Shown here: positions 1-64,000 of the stretch, in pieces
Numbering within the stretch: position 1 is the stretch's first letter
How the letters are laid out: the number at the start of each line of letters is the position of its first letter
Assembly (NCBI GenBank): GCA_951406725.2
Contig: OX597823.1
Location: forward strand, 50,778,001-50,842,000
Reading direction: 5' to 3'
Length of the DNA: 64,000 nt
Origin: Octopus vulgaris
Lineage: Eukaryota
Made by a program: the position numbers and the translations under genes
The notes under the pieces: generated by a model
Seen by the model: only the letters and a program-made list of their open reading frames with translations
Database searches by the model: none
What the model was told of the DNA's origin: nothing

Positions 1-176
1 GGTACAGGACATAAAAAAAACGTTGAACACAGTGAGAAACGAAAACATAAAAATAAAAACATAGAAACGAACTATTTTTGTTTTTGGAACAACGAAAAAA
101 ACAGAGAAATGAGACATGCAACAAAGAGTATTTCCCTTCTTCAGTTGTCTCTGTTTCATCTACTCCGTATTTCGGA
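1..176. repeat. Dispersed repeat (probable non-autonomous Penelope-related terminal repeat); other copies at ~1388-1640, ~3345-3485, ~29330-29510 and ~42440-42680
   Basis: GGTACAGGACA...CGTTGAACAC..TGAGAAACGAAAACATAAAA..AAAAACATAGAAACG...TTTCCCTTC.TCAGTTGTC matches 42512-42680. The upstream part of the family (ATATATGCATACATAC...GTACCTACAT) recurs at the other loci. The family assignment is inference. Confidence 0.6.
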
Positions 177-681
177 TATATATATATCTTGGGATGGTGC
201 ATAATTATTGCGGCTTTTTTTTCAATAAATTTTGTTCAACAAAAACAATAACAATATTAAATAAAAATATCGTTAAATGACGGTCTGGCCGTCTGCCAAG
301 CAAATAGGAAGCAATAATTGAAGAGGATCCACGAGTAAAAAATTGTAATTTGTGGGTCTGTATATAAATTTTGTTTAGTGGGAGAGGTGCCTGTATTTAT
401 TGAAATTTTCAAGATTTGTATTTGGTATTTATGTTACGATTATAACAAAATTGTTTCATTGTTAGTTTTTACTAACCTACAAGCAAATATTTTATTTCAA
501 ACATTTACATGTGCATATATGGGCTCCAGTGGTCCACAACCAAAATAAGTTTGGGAACCCCTGAACTAACCCTTCAAATTGGTTCCTCAAGCATGTTCAG
601 TGACTGAAACAAGTAACATACAAAAGAGGTACATAGATATATGTGCATATACATACATATATACATATGTATACACATACA

Positions 682-721
<40 letters not shown>

Positions 722-738
722 GACACACACACACATAC

Positions 739-834
739 ATACATATAAGAGGGATGACCTGTAAGTAGACATCCATTATGCTAGAAGATCCGCTATGGAT
801 GTCCACGTAGTGGTCATCCCTCTTATATGTATGT
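739..834. repeat. Short foldback (inverted repeat)
   Basis: CATACATATAAGAGGGATGACC pairs with GGTCATCCCTCTTATATGTATG. An inner GACATCCAT/ATGGATGTC pair is also present. Confidence 0.8.
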
Positions 835-1339
835 AATATAATTTTTTCTGAAACTTTAGATTTTTCAATAAGCTAGACCACTTGTTTTATATTGATACTA
901 ATCAAATTAATATTCAATTTTTCACCTTTATTATTTCATATATACATATTTGTAAACAAGAAGAGAGTGTAGATTTATTCACATCCAAAGCTTTTAAAAA
1001 AGTTTTCTACAGCATATATAACAATGACCGATATATGTTTCAATTGCAGCAACTACATATTGCTCTATATGCAATTATACATCTTAGTCGCCGCAGTTTC
1101 ATCAAGGGTCCATCACGTACGACATCTATACATACAAACATGCATACATACATTCACGCATTCACGCATACACACATACATAAGCTGAACTATATGTGTA
1201 TAAATGTATGTATACATATAAATGTATGTATATATATATATATATGCATACACACACACATACATATACATACATATGTATATATATATATATATATATA
1301 TGCATACATACACACACATACATATATATACATACATAC

Positions 1340-1389
<50 letters not shown>

Positions 1390-1459
1390 TGAACGGAGAC
1401 AAGAAGTGGAACGAACCGACAAATCGAAACGAACCTGACGCGGGGCGCTGTCAGACAAT

Positions 1460-1638
1460 AATGTGATAATTAAAAATATATGCATACATACAAACATATA
1501 TGTACGTACCTACATGTACATGTATATATACATGCATATATAAATAAATTTATTTATATATGCATGTATATATACATGTAGATGTAGGTACGTACATATA
1601 TGTTTGTATGTATGCATATATTTTTAATTATCACATTA
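1460..1638. repeat. Near-perfect palindrome (~90 bp arms) made from the dispersed repeat family above
   Basis: AATGTGATAATTAAAAATATATGCATACATACAAAC...TAAATAAAT is followed directly by its reverse complement, with the centre near 1549. Confidence 0.85.
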
Positions 1639-2700
1639 TATATATATATATATATATGTGTGTGTATGCATGTATACGTATGTATGTGCGTGCGTGTGTG
1701 TTTAGGTGTGTCTATATATGTATATCATTATTTAGTTCTATTTCAAGATTTCTTGAAATAGAGAAAAAGCCAGCTTCTAACCAAAATCCAAGGTTCCTTC
1801 ATTGGAATTTCAATATGAATAAGGTATTTTTGTATGTATGTATGTATGTATGTATGTATGTATGTATGTATGTATGCATGTATGCGTGCGTATTTATGTA
1901 TGTATGTATGTATGTATGTATGTATGTATGTATATATGTATGTGTGTGTATGTATGTATGTATGTAATGTATGCATGTATGTATGTATGTATGTATGTAT
2001 GTATGTATATATGTATGTATGTATGAACGAATGTCTTAGTCATTGTGTTGTACACAGCACTGTCAATTCTACCTAGTGAGAAAGAGAGAAGGAAGGAGGG
2101 AAAAAGAGGGAGAAAGTGTGTGTGTATGTGGTGTGTATGTGTGTGTGTGAGATATAGAAAGAAAGAGATAGACGGAGAAAGAAAAGAGGAGGCGAGGTTG
2201 AGAAGGAAAAATGAAAGTAAAAGCGATATGGAAGTCAATGTGTAATTGTGTGAATATGTGAGTGGGTATGAAGCAGAAAAAGATGAGTGATAGAGAAGAT
2301 GAAAGCGAAGTAAAAAGAACCCATGGAAAAGAAAAAAAAAATGAAATAATCACACTAATGGTTGATTGGCCTTTAGAATGGACATATACGGTCGCTAGTG
2401 AGATAGATGACCGGATAATACCACATTCACAGATAGCTGTTCGGACATCTCAGTAACATAATATTTATACACAAAAAAATAACATAGAGATACTACACAA
2501 TCGCACATCACACCGATAAACATGCACGCACACGCGTGCGCACATACATACACACGCATTTTTGTGTATGCAAACATGCATACCCATACATGTGTGTGTG
2601 CATGTGTGTAATGTTAATGATTGCTTTTTCGTTCAGTTATAATAACGACAATTTCCCATTGACCAGATGCGTCACTTTATACTTTTGAAGAGTACAAATT

Positions 2701-2818
2701 TATCATTCTTACACAAAAATATTATGGACCGTGATCTCGAAGCTTCGGTAAGTTAAGTCAACGCCGGGCAGTCCGACAAAAGTCTAACTGTCAAAACTTT
2801 GAAGTCACTTTCAATAAT
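2701..2818. repeat. Dispersed ~118 bp repeat; inverted copy at ~12006-12123
   Basis: TATCATTCTTACACAAAAATATTAT...GAAGCTTCGGTAAGTTAAGTCAA.GCCGGGCAGTCCGACAA...GAAGTCACTTTCAATAAT is the reverse complement of 12006-12123 with few differences. Confidence 0.85.
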
Positions 2819-2864
2819 ATTCTTGTTAGAGAATAATATATACATGTATACACACACACACACA

Positions 2865-2944
<80 letters not shown>

Positions 2945-4091
2945 ACAGTCAGAGTCAAAATCCATCGACAAGGTTGCAAAAGGGACGAAACTTTGGAAGA
3001 AGAAATATAAATAATGAGTGGGAATCGAGTGTGTTAGATAATAAGGCATAAAAAAATATGACTTTCCCCAGACAAGATAATATGCTTCAACACACGAATT
3101 CACAAAAAGAATCTTGGAAACCAGATACAAACACGAAGTATATATACACACACATATACATATACACACATACATACATTCAAATGTATCTGTTTGTATG
3201 TATGTATATATATATATGTACATATATGTATATGTATGTGTGTATATATATACATACATATATGTATATATGTATGTATACACATACATATATAAATATG
3301 TATATATATATATACAAACATATGTACATATATAATAACAATTTAACAAATAAAACATATGCATACATACATATATGTACATACCTACATCTATATATAT
3401 ATACATGTATATATATATATAAGAGTACAGGACACCACAAATAAACGTAGAACACAACGAGAAACGAAAACAAAAACAAACAAGGAAACACACACACACA
3501 CACACAACACGCAAAACTTACACATACGTATATGAATACATATATTACACAAGAAGTAACCAGCAGGTACTCCACATATATAAATACAGACATACACATA
3601 CTGCAACGACATGAAGCAAATGTACACACTTACCACAATGGCACAGGATATATACATACAAACTTCTCCATAAACCGAAACTAAAAAAAAATGTATATTT
3701 TATCGTTTGTGCATAACCTACATTATATTTTAGACAACGTGTTACCTACTGCGGCCAGAATTTTTATGTATACAATATATTTATTCTACAAAATGAACTG
3801 ATTTCTTTGTACTATATGTGCATTATACATATACGTACATACGTACATATATGCATACATACATACATACATACATACATACATACATACATACATACAT
3901 ACATACATACATACATACATACATACATACATACATACTTACAACCCACCCCTCGAATATATATATGGAGAGAGTGTGAGAAAGAGACATATATATATAT
4001 ATAAACATGTATTTATACGTTTGAATGTATACATGTGTGTGAATTTTGAAATTTATATGTATTATATATATATATTAATCACTCTCTCTCA

Positions 4092-4135
<44 letters not shown>

Positions 4136-4165
4136 GTATACATACATACATATACATATACATAC

Positions 4166-4224
<59 letters not shown>

Positions 4225-4626
4225 AATATATGTGCAGATACGTAGATATATTTACGAGCTATTAATATAGATATACAAAACTCGTGTAAAAGTGATAAAT
4301 AACTGATAATAATACACAAGTAGGATTATAAAGCAAAGAAGAAAGAAACATACAAATAAAACATGCAATCAGAAAAGCGAAAGTAGGTGACTGAAAAAAA
4401 AAAAGAAGAAATATAAAGCGAAGAAGCAATGATGAAAAAAAGGTGCATAAAGAAGAGACATGCACCAATGAAATAGAAGGGAAGCTTGCACACACACACA
4501 TACAAACACACACACACACACAAACATACACACACACAAACACACACACACACGCACACACGCACACACGCGCACGTTTGTATATATCTTCATAAATCAT
4601 ATGTATATTTATAATATACTTATAAT

Positions 4627-5175
4627 CGCAGGAGTGACTGTGTTGTAAGTAGCTTGCTTACCAACCACATGCGTGGCACCTTGGGCAAGTGTCTTCTACT
4701 TTAGCTTCGGACCGACCGAAGCCTTGTGAGTGGATTTATGAATTCTTCCTATAAATATATCTATATACAGGTAGAAGTCACAAAAAAAAACAAAACGAAA
4801 CACAAAGAAAGGTGGTGTAGACAACAAACAGATGTATTAGTATAACGCTCGGGAAGTGAAAAATTCTTTAACGTTTCGAGGCTACGCTCTTCCACAGAAA
4901 GGAACACAGAAAGAAACAAAGCGAGAAATTAAAGAATGTGTAGTGGCTAACGGTCTATCTTGGCGAGCGTGTGCGTGTATGATTGTGTGTCTGTGTTTGT
5001 CCCACTACCATCGCTTGACAACCGATTGTGGTGTGTTTACGTCCCCGTAACTTAACGATTCGGCAACAGAGAATGATAGAATAAGTACTAGGCTTACAAG
5101 GAATAAATCCTGGGGTCGATTTGTTCGACTAAAAGGCGGTGCTCCAACATGGCCGCAGTCAAATGACTGAAAGAA
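4627..5175 (+). mobile_element. tRNA-derived SINE, family A, interrupted by an HHR-bearing insert (~4765-4945)
   Basis: Head GGAGTGACTGTG..GTAAGTAGCTTGCTTACCAACCAC, body CCTTGGGCAAGTGTCTTCTAC, tail GGTGCTCCAACATGGCCGCAGTCAAATGACTGAAA. Many homologous copies occur in the window. Confidence 0.8.
4865..4902 (-). ncRNA. Minimal type I hammerhead-like motif, A6U variant family
   Basis: Minus strand reads CTTT-CTGTGGA-A-GAGC(GTAG)CCTC-GAAA-CGTT-AAAG. Confidence 0.55.
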
Positions 5176-5346
5176 AAATAGCTACATGTTCGTACGCGTG
5201 CGCGTGTTTGTTTATTATTTTAACGGTTTTCAAAAGTTGGAACACTAATGTACAGACTACATATACATACATACATACATACATACACACATACACACAC
5301 ATATATATATATATAATACACACACACACACATATATATACACACA

Positions 5347-5384
<38 letters not shown>

Positions 5385-5402
5385 TATATATATACATAGG
5401 CA

Positions 5403-5712
5403 CAGGCGTGGATGTGTGGTAAGAAGCTTGCTTCCCAACCACATGGTTGAGTCCCACTGCGTGGCACCTTGGACAAGTGTCTTCTTCTATATATTTGTGT
5501 GTGTGTGTCTGTCTCTCTTTCATCACTTGCCAACCGATGCTGGAGTGTTTACGTCCCAGTAGATTAACGGTCCGGCAAAGGAGACCGATAGAATAGCTAT
5601 TAGGATTACAAAGAGTAAGTCGTGGTATCGATTTCTTCAACGAAAACCCTTTTAGGCGGTGCTCCAGCAGTCAAATGACTCGACCAGTCACATGATTGAA
5701 ACAAGAGAATAA
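5403..5712 (+). mobile_element. SINE family A copy (internally deleted)
   Basis: Same head, body and tail motifs as the other family A copies. Confidence 0.75.
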
Positions 5713-5745
5713 ATGAATAAACCCCCCCCCATTATTTATTTTCCA

Positions 5746-7090
5746 CCAGGCCCCTCTAAACTTCTCTTCACTCTTGACATCAAGAGCCTATACACGGTGA
5801 TCCGAAGAGGGGCCATGGGTACGAGAATGGGCCCAAATATTCTCAAGTTTCCCCGGTGCCACTCTTGAACTATACGGTTGTTATATTGACGATTGTATCG
5901 GTGCGACCTCACTCTCTCGTGAACATCTAGACTCCTTCCTCTCTTTTCTCAAATATTTCCATCTTGCCCTCCATTTCTGCATTATTCCCGACACTTCGGT
6001 CGCCTTTCTTGACATTTCGGTCAGCATTCATCACTCCACTCTCACCACCTCCATCCACTACAAACACATAGACTCACACTCATACCTCAACTTCTCATCC
6101 TCCCACCCTAAACACACCAAGCTCTCCATCCCCTATTCCCAATTCCTCCGTCTACGCAGGCTCTAGCAGTGACGACCATGACTCATGGCTCTCCACTTCA
6201 TCCTACGTGGATATCTCCTCACCACTATCCACATCGCCCTTGCCAGAGCACGTTCTGTGAACCGTGCATCTGTTCTCTCCTTCCGCACCCGCTCCGCCAT
6301 CACCCGTCTCCCGTTTCCCCTCACCTACCACCCCACCAACCTACCTCTCCAATGCACCCTTTTCCGAGCCTTCCGGTGACTACAGTCCGACCCCCCACTT
6401 CGCACATCTTTCCTAACCAACCCCTCCCCTCCTTCAAATGAGCCCACAACCTACGAGACCTTTTGATCACAGCTTTTTCCCTAACCCAACCTCCCATTCC
6501 GTCTCGTTCCCCTGCTCCCGCCCACGCTGCCGCACTTGTCCTTACCTCTCCAATACCACCCTCCTCACAGGCACCCAACATTGACCCTATCATATCACTG
6601 ACCCCTTCACCTGCACTTCTAGCAACGTCATCTACTGCATCTCCTGCTCTCTCTGTTCTTTTCTATACATTGGTAAAACAGGACGCCGCTTGGCTGACCG
6701 GTTCGCGGAACACCTCCGAGACATCAGACTCGGCAACGACACTCCGGTTTCGCGCTATTTCCGCTCTACAGGTCATTCTATACTACACCTGTCTGTGTTC
6801 GGACTGTCCTTGCATAAGGGCCATCCGGACTCCCGTCTTCGCAGTGATTAATCTTCTCTCTTTGCTCCTTTGCGCCCCATGGACTCAACTCTCCTCCTCC
6901 TCTTCATCTAACTCTCCTCCTTTCTCCTCTCTCCCTCTCACACGTACTCCCTCCCACCTCTCCTCTCTTGCTCTGACATATACTTCATCTCTTCACTCCT
7001 ACCACTCCTCGCCCTTCATCATCACCCCTCCCTCGTTACCCAACCCTTACACATTCCAACCCCACCATCCCTATACATCCCTTTTCTATC
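5746..7090 (+). mobile_element. Penelope-like retroelement remnant: RT C-terminal part, GIY-YIG endonuclease and pyrimidine-rich 3' region (frameshifted)
   Basis: Translations LLFTLDIKSLYT, AMGTRMGP, YIDDCIG, VAFLDISV, IHYKHIDSHSYLNFSSSHPKHTKLSIPYSQFLRLRRL, then CTSSNVIYCISCSLCSFLYIGKTGRRLADRFAEHLRDIR (GIY-YIG). Confidence 0.92.
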
Positions 7091-7189
7091 TCTGTATCTG
7101 TCTGTCTCTCTCTCTATCTATGTATCTTTCTATATCTATCTTATTTGTCTAACTAGCTAGCTCTCTCTCTCTCCCCTTCTCTCTATATC

Positions 7190-8594
7190 TCACTCACTCT
7201 ATATTGTTTCCACTTTCATTTTTCAGACCCTATTGTTTTCACTTTAAGTTCAATCGCTTTGTTTTCAATCACTATTTACAAACAACAACGACAAATTACT
7301 GACAGAGAGAAGTTCACAATTGCTGATGAAAGTAATTTCATACATAATCTACTGACAGAAGTAACTTCATAAATTTTACTTCAATCCGTATGCTTCGTTA
7401 GATTTGCCTACACATTTCTTATTTACTTATGAAACGTTTTATTTTTTGTTGACGGAATTACTGATAAAAGAAAGTTCATGATTTACTTGCAGAAATAACT
7501 TTGATAAATTCACTTAAATCCGTACTCTTAGTAAATTTCCCTAAAAATTTCTTATTTACTTTTGTAACGGTTTTGTGTTTTTCTGTTGTTAACGGCTTTT
7601 TTCTGGTTCCTTCGATACTGGGTCTTTGGTTCACTAAATCAAAAAATTCGCTTCAACCCGTACAATTGTTTATTTTCGGTAAAACTTTCTTATTTACTTT
7701 CTGTCCGTCGTATTAAGAAATGTAATTTCCGTTACCCAGTTATTTTCCTTGTTTACTATCTTCGGCACCCGTGTACTTCTGCATACGTATATAACCATGC
7801 CTAGAAGGAAAGTGTCAAATTTGTCTACAATGTCAAGGTCAACCAAAAGAATGTCTCTGCCTAGGGAAAGAGAGACAGCCGCAGAAAGAGAAGCATACCA
7901 AGAAACGAACAGACTGTGCACTACAAAAACCAGAACACCTCAAAAGTGATGCACAGAGGTATGCACGGCTGACAATGAAAAAGATCTCCACTGCAGAACT
8001 AAGAGCAGTTGCAACAGCTCGGAGAAGCAAATTTTATGAAGCAGCTTTCCATTATGATTCGGCAGTTCATTATGCAGATGACACTAGAGTTTCCATTGGT
8101 GCAATTATAACTGAGGACATACATTGTAAAGCAATGGTGAAAATGTTAAACTCTCGGCAATCCTCGAACCTCCAGAGCTATTGAAGAAACTGTTGTCAAC
8201 AGCTGAACAAGATTCCAAGCACTTTCAAAACAAAATTAGGCAATACAACGCTGCACTACAGATGACATCATATGGAGCCAAAAGAGATTTAAGTGAGTCA
8301 GGATTCAGGCAAAAATTTCAAGATCCAAGGTCAGATTTATCATCGGATTGGCTCTCTACTACCTCTGTCAAACGAATCACCGAAATTGGCCTTTCATTGT
8401 TTATAATCTGCAATTGCTTTTTTTTTGTTACTAAATAAGCTACCACAAAACGTACTTTTGAAATATGGTTGGGGAGCTATTAATATAGGGAGTTGGTATC
8501 TCAGCTACCAGCAGTTGAAACCTGCGTAATCTTAACGGCGTTTTAAAATTTCACTATTCTCTTTAACTCGGGCAACGCCGGGTATATCTGCTAG
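7190..8594 (+). mobile_element. Non-autonomous or internally deleted Helitron (Rep/Hel N-terminal fragment and 3' terminus); 5' end uncertain
   Basis: Frameshifted translation EAAFHYD...VSIGA..., PPELLKKLL...SKHFQNKIRQYNAALQMTSYGA...FKIQGQIYHRIGSLLP, typical of Helitron RepHel. It ends in the GC-rich hairpin CGGGCAACGCCGGG followed by CTAG (8591-8594) and then T. Confidence 0.85.
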
Positions 8595-8982
8595 TATATA
8601 TATACACTACCGTCAGAAATTAATTAGCACCCTTGATTTGCTCTTCACTCAAGGTATTTGCTGTCACCTAGTGGCCATATCTCGAACTATTGCTTTGTTG
8701 TGAGTTCACTGTTGTGCAGAACGATGACGTAACTTTGTTTGCAGAGCAGTTTGAGAGTCTACAGCCTAATGATGTGGACATAGCAGTGCAACAACAACTT
8801 GGAGTGCGGATGCAGACAAATCTTCCTTTGTTTAATAGATATAGGTAGCGCCTCGCAAGGACCGAAATCACACCGTACTAAGTTTTCTCATCGCGTAAGA
8901 CGTTTTGAACAGCTCGTAGGTTAATTGATTTGTGTATTTGCAAGATGTTTTTTCCTCACAAATTCTCCTACACTCTGCTTGA

Positions 8983-8997
8983 TGACGTCACTTCCGG
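8983..8997 (-). promoter_or_regulatory. Overlapping ETS/CRE composite motif in the Tc1 5' region
   Basis: TGACGTCACTTCCGG, reverse complement CCGGAAGTGACGTCA, lies about 160 bp upstream of the transposase ATG. Confidence 0.5.
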
Positions 8998-9156
8998 TTC
9001 AGAAAACTTTCTGTTATACATCAAATAAGGTGAGAAATTCTGCTTTCTTTCTTTTTTGTTTAATGAATAATAACTCATAGCAGTTTTGTTATAGCATAAC
9101 ATTATTCAAATGAATAGTTTTAATGAAAATAACTGGTTTTTATCGTTCATTCCTAG

Positions 9157-10122
9157 ATGGGCCCAGGACCTCGCATGACCTTGGAGAGACGGTACGAGGC
9201 TCTCTCGTGGCGTGGGAAGCTGTCGGAGGCTGCAATAGCCAGAAAACTTGGTGTAGCCAGGCGCACAATTCAGTGCTTATTTAAGAAATACGAGGAAACC
9301 AGATCAGCAGCTGACAAAAAGGGTAGGGGACGGAAGAGGCTGACGACCCAGCAGGAGGACCGGATGCTGATCCGAAAGTCTCTGTACAACCGAAGGGCAA
9401 CGAGCCGGCAACTGGCGGAGGAAATGCAAAAGATGACAGGGAAGCAGTTGTCTACAACCACCGTCAAGACCAGATTACTGGAAGCCGCTCCTTACAGCCC
9501 AAAACCGGAAGAGGCGGCTGCTCTGGGCCCGTGCCCACAAGACATGGACCGTGCAGCAGTGGCAGACAGTGATGTTCACTGACGAGTCGCGATTCAGTCT
9601 CGTCAGTGACAAGCCTGTCCATGTGCGACGCTGCAGGGGTGAGCGCTTCAACAAAGACTGCATTGCTCCCACCATGAAGCATGGTGGGGGTGGTCTGATG
9701 GTGTGAGGGGCGTTCAGCTACAGTGGTGTTGGGCGGCTCTATGCCGTCGAAGGCAACATCAACGCAGCAAAGTACGTTGAGATAGTACGGGATACCTCTT
9801 TGGTGGCGAGGAGTACGTGCTCCAGCAGGACAACGCGCCTTCCCACACAGCCAAGCTCACAACCGGTTTCTTCAAGGACCATGGGGTGACGGTCATGGAC
9901 TGACCTGGCCAGTCACCTGACCTGAACCCTATTGAGAACCTCTGGAGTCGATTGGGTAGGGATTTGAATGTGCAGCAATACAGGAACCGACACGAGCTGT
10001 TTGGGGCACTTCTTGCTGCATGGAGGGCCATCCCTGCACAGTACCTGCAGGCACTCATAGACAGCATGCCGACCTGCGTAGCAGCTGTCATTGCTGCCAA
10101 AGGAGGAGCAACAAGATATTGA
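9157..10122 (+). pseudogene. Tc1 transposase pseudogene
   Basis: HTH region (SEAAIARKLGVARRTIQ, GRGRKRLTTQQEDR), MFTDESRF, HGGGGLMV*G, QQDNAPSH...SPDLNPIENLW with 34 residues between D and E. There is a frameshift near 9490 and TGA stops at 9704 and 9901. Confidence 0.93.
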
Positions 10123-10280
10123 CTAAATTTCACGATTAATAACAATTATGTGGTGTGCTGGGATATGTTTTAATACATTTTTGATTAAAAACGAGTTCGT
10201 TTCTGATAATAAGTTAATTAAATTAAGAAAATGTAAGAAAATGTAGAAATTTGAGAAGTGCTAATTAATTTCCGACGCAA

Positions 10281-10324
<44 letters not shown>

Positions 10325-10350
10325 GTGTGTGTGATTGTGTATAGAAGAAT

Positions 10351-10586
10351 ATATTAATAAAAAGAATTCCAACCTTGTCTGATTTTCACGTTTTATTTAC
10401 ATAGAAGAATCCGAAGATTGCAGAATTCAATGCATGAAAGTACTAGTTCAATCAGAATGAATATTTAACATTCTACTATTTCATTTTATTTTATTCAATT
10501 ATAATATATTATCTTATAATATATCATTATAAGATTGTAAATAAAACGTGAAAATCAGACAAGGTTGGAATTCTTTTTATTAATAT
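10351..10586. repeat. ~50 bp inverted arms enclosing a degenerate hammerhead motif (10407-10449)
   Basis: ATATTAATAAAAAGAATTCCAACCTTGTCTGATTTTCACGTTTTATTTACA has its reverse complement at 10536-10586. Inside lies GAAT-CCGAAGA-T-TGCA..TGCA-T-GAAA-GTAC-TA-GTTC, homologous to 18440-18479. Confidence 0.7.
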
Positions 10587-10596
10587 ATATATATAT

Positions 10597-10806
10597 CGCC
10601 ATGTTGATTCGTTAGCTACTGCACGCATTTTTTTTCTCTCCTTCTTTCTGTGTTTTTTTTCTCTCTGTGTATCTTTCTGTTGAAGAGCGTAGGCTTGAAA
10701 CGTTAAAGACTTGTTTTATTTATATTTCCTGAGCGCCATACTAATACAATTGTTCGTTTGTTTTCCACCTGCCTTCGTCTTTTGTTTATTTTCATAAAGC
10801 TTCCCG

Positions 10807-10810
<4 letters not shown>
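10597..10810 (+). mobile_element. HHR-bearing Penelope-type terminal-repeat fragment (HHR at 10672-10709); almost identical inverted copy at 37117-37327
   Basis: TCTTT-CTGTTGA-A-GAGC(GTAG)GCTT-GAAA-CGTT-AAAGA, flanked by (TA)n. Confidence 0.7.
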
Positions 10811-10863
<53 letters not shown>

Positions 10864-10979
10864 CATACTAGTGATTCCAGCTTGCAACAGCAACTTTATG
10901 GAATCGTACCGAGTTGTGCCGATATAATGTAGAATAAATGTAGTAGTAATAATAATGATGATATAAAAAAAAATAATAA

Positions 10980-11020
<41 letters not shown>

Positions 11021-11524
11021 TAATGATAATAATATTAATAATCCAAGGATGGAATATATAAATATTTTAATGTATCACTACGCCCGTTTCCAAAATCACA
11101 TGTATTTATGACCGTAATCCGCATTCCTAGGATGATTACTATACAATTAGTAATATTCATGGATATCAGGTGAGTCTTTGTTCATGTGTTCATTTCTCCA
11201 GATGATATAGCATTAAAGTTGGAAGTGAAAAGGATTATTTTATTATCAATTATTTATAGGTGTATTGTTTTGAGTTCACATAAACAAATCCGTACTTTAT
11301 GATATAGTTCGTAGCGCCTATCTTAGAACAGATTACAACAAAGCTTGCATTTCTTTTAGTTCCATACAAATATAACCAAGTGCATGTATGTCATTTAGTT
11401 ATTCGTTTCTTCTGAAATATCTGTCGTTTTTACAAGAGAAATTATTTTTGCATGTAAAAGTTTTGCACTGCAGTGTAATTATCGTTTTAATACTTGTTTT
11501 ATAAATTCTGGACACCCTTCCATA

Positions 11525-12195
11525 TCTTTTATCTTTTACTGGTTTTAATCATTGGACTGCTGCCATGCAGAGGCACTGACTTGAAGGGTTTTATTCGAAC
11601 AAATCGGAACCAGTATTTATGTTTCTTAAAGCTCAGTACTCAATATATCGACCTCTAGTGTTGAACTGCCAAACCAAGGGGTTGAAAACAAATCAACATT
11701 GCCAGACAAACAGTGGTGGGAGACAAACACGCATACGCAAAAAACATATATCTATACACACAGATACTAACACATACATACATACATACATACATACATA
11801 CATACATACATACATACATACATACATACATACATACATACATACATACATACATGCATACATACATACACATATACACTACGTGCTTTCAGCTTCCAGT
11901 TTCAGTCAACCAAATCCACTCACAAAGCTTTGGTCGGCCTAGGGCTATAGTAGAAGTAGTGTGTGTGTGTGTGTTTGTGTGTGTGTGTCTGTGTACACAT
12001 GTATATTATTGAAAGTGACTTCGAAGTTTTGCCAGTTAGACCTTTGTCGGACTGCCCGGCATTGACTTAACTTACCGAAGCTTCGAGATCACAGTCTATA
12101 ATATTTTTGTGTAAGAATGATAAACCGAGGTGCCATGCAGTGAGACTGAACTCGGAACCATATGGTTGTGAAGCAAACTTCTTTCTTACCACTCG
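11525..12195 (-). mobile_element. SINE family A copy with internal microsatellite and an inserted 118 bp repeat
   Basis: Tail complement at 11525-11600, body TTTCAGTCAACCAAATCCACTCACAAAGCTTTGGTCGG, head complement at 12126-12195. Confidence 0.7.
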
Positions 12196-12512
12196 TCGGC
12201 GCCATAGAATTTATTTCTTGTGAATCATTCAAAGATATATATGGTCTGTGAGATATTGTTTTAGCAAAATCTTGATATTCTATAAATAAATTTATATTCT
12301 ATAAATTACGTTATTTGTTGGTTTATTGTTCATGTCAATATTTACCTTCACGCCAGCAACAATGCACAGATTCCCTGGAGCTTATTTCCTTTGGTCCATA
12401 TTTCATTTTACAATTTCTTTTCGCACAGTGCTGAGTTGAGAGTAAGTTTCGGAGGTAGAATTGGTTCTCAGCGCAGGTTTTTACCGTAAACCCAATCTTT
12501 AATATATTCAGA

Positions 12513-12543
<31 letters not shown>

Positions 12544-12684
12544 TGTATGTATGTATGTATGTATGTATGTATGTATGTATGTATGTATGTAGGAATGTAT
12601 ATATGTATGTATGTATGTATGCATGAATGTGTGTGTATGTAAACAGAGATGAAATAGAGACAGACAGATGCATACATACATATA

Positions 12685-12716
<32 letters not shown>

Positions 12717-12717
12717 G

Positions 12718-12749
<32 letters not shown>

Positions 12750-12857
12750 TATATAAACATACGCACATATATATGTATGTATACATATATATATAATACA
12801 CATATATATGGTTATATATATATAATTATATATATGTATACCTAAAAACGTAACATG

Positions 12858-12951
<94 letters not shown>

Positions 12952-14639
12952 TATATCACTTATATTCACTTATGCATATATCATACGCACGCACACACAC
13001 ACACACACACACGCGCACATACATTCACACCCTATCCCAAACAAATACTCACACGTATATTATCTGCCGTAAAAAGTGTTTATAAGAGATTTTGACTATA
13101 AAATCTATGCCAGTTGATATGAGATGTATTGATATTTGCCAAGAAATATGTTTGTTGTAATATATATAGGAAAAGGACAATGCTAAAAGAGAACGAACTC
13201 TTAAAGATTATAGTGTGTAGAACTGTGAGAAAGACAGTATAATATATTAATGAGTGAAATTATTGACGAGGCAAAACTAAAAGAACAAGAAAGAATTGGT
13301 AAGGAATACTAGAAGTGTAAGAGATAAATGTGTGGAGAAAAGAGAAAAGACATACAATTTTATTGGTTGAATGGCATCAGCCTGCCAACAGTTGTGGTCG
13401 AGCAATATTAAAAGACTATTATTCAAAGTAACCTGTGCCAAATCACAAAATTTAACCAGTTCACTAATCTTTAAAGAGATAAAGATTGAGCAATTCTTTT
13501 TGCGCGGTATACTCTCGGAAATTATTTTGTGTGTGACTAAACAAATACTATCAGAAGTTTTCTCGCTTGAATAAAAGAAATGCAAATGGTTGAAGAAAAT
13601 ATAAATATTGGAGTCGATTAGTCTTGAAAATGACAAAAATACAAATTCTGTTATCACTCATCTAGTCACAAAATACAATAGCATTGCTAAGGGAGAAAAA
13701 TTGCTATAGAAAAAATCGGACATTTGCATTCTGTGAGAAAACGTTTAAGTACAAAACTCGATAGAAATAAAAGAAAAGATGTCATCTAAACAAATGGTAT
13801 TGTTTTGAGTCAGAACCACGAACAATGATAATTGGAGAATAAACTGAAGTTCCTTTAGATTTCTTGTATTGGCAGAAGCAGCTCTCCGATTTTATAACTA
13901 ATAACAATATTGCACATCACTTTATTTCGGAGAAAAGGGCATACATAAACACTATTATAAATAAAGGTAAATCCATTTTATTTCTTAGTAGTCGGTTCTA
14001 AATTTTATCGATGATATCTTTATTATAACTTACATAATAAACAACACATCATCTCGTTCACTAAGTGGTTATTTGTTCTGCTTGAAAGAACAGTTAAATT
14101 TCCTTAAATCATGCTTTGTCTCAAAAAAGAAAAAAAAAAAGATGGATAAATTATTTCACAATGACGTTCTAGATGTACGAAAGAACTATGTGATCATTGT
14201 TGGAACGACTTTATGTTATAGGCCAGTTCACTCATGGTTCCCCTGGGTGAGTTTAAACAGCAAAATCATTTTGTTTGCATTGTGACTGCATAGATTATTT
14301 TTTTTATTTAAAGAGAATATTAATATTGTTTCCTGGGTGGGGAACTGATACCACGAGGTGTTCTTTTCAATGCTCTATTAATTTCGTCAATCTACTATTC
14401 TGGAAAGGGTATATATTTATGAAGTTTGGAGCATAGAGAGTTTGAATAAACACTACAATGCACTCTAAGCGACGTTCTAGCAACCACAATATGTATATAC
14501 ATATATGTATGTATGAATGTATGTGTGCGTGCGCGTGTATATACGCTTGTATAATATGTCGCATAGTCGGGGCGTCGAAGACTAAACAGGCGACCCTACC
14601 AGACCTCTTTGATGAGGATGATATATGTTGTTCATCTTC

Positions 14640-15007
14640 TCATTGACTCCGAGCTTTCTCAGGTACTCCAAGAGCCAGCTGTGTTGGACATCGTTGTAAG
14701 CTTTCCTGTAATCTATCCATCCAACATCTAAATTCCTTTTCCTTACTCGTACCTAGTTTAATATTCCACTATCTATATTTCTTGATTTCTTCCTATATCC
14801 TTTTTGCTCCTCTGGCAATAGATTCTCCTTTTCCAGGAAATTATATGCTTCATCTGCCACGAAGCCAGTTAATAGCTTCCAGTGTAATGGTAAACAAGTA
14901 ATAGATCTATAATTGCCGACTTCCCCTATCTTTTCTTTATCCTTCTGCATCAAAATTGTCCTTTCTTTTGCTATCCATGCTGGTGTTCCATTAGCTATGC
15001 ATTCAGT
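14640..15007 (-). mobile_element. Non-LTR retrotransposon RT fragment (R4/Dong-like)
   Basis: TILMQKDKEKIGEVGNYRSITCLPLHWKLLTG...NLLPEEQKGYRKKSR and RKRNLDVGWIDYRKAYNDVQHSWLLEYL (N-terminal RT motifs). Confidence 0.85.
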
Positions 15008-15123
15008 ATTAAAAAACAAAAACAAAAATAAAAAAATAATAACACGGCCGTATATAACTGTATAGCAGGGAGATTTTTGAACCAGAAGTCCTGGACACCA
15101 TCTGGTCTGGGGGATTATTTTAA

Positions 15124-15177
<54 letters not shown>

Positions 15178-15361
15178 CATTATTATTATTAAAAATTATT
15201 ATTATTAATAAAAAAAAAAAATAATAATAATGATAAAGGTTTCAAATTTTGGTGCAAGGCCAGCAAGTTTGGGGGAAGGGATAAATCAATTACATCGAAC
15301 CCCAGTGCGCAACTGGTTCTTATTTAATCGACCTCGAAAGGATGAAAAGCAAAGTCGATTT

Positions 15362-16204
15362 GAATTACATGGCCAGTTCCACCGTGAAACTAACAAATTA
15401 AAAGACCAGGAAGCATCATGGAAGTGGCTCAGCGAGAGTGATCTAAGAATAATAATGAAAGCCTAATCATCACTGCCCAGGATCAAGCATTAAATACCAA
15501 CTCAGTGCAAAGGAATATATACCAAGCAATAGCAACGAACCTCTGCAGAATGTGTGGGAAATGGGTCGAAAGCGCGACTCACATTGTTAGTGCTTGTGAA
15601 AGTCTTGCGCAGCAAGAATGCAAGTGCAGACACGATAAGGTAGCCCAAAACCTTCACTGGCTACTATGCCGGAAGTACGGATATGAGGTAACGGGTGCTT
15701 GGTACCAACATACCTCGGAAAAGGTAATGGACGAAAAGAAGAATGCAAAATCCTCTGGCACTTTCACTTCCAGACAGACAAGTGTTAGAACACCGAAGGC
15801 CGGATATAGTAACCTTTAGGCGGGACAAACAAGAGTACTTAATAATCAACGTAGCAATGCCAGGAGATCAACATATTATCAGGAAAGAAAGAGAAGAGAT
15901 TGTCAAATACGGAGACCTGAGAATTGAGATCGCTAAGATGTGGCAACTGCGAGAGTCAAACAAGAAGGTTGGTCCCTATTGTCATTAGAACATTGGATTC
16001 AATACTACCCAACCTGGAAACTTTAGAACTACCCTACAATCTAGGTGTATTGCAAAACCCAGCATTACTTGGAACTGCACGCATATTACGTAAAGTACTG
16101 TCTGTCTGAGGTCCTTATTGTGACTTGATAGACAATGCAAACCCCCGGTACACACAATATCTTCAATCAACAACATCACGATATTGGATACTGTGCGACG
16201 TCTT
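15362..16204 (+). mobile_element. Dong/R4-type non-LTR retrotransposon 3' fragment with CCHC finger and restriction-like endonuclease, followed by (TAA)n
   Basis: LHGQFHRE, AQDQALNT, CRMCGKWVESATHIVSAC, RHDKVAQNLHW, HRRPDIV, KYGDL, LQNPALLGTARILRKVL. Frameshifted. Confidence 0.92.
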
Positions 16205-16205
16205 A

Positions 16206-16411
<206 letters not shown>

Positions 16412-16414
16412 ATA

Positions 16415-16612
16415 ACAAAAACACCAGGACTTACAAACACATATAACATACAGAAAATTGCACTACTAGGCACTGCCCACATCCTACGCAGAACACTTTC
16501 CATACAATAACCATCAGAGCATCACAACAAATCACAGCACATACCCAAGGCACACAGAGCTGCGCTCGGTAGTGAAGTGAAAGCACGCTATAAAAATAAA
16601 AATAAAACTACT
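16415..16612 (+). mobile_element. Second, shorter Dong/R4-type 3' end embedded in (TAA)n
   Basis: IQKIALLGTAHILRRTL* followed by a 3' UTR and (TAA)n. Confidence 0.75.
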
Positions 16613-16887
16613 GAATAATAATAATAATAATAATAATAACAATGTTGTTGCTATTTTCAAAATTACCATCTAAAGGTTTGTCTTGTAGCAGTTGCCGTTT
16701 GACTTGTTAAAATAAATGTTTATATCAAATGAAAGTTAAATTTGTTTGTTGCAGTATTGTTTTTGAATCACTGGGAGGGGGAAGTTTTATAGGCACATAT
16801 CCAGCTTATTATACAAGAGGAGTTTAAAAAAAATATTTGCGTTGTTTTTCAGTTTTAAAAATTCATTTCAATATATGTATGTTTTAA

Positions 16888-17098
16888 GGCTGCTAGCTGG
16901 CAGAATCGTTAGCACGCTGGGTAAAATGCTTAGCGGAATTCCGTCCGTCTTCTCGTTCTGAGTTCAAATTCCGCCGAAGTCGACTTTACTTTTCATTATT
17001 TCGGAGTCGATAGAATAAGTACCAGTTACGTACTGGGGTCGATATAATCAACTTGATCTCTCCTCCGAACTTGCTAGCCTTGTGCCAACATTTGAAAC
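16888..17098 (+). mobile_element. tRNA-derived SINE, family B; other copies at ~15235-15362(-), ~18075-18300(-), ~24105-24250(+) and ~48263-49172(-)
   Basis: A-box-like AGCTGGCAGAATCGTTAG, B-box GAGTTCAAATTCC, conserved GTCGACTTT.C.TTTCAT..TTTCGG.GTCGAT...GTACCAG...TGGGGTCGAT. Confidence 0.8.
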
Positions 17099-17884
17099 TA
17101 ATATATGTATTCTGGTGACAGTGGACTATCAGGCGCAAATTCCCATCACAGCAGTAGTCAGCTTACGACTTCACAAAAAAATTAAGAGAAAATATAAATC
17201 TCGATTATTAAGAACACTAGCCAAATAGAAGAAATAATTCCGATATATTCATAGCGACACCGGTAGTTGTGTTTACATGATCAATTTTGACAGTACTAAG
17301 AAGATCGATAAAAGAGGTGCAAAAATCTGATAATGACTGTAACAGCAACTACAGCTGCCCCAGCGACAATAGTGAGACTGTCAACAATAATACCAATGAC
17401 AACAGCGGTAACGAAAAGAATGACAGTGGAAAAGATTTCAAGAGCTAGTAAATAGTCTGGCTGGCTGTTCATGGATTTCAGTATCATGACTAAAAATGAA
17501 AGACGTGTAAGCATCGGTCAGTAGGGAACAAGAAACTCCACAAAATATGTGTGAGGAAATGGAAAATCAGATTATTACATTATCTTACAATACATTTAAG
17601 GCGTCTTGTCTTGAAAATTCCACAACACGAAAAGATAAGAAATATCCAACAATCTGTGTAAGAGTAGCCATAACAAAAAGATCAACGTAAGTAACAATAC
17701 CAATAAAAAATATCACTAGTTGGTGTTTTTTGCTGATTGTCGGAGTGTAGACGTTGGCCAAAGTATCACAAGCAACGGCAGCAGTAAATAAATAAGGATT
17801 TCTTTACCGCAAATGAACACTACTAATCTACAATAGAGCCCTCTCTATCACTTTTGCTCTCTTTCTTTCTTTTTATTACTCTCT

Positions 17885-17933
<49 letters not shown>

Positions 17934-18439
17934 CGTCTAGTTTCTAGTATCTCAAACAGGGATCTCAGTTCTCAATAATGTCACGTTGCGCAAGACCGAA
18001 ATGAAGGAGAACTCGAACCCGCCAACCCTATCACAAGAGTAATTACTATACCAAAGTAATTACTAAACTGATGTGGATGAAAGGCAAAGCTGACCTCGGA
18101 ATTTGGATTCAGAACTTAAAGACGGCGTAAATTCTGCAAAACAATTTGTCCGGCGTGCTAACGATTCTGCCAGTTTGCCGTCTTATGTGTCCCTGTAATC
18201 TCATTTCAGGGGTGCGGGTAAGTCGATTACATAGACCCTAGAGCTCAACCAATGTTTATTTTATCGACTCTGAAAGGACGAATGGCAAAGTTGACCAAAC
18301 CGTGAAATCTAAGCCACATACTGATTGATCAAAATACAGTTCGTAAGATTCACCCTGCTGAGTCCATCGGGGGATATTTAAAAGATAAATCCAGCCATTC
18401 CACTACAGTTGTCAGTTGTGGAACACGACTGTCACTACG

Positions 18440-18479
18440 TAAACCTGATGACTGCGTAACGCATGAAAGTACTAGTTTA
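18440..18479 (+). ncRNA. Minimal type I hammerhead ribozyme motif (canonical core)
   Basis: Stem I TAAAC/GTTTA, core CTGATGA (18445-18451), stem II TGCG-TAA-CGCA, GAAA, palindromic GTAC stem III, TA cleavage site. Confidence 0.7.
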
Positions 18480-18624
18480 TTTCAATATTGCAAAATTGTA
18501 AAAATTTCGAATAACAAAACATGAAAATCAGTTGAAATTTCATTGATTGACGTGTGTGTGTGTAAGTATATATATATGTATATATGTGTGTATGTAAGTA
18601 TATATGTATACATATATATATATG

Positions 18625-18658
<34 letters not shown>

Positions 18659-18669
18659 TCTATATATAT

Positions 18670-18858
18670 ATTTTTTTCTTTTTTTTCTTTCTTTCTCTCC
18701 TTGTTTCTCTGCTTGTTTTTTCTGTGTCCCTTTCTGTAGAAGAGCGTAGGCTCGAAACGTAAAATACTTTTTCTATTCTGAGCGTTATACTAATACATCT
18801 GTTTGTTTTGTACACCACTGTTTTCATCTTTTTTTTTTTTCGTAAACTCTCCCTATAT
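18670..18858 (+). mobile_element. HHR-bearing repeat, A6U family (motif 18730-18765)
   Basis: CTTT-CTGTAGA-A-GAGC(GTAG)GCTC-GAAA-CGTA. The flanks are homologous to 10597-10810. Confidence 0.7.
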
Positions 18859-18958
18859 ATCACACGCTCACGTAGTCGCACTTGTTGATCCTGTCATTTC
18901 TTACCACACACGAACTTCTCCACCGGACTCTCTACCTACCCTTTAGGGAATCTCGTTT

Positions 18959-18994
<36 letters not shown>

Positions 18995-19013
18995 CAGCGA
19001 TTATATCTAAACC

Positions 19014-19073
<60 letters not shown>

Positions 19074-21454
19074 ATACTACACACACATATGGATGTAATG
19101 GATGTATACTAATATAATGTACGCTAACTGTTCAAATTGTGTGCCTTTATGAAATTGTTACAAATATCTTTTCTCAAAAAAGAATCTTCCACCGAATTTT
19201 ATATGTTTGAAACTTTTGTGGAAATGAATTCGTCTGTGTAGTGAGAACGTCCGTAATTAAAGCACAAAAGAAATTAATCTCTATTATCTGCACATTCTCC
19301 AGAGTTCAACAGGAGTTGAACGTCTCATTTCACCTCGGAACCTTTTGTCTTTTATTTCATTCCAACTTGTCTCTATAGAATTTAAAATTAATATAAATGT
19401 TAATATGTATGCAAGAGCAAAAACAAGTAAATATATTAAAAATTGCCTCTCGTTCGTTTCTAACGTGTATGAGAACATAGGAACACATTTACAAGCACAC
19501 AACAACGCGTTCTCTTTCATAATAACGATATACGTGTAAGCGTCAGCTAATACGCATCCCAAATCACATATGTATACGCGAACCAACACTCATTTACACG
19601 AATTCATACATGCTGGCATGCACACATACACATACGCAGAGACATACAGAAAATTAAATATATACCTTTGAGTATTTAATCATGCATATACATTTATACA
19701 GACACACATACAAGTGCAGTTATATAAACATTTGTATAAATATGTATGCTTCTGAGCGCCTTTTACGCATTAAAAATAGGGTTGTGTTTGACACTGGCCA
19801 AAGAGCAGGTAGGCGTGTGGAATCCAAGTTTATGATGCACTACTTTTAGAATCTGACATGGTGAAAGAATTCCTGTCAATTTTCCGAAAATCCAGATATG
19901 TGCGTGCATGAAACTAAATAACGCGAGATATTATGAACTGTCAGAAAATTTTTAATTAAGAAACATTCGCGAATGTCTCTAATCAATTACTTTCCACGGC
20001 TAAATAAGCTGACATATCGTCGATAGCTGATGTCTTGCTTCGTTTTTCCGTTTTCCCGTGTATTTTTCAGCATTGTAGCTGTCCTCATATGGAGCTGTCA
20101 CTCTATTCGGCCAGTGTTTACTTTGAAGTAAGCTAACTGCAATCAGCGACAAATCTGCTCTGTAATTAATCTAAAAATTCATCATTTTCAATTCTGTTTC
20201 TGTTTGGTGGACAGCTGTAGACTGTCGTGTCTTCAGCTTATCACACAAACACACCATGATATTTCTGCAAGTAGCGAGGGTATCTGTTAACATAGATGTT
20301 GACATAAAATGAAGTGTTGTCTTCAAATGTTTACACATAATCTAGTCGTTTCATTCTAGACACATTTTTGCTGGGGAAATGATTAAGTTTCTTGCAGTGA
20401 GTGTAATGGCAGAGATTATAAGGCATGCTCTGTCGCTATTGGCCATTTATTGCGACTCTTGGTCTCAAATATAAACAACCAACGTGCTAAATTGATGAGT
20501 TCAGAGGTTGAAAACAAAATGATCAGTGGGGAGTGACGGAGAAGGGCCGAGATATTATGGGTTGGTGGAGTATGTGGTACAGTAGGCGTTTAGCATCAAG
20601 GCCATTGTATATAAATTGAAGGAAGGGGAAAGACAGTGGAACACATGACGCTATTTTGTGAGCAAGATAGAAAAATTGTGATTGAAAGAAGAGAAATACA
20701 AAAAACAAAATAAGAGGAAAGGAGGAAAATGTAACATCGAAAAAATAATAGAGTGATATGTGTTCTACCACTCCAATTGAGATAGCATTAGAGTGTATGG
20801 GTGAAGAATAGTTTGTATTGAAATAAGATGATAGGTGTGGTGGTGAAATAAGTATTGAGTGATGGGGGCTAGAAGTAAATGCCAATAACAATTACATGAA
20901 ATAACAATGATATTGAAGAAAAAGGAAGATTTTGGGATAAAAGGAATGAAACAAATAGAAGGAAGGAAATAATATGAATGAATGGATAGATAGACTGATA
21001 GATAGGTAGATAGGTAGATAGATATGTAGATAGACTGACAGAATGATCAATAGAAACAGAAAGCTAGAGGCAAATAAGCAGAGAAATGTTTGGAGACAGT
21101 AAGCTTAGTTCTTCTACTTCTCTGTAGACACACACGCGTGCACAAAAATAAACACACACACACGCATATATATGTGTATATACACACACATATACATATG
21201 TTGTATCATATACACATATATATACATACATGTATATGCATACCTAGATGCATGTATATATATATATATGTATGTATATATGTATATATATGTATTTATA
21301 TATGCATATGTATATATGTATATGTACGTATGTATATATATATGCATATACATATATATATATGCATATATACATGTTTATATGTACTTACATATGCATG
21401 CATACATACATGCATACATACATACATACATACATACATACATACATACATACA

Positions 21455-21486
<32 letters not shown>

Positions 21487-21700
21487 CATATACGTATAGG
21501 TGTATACATAGATATTTTTCTTTTCTGGTATCTTTTTATTTTGTTTTTCTTATTTGCTTTCTTTTCTTTTGCCTTCACCGATGTTACCTTTTCTTCGTTT
21601 CGCTAATATTGCATGTAATTGCTATGGTTATTATGTACATCTAGCCATAATAACCTCACGCACACATCTATATATACATGTTCTTTATATATATATATGT

Positions 21701-21752
<52 letters not shown>

Positions 21753-21786
21753 ATATATATATACATATATATACATATATATATAC

Positions 21787-21846
<60 letters not shown>

Positions 21847-21875
21847 GTATATATATATATGTATATATATATATG

Positions 21876-21941
<66 letters not shown>

Positions 21942-22011
21942 TATAAATGTGTATATAATATGTAGATCTGTGTGCTCGTAAGTGTTCGTATGTCTTCGTG
22001 CGTATGTGTGA

Positions 22012-22106
<95 letters not shown>

Positions 22107-22649
22107 CGTGTGTGTCTATAAAGCACAATCACGTGCCAAACGACATTTTGATTTCGGAAATCATGTGAATTGATATTCGAGCACATATTCCGAAACGGTG
22201 GTGAGACAAGCAAAAGGCGGACGGGTGAGAAAGAGAGGAAGAGCGAACGACAAAGAAGACGATTTTTTATAATGAAAATATACATATATTCACAACTTAG
22301 GTAGCCAAAACATACAACTCTCGTGCCTTTCATAATATGTACAAAATACTTATTTATATATATATATATTTATATATTTATTTATTGTATCTCTATAATG
22401 ATTTGTACATGATTCGTATGATTCGGGAGAAAAATGTATCGTAAGAGATGAGTTCGTTTGTATATATATATATATGCATTTATGTATATGCATTGTACCA
22501 GACTATATGTATATGTATGCAAATATATGTATCTATGTATGTATTAGCGTGTGTATATATATGTATATATTTATGTATATCAATATGTTTGCATATACAT
22601 ATTTGTGTGCGTGCATGTTTATAATATATATATGTGTATATATAATACA

Positions 22650-22697
<48 letters not shown>

Positions 22698-23017
22698 TAT
22701 GCATAGCGTAACAGCAGGTGGTCCTCAGAGGAGAAATCTCCTTTAGGCAAGTCTTTCGGCCCTTAATTCCTGACACTCTAGCGGGGTCGGGCCACATCCG
22801 AGTCATGACTCCCGGATGGCTACCCGCTGTCCGTTTTTGTACGCCTTAGGTGGGATTGGTATATAAATATGTATACAAATATATTTGTGTATATATATAT
22901 ATATATATACATATACACGTAACCATCTATGTATCTACATATGCATGTGTGTACTTGTGTATGTATATATGTTCAGATGCATACATACATGCATGCATAC
23001 ATACATACATACATACA

Positions 23018-23050
<33 letters not shown>

Positions 23051-23051
23051 T

Positions 23052-23943
23052 CGAGGTTTGAACAATAAGTATCCGGACTGTTGCCATAGTAACGAAGCTA
23101 AAACACGCAGACAAAAGCTGCTTGGCAAAGACTAATCTTGGATTCTGTTGCGTATGCGCACTAAGTTATAATATTTTAGCTCATTTCTACTGTTTACAGC
23201 AGTACTTGGAAGGAAGGCGTGTAGCGTGTGATCGTCGCATTGACCATGATAGAGAAAGTTGTTATGCGATACCTGCTCAGACCCCTACATAATTTGCAGA
23301 AAGTGTATGGAGAACTGTATATGAGGCGCACGCGAATGTACAAATGGTTCAGATGTTTCCTAGATGGCCGACAAAATGTCGATATTGATGAACGCTCTGG
23401 GAGACCCACAACCAGCAGAACTGAGAAAAACATCACAGATGTGCGTCTGGCTGTGAAGGGAAATCGTCGAATCACCATCCGTGACTTATCAGAAGATGTG
23501 CAGATTAGTTACGATTCAGTTCAGTCCATTAACACTGAAGATTTGGGTATGAGACGCGTGGCTGCAAAGTTTGTGCCAAAATTGTTTACAGATGACCAAA
23601 AAAAAGACACTCAGGTTTCAGTTGCACAAGATCTTCTTGACTGTATCAAGAACAGTGAAAACTTTCGGAAAACCTTGCGTAGGCCTCTGAGCAGGTATCG
23701 CCAAGCTTTTGGCAAAATTTGCTGCTGATTCTCTGCTTAACTTTCTCTGTCATGGTGAATGCGACGATCATGTGCTACACACCTTCCTCCCAAGCACTGC
23801 TGTAAACAGCGAAAGTGAGATAGAAGGTTAAAATTTAGTGCGCATGCACAGCAGAGGTCAACCTGTGCCAAGCAGTTTTACTCTGTGTGCTTTAGCTTCG
23901 TTGTCATGATAGCAGTCCGGGTAATTATTGATCAGATCCCTTG
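23052..23943 (+). mobile_element. Non-autonomous mariner derivative with ~210 bp inverted arms and an internal HTH-coding fragment
   Basis: 23052-23260 is the reverse complement of ~23739-23943. The internal ORF 23228-23728 encodes YKWFRCFLDGRQNVDIDERSGRPTTS...RRITIRDLSE...LGMRRVAAKFVPKL (mariner HTH and WVP-like motif) with no catalytic domain. Confidence 0.9.
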
Positions 23944-24321
23944 TGTGTGTGTGTGTGTATACACACACATACTAATATATAGCTATGCATATGTGTGTTG
24001 TTGATGTAATAAGAATTTAGAGACATCGTCAAAAGTGAACGAATTTTTTCTTGGAACGGTGTAACTCGAAGCAACAAAATCTATGAATAACGTTTTGTAA
24101 ATATTCTGAGTTCAAATTCCGCCGAAATCTATCTTGTCATTCATCCTTTGAGTGTCGATAAAATAAGTACCACTTAAGGTATGGGGTCGATGTAATCGAC
24201 TTAACCACACACGCGTACTTGCTGGCCTTGTACCAACATTTGAAACCATTATTTTTAGCTTTATATACTTCGTGTTTCACTGGTCTGAAAATAGTTTAAA
24301 AGATTTATCTCATAAATGTAC

Positions 24322-24800
24322 AGGCTAGCCCAAAAGTCAGTCGACTATTTCAAAATATAATAACACATTTATCTATTAGATATTCACATTTATTCTCTTA
24401 TAAAAAATAATTCATTTCTTGGAAAATATTTAAAATTTGCTTTGAAAATTATGTCTCTTTAAATGGCAATTAGTGCGTTCTTGGTAATGATTAGTGCGTT
24501 CTTGGTAACTCTTTCTAAAGAGTGTTCCATCATCATTTGCAATGTTTGTTAGCTTATATTTTCAATTTCTTCGCTTTAAATTGCTGGATGGTCCGGTGTT
24601 TGTTATGATATACTTTCAGATATGCCCTCAAAGAAAACGTCTGGAGCAATTTAAGCAGGTGAGCGTGAAGGCCAAATGAATTTAGAGTTTCTTGATCTGG
24701 GCAACATACTAATCTTACCCGGTAATCTACTGATCGTTTTCCCAAAATTTCATGTCACTAATCTGAAATAAACAAAAATTGAACAAATTAATTGTAAATA
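24322..24800 (-). mobile_element. Highly decayed Tc1/mariner remnant
   Basis: AYLKVYHNKHRTIQQFK resembles the C-terminal WGYLK.VY.N.P.T..LK motif. The end at 24320 is TIR-like (TA-CAGG). Confidence 0.5.
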
Positions 24801-24858
24801 AGTTATTATAATTTAAATCGTCTAGTGACTTTATATATATATATACATATATATATAC

Positions 24859-24905
<47 letters not shown>

Positions 24906-24911
24906 TGCATA

Positions 24912-25725
24912 CACGATGCGATGGGTAAATTGTTGCCATTTTATATTTTCAATTTCGTGCATGCACATTATTTTTGATTTTGTACTACACAGTATAGTAA
25001 GGCCACTTGGACACCATCTGTGAGAAAAATATTACGATGATGCAAACACTCTGCCAGAAATTTGTCAGTCTGAGGACAGAGCAATCTGAGGACATGTGTC
25101 AAGAGTGATAAAAATCAAACATTCAGTCAACATCATGGTGTTTGGAGTAATTACTAGTGATGGCGATGTTATACCTCCATTCATATTCCAACATGGCCGC
25201 AGACACAACACAGAGACCTATATCAACTGCCTGGAAGAGGTAGTGCTGCCCTGGGTTAAGAGGATGGCTTCTGGAACACCCTATGTCTGGCAACAGGCCT
25301 CTGCACTATACCACACAAGCAGGTAAACCCAGTCATGGCCGTCAGACAATTTCTGCGACCACATCACCCCTAACATCTGGCTATCTAACTCCTCAGACTG
25401 CAACCCCCTTGATTACTATGTGTGGGGGTGCAGTTGAGCGAGAGACAAACAAAACTCCTTGTAACACCAAATACGAAATGAAGGCAAGGATTATGGCAGT
25501 ATTTACCACCTTAAACAAGGAGACCGTCCAGAAGAGTTGCCGGAGACTCCAAAGTCGTCTGGAGGCCGTGGTTGAAGCCAATGGCGATTTTATTGAATAA
25601 ATATACTCCTCAGTATTTCAAGATATTTTTATGTAATTTTGGTAAATATGTCTGTTGAAATGAGATGTCAGTGTTATTTTCATTTTTACATAATTTAGCC
25701 GACAGTTTATTCACCGCACCCTGTG
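24912..25725 (+). mobile_element. Internally deleted DD37D (maT-like) Tc1/mariner element
   Basis: IMVFGVITSDG...YVWQQ(A)SA.YHTS...IW.SNS.DCNPLDYYVWG, with 37 residues between the second catalytic position and the final D, then RLEAVVEANGDFIE. Imperfect TIRs with TA flanks. Confidence 0.85.
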
Positions 25726-25756
<31 letters not shown>

Positions 25757-25764
25757 GTACATAT

Positions 25765-26069
25765 AACGTCACGTTGTCACGTGACCGACCAGGCTATCAG
25801 ATGTTGCTACACATCGCTGGTCACAATGCACTTCGCATTGTTTTAGCCTTCAAATGACGCCACCCCGCTGGCTAAGCGAGCAGGCCAACTGAAGAAAGAG
25901 TAAGAGAAATTTGTGGCGAAAGAGTACAGCAGGGATTGCCACTACCCTCTGCCGGAGCCTCGTGGAGTTTTAGGTGTTTTCGCTCAATAAACCAATAAAC
26001 ACTCTGGGAATCGAAACCGCGATCCTGCGACCGTGAGTCCGCTGCCCTAACCACTGAGACATTGCGCCT

Positions 26070-26072
<3 letters not shown>
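25765..26072 (-). mobile_element. tRNA-derived SINE, family C; other copies at ~28550-28805(-), ~33706-34000(+), ~44965-45152(-) and ~46850-46968(-)
   Basis: Head GGAGGCGCAATG...GTGGTTAGGGCAGCGGACTC...GGTTTCGATTCC and shared body GAGGCTCCGGCAG.GG.TAGTGGC.A. Confidence 0.8.
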
Positions 26073-26105
<33 letters not shown>

Positions 26106-26111
26106 GCGAAC

Positions 26112-26682
26112 TTTAGGTTAGTTAAAATATATTGGTGTCATATTTCAACTTCTAATGGCAAATTTACTGCATTTATCGCCGAGAAAAAATTCTGCCTTCT
26201 GGTAAAAATGTATAAAAGCAGCATTTTTACCCAGTGCTGCCTCATATCGGATTTCCAGACGCAACATTTCTAGCTCTTTAGCCTTTATTAATGGGAAATG
26301 CTGAGGCGAGGTTACTCTGATCAGATTTAAAGCCATACATTTAACTAAAAAATCAGTCATTAAGATTGACTGAGTTGCGCTATTGGGCCGCCTGCTCGGG
26401 ATGAAACCAGCGGTAAGCGCGCCAGGCAAGGATTTGGCATAAACAAAATTTAGGTTAGTTAAAATATGTTTGTGATATATTTTAACTTCGAAAGTCAAGT
26501 TCACTGCAGTTATTGTTCAGAAAAAAACTTATTCTTATGGTAAAAAGGTGTAAAAAACACCATATCCGCCCAGTGTTTCTCCCTATCCCCCAATGTTTCT
26601 TGCTCTTTAGTCGTTATCAGTGGGAAATATCAAAGCGTGGTCACTCTGATTAGACATAAAGCCATAGCTTTAACTAAAATCA
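26112..26682. repeat. Diverged tandem duplication (period ~337 bp)
   Basis: TTAGGTTAGTTAAAATAT...CTCTGAT.AGA..TAAAGCCATA..TTTAACTAAAA is repeated at 26112 and 26449. Confidence 0.75.
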
Positions 26683-26700
26683 TTCTACAAGAAACACACG

Positions 26701-26795
<95 letters not shown>

Positions 26796-27044
26796 CTGCT
26801 ATTTTCATGAGAATGTGTAACCGTGCGTTGTCCTGCTTAATTACCTTACGCAGAAGTACCCTCAGTCGCTCAGCAGTTCTACGGTAACGTAGGTGTCTTC
26901 TTTGTCAAGGTTTACACAAGGGTTACACATTTGTTGCTATACATTGTCATTCATGTTATGAGAAAATCATATTCTTTTAAATCACAGGAAACAAACACAC
27001 ACACATACACTCACATATATATATAAGCATGTGTACATATACAT

Positions 27045-27078
<34 letters not shown>

Positions 27079-27139
27079 CTGTGTGTGTCTGTGTGTATGT
27101 GTTTCAGACCTAAGTGAAAAGAAAGTTCGCATGTAGATT

Positions 27140-27560
27140 CCAGTGAAAGAACAAAATTATATTGATGGGACAAAAATGGATCTGACAGTTAACTCATTCC
27201 ACAACTGGCAATATACCAAACATAATGTTTCTACTCATTCTGCTAAATTAGCCAAAAGGTTTCTCGCTGATAATGAAACAGTGATTTCATTTTGCCTTTG
27301 ACAAATAACGATTCGAAATCTGAACCCTATAGAAAAGTTGTGTCAGATTATAGAGTCAAAGCTGAATTCAAGACATTTTAAATGCAAGAAATCTTTACTT
27401 GCAACAGTTCCAAAAGATTGATACAAATTAGAGCCCAGCTTATTGGAAAAACCGTTCTGGAGTGGCAATGATTAAAAAAATCGATAAAGTACATTAAGAA
27501 AAGCCATGTCTTCAAGTGAAGCATGTTACTGTGTCTGGATGACCCCGAATAGAATTTATG
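27140..27560 (+). mobile_element. Decayed Tc1-like transposase remnant
   Basis: NLNPIEKL matches the SPDLNPIENLW motif, in an otherwise stop-riddled region. Confidence 0.45.
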
Positions 27561-27647
27561 CTTAGGAAAAACAACATAAAGAAAAACACACATTCAGATA
27601 ATTATAGTAAAAATCATTAAATAATTTCAAACACATTCACGCATATA

Positions 27648-27683
<36 letters not shown>

Positions 27684-27735
27684 TGTATGTATGTATGTAT
27701 GTATGTATGTATGTACATAGATACATACAACCATA

Positions 27736-27766
<31 letters not shown>

Positions 27767-28031
27767 GTATTTATGTATGTATGTATGTATATATGTATGT
27801 ACATAGATACATACATACAACCATATACATACATACATACATGAATACACACACATATACATACATACATACATACATACATACATACATACATACATAC
27901 ATACATACGTAAATACATACATACATCGAATAGTCCTAGGTTATTCATTACCATTCTCTGCGGTCAGCCATAATTTGGATTATACTAAAGCACTTGAACA
28001 ATATCTACCTGGATCTATTATCCCTTTCTGT

Positions 28032-28067
<36 letters not shown>

Positions 28068-28464
28068 TTTTATATTTTATCCTTTATATTTTTATTTGTT
28101 TAATTTTATGTTTTACTTGACTGAGGCCATGCTGGGGCACCGCCTTGACGGTTTCTTAATCGAACAAATCGAACCCAGGACATTTTTAAAGCCTGGTAGC
28201 TATCTAATCCTATATTTTTACTGAACCGCTAAGTTACGGAGACATAAACACACCAACACCGCCGGTTGTCGAGCAGTGGTGGTGAAGACAAACAGACACA
28301 AATGCGGACACATAGGTATATACATATACATATATACACCAAATACACTCACGAAGATCTGGTCGGTCCGAGGCTATAGTAGGAGACACATTGTGTTTAT
28401 TAGATAATATATATTTCCCACCAGATGGAGTACTTTTTTGTTGAGCTTACCATCACGGAACATT

Positions 28465-28548
<84 letters not shown>

Positions 28549-29267
28549 CTTTATGGGCCGGTTTCCCGGTTTCCTTGGCGTATAGGTTCCCCACCTGGAC
28601 GGGACGCCGGTCCATCGCAGGTGAGTTGCATGATGCAGGACGAAATAGTGAGAGAAAGTTGTGCCGAAAGAGTCAGCAGAAGTTCGCCACTACCTTCTGC
28701 CGGAGCCGCATGGAGCTTAGGGGTTTCGCTTATAAACACATGCATCGCCCGGTATGAGATTCGAACCCGCAATCACTCGTACGCGAGTCCGCTGCTCTAA
28801 CCATTCAGCTTGGCATTATATTTATTGCCGACTGTAAATACGCCTGCGCGCGGAATTTTGAAAAATTATAACATATAATGACGGGACACGTGTTATCTAG
28901 TCTCTGAATTATAAGTTAGTTATTGAGGCAGATTATTGACGAGAATTGCTAAATTACCTATTAAAGGATGGTAAATAATCTTATTTGCTAAAGAAATTCG
29001 AAACCATGGTATAACCGCTAATAAAAATAACAAGGTAAAAGTTTTTATTTTTCATTTACTTTGAAAATTGCTATCAAATAGTGGTCTTGTCCGTGTTGGC
29101 TGGTATTTCTAGCATGTAAAAATTACCTGTTAAAGGGTAGTTTTCTTTTGTGTTTAAATGTACACTATTTTAAAATATGAATATGTTGTCTATTGACTAT
29201 TTATACATGCTAGGCCACTGGTGGTGATGTTTAAAACGAATATTTGCTATCCTATATATATGTATCT

Positions 29268-29328
<61 letters not shown>

Positions 29329-30451
29329 TACTGGGAGAAGAATAAGAAACGAAACGAAACGGAACGAATCGAATCGAATGGACGCGGAGGCGCTCAGTCA
29401 TACAATAGTGTAATAAATAAAATATATGCATACATACATACCTATATGTACGTACCTACATCTACATGTATATATACATGCATATATAAATATATATACG
29501 TGAGTACAAAAGTGACATAAAGGCTCTGAAGAGATAAAAATGATATGCAGTTTATTTGAATCACAAGTAGAATAAATCAACAGTAGATGCATTAGACTTA
29601 CATATATAAAACCTATAATACTTATAGTACAGCTGCAAGAAATTTGGATGATTAGTTGGGTCGAGATGTTCCTGATATCAGAGTCGTACGTAAATAAGAA
29701 ACTGTTTTGTTTCTCTGTAAAGCACCGACGTTAAAATCTGATTAAAGTTGTAATTATTTGGACGATAAAAGAAGACCGTCTTCTACTAACAAATACATTG
29801 ATATTGAAGCACTTGTTTATATTTGACACTTTCACCTTGTTGTCCTTAAATGCGTCACAGCCGCATACTTTTATGGCTCGCACTTCCTTTTATTTTTCTG
29901 ATTTTGGTAATTTCTAATTTCCTCCTCGTGATATGACGTCTTAAAATGTGTGTAGATGTCTATCGATCCATGTGGTTGCATCAATGTGAGTGAATCGGTA
30001 AAGTGTTAGTGTTCGTGTGGAAGAAGGCTCGCGTTCGTGTACGAGTGTGTTCGTTTATGCGAATATATTTTCGTGTGTAAGTGTATGTGCTGTTTGTGTG
30101 TATCTCTGTCTGTCTGTCTGTTTGTCTGTTACTCTCTTTCTCTTAAAACGATGTATTCTCAACACTGTGTGCATATGTGATTAGGCGTCCTGTGTATGAA
30201 GAGAGATTCCAGTGTAAACAACCATGCAAGTTCAGAAAGAGTGCGCTATTCGAATGCAGCCATGCAGTTAATTGTAAGCCTGTACACGTTGCATACATAC
30301 ATATGTTACATACACACATACATACATACAGGCATACATACATGCATACATACATACATATATTACATACATATATACATATATAGGGACATACATACTC
30401 ACACACTCATATATATACATATATATACATATACGCATAAATATATGTATG

Positions 30452-30492
<41 letters not shown>

Positions 30493-30582
30493 GTATATTT
30501 ATGCGTATATGTATATATATGAATACACACACACACAAATATATGCATATGCACGTACTTATCTATATGCATAATATATTAC

Positions 30583-30621
<39 letters not shown>

Positions 30622-31587
30622 GTTTAATCTGTTTATATACGCATGCATCTGTATCTGTATGCGTTTTTATATATACACACATATACGTATATGTATGTGT
30701 CTGCGTGTGTGTTGCGTGTGTATGCGCGTGCAGTTGCATTCATATTTACTGACACACTTCATCTCTCTTTCTCTCTTGCACTCACACACACACACACACA
30801 CACACTCGCGTGTACACGCGCACACACACACACACAAGCACAAACATATACACCATAGAATATGTTCATTAACGAACTAAGTCATTGTCTATACGTCTAT
30901 GCCTTTACGCATAAAATGGTGTATGTTTATTCATAGGTATATAAGCATATGCGTGTATGTGTACGCAATGTATATCCGTAATGCATGTACATATATCAAT
31001 GAACATGCGCTGTGGATACAGTGTATAAGTTATTAGACTTACACACCGGAAGCCATGTAGGAATAGCTTTAACGCAGTGATTGCATCACAAGCCTGTCAG
31101 TTTCCGTCAGTTTCCGTCAGTTTCCGCCAATTTCCGCCATATTCTTTCAGTGGCATGACACCGGTGATCGGTAGACGTTGTATTAGATTTTAGAATCCAA
31201 TCAATGACAAAAAATTACAAAGTTCTCCTTAATTTTTGCAGATACTTCTAATTCCACTATTCATAATATAAGAACTTATAAGTGGTCGCTCGGGATGCAT
31301 GAAATAGCTGCAATATCCACCGTAAATCACAATCAGAACGCAAGAGTACATTAAAAATAATTGCCCCAAATATACCATACTTGAAAAGAGACAAAATGGA
31401 CTGTTTCGTTTGTGAAATGCCGAAGTGAGACGATCAGTAAGCAACATTTTTTCCCTCTTGTTTTCCAACCCAAATTCGTTTAATAGTTCAGATTTTGAAT
31501 ATATATATATATTTACGGGGACGTAAACACATCACCATCAGTTGCCAAGTGATGGTTGGTGACAAACACAGACAAAAACACACAAAT

Positions 31588-31972
31588 AGTGGCTGTGTGA
31601 TAAGTAGCTTTCATACCGACCGCATTGTTCCGGGTTTAGTCCCACTGTAAGGTACCTTGGGCAAGTGTCTTCTACTATAACCGCGGGCCAACCAAAGCCT
31701 TGTGAGTGGATTTGGTAGACGGAAACTGAAAGAAGCCCGTCGTATATATGTATGTGTGTGTGTATGTTTGTGTGTCTGTGTTTGTCACCCCAACATCGCT
31801 TGACAACCGATGCTGGTGTGTTTACGTCCCTGTAACTTAGCGGTTCTGCAAAAGAGACGAATGGAATAAGTACTAGGCTTACAAAGAATAAATCCTTCGG
31901 TGGATGTGCTCGACTAAAGGCGATGTTCCAGCATGGCCGCAGTCAAATGACTGAAACAAGTAAAAGAATAAA
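31588..31972 (+). mobile_element. SINE family A, nearly complete copy
   Basis: Complete head, body, central (TG)n and tail AAATGACTGAAACAAGTAAAAGA. Confidence 0.88.
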
Positions 31973-31984
31973 AAATGATAGAAT

Positions 31985-32050
<66 letters not shown>

Positions 32051-32053
<3 letters not shown>

Positions 32054-32217
32054 GACGGGTTTCTTTCAGGTTCCGTCTACCAAACTCACTTACAGGGCTT
32101 TGGTAAGCCCGTGGCAATAGTATAAGACACTTTACCCAAGGTGCCACGTTATGGCACCGAACCCGGAACCATGTGGTTGGGAAGCAAGCTTCTTACCATG
32201 CAGCCACATCTGTGCCT
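32051..32217 (-). mobile_element. SINE family A, 5' half
   Basis: Reverse complement of the head and body. Confidence 0.8.
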
Positions 32218-32230
32218 ATAAAAATGAACC

Positions 32231-32268
32231 ATCCTGGCAGGGAATCGAACCCCGGTCTCCCGCGTGAT
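32231..32268 (-). pseudogene. tRNA-Asp 3'-half fragment
   Basis: Minus strand TCACGCGGGAGACCGGGGTTCGATTCCC matches the anticodon-3'/variable/T-arm region of metazoan tRNA-Asp(GTC). The 5' half is missing. Confidence 0.7.
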
Positions 32269-33403
32269 AAATTAAAAACATATAATAAATGTACAAGCAA
32301 ACGGAAAACTGACACATAAGTTTACCAGCTCCTCATCAGTTATCGTCGGCCTGATGGTGAAACTCAATTTCGCGCCTTACGATAATATTGATTCCCTTCT
32401 GGTGACGGCAGTAACATGAAGTAGCTGCCGGGAAACGGGACCAAAGCATAAGAAATGGATAAACATGCAATAAAGAAGTGGGCATACGAACATGAATAAA
32501 TATGATTCAAGACGAAACCATTAGCGGATGGACGAGTGACAAAGACGAAATAAATAAACAGAATACAGCTTTAGGGTCAGATGAAGACAAAAGTATGGAT
32601 AGTACTGAGAGGAAAATCCTAAAGGATTAGAAATACACACACACACACCGCACACACATATACGTATATGTGTGTGTATGTATGTGTGTGAGTGTGTGTA
32701 TGTGCGTGTGTGTGTCTTTGTGTCTGTGTTTGTTACAACAACCACTTGACAACTAGTGCTGGTGTGTTTTACGTCCCAGTAACTTAGCGATTCGGCAAAA
32801 AAGAGACCAATAGAATAAGTATCAAATCTAAAAAAAAATAAGTACTTGGGCAATGCATTCGACTAAAAATTTTCCAATGCGATGCTACAGCATGGCCGCA
32901 GTGAAAGGTAAATGACAGAACAAGTAAAAGGTGAAAGATAAAAAACATATTGCATGTGAATTTCATTACAGCTTTTTAACGCAAAAGACCCCCCTGGAAT
33001 ATGGTTTTCATACTCAAACATATATAATTGGCACTCCCTTGATTATGACGATGAATGCTCCAAACATGCAAGTGGTTGAGCACTCTCCGACACTCATTCT
33101 CATAACGTAGTCCTCAAGTTTTCAATGAGTTTCACCGTGACGCAGAATGTGACAAAACCGGACCCTTGGGATACAGATACTACTAATTTTGTTTTCCAAC
33201 TGAACGGACTTGAGCAACGTGAAATAAAGTGTCTTGCTCATGGACACAACGCACTCCTGAGTATCGGAATCACGACTTTACAATCGGTGAGCCGAATACT
33301 CGAATCACTAAGTAACGCACCTCAACACACATACATTTATGCTTAGATACATACATACATGCATACATACATACATACATACATACATACATACATACAT
33401 ACA

Positions 33404-33434
<31 letters not shown>

Positions 33435-33627
33435 CTTGGGGTTGGCTAGATTGGAGCAATCTGAAGTATAATCAGCCAAAATTGCGAAGATAACTGGTAC
33501 TTGACTGAGGAAAGAAAACTTCGAAAGACTCGTCCTTGTTTTCTTTGTATAGTCTATCTGGATGTTTTGTTGTCCCATTTTTATATCACCTACCTGTCCG
33601 GATGTTTTGTGTTCTTGTCCCATTTTG

Positions 33628-33706
<79 letters not shown>

Positions 33707-34227
33707 GAGGCGCATTGGCCTGGTGGTTAGGGCAGCGGACTCGCGGTTTCGATTCCCAGACCGGGCATTGTGAGTGTTTATTGAGCGAAAACACCTTAAA
33801 CCTCCACGAGGCTCCGGCAGGGGGTGGTGGTGAACCATGCTGTACTCTTTCACCAAAACTTACCCTCACACTTTCTTCTTGTTTCTGTTGTACCTGTATT
33901 TCAAAGGTCCAGCCTTGTCACACTCTGTGTTAGTCTGAATCTCCCCGAGAACTATGTTAAGGGTACACGGGTCTGTGGAGTGCTCAGCCACTTGCACGTT
34001 ATATATATATATATATATATATAGTGGATGTCTACTTCCTATACAGAGTCTGACCACCTCTTGTACCTACACCTTAGATCCATTATGGCGTCTGATTTGG
34101 CTTTTTAATCCAGACAACGTATTGAAAATACATCCACACAGATTCCGTAGCCGATTTGGAGCACCAAGAGCTGCAATTATGTTCTGACCTTTGTGGATTT
34201 CAAAATGTTTTTTGACGCCTCCATTAC

Positions 34228-34400
34228 AGCAAACAAAAGACGAAGACAGGCGAAGGAACAACAAGCAGGTGTGTATTAATTTGATGTTCAGGAAGAATGG
34301 AAAAATCTTTGAAGTTTCGAATTTACGTTCTTCGACTGAAAGGATTGAGTGGAAAAAAGTGGAGAGTGAACGAAAAAAAGACAACAAAAAGAAAAAATAG
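34228..34400 (-). mobile_element. Old, degenerate copy of the A6U HHR-bearing repeat
   Basis: Minus strand TCCTTT-CAGTCGA-A-GAAC(GTAA)ATTC-GAAA-CTTC-AAAGA. The flanks resemble 37140-37260. Confidence 0.55.
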
Positions 34401-35050
34401 AGAGAGAAAAATGTATAAGGATTAACGGTTCAACATGGTCAATAAATATCACACGCACACACACACACACACACACAAACAAATAACAACGGATAGGTTG
34501 TGGTTCACCTACTACAGCTGTTTTAGATGTTTTTTTTTATTGATGAAAAAAATTATTACATAATGTGACAAAACCGTTTTTGCAGGTGGATGTAAGTACA
34601 AATTTAACATTTCAAATCATTTTGAAACTCAAGTAAGTGCCATTTCCTGATTCTCTGGCGAGCATTGGTCAGAGAGTGATTAGATTCCTCTGGCATGTAT
34701 TTTTTGAAGGAGAAGCCTTTAGGTGCATGGAGCGGGCCAGAGAAGAGTTGTTATGGTTGGAGAATGAATACGGAATAGTCCCCGTAACTTAGCAGTTCGG
34801 CAAAAGAGATCGATAGAATAAGTATTGGGCTTACAAAGAATAAGTCCTGAGGGTCGATTTCTTAGACTGAAAAGACCTTTAACGCTGATGTTCCAGCATG
34901 GCCGCAGTCAAACGAATGAAATTTATGACGGTGAATTTACCGGATATGACTCGATCGACTCAACGGAAAACAACAGCCTAATCTCACCCCAAGAATTTAA
35001 AAGAATGAAAGCAAAGAATGCATCCTAGTATTAATTAATTATAAAATTAT

Positions 35051-35458
35051 ACTCTTTTACTCTTTTACTTGTTTCAGTCATTTGACTGTGGCCATGCTGG
35101 AGCACCACCTTTAGTCGAGCACATCGACTCTAGGAATTATTCTTTGTAAGCCTAGTACTTATTCTATCGGTCTCTTTTGCCGAACCGCTAAGTTACAGGG
35201 ACGTAAACACACCAGCATCGGTTGTCAAGCGATGTTGGGGTGACAAACACAGACACAAACATACACACACACACACACATATATATATATACATCCGACG
35301 GGCTTCTTTCAGTTTCCGTCTACCAAATCCACTCACAAGGCTTTGGTCGGCCCGAGGCTATATTAAAAGACATTTGCCCAAGGTGCTACGCAGTGGGACT
35401 GAACCCGGAACCATGAAGTTCGTAAGCAAGCTACTTACCACACAGCCACTCCTACGCC
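35051..35458 (-). mobile_element. SINE family A, complete copy
   Basis: Full reverse-complement match to the family, from head GGCGTAGGAGTGGCTGTGTGGTAAG to tail GTAAAAGAGTAAAAGAG. Confidence 0.9.
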
Positions 35459-35702
35459 TATATAATGGGATATTTTAAAACATTGAATAGCTTTGAGGGT
35501 CCAGCAGAATAAAATAAGAATCAAATGTGTCCATAGGTTTAAAGTGATTCAAAAACACCGATTTAAAGCAATCTACAACATACATACATCAAAATTGGGC
35601 CCCGACACCCCTGAGAGTCCCTGGGCAGCTACCCGGAGTGCCCATGTTTTAAGATACCACATTCAGCTACTACATTCCCAGGATTTACCACACGATTGGA
35701 TT

Positions 35703-35955
35703 ACAGGTTCACCGCTAACAATTCATCGCAGGAGTGTTCACCGACATCCATTCATCGCAGGTAAGTTCACCACCATCAATTCATCGCAAGTAAGTTCACC
35801 ATCAATTTATCGCAGCAGAGTTCCCTTATCTCTCTGTAAACTTCTTTGCGGTGAACATTTCCTGCAGTGAACATTGCTTTCAGTGAACTTTCTTTGCGGA
35901 AAATTGATGGCGGTGAACTTCTCCTGCGGTGAATTGATGACGGTGAATTTACCGG
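35703..35955. mobile_element. Foldback/MITE-like element built from inverted arrays of TTCACCGC/TTCATCGC units; partial copy of the right end at ~34925-34990
   Basis: The left half has repeated TTCACC/TTCATCGCAGG and the right half repeated GCGGTGAA. Confidence 0.65.
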
Positions 35956-37085
35956 ATATGACTCGATCGACCCAACGGAAAACAGCAGCCTAATCTCACC
36001 CCAATTTACACACTACCATCTTAAAACAACGACTGTGTGGTTCTGGAGAACAGACATGATAATCATAGTTGGGCTGCCTCCGTCAGAGGTCTGTTCGATT
36101 AGTTAAACAAGAGTTTCAATCCCAGCGTCACATAAAACGCATGCACACACAGAACGCACTTATACACACAGACACACACACGCATATACACACATCCGCA
36201 TAGACGCGCACACGCACACTTTCTCGGCATCTCTTTCTCTCTACTCTTTCTCTTCTCCCTCTCTTCTGTCACACACCAAATTCCCGCTTTCTCTTCATTC
36301 AAATGCCACCGATCTTTTCACTTTATATTTCCTTCTTTTCGTCCTCCTCGCCGCTCTTTTCTTCGTCTTCCTCTTCTTTTTCTTCTTCTACTTCTTCATG
36401 ATGACCCGCTGTTATTGACAACGATGGACTAACTATACTCCTCCACCTCATTCTCCCTTCCTCCCTCCTTCCCTCCTTTACTTCTGATGCAATCTCTTTT
36501 CCATCTTCTTTCATCATGTTTGTTCAACTCTCCGCCGACCAAGACACTGCAGATGTCGCTGCTGTGTTGCAAATGTCCAGTGTAGCACTGCAGCGACACC
36601 AGGCAGACTTTGTAAAGTAATTGTCACCTAAACACTCGCACACGTGCGCACACACACTTCGAGCGCACGCGCACTCACACAAGCATACACGTAGCTACAC
36701 ACACATAACTACTCATATGCATAAATACGTACAATCATATACACAAATTCACACATACACAAACATGAACACATATACGCATATACTTATGTACACGCAG
36801 ATGCAGGCACACACATTAATTCATTTGCTCACACACTAATACTCAAGTGTTGACATAGCCTTATACGCGTACACACACGACGCGGATAACGACCAGGCAA
36901 CCTACCCGCTCATATACACACCTATACGAACACATAAGCTGGTAAGTGTAGGCCATGATTTTTAGCCGCCCGAGGCGCTAACATTCGAATGGTTACTACA
37001 GCCACCGTCAACCAAACATCTCACTACCTCAAATCAAAGTTACATGTGGACACATACACAAGCGTATACAGAGAAATATATGAGC

Positions 37086-37116
<31 letters not shown>

Positions 37117-37119
<3 letters not shown>

Positions 37120-38016
37120 CGGGAAGCTTTATGAAAATAAACAAAAGACGAAGGCAGGTGGAAAACAAACGAACAATTGTATTAGTATGGCGCTCAGGAA
37201 ATATAAATAAAACAAGTCTTTAACGTTTCGAGCCTACGCTCTTCAACAGAAAGATACACAGAGAGAGAAAAACACAGAAAGAAGGAGAGAAAAAAATGCG
37301 TGCAGTAGCTAACGAATCAACATGGCGATCTGATTTCGGCCAGAGGTCAAAGATCAAACATGAGACGCGAGAGCGAAATAAGGGGAGATAATAGGGTTGA
37401 TAAAAGGGTTGAGGGACCAGCTAAAAGTGCGTGGGAGGGGTCTGGATGTGTGTATGTATAGGGTTGGTGTATGTATTAGTATGTATAAGTGTGTGTGTGT
37501 GTGTATGAGAGAGTATTAGTGCGTAAGATTGGTCTGGACGTGCGTATGTATGGGGTTGGTGTATGTATTAGTATGTATTAGTATGTATTAGTACGTATTG
37601 GTATGTATAGGTGTGTGTGTGTGTGTGTGAGAGAGTATAAGTGCGTATGCGGGGTCTGGACGTGTGTATGTATAGGGTTGGTGTAAGTATTAGTATGTAC
37701 TGGTATGTATTAGTACGTATTAGTATGTATTAGTTGGTGTGTGTATTAGTATGGCACATCATATGTGATGTGATGTGTAAAGTCATGTGGTGTAGTGAGG
37801 AGAAGAGGGGGAGGGGGAGAAGAGGGGGGGAGAAGGCGAGGGGAAGAAGAGGGGGAGGAGAAGGGGGAAGAGGAGAGGATGGGGGAGAAGGAAGGGGAGG
37901 AGAGAGATGAAGGAGGAAAGAGGGAGAGGGAGAGAGGGAGTGAGGGAGCAGAGGGAAGGGGAAGAGGGAGGGAGAAAGAGGGAAGAAGGGAAGGGGAGTA
38001 GGGGTGAAAGGATGAA
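37117..38016 (-). mobile_element. Penelope-type 3' region with terminal HHR (37217-37254)
   Basis: Minus strand TCTTT-CTGTTGA-A-GAGC(GTAG)GCTC-GAAA-CGTT-AAAGA. The upstream pyrimidine-rich tract shares CACCA.CCCTATACAT motifs with the Penelope 3' region at ~7015-7085. Confidence 0.7.
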
Positions 38017-38134
38017 TATATATATATATATGTGTATGTATATATATATATATAACTAAATTATATTGAAATGCACCAACATACACACATATCTGCAAAT
38101 GTATATATATATAGACATATGTGTATATATAATT

Positions 38135-38190
<56 letters not shown>

Positions 38191-38194
38191 GCTA

Positions 38195-38225
<31 letters not shown>

Positions 38226-38594
38226 GTCCTTTTCTCTCTGTATATTATATGCATATATATATATATATATATATACATATGTATGTATATATACATATGT
38301 ATATATCTGTATGTATATATATATATGTATATATATGTGTATGTGTATATATATATATGTATGCGTATATATATACACATATACATATGTATGTATATAC
38401 ATATGTATATCTCTCTCTCTCTCTATATATATATAATATATAGATATATGTAAATGTATATGTAAATATATGTATGTATGTATGTATAATATGCATATAA
38501 ACAAGATCACACTCTCCCATGAAAAAGAAAGAGCAGAGAGAGAGAGAGAGAGAGAGAGAGAGCGGAGAAAGGGAGAGAAAGAGAGAGAAGAGGG

Positions 38595-39903
38595 CCGTGG
38601 AAAGCATAAAACAAATTCCAAAGCTTTCTATAAATTCGCAAAGGAAACAGCCACTATACAATATAAAATAGGACCATTGTTCTAAGAGAATGACTCACTG
38701 CCAACAGACCCAGGATGGATAAGTGAGATACTCAGTAAACAATTTAAAAGTGTGTTCGCTTCAACCTTGGATACATACAGCTAAAAAATCCGGCAGTATT
38801 CTTTAACATTGGAGCTTTAAAAAAGGAGGCGCCAGCTATTGATTACATTAACATTGAGGCGACAGATGTTACAGCGGCCATAGATGAAATGAGCTCATGC
38901 TCCACAACTGGTCTTGATGGCTTCCCACCTGTTCTCCTGAAGTCATGTAAGCTGGTCGAAGCGAAACCACTTCCGATGTTTTTTCCAAAGTTTCCTTGCA
39001 AGTGGTATACTTCCTAAAAAGCTGAAAGAAGGCATTATATGTTCTATCCACAAAGGTGGAAGCAGAGCAAAAAGAGCAAAAGCCTAAAACTACTGGCCAA
39101 TCTCTCTGACCTCACATATCAGTAAAGTCATGGAACGAATCATAAGAAAGAAGTTGATAATATTCTTCGAAATAAATGATCTACTGAACAATGCATAGCA
39201 TGGCTTCCGTCCAGGAAGAAGCTGTCTCACACAACTCCTACAGTACTATGACTGGGTTTTGAAACAGCTGCTTGACCATTCAGATGTCAGTGTGATATAC
39301 CTTGACTTTGCAAAGGCATTTGATAAGGTAGATCATGGCATGATATGTCATAAGCTACGAGACCTGGCATTGCTGGTAAACTGGGAAAGTGTCTGCGTGA
39401 CTTCCTTGAAGACAGAAGTCAGGTAGTTGCAGCCAATGGTACCCTTTCTGGGGAAACGCAAAACCAAAGTGGTGTCCACCAGGCAACTATTCTGGACCCA
39501 TTACTGTTCATAATAGCCCTCTTAGACATGCCCCTGGTCACTCGGATAGCTACTGTCACTAGCTATACCGATGATACATAATTATCACAGGCAATAAAGA
39601 ACCAAAATGATGTCGTAAGCTTACAACTGGACCTAAATTCGATCTATAAGTGTGCCGAAATAAACAACATGCAGTTTAATGCTGGAACATTTCAAGTACT
39701 GTACTATCAACTCACGAATGTACTACAGTCTGCATATTCAGGACCCAAAGGCACTACAATCCCAGAGTCACCGGCAGTGAAAGACTTGGGTTTGAGTATG
39801 TGTAATGACGCATCATTTCATATGCACATTGCCAACATGGCAGCAAAGTGCAGACAACCGGCAGGGTGGATACTGAGGTCCTTCAAGACAAGAGACCAAG
39901 AAA
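38595..39903 (+). mobile_element. CR1-group LINE reverse transcriptase remnant
   Basis: NSKAFYKF, NYWPISLTSHISKVMERII, HGFRPGRSCLTQLL, VIYLDFAKAFDKVDH, SGVHQATILDPLLFII, YTDDT, NNMQFNA. Contains stops and frameshifts, and is truncated by a SINE at 39904. Confidence 0.93.
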
Positions 39904-40215
39904 CTGGAGCACCGCCTTTAGTCGAACAAATCGACCCATTTTCTGAACCACTAAGTTTTGGGGACATAAACACACCAACATCAGTTGTCAAGCGATGGAG
40001 GGGTGAAAACACAGCAACACAAATATATATATATATATATATATATACATATGTACGACGGGCTTCTTTCAGTTTCCATCTACCAAATCCACTCACAAGG
40101 CTCTGGTCGGCCCACAGCTATAGTAGAAGACACTTGCCCAAGGTGTCACTCAGTGGGACTGAACCCGTAACCATATGGTTGGGAAGCAAACTTCTTATTA
40201 CACATATACGCCTGT
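39904..40215 (-). mobile_element. SINE family A copy
   Basis: Reverse-complement family match. Confidence 0.8.
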
Positions 40216-40340
40216 ACCTATATCATAATAGATAATTATTTCTTTTTACTGATGAAAAAAGAAAAACGAAAAAAGTAATAATAATAACAATAATTTCTAA
40301 AATTTATAATAATAATACCTCGCATTTATTTGAAAATTAT

Positions 40341-40910
40341 AAAGAAACAAATAACAACGAAATGGTTACCAGGTCACAGAAATATTTTAGATACAACAGA
40401 GAAACAGGAGAGCAAATGAACTAGCGAAAAGCGATGAAGTCCATAAAGAAATAGTAGACAGATTACGTTTCAAATCTGTTTCAAGTAAAAACCATTTAGT
40501 AAAAACATAATCAGTGAAGGGTAGAAAAAATATCAGAAAGAATCAATAGATAAACTATCAAAGTTTAATCCTCCATTAACTCAACCAGATTTATCATCGT
40601 ACATAACTTATCAGTTACTGAACAATAGAAATAAACAAAGATTTTCTTGACTACGCATCGGCAATATTCCTCTTAATTATATTCTATCACGAACAGGTCG
40701 TATGGAATCAATTTTATGTTCTTGTGGAGACTATTCAGAAAAGTTTATGGCATTCTATGTTTCAATGTAAAAATTATCAGATTGAAAGATAAAATATTAA
40801 AGTAACTTTACAAAACATTATCAATGTTAAAGACACAACTCATTCTCAAGGGTCTACCAACCATTAACAAGATCTTTCGATTCAGAGAAGCAAGCAAAAG
40901 ATTAAACATT
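40341..40910 (+). mobile_element. Decayed I-group LINE 3' remnant (RNase H C-terminus and Cys motif)
   Basis: KWLPGHRNI...ANELAK (RNase H WxPGH..GNE.AD.LAK) and LRIGNIPLNYILSRTG...CSCG. Confidence 0.62.
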
Positions 40911-41307
40911 AAGAATATAGAAGCTTTTTTTTTTCTCATTTTATTCAGCTTTATTAGTAATATATTAGATATCCTTTTTTAATTTCCGAAAGAATCCTGG
41001 CTTTATATGAATATATATATATATATATATATATTGTGTGTGTGTGCGTGTGTGATGTCCTTTATCTCTTAATTTAGATTTAATTTTGACCGGTGCTTGC
41101 TTCGTAGCAATGTTGTGAAGGGAAGTATCTTTTGTTTTACATCCTTTAAATCTTAGGGTCTGTCTGTATGTCTGTCTGTCTACCCCCTCTCTCTGTAAAT
41201 ACATATACATTCATATATAGACAAACACACACACATTATACATACACATATGTACTCATACACACACGTATATATATATATATACATACGTACATACACA
41301 CACACAC

Positions 41308-41360
<53 letters not shown>

Positions 41361-41455
41361 AATATCTATACACATCTATAAATATATATATACACACACG
41401 TACATACATATATATATATACACGTACATATATATAGATATATAAATATGCATAT

Positions 41456-41490
<35 letters not shown>

Positions 41491-41538
41491 CATATATACA
41501 TATATATATATGCATATCGTATATATATACATATGCAT

Positions 41539-41579
<41 letters not shown>

Positions 41580-41592
41580 TTATATATATAGA

Positions 41593-41733
41593 TTATTTAC
41601 ATTATTTACATTTGACGGATATTTGTCCTCATCTTGTTTGTTGTTAACACGTTTCGGCTGATATACCCTCCAGCCTTCATCAGGTGTCTTGGGGAAATTT
41701 CGAACCTGATTCTCATTCCTAAGGTATTTTTGA

Positions 41734-41789
<56 letters not shown>

Positions 41790-41852
41790 TCACTGCCTGG
41801 AATCGAACTCGGAATCTTGGGGTTAGTAGCCTGCGCTCTTAACCACTACGCC
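41593..41852 (-). mobile_element. tRNA-headed, HHR-containing SINE-like unit (left copy)
   Basis: Minus strand: GGCGTAGTGGTTAAGAGCGC...GAGTTCGATTCC (A/B boxes), then (TAA)n, then ACAC-CTGATGA-A-GGCTG..CAGCC-GAAAC-GTGT. The GTT cleavage triplet is deleted in this copy. Confidence 0.75.
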
Positions 41853-41863
41853 CACGGGCTTAT

Positions 41864-41925
41864 GGCATAGTAGTCAAGAGCGCGGCTTCTGACCCCAAGA
41901 TTCAAAGTTCGATTCCATGCAGTGA

Positions 41926-41997
<72 letters not shown>

Positions 41998-42134
41998 CAT
42001 CAAAAATACCTTAGTAATGAGAACCCGTGTTCGAAATTTCTCCAAGGCACCTGAAGAGGACTGGAGAATATATCAGTCGAAACGTTGTGTTGACAACAAA
42101 CAAGATGAGGAAAATATCCGTCAAACGTAAATAA
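41864..42134 (+). mobile_element. tRNA-headed, HHR-containing SINE-like unit (right copy; HHR 42047-42090)
   Basis: GGCATAGTAGTCAAGAGCGC...AAGTTCGATTCC, then (TAA)n, then GCAC-CTGAAGA-G-GACTG..CAGTC-GAAA-CGTT-GTGT. Confidence 0.75.
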
Positions 42135-42404
42135 ACTACATAATTCCTAATCTCTTAAATATAGAACTGTATCCGTTTCGGGGATTAACAGATATGTGGG
42201 TATTATATTTCACATTCTGCACAAAAGAACATAACGAGTATATCTGAAGGTAAACTCGTAGCATGTGTATGCACATAAAAAATAATACTTTAAGGATACA
42301 ACCAATACACAAGCAGGGTATAAAATATACTTCTTTAATTATCACCTACTTAAGTTAAAATTATCATTCTGAAGGAACTACATGTGTTTCAGTATTGGAA
42401 GATT

Positions 42405-42442
<38 letters not shown>

Positions 42443-44812
42443 TATGATATGCATATATACATACATATATGTTCATACCTACATAATTATGTATATATAC
42501 ATGCATATATAGGTACAGGACATCAAAAAACGTTGAACACAATGAGAAACGAAAACATAAAAACAAAAACATAGAAACGAACTTTTTTTCACACAACGGA
42601 AAAAACAAAAAGAGAAATGAGGCATGCAACATAAATAATATTTCCCTTCATCAGTTGTCCCTGTTTTTTCCTACTCCGCGTCACAAAGGCAAGGACAATA
42701 CGCAACTTCGTTGAAACACTCCTTCCCGCAAAGCAAATTGAATATAATAAGCTAGACTTCCTAGCGTTCGTAATAATTTTTATATCGTCTTTGCTTAACA
42801 TCCCTCACCGGTTATTTTTTACTGTTTTGTTCTCACTGTCCTGTTCTTGTTACCACTTTCCCCCTCCTAAAAAAAAAACCCAAATTTTATTTAATTTGTT
42901 TTGCGGAAGCACCGCCTCGAAGACATTTTAGTCGAATAAATCGACCACAGGACTTAATTTATAAAAGCTGGTACATAATCTATGGATACCTTTTACCGAA
43001 CCGCTGAGTTACGGGGACGTAAACACACCAACAGTGGTTGTCAAGCAGTGATGGGAGAGGGACAAACGCGGACACAAACAAAGATACACCAGACACACAC
43101 ATACACTCACTCGCGGGCGCGAACGCACACGCACGCACGCACACACATACACACACACACACACACACTCACAAATCCTCTAACAAGGACCTTGTCGGCC
43201 AGAGGCTACAGCAGAAGACACTTGACGAAAGCGTCACGTTGTGAGACTGATCCCCGAAACCAGCCTTACCACACAGCCACTCCTTCACCTGTTATATATA
43301 CAATTTCAAAAAATTTAGAATAAATCTCAATGAAATTCATAATTTATATCCGTGGTTCTCATTCTCAACCGGGTCTATATGTCCTCTGAGGGAGTGCATA
43401 TTTGATTTTGTTGTTAAAATGTATGTGCAAAAAGTTAGTTATACTTCTGGTAAGAAGCTTTCAAACCACATGGTTCCACATTTCGTCCCACTGTGTGGAA
43501 CTTTGGGTAGGTATCTTCTACTATATCCTTGGGCCGACCAAAGCCTTTTGAAAGGATTTGGTAGACGGAAACTGAAAGAAGCCCGTCGTATATGTAGAAT
43601 ATGAGGGGTTTAGTTCACTTGTGATCTAAACGAATAGATACGCTGAGAAAATGCTATAGTTGGTTGTCTGTTAGGTTCACAGCTTAGGCTGGGTCTAGGG
43701 AACCATATTAGGGTTCCGTTATAACAGGTACCTTACCCTAATTAAATTATTGTAAATGGCTTGAGATATTCGTTCTGCCTTGGTTTTGCGTTTTCCACTA
43801 ATGTGATATATAAAATAATATAATATAATATAATATAATATAATATAATATAATATAATATAATATAATATAATACAATATAATATAATGTAATATAATA
43901 CTACCTACTACCTGCTACCAAGCCTTCACAAGAGTAAAAAGAGAGAGAGAGACCGATGCAAAAAGGAAAAATGTCCCTTGTATATGAAAACTATGGAAAT
44001 ATTTTAAAAAACACTTCATCTAATTTTTCCAGAATTAAATTGTTTTTCATGCTTTACTCCAAGTTGAAAAAGGCGCTAAGTCTGAAACCGGTACTAAAAT
44101 GTTCTTCATGATAAAGTTATTTTAGTATTTTCTATCTTGTCTTATTTTCCTTATACATATCAACTCGTGTTGATATGTACAAGGAACACACATACACACA
44201 CACACACATATGTATATGTATATATCTATATATATATGTGTTTTTTTGTTAGTGTTTGTCCACCCATCAGCACTTAACAACCGGTGTTGGTGTATTCATG
44301 TCCTCATAACTTAGAAGTTCTGCAAAAGAGACAGATGGAATAAGTACTAGGCTCAAGAAAGAAATAAGTCTTGGGGTCGATTTTTTCCACTTCAACCTTT
44401 TAAGGCGGTGCTCTAGCATGGCCGCAGTCAAATGACTGAAACAGTAGAATAAAAGAAGGAAAGACTACACAAAATATTTTAACAAGTTTTATTCTTAAAG
44501 ATATTTGATATAGAAATATTTATTAAATAGTGAGTGGTTGTGAAGGTCCATCAAAAGCCAAATAGAAATCAAAGGTGACCATAAATAAGAAAAAAAAATG
44601 GTTGCGAACCACTCTCTTAGGGGAAAAATTTTGACTTAGGTTTCAACGGTAACGATAAATAGATAAATAACAATAAACAACCCAGTTCAGGTCACGTGTT
44701 TCTGCTTCGGTAATGCAATGCCCTTTTCACCGCTGAATAAAATGTAAATAATCTAATCGCTGAAATCTATAAAAGTATAAGAATATGCAATTACAGTGTG
44801 TGCGCGCATGTG

Positions 44813-44855
<43 letters not shown>

Positions 44856-44856
44856 C

Positions 44857-44888
<32 letters not shown>

Positions 44889-45182
44889 GATATACATATG
44901 TATATATATATATACGTATCTATATATATATGATTCACACACACATATGCATGCACATATATCATGTAATCACATGACCGAGCAGACTATCAAATGTTGT
45001 TACACATCGCTGATCACAATGCGCCGGCTGATCGAAGGTGGGACTGGAGCAACGTGAAATGAGTTGTTTTGTTCAAGAACACAACGCGCCGCCCGGTCTG
45101 GGAATTGAACCCACGACCTAGCGATCGTGGTGCAACACTGACTAGTAGGCCACATATATATATTATTTTATACTTTTAAATG

Positions 45183-45214
<32 letters not shown>

Positions 45215-45270
45215 AACACACACACACATAGATATTAATATATATATGCATAGGTATATCTGTCATTTAT

Positions 45271-45310
<40 letters not shown>

Positions 45311-45965
45311 ACTATCTATCTATCTATCTTTATGTTCATTTGGTTATTTATGCACATATATGCATATATACATTCATACATGTGTGTATGTGTGTGTATG
45401 TGCGCGCATATGTGTGTGTATGTGTGTGTGTGTGCGTGTGTGTGTGTGTGTGCGTGCATTTGTGTGTTTCTAAATACATGCACATACCGAGAGAAGTGAG
45501 AGAAAGAAAAGAGAGAGAGAGAGAGAGAAGGAAAGAGGGAGAGAGAGAGAGAAGGAGTAAGACAGAGGCAGAAGGAGGGGAAAAAAGAAAGATAATTTAT
45601 AAGAGAGGAGCAGGCCAGCAAATAGTTTCCTTGCTGTAAACTTTGTTGAATCAAGATGTTTTCATGTTTTATGACTTTACCAGGCAAATGCTGTTGTCAT
45701 ATTTTTGTTGATCTGACATCTAACAGCTGCGTTTGTTAATTCTATGTGACAGCCATCTTGGTAAGGTCGGCGTCTCGGTGAAAAAGTCCCTTTGACGAAC
45801 GGCAGTTTATTTGCGTGTCACTTCTCTTGATATCACATCGTTTCACCTCCTCTGATTTTCTCACTTTGAATCCATCTAGCTACCCATCAGTCTATCTGTC
45901 TGTCTGTCGGTCTGTCGGTCTCTGTATCTCTCTGTCTCTGTCTCTCTCTCTCTCTTTCCTCGAAA

Positions 45966-46035
<70 letters not shown>

Positions 46036-46235
46036 CATTCATATATATGTCTACACACATACGCACGCACGCACACTCATACACGCACACACACATATTT
46101 ATACGTACATGTACGCACATGTATATGTAAGTGTGTGTGTGTGTGTATATATATATATATGCACATGTGTGTGTATATATATATATATGCACATGTGCGT
46201 GCATGTATGTATAGATATATGTATACATACATACA

Positions 46236-46301
<66 letters not shown>

Positions 46302-46965
46302 TATATATACGTATATATACTCACACATCGATTGACCGATCGACCTATCTTGTAGTTATATTCTCTCTTAGTCAAATGCATCACGTATTGCATAGTTATG
46401 ATTCACACGAAAAGCCCAATGAATGACGTCAATGTACTTTGATTCAAGGATGTTCAGTAGATGGAATATAACCTAACTGAGTGGCGTGTTGCTGTATACT
46501 TTATGTCGTTGGTCATATGTTCACCCTAGTTTCGCTCCTTTTGGGTTTTAGAACCTGCAGAACGATACCAGGAATACATATGATATGCGGACAAAATTTC
46601 CCAGGAATGCCTTACCATTAAGTACATATAGTTAAATTTAAGTGGAGGTAAGCATTTTATGTGGAAAAAAAAAAGAGAGAGAATTATCCGAAATTAAATC
46701 CAAGTGGTTCCGAGTTTAGGCCCACTAGATGGCACCCTAGATTAAGTGCCTTCTACAATAGCCTAGTGATGATCAAGGCCTTGTGAGTGGAATTCGTAAA
46801 CGCAAACTCAGAGAAGCTTATATATAATATATATATATATATATATATCACCGTGATCACCGTGACCGACTAGGCTATCAGATGTTGCTACACATCGCTG
46901 GTCACAATGCGCTTCGCATTGTTTTAGCCTTCAAATGACGCCACCCCGCTGGCTAAGTGAGCAGG

Positions 46966-47028
<63 letters not shown>

Positions 47029-47198
47029 GTATACTGAACTACAAAAGAAACGTCGAACTGTAAAAGATTATTTGTTTCACACACGATATTGAAATTATAT
47101 TGATTTTATCATATGGATTATATGGGTTTTGTATTGTCCAATGTATGTTCAACTATATTGTTAATAAAGAACAAATTCGTTTCTCGAACGCAGCAAGC

Positions 47199-48090
47199 AT
47201 GCCAAGACTGACATGAAATCAGAGGGTGTTAGTCCATGAGTCATTGCTAATGACTTGGACTGCAGTATTCGGACATATGAGCGGCTGAAGGAACGATACA
47301 ATGCCACGAACTGCACAGATGATCGTTCACGCAGTGGCCAACTGAGGGTTACAACTGCACGTTAAGATCGCCACCTGCACAGACAGCACTTGCAGGACCG
47401 ATTCTGGAGGGCAACGGAATCGATTAGATAGCTTACCACAGATTCATTTGTGCAGAGACAGTTCGCCGCTGGCCGAAATCTTTCAATCTGTCTTGTCGAC
47501 GTCCGGCTTGGGGCCCCATCCTCACAGATCGTCATCGACGGGTACGTCTGCAGTGGCTCAAAAGCATCAGAACTGGCTATGTCAGCAGTAGCAGACTGTA
47601 GTCCTCTCTGACGAAAGTCGATACTGCAATTCTGTGGTAGATGGCAGAGCTAAGGTTTGGAGAAGAAGGGGTGAACACCATGCCGATGGCTGTGGTGGAA
47701 AGAGACTCAAGGGGAGAACAGAACATCATAGTATGGGGCGGGATTGCACTCAACCAGAAACATTGACCAAGTGTTGAGGCCTCACATTGTGCCATACTTT
47801 ACCCGTCATCGAAATCACGTATTTCAACACAACTCTCGTACCCATACTGCCAAGTTGACAAGAGACTTACCCAACTGCACAACATCTAAAAATTACCATG
47901 GCCTGCCATAAGTCCGAACTCAAACCCCATTGAGAAACTGTGTGACAAAATCCAAAGAAGGCTAAATGACATCCGTCCAAGGCCGACAACTGGTTTAACA
48001 GAGTGTGGGCCGCCATCCCCATGGCCTTCTTCAATCGTTTGGTGCATTCAATGTACAGAAGATGCCTGGAAGTAATCAACGCTAACGGTC
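47199..48090 (+). pseudogene. Decayed Tc1-family transposase
   Basis: MPRL..., IANDLDCSIRT, DRSRSGQLRVTTAR*DRHL, PILTDRHRR.RLQW, SDESR, IVWGGI, LPWPAISPNSNPIEKL, RRCLEVINANG. Confidence 0.85.
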
Positions 48091-48262
48091 TCTTTGGATC
48101 CAGAAGACTCCGCCATCACGTGACACCATGTGACGTCAAACATGTTTCAGGAAATGACGTTTTATCATTAGGAAAGAACGTTTCATAATTAGCACTCTTC
48201 AATCAATGCTATGGCAATCTTTTTAATAAACCGGTTTCTATTTAGTATGTCTATTTAGTATG

Positions 48263-49172
48263 AAAAGCAAAGTCAGCCTCTGCAGAATTTGAAATTAGAA
48301 CTTAAAGACGGATGAAATTGCGCTGAACATTTTGGCCCGGTGTGCCAAATCGCAGCCTAAGGGGTTGATAAAATAGTGGCTTCACACTTTGGCACAAAGC
48401 CAGTAATTTCGAGGTAGAAGATAAGTCGATAACATTGACCCCAATGCACAAAGGGTAGCGATTTTATCGACCCCGTAATGATGAAAGGTAAAATCGACCA
48501 TGGAGGAATTTGAACTCAGAATGTAAAGACGGACAAAATATCACTTAGCATTTTGCTCGGCGTGGTAACGATTCTGCCAGCTCACCGCCCAAAAGAGCAC
48601 CAGTAAAATGTTAGTTGTTTGTGTTAGTAGGCGACAATTAAATCTTGATGTCTTCCGATGATGCAGCTTTTCTATTACTGTGATATCAGCGTGTATATAT
48701 TCTTTTCTACTCTAGGCACAAAGCCCAACATTTTTGGGGAAGGAGCCAGTCGATTAGATAGATTCTAGTACGCAACTGGTTCTTAATTTATCGACCCCGA
48801 AAGGATGGAAGGCAAAGTCGACCTCGGCGGAATTTAAACTTAGAACGAAATACTGACAAAAGACAGTAAGAGCAGACGAAATTCCTATTTCTTTACTACT
48901 CCCAGGGGGGGGGGGCTAAACACAGGAGGGAAGAACAAGGACAGAAAAACGGATTAAGTCGATTATATCGACTCCAGTGCGTGACTGGCACTTATTTAAT
49001 CGACCCCGAAAGGATGAAAGACAAAGTCGACCTCGGCGGAATTTGAACTCAGAATGTAACGGCAGACGAAATACCTATTTCTTTACTACCCACAAGGGGC
49101 TAAACACAGAGGGGACAAACAAGGACAGGCAAAGGAATTAAATTGATTACATCGACCCCAGTGCGTAACTGG
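48263..49172 (-). mobile_element. Tandem cluster of SINE family B copies and partial copies
   Basis: Repeated ATCGACCCCGAAAGGATG.AAG.CAAAGTCGACCTCGGCGGAATTTGAACTCAGAA units. Confidence 0.8.
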
Positions 49173-49528
49173 ATGTATATATACAGCCATATACATACAT
49201 ATGCACACACATATACACTTACACACGCGCGCACGCACACATACACACACACAAACATGCACATGCGCGCACGCACATGTAAAATTGTCCAAGATATGTT
49301 GATTTTTTTATCAGCCCAACAACGTATAAATTTATCCGAGGGGCGATCTGTTTGCCTCTGTATGTATGTATGTATGTATGTATGTATGTATGTATGTATG
49401 TATGCATGCATGTATGTATGCATGCATGTATGTATGTATGTATGTATGTATGTATGTATGTATGCATGCATGCATGCATGTATGTATGTATGTATGCATG
49501 CATGCATGTATGTATGTATGTATGTATG

Positions 49529-49574
<46 letters not shown>

Positions 49575-50264
49575 TCTATCTGTCTACCTAATTCTTTATC
49601 TCGATACCTATCTATCCACTCGAATAACAACGACGAAACAATCCTTCCGCATAGGCCAGAAACGCCTGACCCGACTCCCCCTTAAAATTCCACCCTTTCA
49701 TTCCACACGTCCCACTTACCTTCATAAGTGTCCGGTGGCTTTTATTTAATTATTATGCTTGAAAAGAGACCTGAATGAAGACGGAAACATTTAGTATGAT
49801 TCTGTTAGGTAGAACAGATTAGGTATTCCCATAGGATATGTGATCCTCAAGAAGTGTCTACGTCACCGAGCAAAGATTATATTCCTATTTGAGGCTCGTT
49901 ATCTCAGTTACTGCAGAGCTCTGACAGTCAATTAAGTTGTGAATCTCCTTATATCGGGTTCTGTTCGCTTAATGAAATATTGCATGGTGAGCAGAACTAT
50001 AGTGGACCAGGCTAGCCTGAAAGATATCGAGCCTGCCCATCAGTGTGTGTTTATATGCATGTATGGATGAGTGTATGAGTACATCTGTCTATATAAGTTT
50101 GTATGTACGTACGTATGGATAAGTGTGTTGCGTAGGTGCATTCTTATATGTATTTATGCATGTACCTACGTGTAAGTCCTGACGTATGAATGCATTTGCA
50201 TGCATATACGTTGCTATAAGTCTCTCCCCTGTCGCTCAGCTTTTCTCTCTCCTACCCCTCTGAC

Positions 50265-50307
<43 letters not shown>

Positions 50308-50400
50308 GTATATATATATATATAAATATGTATACATGTGTCTGTGTATTTATACGTATATACATACACCCACACACCATCACACACACACACCCATATG

Positions 50401-50440
<40 letters not shown>

Positions 50441-50569
50441 TATATATATATACAGGCGTAGGTGTGGCTTTGTAGTAAAAACTTTGCTTCCCATCTGCAT
50501 GGTTCCATGTTCAGTCCTACAGTGTAGCACCTTGGACAAGTGTCTACCATAGCCTCAGGCTGATCAAGT

Positions 50570-50970
50570 ACTTCGTTCTGTCCGGCCAGTTGAGTTCGAG
50601 AAAGACCGATTAAACCAACTTTTGCACGAAAATTCTCGTCAAACGACAAGGTTACTGGCAGAGAAAATGGAATGCTCCCACATTGCTATAGAGAAGCATC
50701 TTCACTCGATGGGAAAGGTTCAGAAGTATGGATCATGGGTTCCACATGCTTTGAGTGTCAACAGCAAAAATCAACAACCCACAATCTCCGCTGGTTTGCT
50801 TGCTCGTCACCGCTCAACTCATGGACACAAGCAGCGATTTCTTTACCGAATCGTTACTGGCGACGAAAAATGGTGCTTGTAAATCAATACGAATCAGCGT
50901 AAAGAATGGCTTAGTCCCGGTAAACAAGCAACACCGCGGTTGTGAAAAAAAGATCTTCATCCACGTAAAA
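50570..50970 (+). mobile_element. Mariner (Mos1/Hsmar-like) transposase fragment
   Basis: RQTTRLLAEKM..SH.AI..HLHSMGKVQKYGSWVPHALS...RFLYRIVTGDEKWCL (WVPHEL motif and first catalytic D). Confidence 0.9.
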
Positions 50971-51164
50971 AGTAATACTGAAATAGCGTAAGAAATAAGA
51001 GATTGCTCCTGGCTCGCATTAGTCAAGAAGTTGAAAATATCTTTGACCCATGACACTGCATAGACTCTAAGTAAGACATGTGTAAAATTTGAATGAAATC
51101 GATTAGGTAGTTCTCGAGTTTTAGTGATGCACACATACAGACAGACACACACACATTCTCAGTT

Positions 51165-51212
<48 letters not shown>

Positions 51213-51387
51213 TAAATATTAGGGAATAAATCCAAATTTACAGGGAAAAAATCAGATTTAGGATTAAATCCAATTTTATAGTAAAATATTATAAAATATT
51301 ATTAGAGACAAAACCACTATTTTGCAAAACAAACAAGGAAAGACTTAATCAATACATAAAATTTTAATAAATAGTCAAAAAAAACCG

Positions 51388-51430
51388 CCACTACAATTGT
51401 TTCTTGTCTTGATCGACAATCTTCAGGTGG
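51388..51430 (-). ncRNA. Minimal type I hammerhead ribozyme motif
   Basis: Exact reverse complement of 54972-55014. Confidence 0.75.
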
Positions 51431-52039
51431 ACTTCCAATCTAAAATATCAATATTTTAAAATATAAAAATAATAATTTTAAAATAATTAAAGTATGATTG
51501 AAAAAATATAAATATATAATCCATATATAACCTATATATAATCCATATATAATCAATATATAAACAATATATAAACTAAAATAAACCTATCAACAATTAA
51601 ATATAAAATATAAAATATAAAATATAAAATATAAAACAAAAGAAAATAATAATAATATAATAATAAACTATATATACACCCATACACATATACCTAATTA
51701 TATATAACCATATCTAACTACATACACTAAATCACACACCTATATATATATCCCTATACATACACATAAAAACGTCTAGGCAACTATAAATAAATAAAAT
51801 AGCTAAATACTTCAACACAAAACTTATTCATACTCTCACACACACACACATACAACCCACATTCACGCTCTAGAAAACGGACATCACTTAAAATTATGAA
51901 CGGAGAAATGGAATAAATGGAATTAAAAATTATATTCACTTGGTAAAACGAACACTACTTAAAAATTATGAATGAAACAATGCAATAAAACAACAGACAT
52001 CGCAAATAGACACAAATTACTACGAATTCCTTAACAAAC

Positions 52040-52965
52040 CTACCATGATAAACCAAAACTCATAAAAACATATAATGATAAAATCTCCCTTTACTAAACT
52101 CTATAACATACCTATATAGCAATCCCCCTAACCTAAACATTCACACACAAATACACACACATAAACCACACACCCACGACATATACAAATACCCACACCA
52201 CTTACACATACCTATACATACATATAAACCTCAACATATACTCCAAAAACCCACTCAACCCCACACAGACAAATAAACACAAAAATTATGAATGGATTCT
52301 TTTATAAAACTACCATGATAAGCTAAAACTCACAAAACATAAATGATAAAACCTCCCTTTACTAAACACTATAACATACTTATATAGCAATCCCTTTAAC
52401 CTATACATTCACACACAAATACACACACGTAAACCACATACCCATAACAAATACAAACACCCACCCCACTCACACACACCCACAAGTACATATAAGCCTC
52501 AACATATACACCAAACAAAATTACTTTACCAAGGAACTTAACATATGTATAAAAAATATATAACCGCTCTGGAAACGAACATCTTTAAAACAATGAATGG
52601 AGAAATGGAATAAATGGAATTAAAAATAATATTCACGTGGCAAAACGAACACCACTCAAAAATTATGAATGAAACAATGTAATAAAACAACCAACATCGA
52701 AAATAGACAAATTACCACGAATTCCCTAAAAAAAAAAAAAAAAAAACCATGATAAACCAAAACTCTTAAAAACATATAACGATAAAATCTCCCTTTGCTA
52801 AACTCTATAACAAACCTATATAGCAATCCCCCTAACCTAAACATTCACACACAAAAAAACACACACGTAAACCACAGACCCACAACTTATACACATACCT
52901 ATACTAACTTATAAACCTCAATATACACCAAAAACCCACTCCCTCCCCACACAGACAAATTAACA
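52040..52965. repeat. Diverged tandem repeats (~270-440 bp units) inside the inverted-repeat element
   Basis: ACCATGATAA.C.AAAACTC...TCCCTTT.CTAAAC.CTATAACA.AC.TATATAGCAATCCC recurs at ~52042, ~52312 and ~52746. Confidence 0.8.
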
Positions 52966-54971
52966 CATACATCCCAAAACCTAAATAACAAACCCATATA
53001 CACATTCACACACAAACACACACACACGCAAAACACACACACACAACAGATACATATACTCCCTCAATATACGCATATACATACTCACTAAACTCGATAT
53101 ATACAACAATATTTACACACCCACACTCATACAGATAAATAAATTATACAACTAAAAAGTCACACACAATCTCATATACATAAACACTCCAATAAAAAAC
53201 AACATTAAATACATCGTAATTAACCAGAATATCAAAAATAACAATATGACATAAGGAGAAATAAAATACATACTTACAAGTCAGTTTCAAATTATGAAGT
53301 GAAATTAAATTCTTAGCCGTTAAAAAAATCAAACCAAAATTACGTTACCATAGAAATATAACTTATGTAAAAAAAGAATACGCGCCATGGAAAGTAAACG
53401 TCATTTAAAATTATGAATGGAGAAATAGAATAAATGGAACTAAAAACTATATACACGTGGCAAACCATCACTACTTAAAAAAAAAAAAAAATTTATTATG
53501 AATGGATTCTTTAATAAAACTACCATAATAATAAATTATTATATACATTTATGAGCTTTAGCTCATCTTAGCAGCTCTAACAAACAACTTGCAGTAACCC
53601 AAATCTATTCTCGATGCCTGCCTTACTACTACACTATTCCATTCCCAATTCCAAGCAACGCTAGCCCACCACCCGGTTACAATTCCCAACTCCACCCATT
53701 CATTCACAATTTCAACGACGTTCACCTCCACAACGCTACATATAAGCTTCAACATATACACCGGAGATTCGCTTTCACATCCGTGCGGATGGGTGAGAGT
53801 ATACATTAAGTGTAGTGATGGGGCTCCCATTACTATACACATTTGTACCTGTGTGGTAGTCTCCATGTGTATATTCACGCACGGGTATAAATGCAGGGGG
53901 TACACGCGCACGGCATGTACGTGTACCCCCTCACATGTACATATGCATGCTAGTTGGGCTCGATATGTGCAACAATGTAATCGCGCCCGCATACATGCAT
54001 ATGGGTGAATTGCACAATCAAAATACGCACACGTGTTTGTGCGTTCCCTGGTTGTGCAATTCACCCATCTGGGTGTGAGTGGGTGTATGCGTATTGCTGT
54101 GGATGTCGAGCTTAATACGTATGTATATGAGTGTGTATTGGGGGGTTGTACGTATTTATTGTGTGCATGTGCTTCACGCACGTGCGTCCATGTATGGATG
54201 AATATATTGGGATTGCTATGTGGGTGTGGGTGTGTGGTTTATGTGTGTGTATTTGTGTGTGAATGTTTAGGTTAGGGAATTGCTATATAGGTATGTTATA
54301 GAGTTTAGTAAAGGGAGATTTTATCATTATATGTTTTTATGAGTTTTGGTTTATCATGGTAGGTTTGTTAAGGAATTCGTAGTAATTTGTGTCTATTTGC
54401 GATGTCTGTTGTTTTATTGCATTGTTTCATTCATAATTTTTAAGTAGTGTTCGTTTTACCAAGTGAATATAATTTTTAATTCCATTTATTCCATTTCTCC
54501 GTTCATAATTTTAAGTGATGTCCGTTTTCTAGAGCGTGAATGTGGGTTGTATGTGTGTGTGTGTGGGAGTATGAATAAGTTTTGTGTTGAAGTATTTAGC
54601 TATTTTATTTATTTATAGTTGCCTAGACGTTTTTATGTGTATGTATAGGGATATATATATAGGTGTGTGATTTAGTGTATGTAGTTAGATATGGTTATAT
54701 ATAATTAGGTATATGTGTATGGGTGTATATATAGTTTATTATTATATTATTATTATTTTCTTTTGTTTTATATTTTATATTTTATATTTTATATTTTATA
54801 TTTAATTGTTGATAGGTTTATTTTAGTTTATATATTGTTTATATATTGATTATATATGGTTTATATATAGGTTATATATGGATTATATATTTATATTTTT
54901 TCATTCATACTTTAATTATTTTAAAATTATTATTTTTATATTTTAAAATATTGATATTTTAGATTGGAAGT

Positions 54972-55014
54972 CCACCTGAAGATTGTCGATCAAGACAAGA
55001 AACAATTGTAGTGG
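54972..55014 (+). ncRNA. Minimal type I hammerhead ribozyme motif
   Basis: Stem I CCAC/GTGG, core CTGAAGA, stem II TTGTC-GATCAA-GACAA, GAAA, palindromic CAATTG stem III, GTA cleavage triplet. Confidence 0.78.
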
Positions 55015-55689
55015 CGGTTTTTTTGACTATTTATTAAAATTTTATGTGTTGATTAAGTCTTTCCTTGTTTGTTTTGCAAAATAGTGGTTTTGTCTCTAAT
55101 AATATTTTATATATATATATATATATATATGTTTGTCTCAAAGCCGTAGGGCGCCTGTGTCATCCATGTTTTTAATCGTTACTGTCCCCAAAAAAGATTT
55201 TTTGTTTCCTGTTCGTCTCTGTTGCGTTTCATTCTTTCCTTCTGTGGCTGGCTGATTCAGAGCGGATATCAGAATTAAACAGCCGAAATCTGCGATGAGG
55301 CATCAGTTTCTGACTGAAGAATGAAGGCTTGAATGACCTGTTTGTCTTTTTGTTCGTCTCTTCGTGTATTTCACGTTATTTATTTATATAAAGGTCTATT
55401 ATATATATATATATATATATATATAATTATACATGGTAAAATAAGGATTCAGATAGAATCAGGTACTTGAAAAGATACGCATCATGTAGGGTTAAATAAA
55501 CCTGTGGTTCCGGCCCATGCTTGGTAAATATCAAATAGGACATTCCAGTTGTGAGCACAGAGAAAAGCAACCCCATGAGTATTTAGCGCCTAGTGGCTGG
55601 TTCAAAGCACGCGTTACGTTGAATTGTACGTTGTTGGTATGTTCTAGGGTGTCCGAAAAATCGTAAATCCCCTTGGTGTATTATAATTG

Positions 55690-56045
55690 AATGAACAATA
55701 ACAGACTCTGGATAATTGCCAGCTCATTACACCTGTTTCTTACGCATCTTTAAATAGAAGAATGATAACATTACTCCATTACAAAAAGCTGTAGCCATCA
55801 GATAAGACGTAATTTTACAAGCAAAAGAATGTCCCAAGAATACAGCAGGGACGTGGCTGAAGTCTGTCGAGGCTAACTAACGTCCCATCTGTATTCTTGG
55901 GATATTCTTTTGCTTGTAAAATTACGGTTGATCTGATGATTATGGTTTCTTGTAATGAAATATCGTTCTCATTCTATTTCAAATGTGTAAGAAGCAATTG
56001 TAATGAGCTGACAATTATCCAACATCACGTCCGTTGTTATTCATT
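55690..56045. mobile_element. Palindromic foldback MITE-like element
   Basis: TGGATAATTGCCAGCTCATTAC/GTAATGAGCTGACAATTATCCA and CGTAATTTTACAAGCAAAAGAAT.TCCCAAGAATACAG/CTGTATTCTTGGGATATTCTTTTGCTTGTAAAATTACG arms surround a ~25 nt loop. Confidence 0.8.
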
Positions 56046-56046
56046 T

Positions 56047-56082
<36 letters not shown>

Positions 56083-57873
56083 TAGATAGATGTATGTGTG
56101 TGTATATATACGTACACATAGACTGGCACACATATTCACAAGCACATTGTATATTTGTATATTTAGGTGCGTCTTACCACTAAGAAATATATAAAAAAAA
56201 ATCACTGGATATAGTTAACTTCTAAATTGTTGTCTAGTTCCTAAGATACGGTTTCGTTTGAGTGTTAGAAAAAAAACTTGTCACATATGTCTGTGGCCAG
56301 CTCAGTTGTTTTGTTGTCTGCATCGCATTCTTTTTATATATTCCCTATTAGCAATGTTGCTAAGCATCATATATATGTTGCTAATTGCATATATGTGTTA
56401 TGTTATACAATATAAATAAGGAAAACAAAGACCACACTTTCCCAGGCAAACACGCACACTCATCCAGATTGATGTTCTCTACTAAAAAAAAAAGAAGAAC
56501 ATAAAACAACATCTACCAAACACACATAAAAACTAAAACCAGAATGCAAATATGTTTAGCGACATACAAATTGTGGAAAAGAAATCGGTTGACCAGCTCT
56601 CGTGTAATTGTGTCACTCATAAGAGTGACAAAACATCAAAAATAAAAATAAAAACGAAAGATACCAACAAATTATTAAACGTTTTGTTAGCAAACGCAAG
56701 AAACTAATATTTGTCCCCAGATAAAATTTTAATTAGAGACATTTGCTACTGTATCCTCGGACCGATTAAAGCCTTGTGAGTGTATTTGGTAGACAGAAAC
56801 TGAAAGTAGCCCGTGATGTATGTGTGCATTCACATATAACTATGTGTGTCTTTTGTGCGTGTGGTCGTCCCCCACTGCTACTTGACAATCGGGATGGTGT
56901 GCTTACGTCCCTGTAACTTATTCGTTCGACTTGAGGGAACGATATAATATGTACAAGACTTAAAAATGATTAGTGGGGCCGATTCGCTCGACAAAAATTC
57001 TTCAAAGCGCTTCTCCAGCTTCACCGCAGTCTAACGATTAAAACAAGTGGGAGATGTAAAAAATACTGAATCTCTGCATTCATCTCAGAATACATTAAAT
57101 AATGGGTTTCTTATTTTTATAAATAAGAATATTTCGTTTATCGTCTCTGCATAAATAGTAAATATTTCTCAAAGCTCATGTATGTATTCTCACTTGGAGA
57201 ATTCTACCAAACAGCACAATACGCGAACAGCTTAGAGCAATATAAATTTATACGCTGTTATGTTGTATAGCTGAATTAAAATCGGTTCGAGGAAAATATA
57301 TTAAAATATACTAGGGGTATATACAGTTAGTATATGGAGTTAGTATCTGTGAGTTTATTAGAAACTCAAACAGAATCTTCTTCAACCGGAGGACATATAA
57401 ACAATATTTGGAGTAAATGCAGTGAACCGAGTTATACAGACCTGCCCGACGGACAGTGTAAAACATTGATAGTTAATATTAAGTTGAAATATCAATAAAT
57501 TCAAATCTTTTCTTTCTGTGCTTTGACAACCAGCAGCAAAATGCATCAACATGCTTTGGTTTAAGTAATATATGGAGATGTAAATTATCAATATTTTTCA
57601 AAATATGATTACTAGAAAATGTTTTTGGCAGAATTTTTACAAAGAATTGGACAGACAAGTAGCTTAGAGTAATAACGTTAGTACAATGCTATGGAGTGTA
57701 AGTGAATTAAAAACAACTCAAGGCAAATATATATAAAATAAATATATATTACAGTCCCGGAACCTGTATGTGAAATTGGTAACTAGCTGTTATTATGACA
57801 CGAAACACCTTGTTCAGCCGGAGGACGAGTGTAAGATATTTGATTTGAATTAAGTAACACAGTCATTTACATA

Positions 57874-57916
<43 letters not shown>

Positions 57917-58588
57917 GCGTGTGCGTGTGTGTGTGTGTGTGTATGTGTGTGTGTGTGAGAAAGCGTGTGACCTAGAAGTTAAGCTTTCGCACCCACAATC
58001 GCTCGATCATGGGTTCCATTTCCGGACCTGGCCATGCGTTATGTTCTTGAGTAAAAACGCTTCACTTCATGTTGCTCTGCAGATGGGAAAGAGGCAAACT
58101 CGTTGGCGCGTTGACAGAAATACTTTACGATATATCTCCCGGCCCTCTACATTCTGAGTTCAAATCCCACATGCCTGGAAAAGGGAACGGGAAACTACTT
58201 CAGAATTCATTCATAACCGAAGTTCCAGTAATCTATCTAACTGCGACAGCAGAAGGTACCGGTTCTCTCGGGTCGTATAGAGAGTGCTGCAGAAGGTTCA
58301 CATGCACAAGGGCAGACCACCGCTAGAAATATCTGTGTGCATGTAGTTTGTGTGTATACATGTGCAATTCTTCATTTAGTGGCTACACATCTATATACGT
58401 TACTCGGAGATATCTTCTTATTAAAACTTGATATGTGTCAGCTACGAAGTTCTAAGCCATTGAGCTTTACTGCTTATAAATGAAGAAATACATATGTTCA
58501 ACTCTCTGTACTACGATCTATTTCACTATTTGTACCACCAAAATCTTCTCTTCCATAGAAATATCTATCTGTCTGTCTGTCAATTTCC

Positions 58589-58633
<45 letters not shown>

Positions 58634-59013
58634 GAGAGAGAGAGGGCGGTTTGGTGCTACAAACAGAGATATATATACACTTCCACACACTTGTATATAT
58701 GTATATTTACTACACACTATACATACGTACGTATATACATACATGCATTCACACATCCATAAATATATATATGTATGAAGGCATGCATGTGCGTATGCAT
58801 GAATGTACGTATCCATGTATATTGTTAGCATTCGTATATTTGGTGTAACATCAATTAACTCTCCCCTCAAAAAAAAACAAAACAAAACAAAGTATTGTCT
58901 CGAAACTAATTCATTACTGTACAGAAAAGGACATAAACAAAGCAACACCGGTTGTTAAGGGATGGGAGACAAACATACTAACATATGCATGGTGTATTCT
59001 CTCTCTCTCTCTG

Positions 59014-59071
<58 letters not shown>

Positions 59072-59724
59072 TTTATTCTTTTACTTATTCCAGTCATTTG
59101 ACAGCGGCCATTCTGGAGCACTGCCTTTAGGCGAACAAATTGACCCCAAGACTTATTCTTTGTAAGTCTAGTACTTATATCATCGGTCTCTTATGCCAAA
59201 TCGCCAAGTTACGAGGGACGTAAACACACCCAACATCGGTTGTCAAGCGATGGCGGGAGAACTATATATATATATATATAATTTCATACCATTTAGAAGA
59301 CACTTGACCAAAATCCCAAGAAATGGTTTCGAACACCGAAACCAGGTAGGTGGTTGTGAAAAGAAGTTTCAACGAAGTTTTTAAACACAGTCGTCTCTGC
59401 TTTATCTTATATGTATGTATGCACGTAAGCACGTATGTATGCCTGTATTATTTATGCATACAATCAACCGTGTATGTATGCATGCATGCGTGTATCTATG
59501 TACGCATGCATTCATGTATCCATGTGTGCATATATGTATGTATGAATGTATGCATGCATTTATGGCTGTATGCATGTATTTATGTATGTATGCATGCATG
59601 TATCTATGTATGCATCTATGTACGTATGTATGTATGTTCTCATTTTAATTTAGATTTAATTTTGATCAATTGCTTGTTAGCAAGGTTGTGAAAGAAAGCA
59701 TCTTGTTTTGACCCTCATTTAAAT

Positions 59725-60470
59725 CTTTAGAAAATCCTGCAGATTCTTAGCGTCCCAGATATCATGATCATTTATAGTGTATGAATTTAGGATTTGCGTT
59801 CTTTCCACAATAGCCCATGCTTAACCATACTTGGCTCCAGACGGGTTGGTACGTATTCCGTTGCACCAATAATAGTTATGTAGCTGAACGCGTTATCTTG
59901 GGTAGTGGATTTGCTATCTCCTTATCAATGTTCCATACATGCCCTCTTTCTCTTGTGTCCAGAGGGCAGCTGATTCTCTCAACAGAACGCCTTTTGTGGT
60001 CTCACACAGCTACATCCGGCCAGTTGTATTGTAACTTGTTGGTAGTTTGAATTTTTAAGTTCCAGCGATATTCTTTTGACCCATCGTTCTCAATATGGTC
60101 AACTTCGTCTGGAGGAATTTTCTCTTTTGTTATCTTGTTCTAGACTGTTGTGGCCACCGCTTTATGCCTCATAGGAAGATAATATCTGGAAGGTATTCTC
60201 TCGCAGTTGGCAATAATGTGGTTGATGTCTTCAGTTTCCGTCTTGTGCAACCTACATTTATTGTCTGTCAATGTTTTATTTCTTCTATGCTGTAAGTACT
60301 TGGGAATCTTTTGTTGTTGGATTGCACGGATGTAGCCTTCGAAGTGGGATGTCATAAATTTGTCGGTATTCTCTGCCAAGCTTTTGACATGATTAATCCC
60401 TTCTATGGTTTGTATTTTTCGTGCCAAGTACCTACGCACTATCTACTCGTTGAACTTTGTCCATTTCCCT
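59725..60470 (-). mobile_element. Dong/R4-type LINE 3' remnant (second family member)
   Basis: EGYIRAIQQQ...KCRLHKTETEDINHIIANC...YLPMRHKAVA, then NWPDV and GTLRICRIF. Confidence 0.8.
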
Positions 60471-62741
60471 TTTTATTTTGTTCTGATAAATAGATTTTAA
60501 CACTACTCCTCGGGGAGAGATCTGTATCAGCTCTTATCTTCATATCTCTCCTCAAGTTCATTAACTAACCTAATTACGCCTGTCTGTCTGTCTGTCTGTC
60601 TGTATGTATGTATGTATGTGTTGTGTGCAAAAAAGGGTATATCTTTTTACCTAAGTAGAGAATATTATTCCTTTTGATAACGAGTGTGTGGCCGTTCACC
60701 ATGTTAGTAATGGCAGTGCGAACTCCCTCTAATCGTATATTCTGTCCTTAAAAGTTTCGGACACAATAGATAGTGTAGTATTCCGAGTATACTTTAAATA
60801 GGAAGAATGGCTAAGATTGAAATACTTTTGAGCTTAGTCTGCTAGAACAAGACAGACTTGGAACTAGACTACAAGAATAGCAGCAGAAGCAACAACAACA
60901 ACGACAACGCATAGTCACATGTGTAGAATCTACATATTAGGAAAACAAACTGCACTGTGGCAAAACATTCTCATTCAGATTTAATATCGTAAAACAACAA
61001 TGAAAACTAACATTTTGAAGCATTTTCCATAGATTTTTCATTTGAATAAAGTGTGTAAACAACAACCATCTTAAGTCTGATATTTAAATTGGATGAGTGT
61101 TTAATAATATCGATTGTTCTGATAACTATATTGTTTTGAAGATGCCTGGGGATAAAATGATCTACGTTTAGTATTTCTGACATTTGGATTTCTATTCTAG
61201 TTATCAAATCTGTCTCTTTATTCTTTTATCTAGAGTATTATTTTAAGGAGCATATAGGTCGATCTTTATGGAAATGAAAACGTTTATAAAAGCGTTTAAA
61301 GAAAGTGTTTTCTGTACACGTTTTTGACATTTGTAGAAATATTGCATGTTTCGAATCTGCAAACATGTGATAAGCATGGAATATTTGAAGAACGTGACAG
61401 CTAATACTGTTATAAAACATTTATGTCGCTAATGCACTTGCGAAAGCCATGAACATTGTAATTCCCATTTTCTCACCTTTTGAAAAATCTTAGCTCCAGG
61501 TTTAAAATTCTTAGCTTATATGATCTAAAGAAGCTGATGGAAGCCTATTAATTTTCTCAGAAACTTTAAGACAGAAGCACAAAAATTTGAGCCTGGAAGC
61601 GGATATGCACTTATATACCAACTATCTGTTTCAATTTAACTGTTGCGGATTAATCTATGATTTAGATTTAGAAAAAAACTCTAAATACAACAAACATATG
61701 AAAGAGAATAAAATTTGTGTACCAAGAGGTAAGCCATATCTAAAAAGGGATGGCCGCAAACTAACAAGAGTTTCTTATTGTACTGCTTTCGATTCTCTGG
61801 TTTCCAAACTTACTTTCTTTTTTTTTTTTCCTTCTTCAACCTTACTGTTGTATTTATTTTCGAATATCTTCTGATAAAGAAATATTTAACAAACATTTTG
61901 ATCGAAATGTTCCGCCAATATCCTTACTTCACTTTATTTCACTGTCATGCTTTTTATCCTCCTTGCTTATGTTCTTTTTCTCGTGTATCTTCTGCACCAA
62001 ACATTGTCACATAGCAAAGTAATAAGTTACCGCTGAATTCTTTTATATTTTAAGAATGTGTACGGTCTATTTTGCTATTCAATCACAACACAAACGACTT
62101 TATATCATGAAGCGGATTGTATGATTCAAACTTGGAGATTTGCACTTACATGCTAAATGCTGATTCATTGGAATCTGGCTCTTAGTAAACATTTTCTATA
62201 CGAAATTTTCAACACAGAATACTAAGCAATGCACAGATCTTAGAAGAAATTTCTAGAACACTCTTGATACCAAGATTTGTATATGTACGGGAATGTAAAC
62301 TGCGGTAGATCTCATTGCAGATTGTATTCTCATGTGAATGCGTGTTCAGCTATTGCCATACGCGCGCGCGCGCGTGCACGCACACAAACAAACAGACAAA
62401 AACACGCGCGCTCACATGCACACGTATTTATATACAAGTACATGCAAACATACATATAGAAGGAGACGCACTCAATTTTTACATGCATTAGTATATATGT
62501 TTATTTGTATTTATATTTGGTGGATATTCTTGAATATACATATACATATACATACACAAACACATACACACACACACAAATATATATATATATATGTATG
62601 TATATGTATATATATATATATATGTATATAAGGTTATATATATATATATATATATATAAATGGGATAAAATAAAATCCGGGAAGATATCAATAAAGCACT
62701 GTGTTAAATGCACTTTGTTTACAATGTTCAACAATCAGATA

Positions 62742-62952
62742 CTCTCTCTTTTACTTGTTTCAGTCATTTGACTGTGGCCATACTGGAGCACCGCCTTTAG
62801 TCGAACGAATCGACTACAGGACTTATTCTTTGTAAGCCTAGTACTTATTCTATCGGTCTCTTTTGCCGAACCGCTAAGTTACGTGGATGTGAACACACCA
62901 GCATCAGTTGTCAAGCGATGTTGGATGGACAAACAGAGACACACAAACATAG

Positions 62953-62984
<32 letters not shown>

Positions 62985-62997
62985 GTCTATATATATA

Positions 62998-63041
<44 letters not shown>

Positions 63042-63675
63042 CATACATATAGCAATAATTAAGGGTTTAGCAAGAAAACTTTGCAAAGGGTAAGTTTTCT
63101 AGCATTTTTTAAATTTATAACTATCGGAATATTATGTTGATAAGGAAATGAGTTTTATAACTCTAATCCAGAAACGCGTCCATAATTAACCGAAGACTGT
63201 TTGATTTCATTATTTTCCTTCTTTTTTTGCCTGTGTGAGTTACAGAGAGGGTTGTCTGTGGAGTCATATTTTGTAGCGAAAAGAAATAACGGTCTTTTGG
63301 CTGCTATTTCTAAATTTTTCGGTATGTGGTTAAGCAACTCGTTGCTAAACACTTAATCATTGTTATAATTATATATAAAACTTCTTGTATAAGTTTTTAC
63401 CGAATATGGTTCCTTTCCATACCGAAACTACTTGGTGAAATTTATTAATTATAAATTAATAATTTTTTACCCTATATCTATAATAAATATATATGAATAT
63501 ATACATATACGATGGGCTTCTTTCAGTTTCCGTCCACCAAATCCACTCACAAGGCTTTGGTCGGTCCGAGGCTATAGTAGAAGAAACTTGCCCAGGGTAC
63601 CATGCAGTGGGACTGAACCCGGAACCATGTGGTTCGTAAGCAAGCTACTTACCACACAGCCACTCACACGCCTAT
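62742..63675 (-). mobile_element. SINE family A split by a ~500 bp insertion in its central microsatellite
   Basis: Tail half at 62742-62960 and head half at ~63508-63675, collinear and on the same strand. Confidence 0.75.
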
Positions 63676-64000
63676 ACCAATAAATGCTCGTAGAATAAAC
63701 ATTCAAAGTAATTCCTCGTGTATGACAAGGAAGTCTAAATATCGTTTACAAGAATTTCAAGAAATTTGGAGTATAAAACAACAAAAATAAGAATGGAGAA
63801 TATCACATCTTTTAATTGGTGATTACACCACACAATACCGACAATTGTTTCTGTTGTGTCAACATATTCAGATACAGAAAATATAAAGTAAAATTAATAT
63901 ATCTGAAAATATATGCTAACACACACACAGTTCCATGCAACGTAAAGTTTCGTAGATTTGCAGAAGGAACATGGCTATCCTCGTTCTGAGAGCATACGAA

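What the first reader, a model, noticed from the sequence alone, without database searches (positions are those of the whole stretch)
51291..55110. 3.8 kb foldback element whose two arms each run outward into an intact hammerhead
Seen in sequence: the ~885 bp arms show only scattered differences and a strong strand skew (A/C-rich left, G/T-rich right). Identical HHRs lie at 51388-51430(-) and 54972-55014(+), each about 100 bp from the outer ends, and there is no recognisable RT ORF. The divergent architecture parallels the 41.6-42.1 kb pair. Established knowledge: Penelope-like elements often insert with inverted, partly deleted terminal repeats. Inference: this is a young, large non-autonomous PLE derivative. 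Read-through transcription would give ~0.9 kb of dsRNA, a strong ADAR or siRNA substrate, with a self-cleaved 3' end.
Basis: partly seen in the sequence, partly recalled or inferred. Interest (0 to 1): 0.7.

Follow-up and report, generated by a model that had tools for sequence, protein, structure and literature searches.

The report
Twin-primed Penelope copy reveals spliced leaders
This DNA hairpin is a shortened, back-to-back copy of the tail end of a young protein-coding Penelope-type jumping gene, likely made when its enzyme copied one RNA from both strands of the cut target; hundreds of short sister copies lack one stretch exactly at splice signals, which would explain why the long copies of such elements keep their introns.

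Summary
The foldback is real: arms 99.1% alike, type I hammerhead motifs at the stated places. It is not a family of its own. It is a 5'-truncated copy plus an inverted partial copy of a young autonomous Hydra-clade Penelope-like element (6.34-kb unit, 838-aa RT + GIY-YIG ORF, 7 whole ORFs found), inserted in (TA)n. This architecture is published, also for a Hydra-clade family. The family adds something: all 71 two-ended insertions have one long and one short outer end, 80 nt apart (3 are complex); this scan noted that two-fixed-ends pattern before on other DNA of this genome. New here: the terminal repeat holds an initiator-like motif, a 23-nt exon and a 1.84-kb GT-AG intron; 309 genomic arms lack that intron exactly and stop at the initiator; both arms share splice state in 24 of 24 loci; a sister subfamily met the same prediction (20 of 30). 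So sense RNA, spliced or not, is the likely template, and spliced RNA gives only short dead-end copies. No A-to-G editing signature; self-cleavage at 55010 and dsRNA are unsupported. RNA itself was not observed.

The parts
51167..51207 (.). (TA)n target tract, left
   Evidence: sequence; all called ends of the family lie in (TA)n
51208..54227 (-). main copy: 3' 3.02 kb (unit positions 3318-6340) of the Hydra-clade element, non-coding, unspliced, ending at the long (L) end
   Evidence: collinear with natural full-length copy L061 479-6818 at 96%
51208..51287 (-). 80-nt 'tail' between the short (S, unit 6260) and long (L, unit 6340) ends; present on this arm only; holds a 13-bp hairpin (fold not significant, z -1.2)
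51388..51430 (-). type I hammerhead motif, predicted cut after 51392, 105 nt from S and 185 nt from L; palindromic loop III CAATTG
   Evidence: core and stems kept in diverged subfamilies
51440..53277 (-). retained GT-AG intron, 1838 nt, donor GTAAGT, acceptor TTTTAG 9 nt before hammerhead stem I; G/T-rich with degenerate direct repeats (51866-52281 ~ 52565-52967, 52003-52247 ~ 52270-52515)
   Evidence: removed exactly in 54 of 96 exon-2 starts sampled and 309 exact arms genome-wide; repeats
53278..53300 (-). predicted exon 1 (23 nt) starting at the A of an initiator-like TCACTT (53302-53297): inferred transcription start
   Evidence: 52 of 54 spliced arms begin at or 3' of this A; motif and donor kept in three diverged subfamilies
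53301..54227 (-). 3'UTR upstream of the inferred start; includes an old inverted A/C-rich block and an imperfect hairpin (53998-54071)
54226..54227 (.). inversion junction, 2-nt overlap (GT) in a GT-rich stretch; single in the genome
54226..55110 (+). inverted arm: unit positions 5375-6260, unspliced (acceptor AG at 54961-54962), ending at the short (S) end
54972..55014 (+). second hammerhead motif, predicted cut after 55010
55108..55130 (.). (TA)n target tract, right

Best explanation
The stretch 51208-55110 is a 5'-truncated copy joined head to head to an inverted partial copy of the 3' end of a young, autonomous Hydra-clade Penelope-like retrotransposon, likely produced in one insertion event in which the element's protein primed two cDNAs on one unspliced sense RNA from the two strands of a (TA)n target. 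Shown: parent element, clade motifs, target, two fixed ends 80 nt apart, one of each per insertion, exact GT-AG deletions in short copies, shared splice state of the arms. Inferred: one cDNA starts at the long end and the other at the short end (probably the two active sites of a dimer); they stop at random (3318 and 5375 here) and are joined by microhomology. Inferred: capped, spliced mRNA is also primed, but at the two sites in its own 5' leader, so the cDNA runs off at the start site after 175-255 nt and gives ~0.2-0.43-kb promoter-poor dead ends; ORF-bearing and long copies come from unspliced tandem read-through RNA and therefore keep the intron. The hammerhead is under selection in the parent lineage but is uncut in the RNA that is copied; in this locus it is a passenger.
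For: Parent ORF upstream of the same sequence in other copies, 7 with whole open frames. Hydra motifs all present. Outer ends L+S in 24 of 24 two-ended loci picked by an internal query and 47 of 47 picked by exact hammerhead, 68 of 71 if three complex loci are counted against (p 5e-17), and 8 of 8 pairs in a sister subfamily. Tail on the longer arm 21 times, on the shorter 22 times. Arms share variants seen in no other sampled copy in 20 of 28 loci. Splice state: 54 spliced, 36 unspliced, 6 unclassed of 96; second donor at +4 used in 5; 0 of 24 two-armed loci mixed, 10.9 expected, P 5e-6. 309 exact spliced arms against 4 that run 6 nt upstream of the initiator A. All 57 unspliced passes over exon 1 run on upstream; 10 of 10 classifiable ORF-leading units and 73 of 73 arms in long-copy loci are unspliced. 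Out-of-sample test: sister subfamily with another exon 1 (27 nt) and intron (1273 nt): 20 of 30 hits spliced at the predicted sites, all starting -5..+10 of the initiator A. A foreign piece joined to the same acceptor (L107) maps to a locus where it ends CAGGG|GTGAGT. In vitro, a Poseidon protein cuts and extends both strands from two start sites that bound the tail, on uncut RNA (PMC11167929).
Against: No RNA was observed: start site, splicing and cap are read from genomic copies only. Shared private variants and shared splice state could also come from two RNAs of one source or from later conversion between arms; the window's own arms share no private variant. Three loci (L086, L089, L120) hold an inner same-type pair, and one counted pair (L096) has 1.6 kb between arms. 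Three loci are spliced yet run upstream of the initiator (L115, L175, L176), so splicing of read-through RNA does occur. 35 of 106 loci show one end only. The acceptor-side source of L107 was not found. In vitro the two start sites were used equally on both strands (PMC11167929), so the one-long-one-short coupling is not shown biochemically. Why mature mRNA is not primed at its downstream repeat is unexplained.
Confidence: 0.8

Rival explanations
1. The inverted arm arises by self-priming: the first cDNA (or an antisense template) folds back and copies itself, and the endonuclease trims one end (model of PMC3846280; tail by resolution, PMC8557442).
For: Explains arms that share variants and splice state and short overlaps at junctions (16 of 44 overlap).
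Against: A fold-back copy can only be a subset of the first strand, yet the tail sits on the shorter arm in 22 of 43 loci, mostly with no tandem unit to supply it. Deletions follow sense-strand GT-AG signals, which an antisense template would not give.
Confidence: 0.1
2. The short foldbacks are not spliced run-off copies but a self-propagating palindromic (MITE-like) deletion derivative moved as a unit.
For: One identical centre occurs at 26 loci on 16 contigs with unrelated flanks; two of 12 such loci (L163, L165) have a second arm that stops about 20 nt past the centre with no S or L end.
Against: The deletion ends are exact splice sites with a +4 alternative donor; the same centre geometry recurs in a sister subfamily with a different exon 1 (L216/217); the centre sits at the initiator A, where run-off cDNAs would end; centre orientation against the tail is mixed 8:4. 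This was my reading until and was dropped.
Confidence: 0.1
3. One reading: the 3.8-kb foldback is a non-autonomous element in its own right whose read-through RNA forms dsRNA, is edited and self-cleaves.
For: 885-bp near-perfect arms could pair if read through; hammerhead cores are intact.
Against: Junction is single-copy; A>G 8.69 vs T>C 8.21 per 10,000 among one-locus changes; the hammerheads are sequestered in the duplex; the element's own inferred promoter reads away from the right arm.
Confidence: 0.04
4. The inversion is a chimeric-read or assembly artefact.
For: The junction was not confirmed in public contigs (skipped by the tool); long near-perfect inverted repeats are a known long-read artefact (recalled).
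Against: Arms differ at 8 places with derived alleles on both sides, end at two different family-wide fixed points, and 71 other loci have the same build.
Confidence: 0.02

Closest known systems
Hydra-clade Penelope-like elements (Craig et al. 2021, PMC8557442; section 11 read whole, other passages, supplement parts), e.g. Penelope-13_HM and Hydra-1_Obim
   Same: C-terminal GIY-YIG, DKT, CxCX5C linker, CxxC and CxH around E/N, (TA)n target, type I hammerhead about 100-200 nt from the 3' end. Penelope-13_HM is listed with a 5'-truncated inverted copy at its 5' end and a hammerhead on both strands, the same build as this locus.
   Different: Unit 6.34 kb with 3.77 kb after the stop (listed families 1.1-3.0 kb); tail 80 nt (30-40 stated); RWK reads KWK; about 115-aa Asn-rich insert absent from relatives; hammerhead differs from Hydra-1_Obim's, so another family; no intron or start site is described for Hydra in the parts I read.
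Penelope of Drosophila virilis and Chlamys-3_cRei (PMC2377424, PMC8557442, PMC4209133; passages)
   Same: Start site and initiator inside the terminal repeat, short first exon, 5'UTR intron whose end lies next to hammerhead helix I.
   Different: Intron 75 or 398 nt there, 1838-1853 nt here; those papers describe introns as retained in genomic copies, whereas here hundreds of copies are exactly spliced.
Poseidon_Ac in vitro (Frangieh et al. 2024, PMC11167929; parts 1-2 of 4 read)
   Same: Two internal start sites bounding the tail, both target strands extended, uncut RNA used.
   Different: There the sites lie inside the ORF and no coupling of site to strand was seen; here they lie 135 and 55 nt before the ATG and are paired one long, one short.
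LINE-1 twin priming and 5' inversions (recalled, not read here)
   Same: Two primers from the two target strands on one RNA, head-to-head join by microhomology.
   Different: L1's second primer anneals at a random internal site and the inverted part is not duplicated; here both primers start at fixed 3' sites and the copied part is duplicated.
Animal non-LTR retrozymes (bioRxiv 10.64898/2026.07.22.740005, passages; PMC7229834, search listing only)
   Same: Short non-coding hammerhead-bearing copies related to Penelope terminal repeats.
   Different: Retrozymes are tandem 170-400-nt units; neither the window copy nor the short spliced copies are tandem arrays of their own.

Membership tests
EN+ Penelope-like elements | single ORF with RT and GIY-YIG endonuclease | tested here: met
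   838-aa ORF with YRDD and VYIG in parent copies; by motif and by 42 relatives at E<=1e-20; Pfam and PDB sequence searches gave no informative hit. The window copy itself lacks the ORF.
EN+ Penelope-like elements | partial tandems (pLTR), inverted 5'-truncated copies, tail on one end | tested here: met
Hydra clade | DKG changed to DKT | tested here: met
   SDKT 127-130; 35 of 40 relatives ADKT/SDKT
Hydra clade | RWK motif near the N terminus | tested here: inconclusive
   RIKWK at 41-45 aligns with RMRWK/RLRWK of relatives; R is K here
Hydra clade | CxCX5C linker, CxxC and CxH around E and N, no CCHH | tested here: met
   CTCRDKSNC 689-697, CYLC 795-798, CRH 824-826 (definition); absence of CCHH judged by eye
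Hydra clade | insertion into (TA)n; canonical hammerhead near 3' end | tested here: met
   all S and L ends listed run into TA tracts (tandem joins apart); motif
Hydra clade | generally short (<3 kb) | tested here: not met
   6340-nt unit; 2.3-3.8 kb after the stop in ten related copies. A typical trait in the paper, not a diagnostic one.
Hydra clade | placement in the RT tree with named members | not tested
   no tree with reference families was built; compared by eye with the paper's alignment
Naiad/Chlamys | N-terminal endonuclease, CxC domain, no canonical hammerhead | tested here: not met
   endonuclease is C-terminal, hammerhead present
   1 exact match of the junction in 2.8 Gb
type I hammerhead ribozyme | conserved core with stems I-III | tested here: met
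   loop III changes CAATTG to CGATCG with the palindrome kept
type I hammerhead ribozyme | self-cleavage | not testable with these tools
   dimer fold -22.0 vs monomer -6.5 kcal/mol is a prediction only
spliceosomal intron in the terminal repeat | GT-AG ends removed exactly in RNA-derived copies | tested here: met
   (genomic copies); RNA reads not seen

The most novel reading that the evidence does not exclude
Penelope-like elements do not avoid spliced RNA: their protein twin-primes a single sense RNA at two fixed sites, spliced or not, and introns are 'retained' only because in spliced mRNA the usable priming sites lie in the 5' leader, so spliced templates leave just short dead-end foldbacks while ORF-bearing copies must come from unspliced tandem RNA. 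This would answer the intron-retention question open since 2003 and rule out the antisense-template model for this clade.
Probability: 0.65. Interest if true: 0.75.

Novelty: new variant of a known kind. Interest (0 to 1): 0.6.

Why it matters
The locus alone is ordinary. [quoted passage not shown] Exactly spliced copies, a mapped start site and arms that always share splice state turn both into direct tests. It also warns that short palindromic hammerhead repeats that look like MITEs can be processed leaders of an autonomous element.

Tried and rejected
Rfam over the window and over the motif: only microsatellite-driven miRNA hits, no hammerhead. Pfam and PDB by sequence for the ORF: nothing useful. 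Public runs: 20 of 24 listed rows hold part of the stretch, no RNA holder listed on record; laying four contig sets on 53700-54460 showed the family on both sides but the tool skips 54212-54266, so the junction is untested; no reads were laid over the whole locus. Editing: no strand excess of A>G. Hammerhead conservation among young copies is no evidence of selection (change rate 0.0069 vs 0.0067 next door); only the diverged subfamilies are, and no hammerhead core was found within the last 420 nt of four older copies. Tail hairpin not better than shuffles. Dimer prediction for residues 1-490: no verdict. Self-propagating MITE reading of the short copies: held, then dropped (vs 82, 86). Acceptor-side source of L107: not found by pattern or in 200 kb downstream of the exon. 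The G before the initiator A in 6 of 7 run-off arms fits cap copying (recalled from L1) but is also supplied by the opposite arm, so it is not counted. Literature searches that found no report of spliced genomic Penelope copies or of twin priming in PLEs; Arkhipova 2003, Evgen'ev and Arkhipova 2005, Pyatkov 2004 and Repbase notes were not available to me and may hold such reports; the bioRxiv supplement was closed.
Full report
Observation. The two arms (51286-52177 and 54226-55116) align at 99.1% over 893 columns, with 5 substitutions and 3 one-base gaps. There is no RT frame nearby. Both outer ends lie in (TA)n. The left end is 51208, not 51291: 80 nt of family sequence lie outside the inverted repeat.

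The parent. The window lies in a 2.8-Gb genome. The 3' end has 1120 candidate matches, the best 40 at 99-100%, and the 43-nt hammerhead has 492 exact copies against 0 for the reversed control. Forty 5-10 kb stretches around copies show that the sequence continues upstream of window 54227 into an ORF of 838 aa; 7 of 62 protein matches are whole and free of stops (a floor). Using one natural copy as ruler (L061 479-6818, 6340 nt, ATG at 55, stop at 2571), the window is positions 3318-6340 on the minus strand joined to 5375-6260 on the plus strand. Its junction occurs once in the genome. The nearest copy differs by 0.35% over 2890 nt. So this is a young single insertion product of an autonomous element, not a non-autonomous family.

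Clade. Craig et al. (PMC8557442; section 11 read whole; passages; supplement parts) define the Hydra clade by RWK, DKT, a CxCX5C linker, CxxC and CxH near the C terminus, no CCHH, (TA)n targets and a canonical hammerhead. The protein has SDKT, CTCRDKSNC, CYLC, CRH and KWK in place of RWK, aligned with the same motifs in 40 relatives (41 of the 43 sequences were aligned). Named relatives are from cephalopods, so the host is likely one (inference). The paper already states that inverted 5'-truncated copies and a tail on one end are usual, and lists Penelope-13_HM with an inverted copy and hammerheads on both strands. No tree was built.

Two fixed ends. The first 100 exact hammerhead hits form 75 clusters, 23 with a divergent pair and none convergent; 70 not already held were fetched. 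Ends fall at 6260 (S) or 6340 (L). Among 36 loci chosen by an internal query 24 are two-ended, and among the 70 chosen by hammerhead 47 are; the outer ends are one S and one L in all 71 (L079, L080 and the window were left out because they were picked with the tail). Three loci hold an inner LL or SS pair; counting them against gives 68 of 71, p 5e-17 against free choice. The other 35 loci show one end. The tail is on the longer arm in 21 and the shorter in 22 of 43 loci with unequal arms, which a fold-back copy of the first cDNA cannot give. Arms share variants absent from all other sampled copies in 20 of 28 loci with at least 300 nt overlap, not in the window. Frangieh et al. (PMC11167929, parts 1-2 of 4) showed extension of both strands from two start sites bounding the tail. 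Earlier notes of this scan describe the same two-fixed-ends pattern for other repeats in this genome; none matched this family by sequence.

The spliced copies. About half of the hammerhead-picked loci (36 of 70) are 0.2-0.43 kb copies in which unit position 4254 is joined to 6108. I first read them as a self-copying palindrome, since one centre recurs at 26 loci. The deletion ends are, however, a donor GTAAGT and an acceptor TTTTAG, 1838 nt apart in the window (53277 to 51440). Of 96 exon-2 starts in the 70 loci, 45 use this donor, 5 the GT four bases on, 4 a variant exon, 36 are unspliced and 6 unclassed; 52 of the 54 spliced arms begin at or 3' of the A of an initiator-like TCACTT 23 nt before the donor, 7 exactly on it. 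Genome-wide, 309 exact spliced arms stand against 4 that run 6 nt further upstream; two of those reach 140 and 300 nt upstream. Initiator, donor and acceptor are kept in three diverged subfamilies, and not recognisable in six older copies. As a test outside the sample I searched a sister subfamily by its exon-2 start (340 hits): of the first 30, 20 are spliced at the predicted sites of its own 27-nt exon and 1273-nt intron, all starting -5 to +10 of the initiator A, 7 are unspliced, 3 truncated, and 8 of 8 pairs are S+L. One insertion carries foreign sequence joined to the same acceptor; its source ends in CAGGG then GTGAGT, though the acceptor-side source was not found.

One RNA, two pools. 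In 24 two-armed loci with both arms classed, none mixes spliced and unspliced (10.9 expected, P 5e-6). All 57 unspliced passes over exon 1 run on upstream of the initiator, 10 of 10 classifiable ORF-leading units are unspliced, and so are 73 of 73 arms in long-copy loci (one with a one-base variant). The simplest account (inferred) is that mature mRNA is primed in its own leader and yields run-off dead ends, while long copies such as the window's come from unspliced tandem read-through RNA. This layout matches D. virilis Penelope and Chlamys-3_cRei, with start site, short exon and 5'UTR intron in the terminal repeat (PMC2377424, PMC8557442, PMC4209133; passages), where intron retention is called unexplained and an antisense template was proposed (PMC3846280, passages). 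Six searches found no paper on spliced genomic copies or twin priming in PLEs; key older papers were not in the library.

The hammerhead and the dsRNA idea. The core is unchanged in 165 of 172 young segments, but so is the DNA next to it. Across subfamilies the core and stems stay while N7 and loop II change and loop III moves from CAATTG to CGATCG, keeping the palindrome that a dimer needs (dimer fold; PMC4209133). Every copy was made by reading through the cut site, 105 or 185 nt inside the ends, so the template was uncut. In a transcript across this locus each motif would pair with the other arm (-77 against -5 kcal/mol). One-locus substitutions show A>G 8.69 and T>C 8.21 per 10,000 on the sense strand, so no editing mark. 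Public contigs hold the family but could not test the junction. Transcription of the locus is unknown.

Verdict. The finding as given is a known kind of Penelope insertion; its family is a new long-repeat variant of the Hydra clade whose spliced short copies bear on an open question. Identity about 0.97, twin priming on one RNA about 0.75, the explanation of intron retention about 0.65. Interest 0.6.

Noticed in passing
window 41592-42144: Unrelated inverted pair, arms 82% alike over 577 columns, (AAT)n tracts, minimal hammerhead cores at 42051(+) and 41683(-), the left one two bases short in the stem III-I part. An earlier scan note calls such repeats the end of a Poseidon-type element with a tRNA-type head; not tested here.
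   Followed up: partly
window 50553-51158: Broken frames just left of the insertion that look like a Tc1/mariner transposase remnant (motifs recalled; Pfam gave no supporting hit); the (TA)n target follows it.
   Followed up: partly
window 31743-31988 / 35040-35285 / 62747-62971 and 10654-10850 / 37076-37272: Other inverted repeat pairs, 88-96%.
   Followed up: no
L142 480-1100; L086 860-1460: Flanks on both sides are inverted copies of each other beyond the TA tracts: insertion at the centre of a palindrome, or a later inverted duplication; L086's inner long-long pair may have this cause.
   Followed up: partly
L107 / L227 (G000:C2:52.885 Mb) and L228 (G000:C13:22.810 Mb): A 330-nt single-copy piece ending at a GTGAGT donor was copied to another contig between two element ends: likely a host exon retroposed by this element.
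   Followed up: partly
P0001 residues 496-610: 41% asparagine insert between thumb and linker, mostly gap in relatives; like the N-rich inserts of Adineta Penelopes (PMC3846280).
   Followed up: partly
L070, L077, L081, L095, L097, L099, L129, L145, L148: Subfamily with about 510 nt more at unit position 5233, inside the intron; L072, L073 and the C7 copy share an internal duplication 3746-5526.
   Followed up: no
L177-L182: Older subfamilies (ORF about 83% alike) keep the last 160 nt and tail; L182 has a hammerhead with a much longer stem II; none was seen in the last 420 nt of L177-L181.
   Followed up: partly
L106 4453-4870: Short foldback of an older subfamily that lacks the hammerhead part.
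   Followed up: no
unit 6205-6245 with ORF +60..+100: Predicted long-range pairing across the tandem join between the stretch before the short end and the ORF start (no shuffle control); could make only ORF-leading repeats good priming sites.
   Followed up: no
L046 upstream (G000:C5:120.957 Mb); L067 upstream; L041 upstream: A 351-aa Tc1-like transposase frame and RTE-like RT frames in flanks (labels recalled).
   Followed up: no
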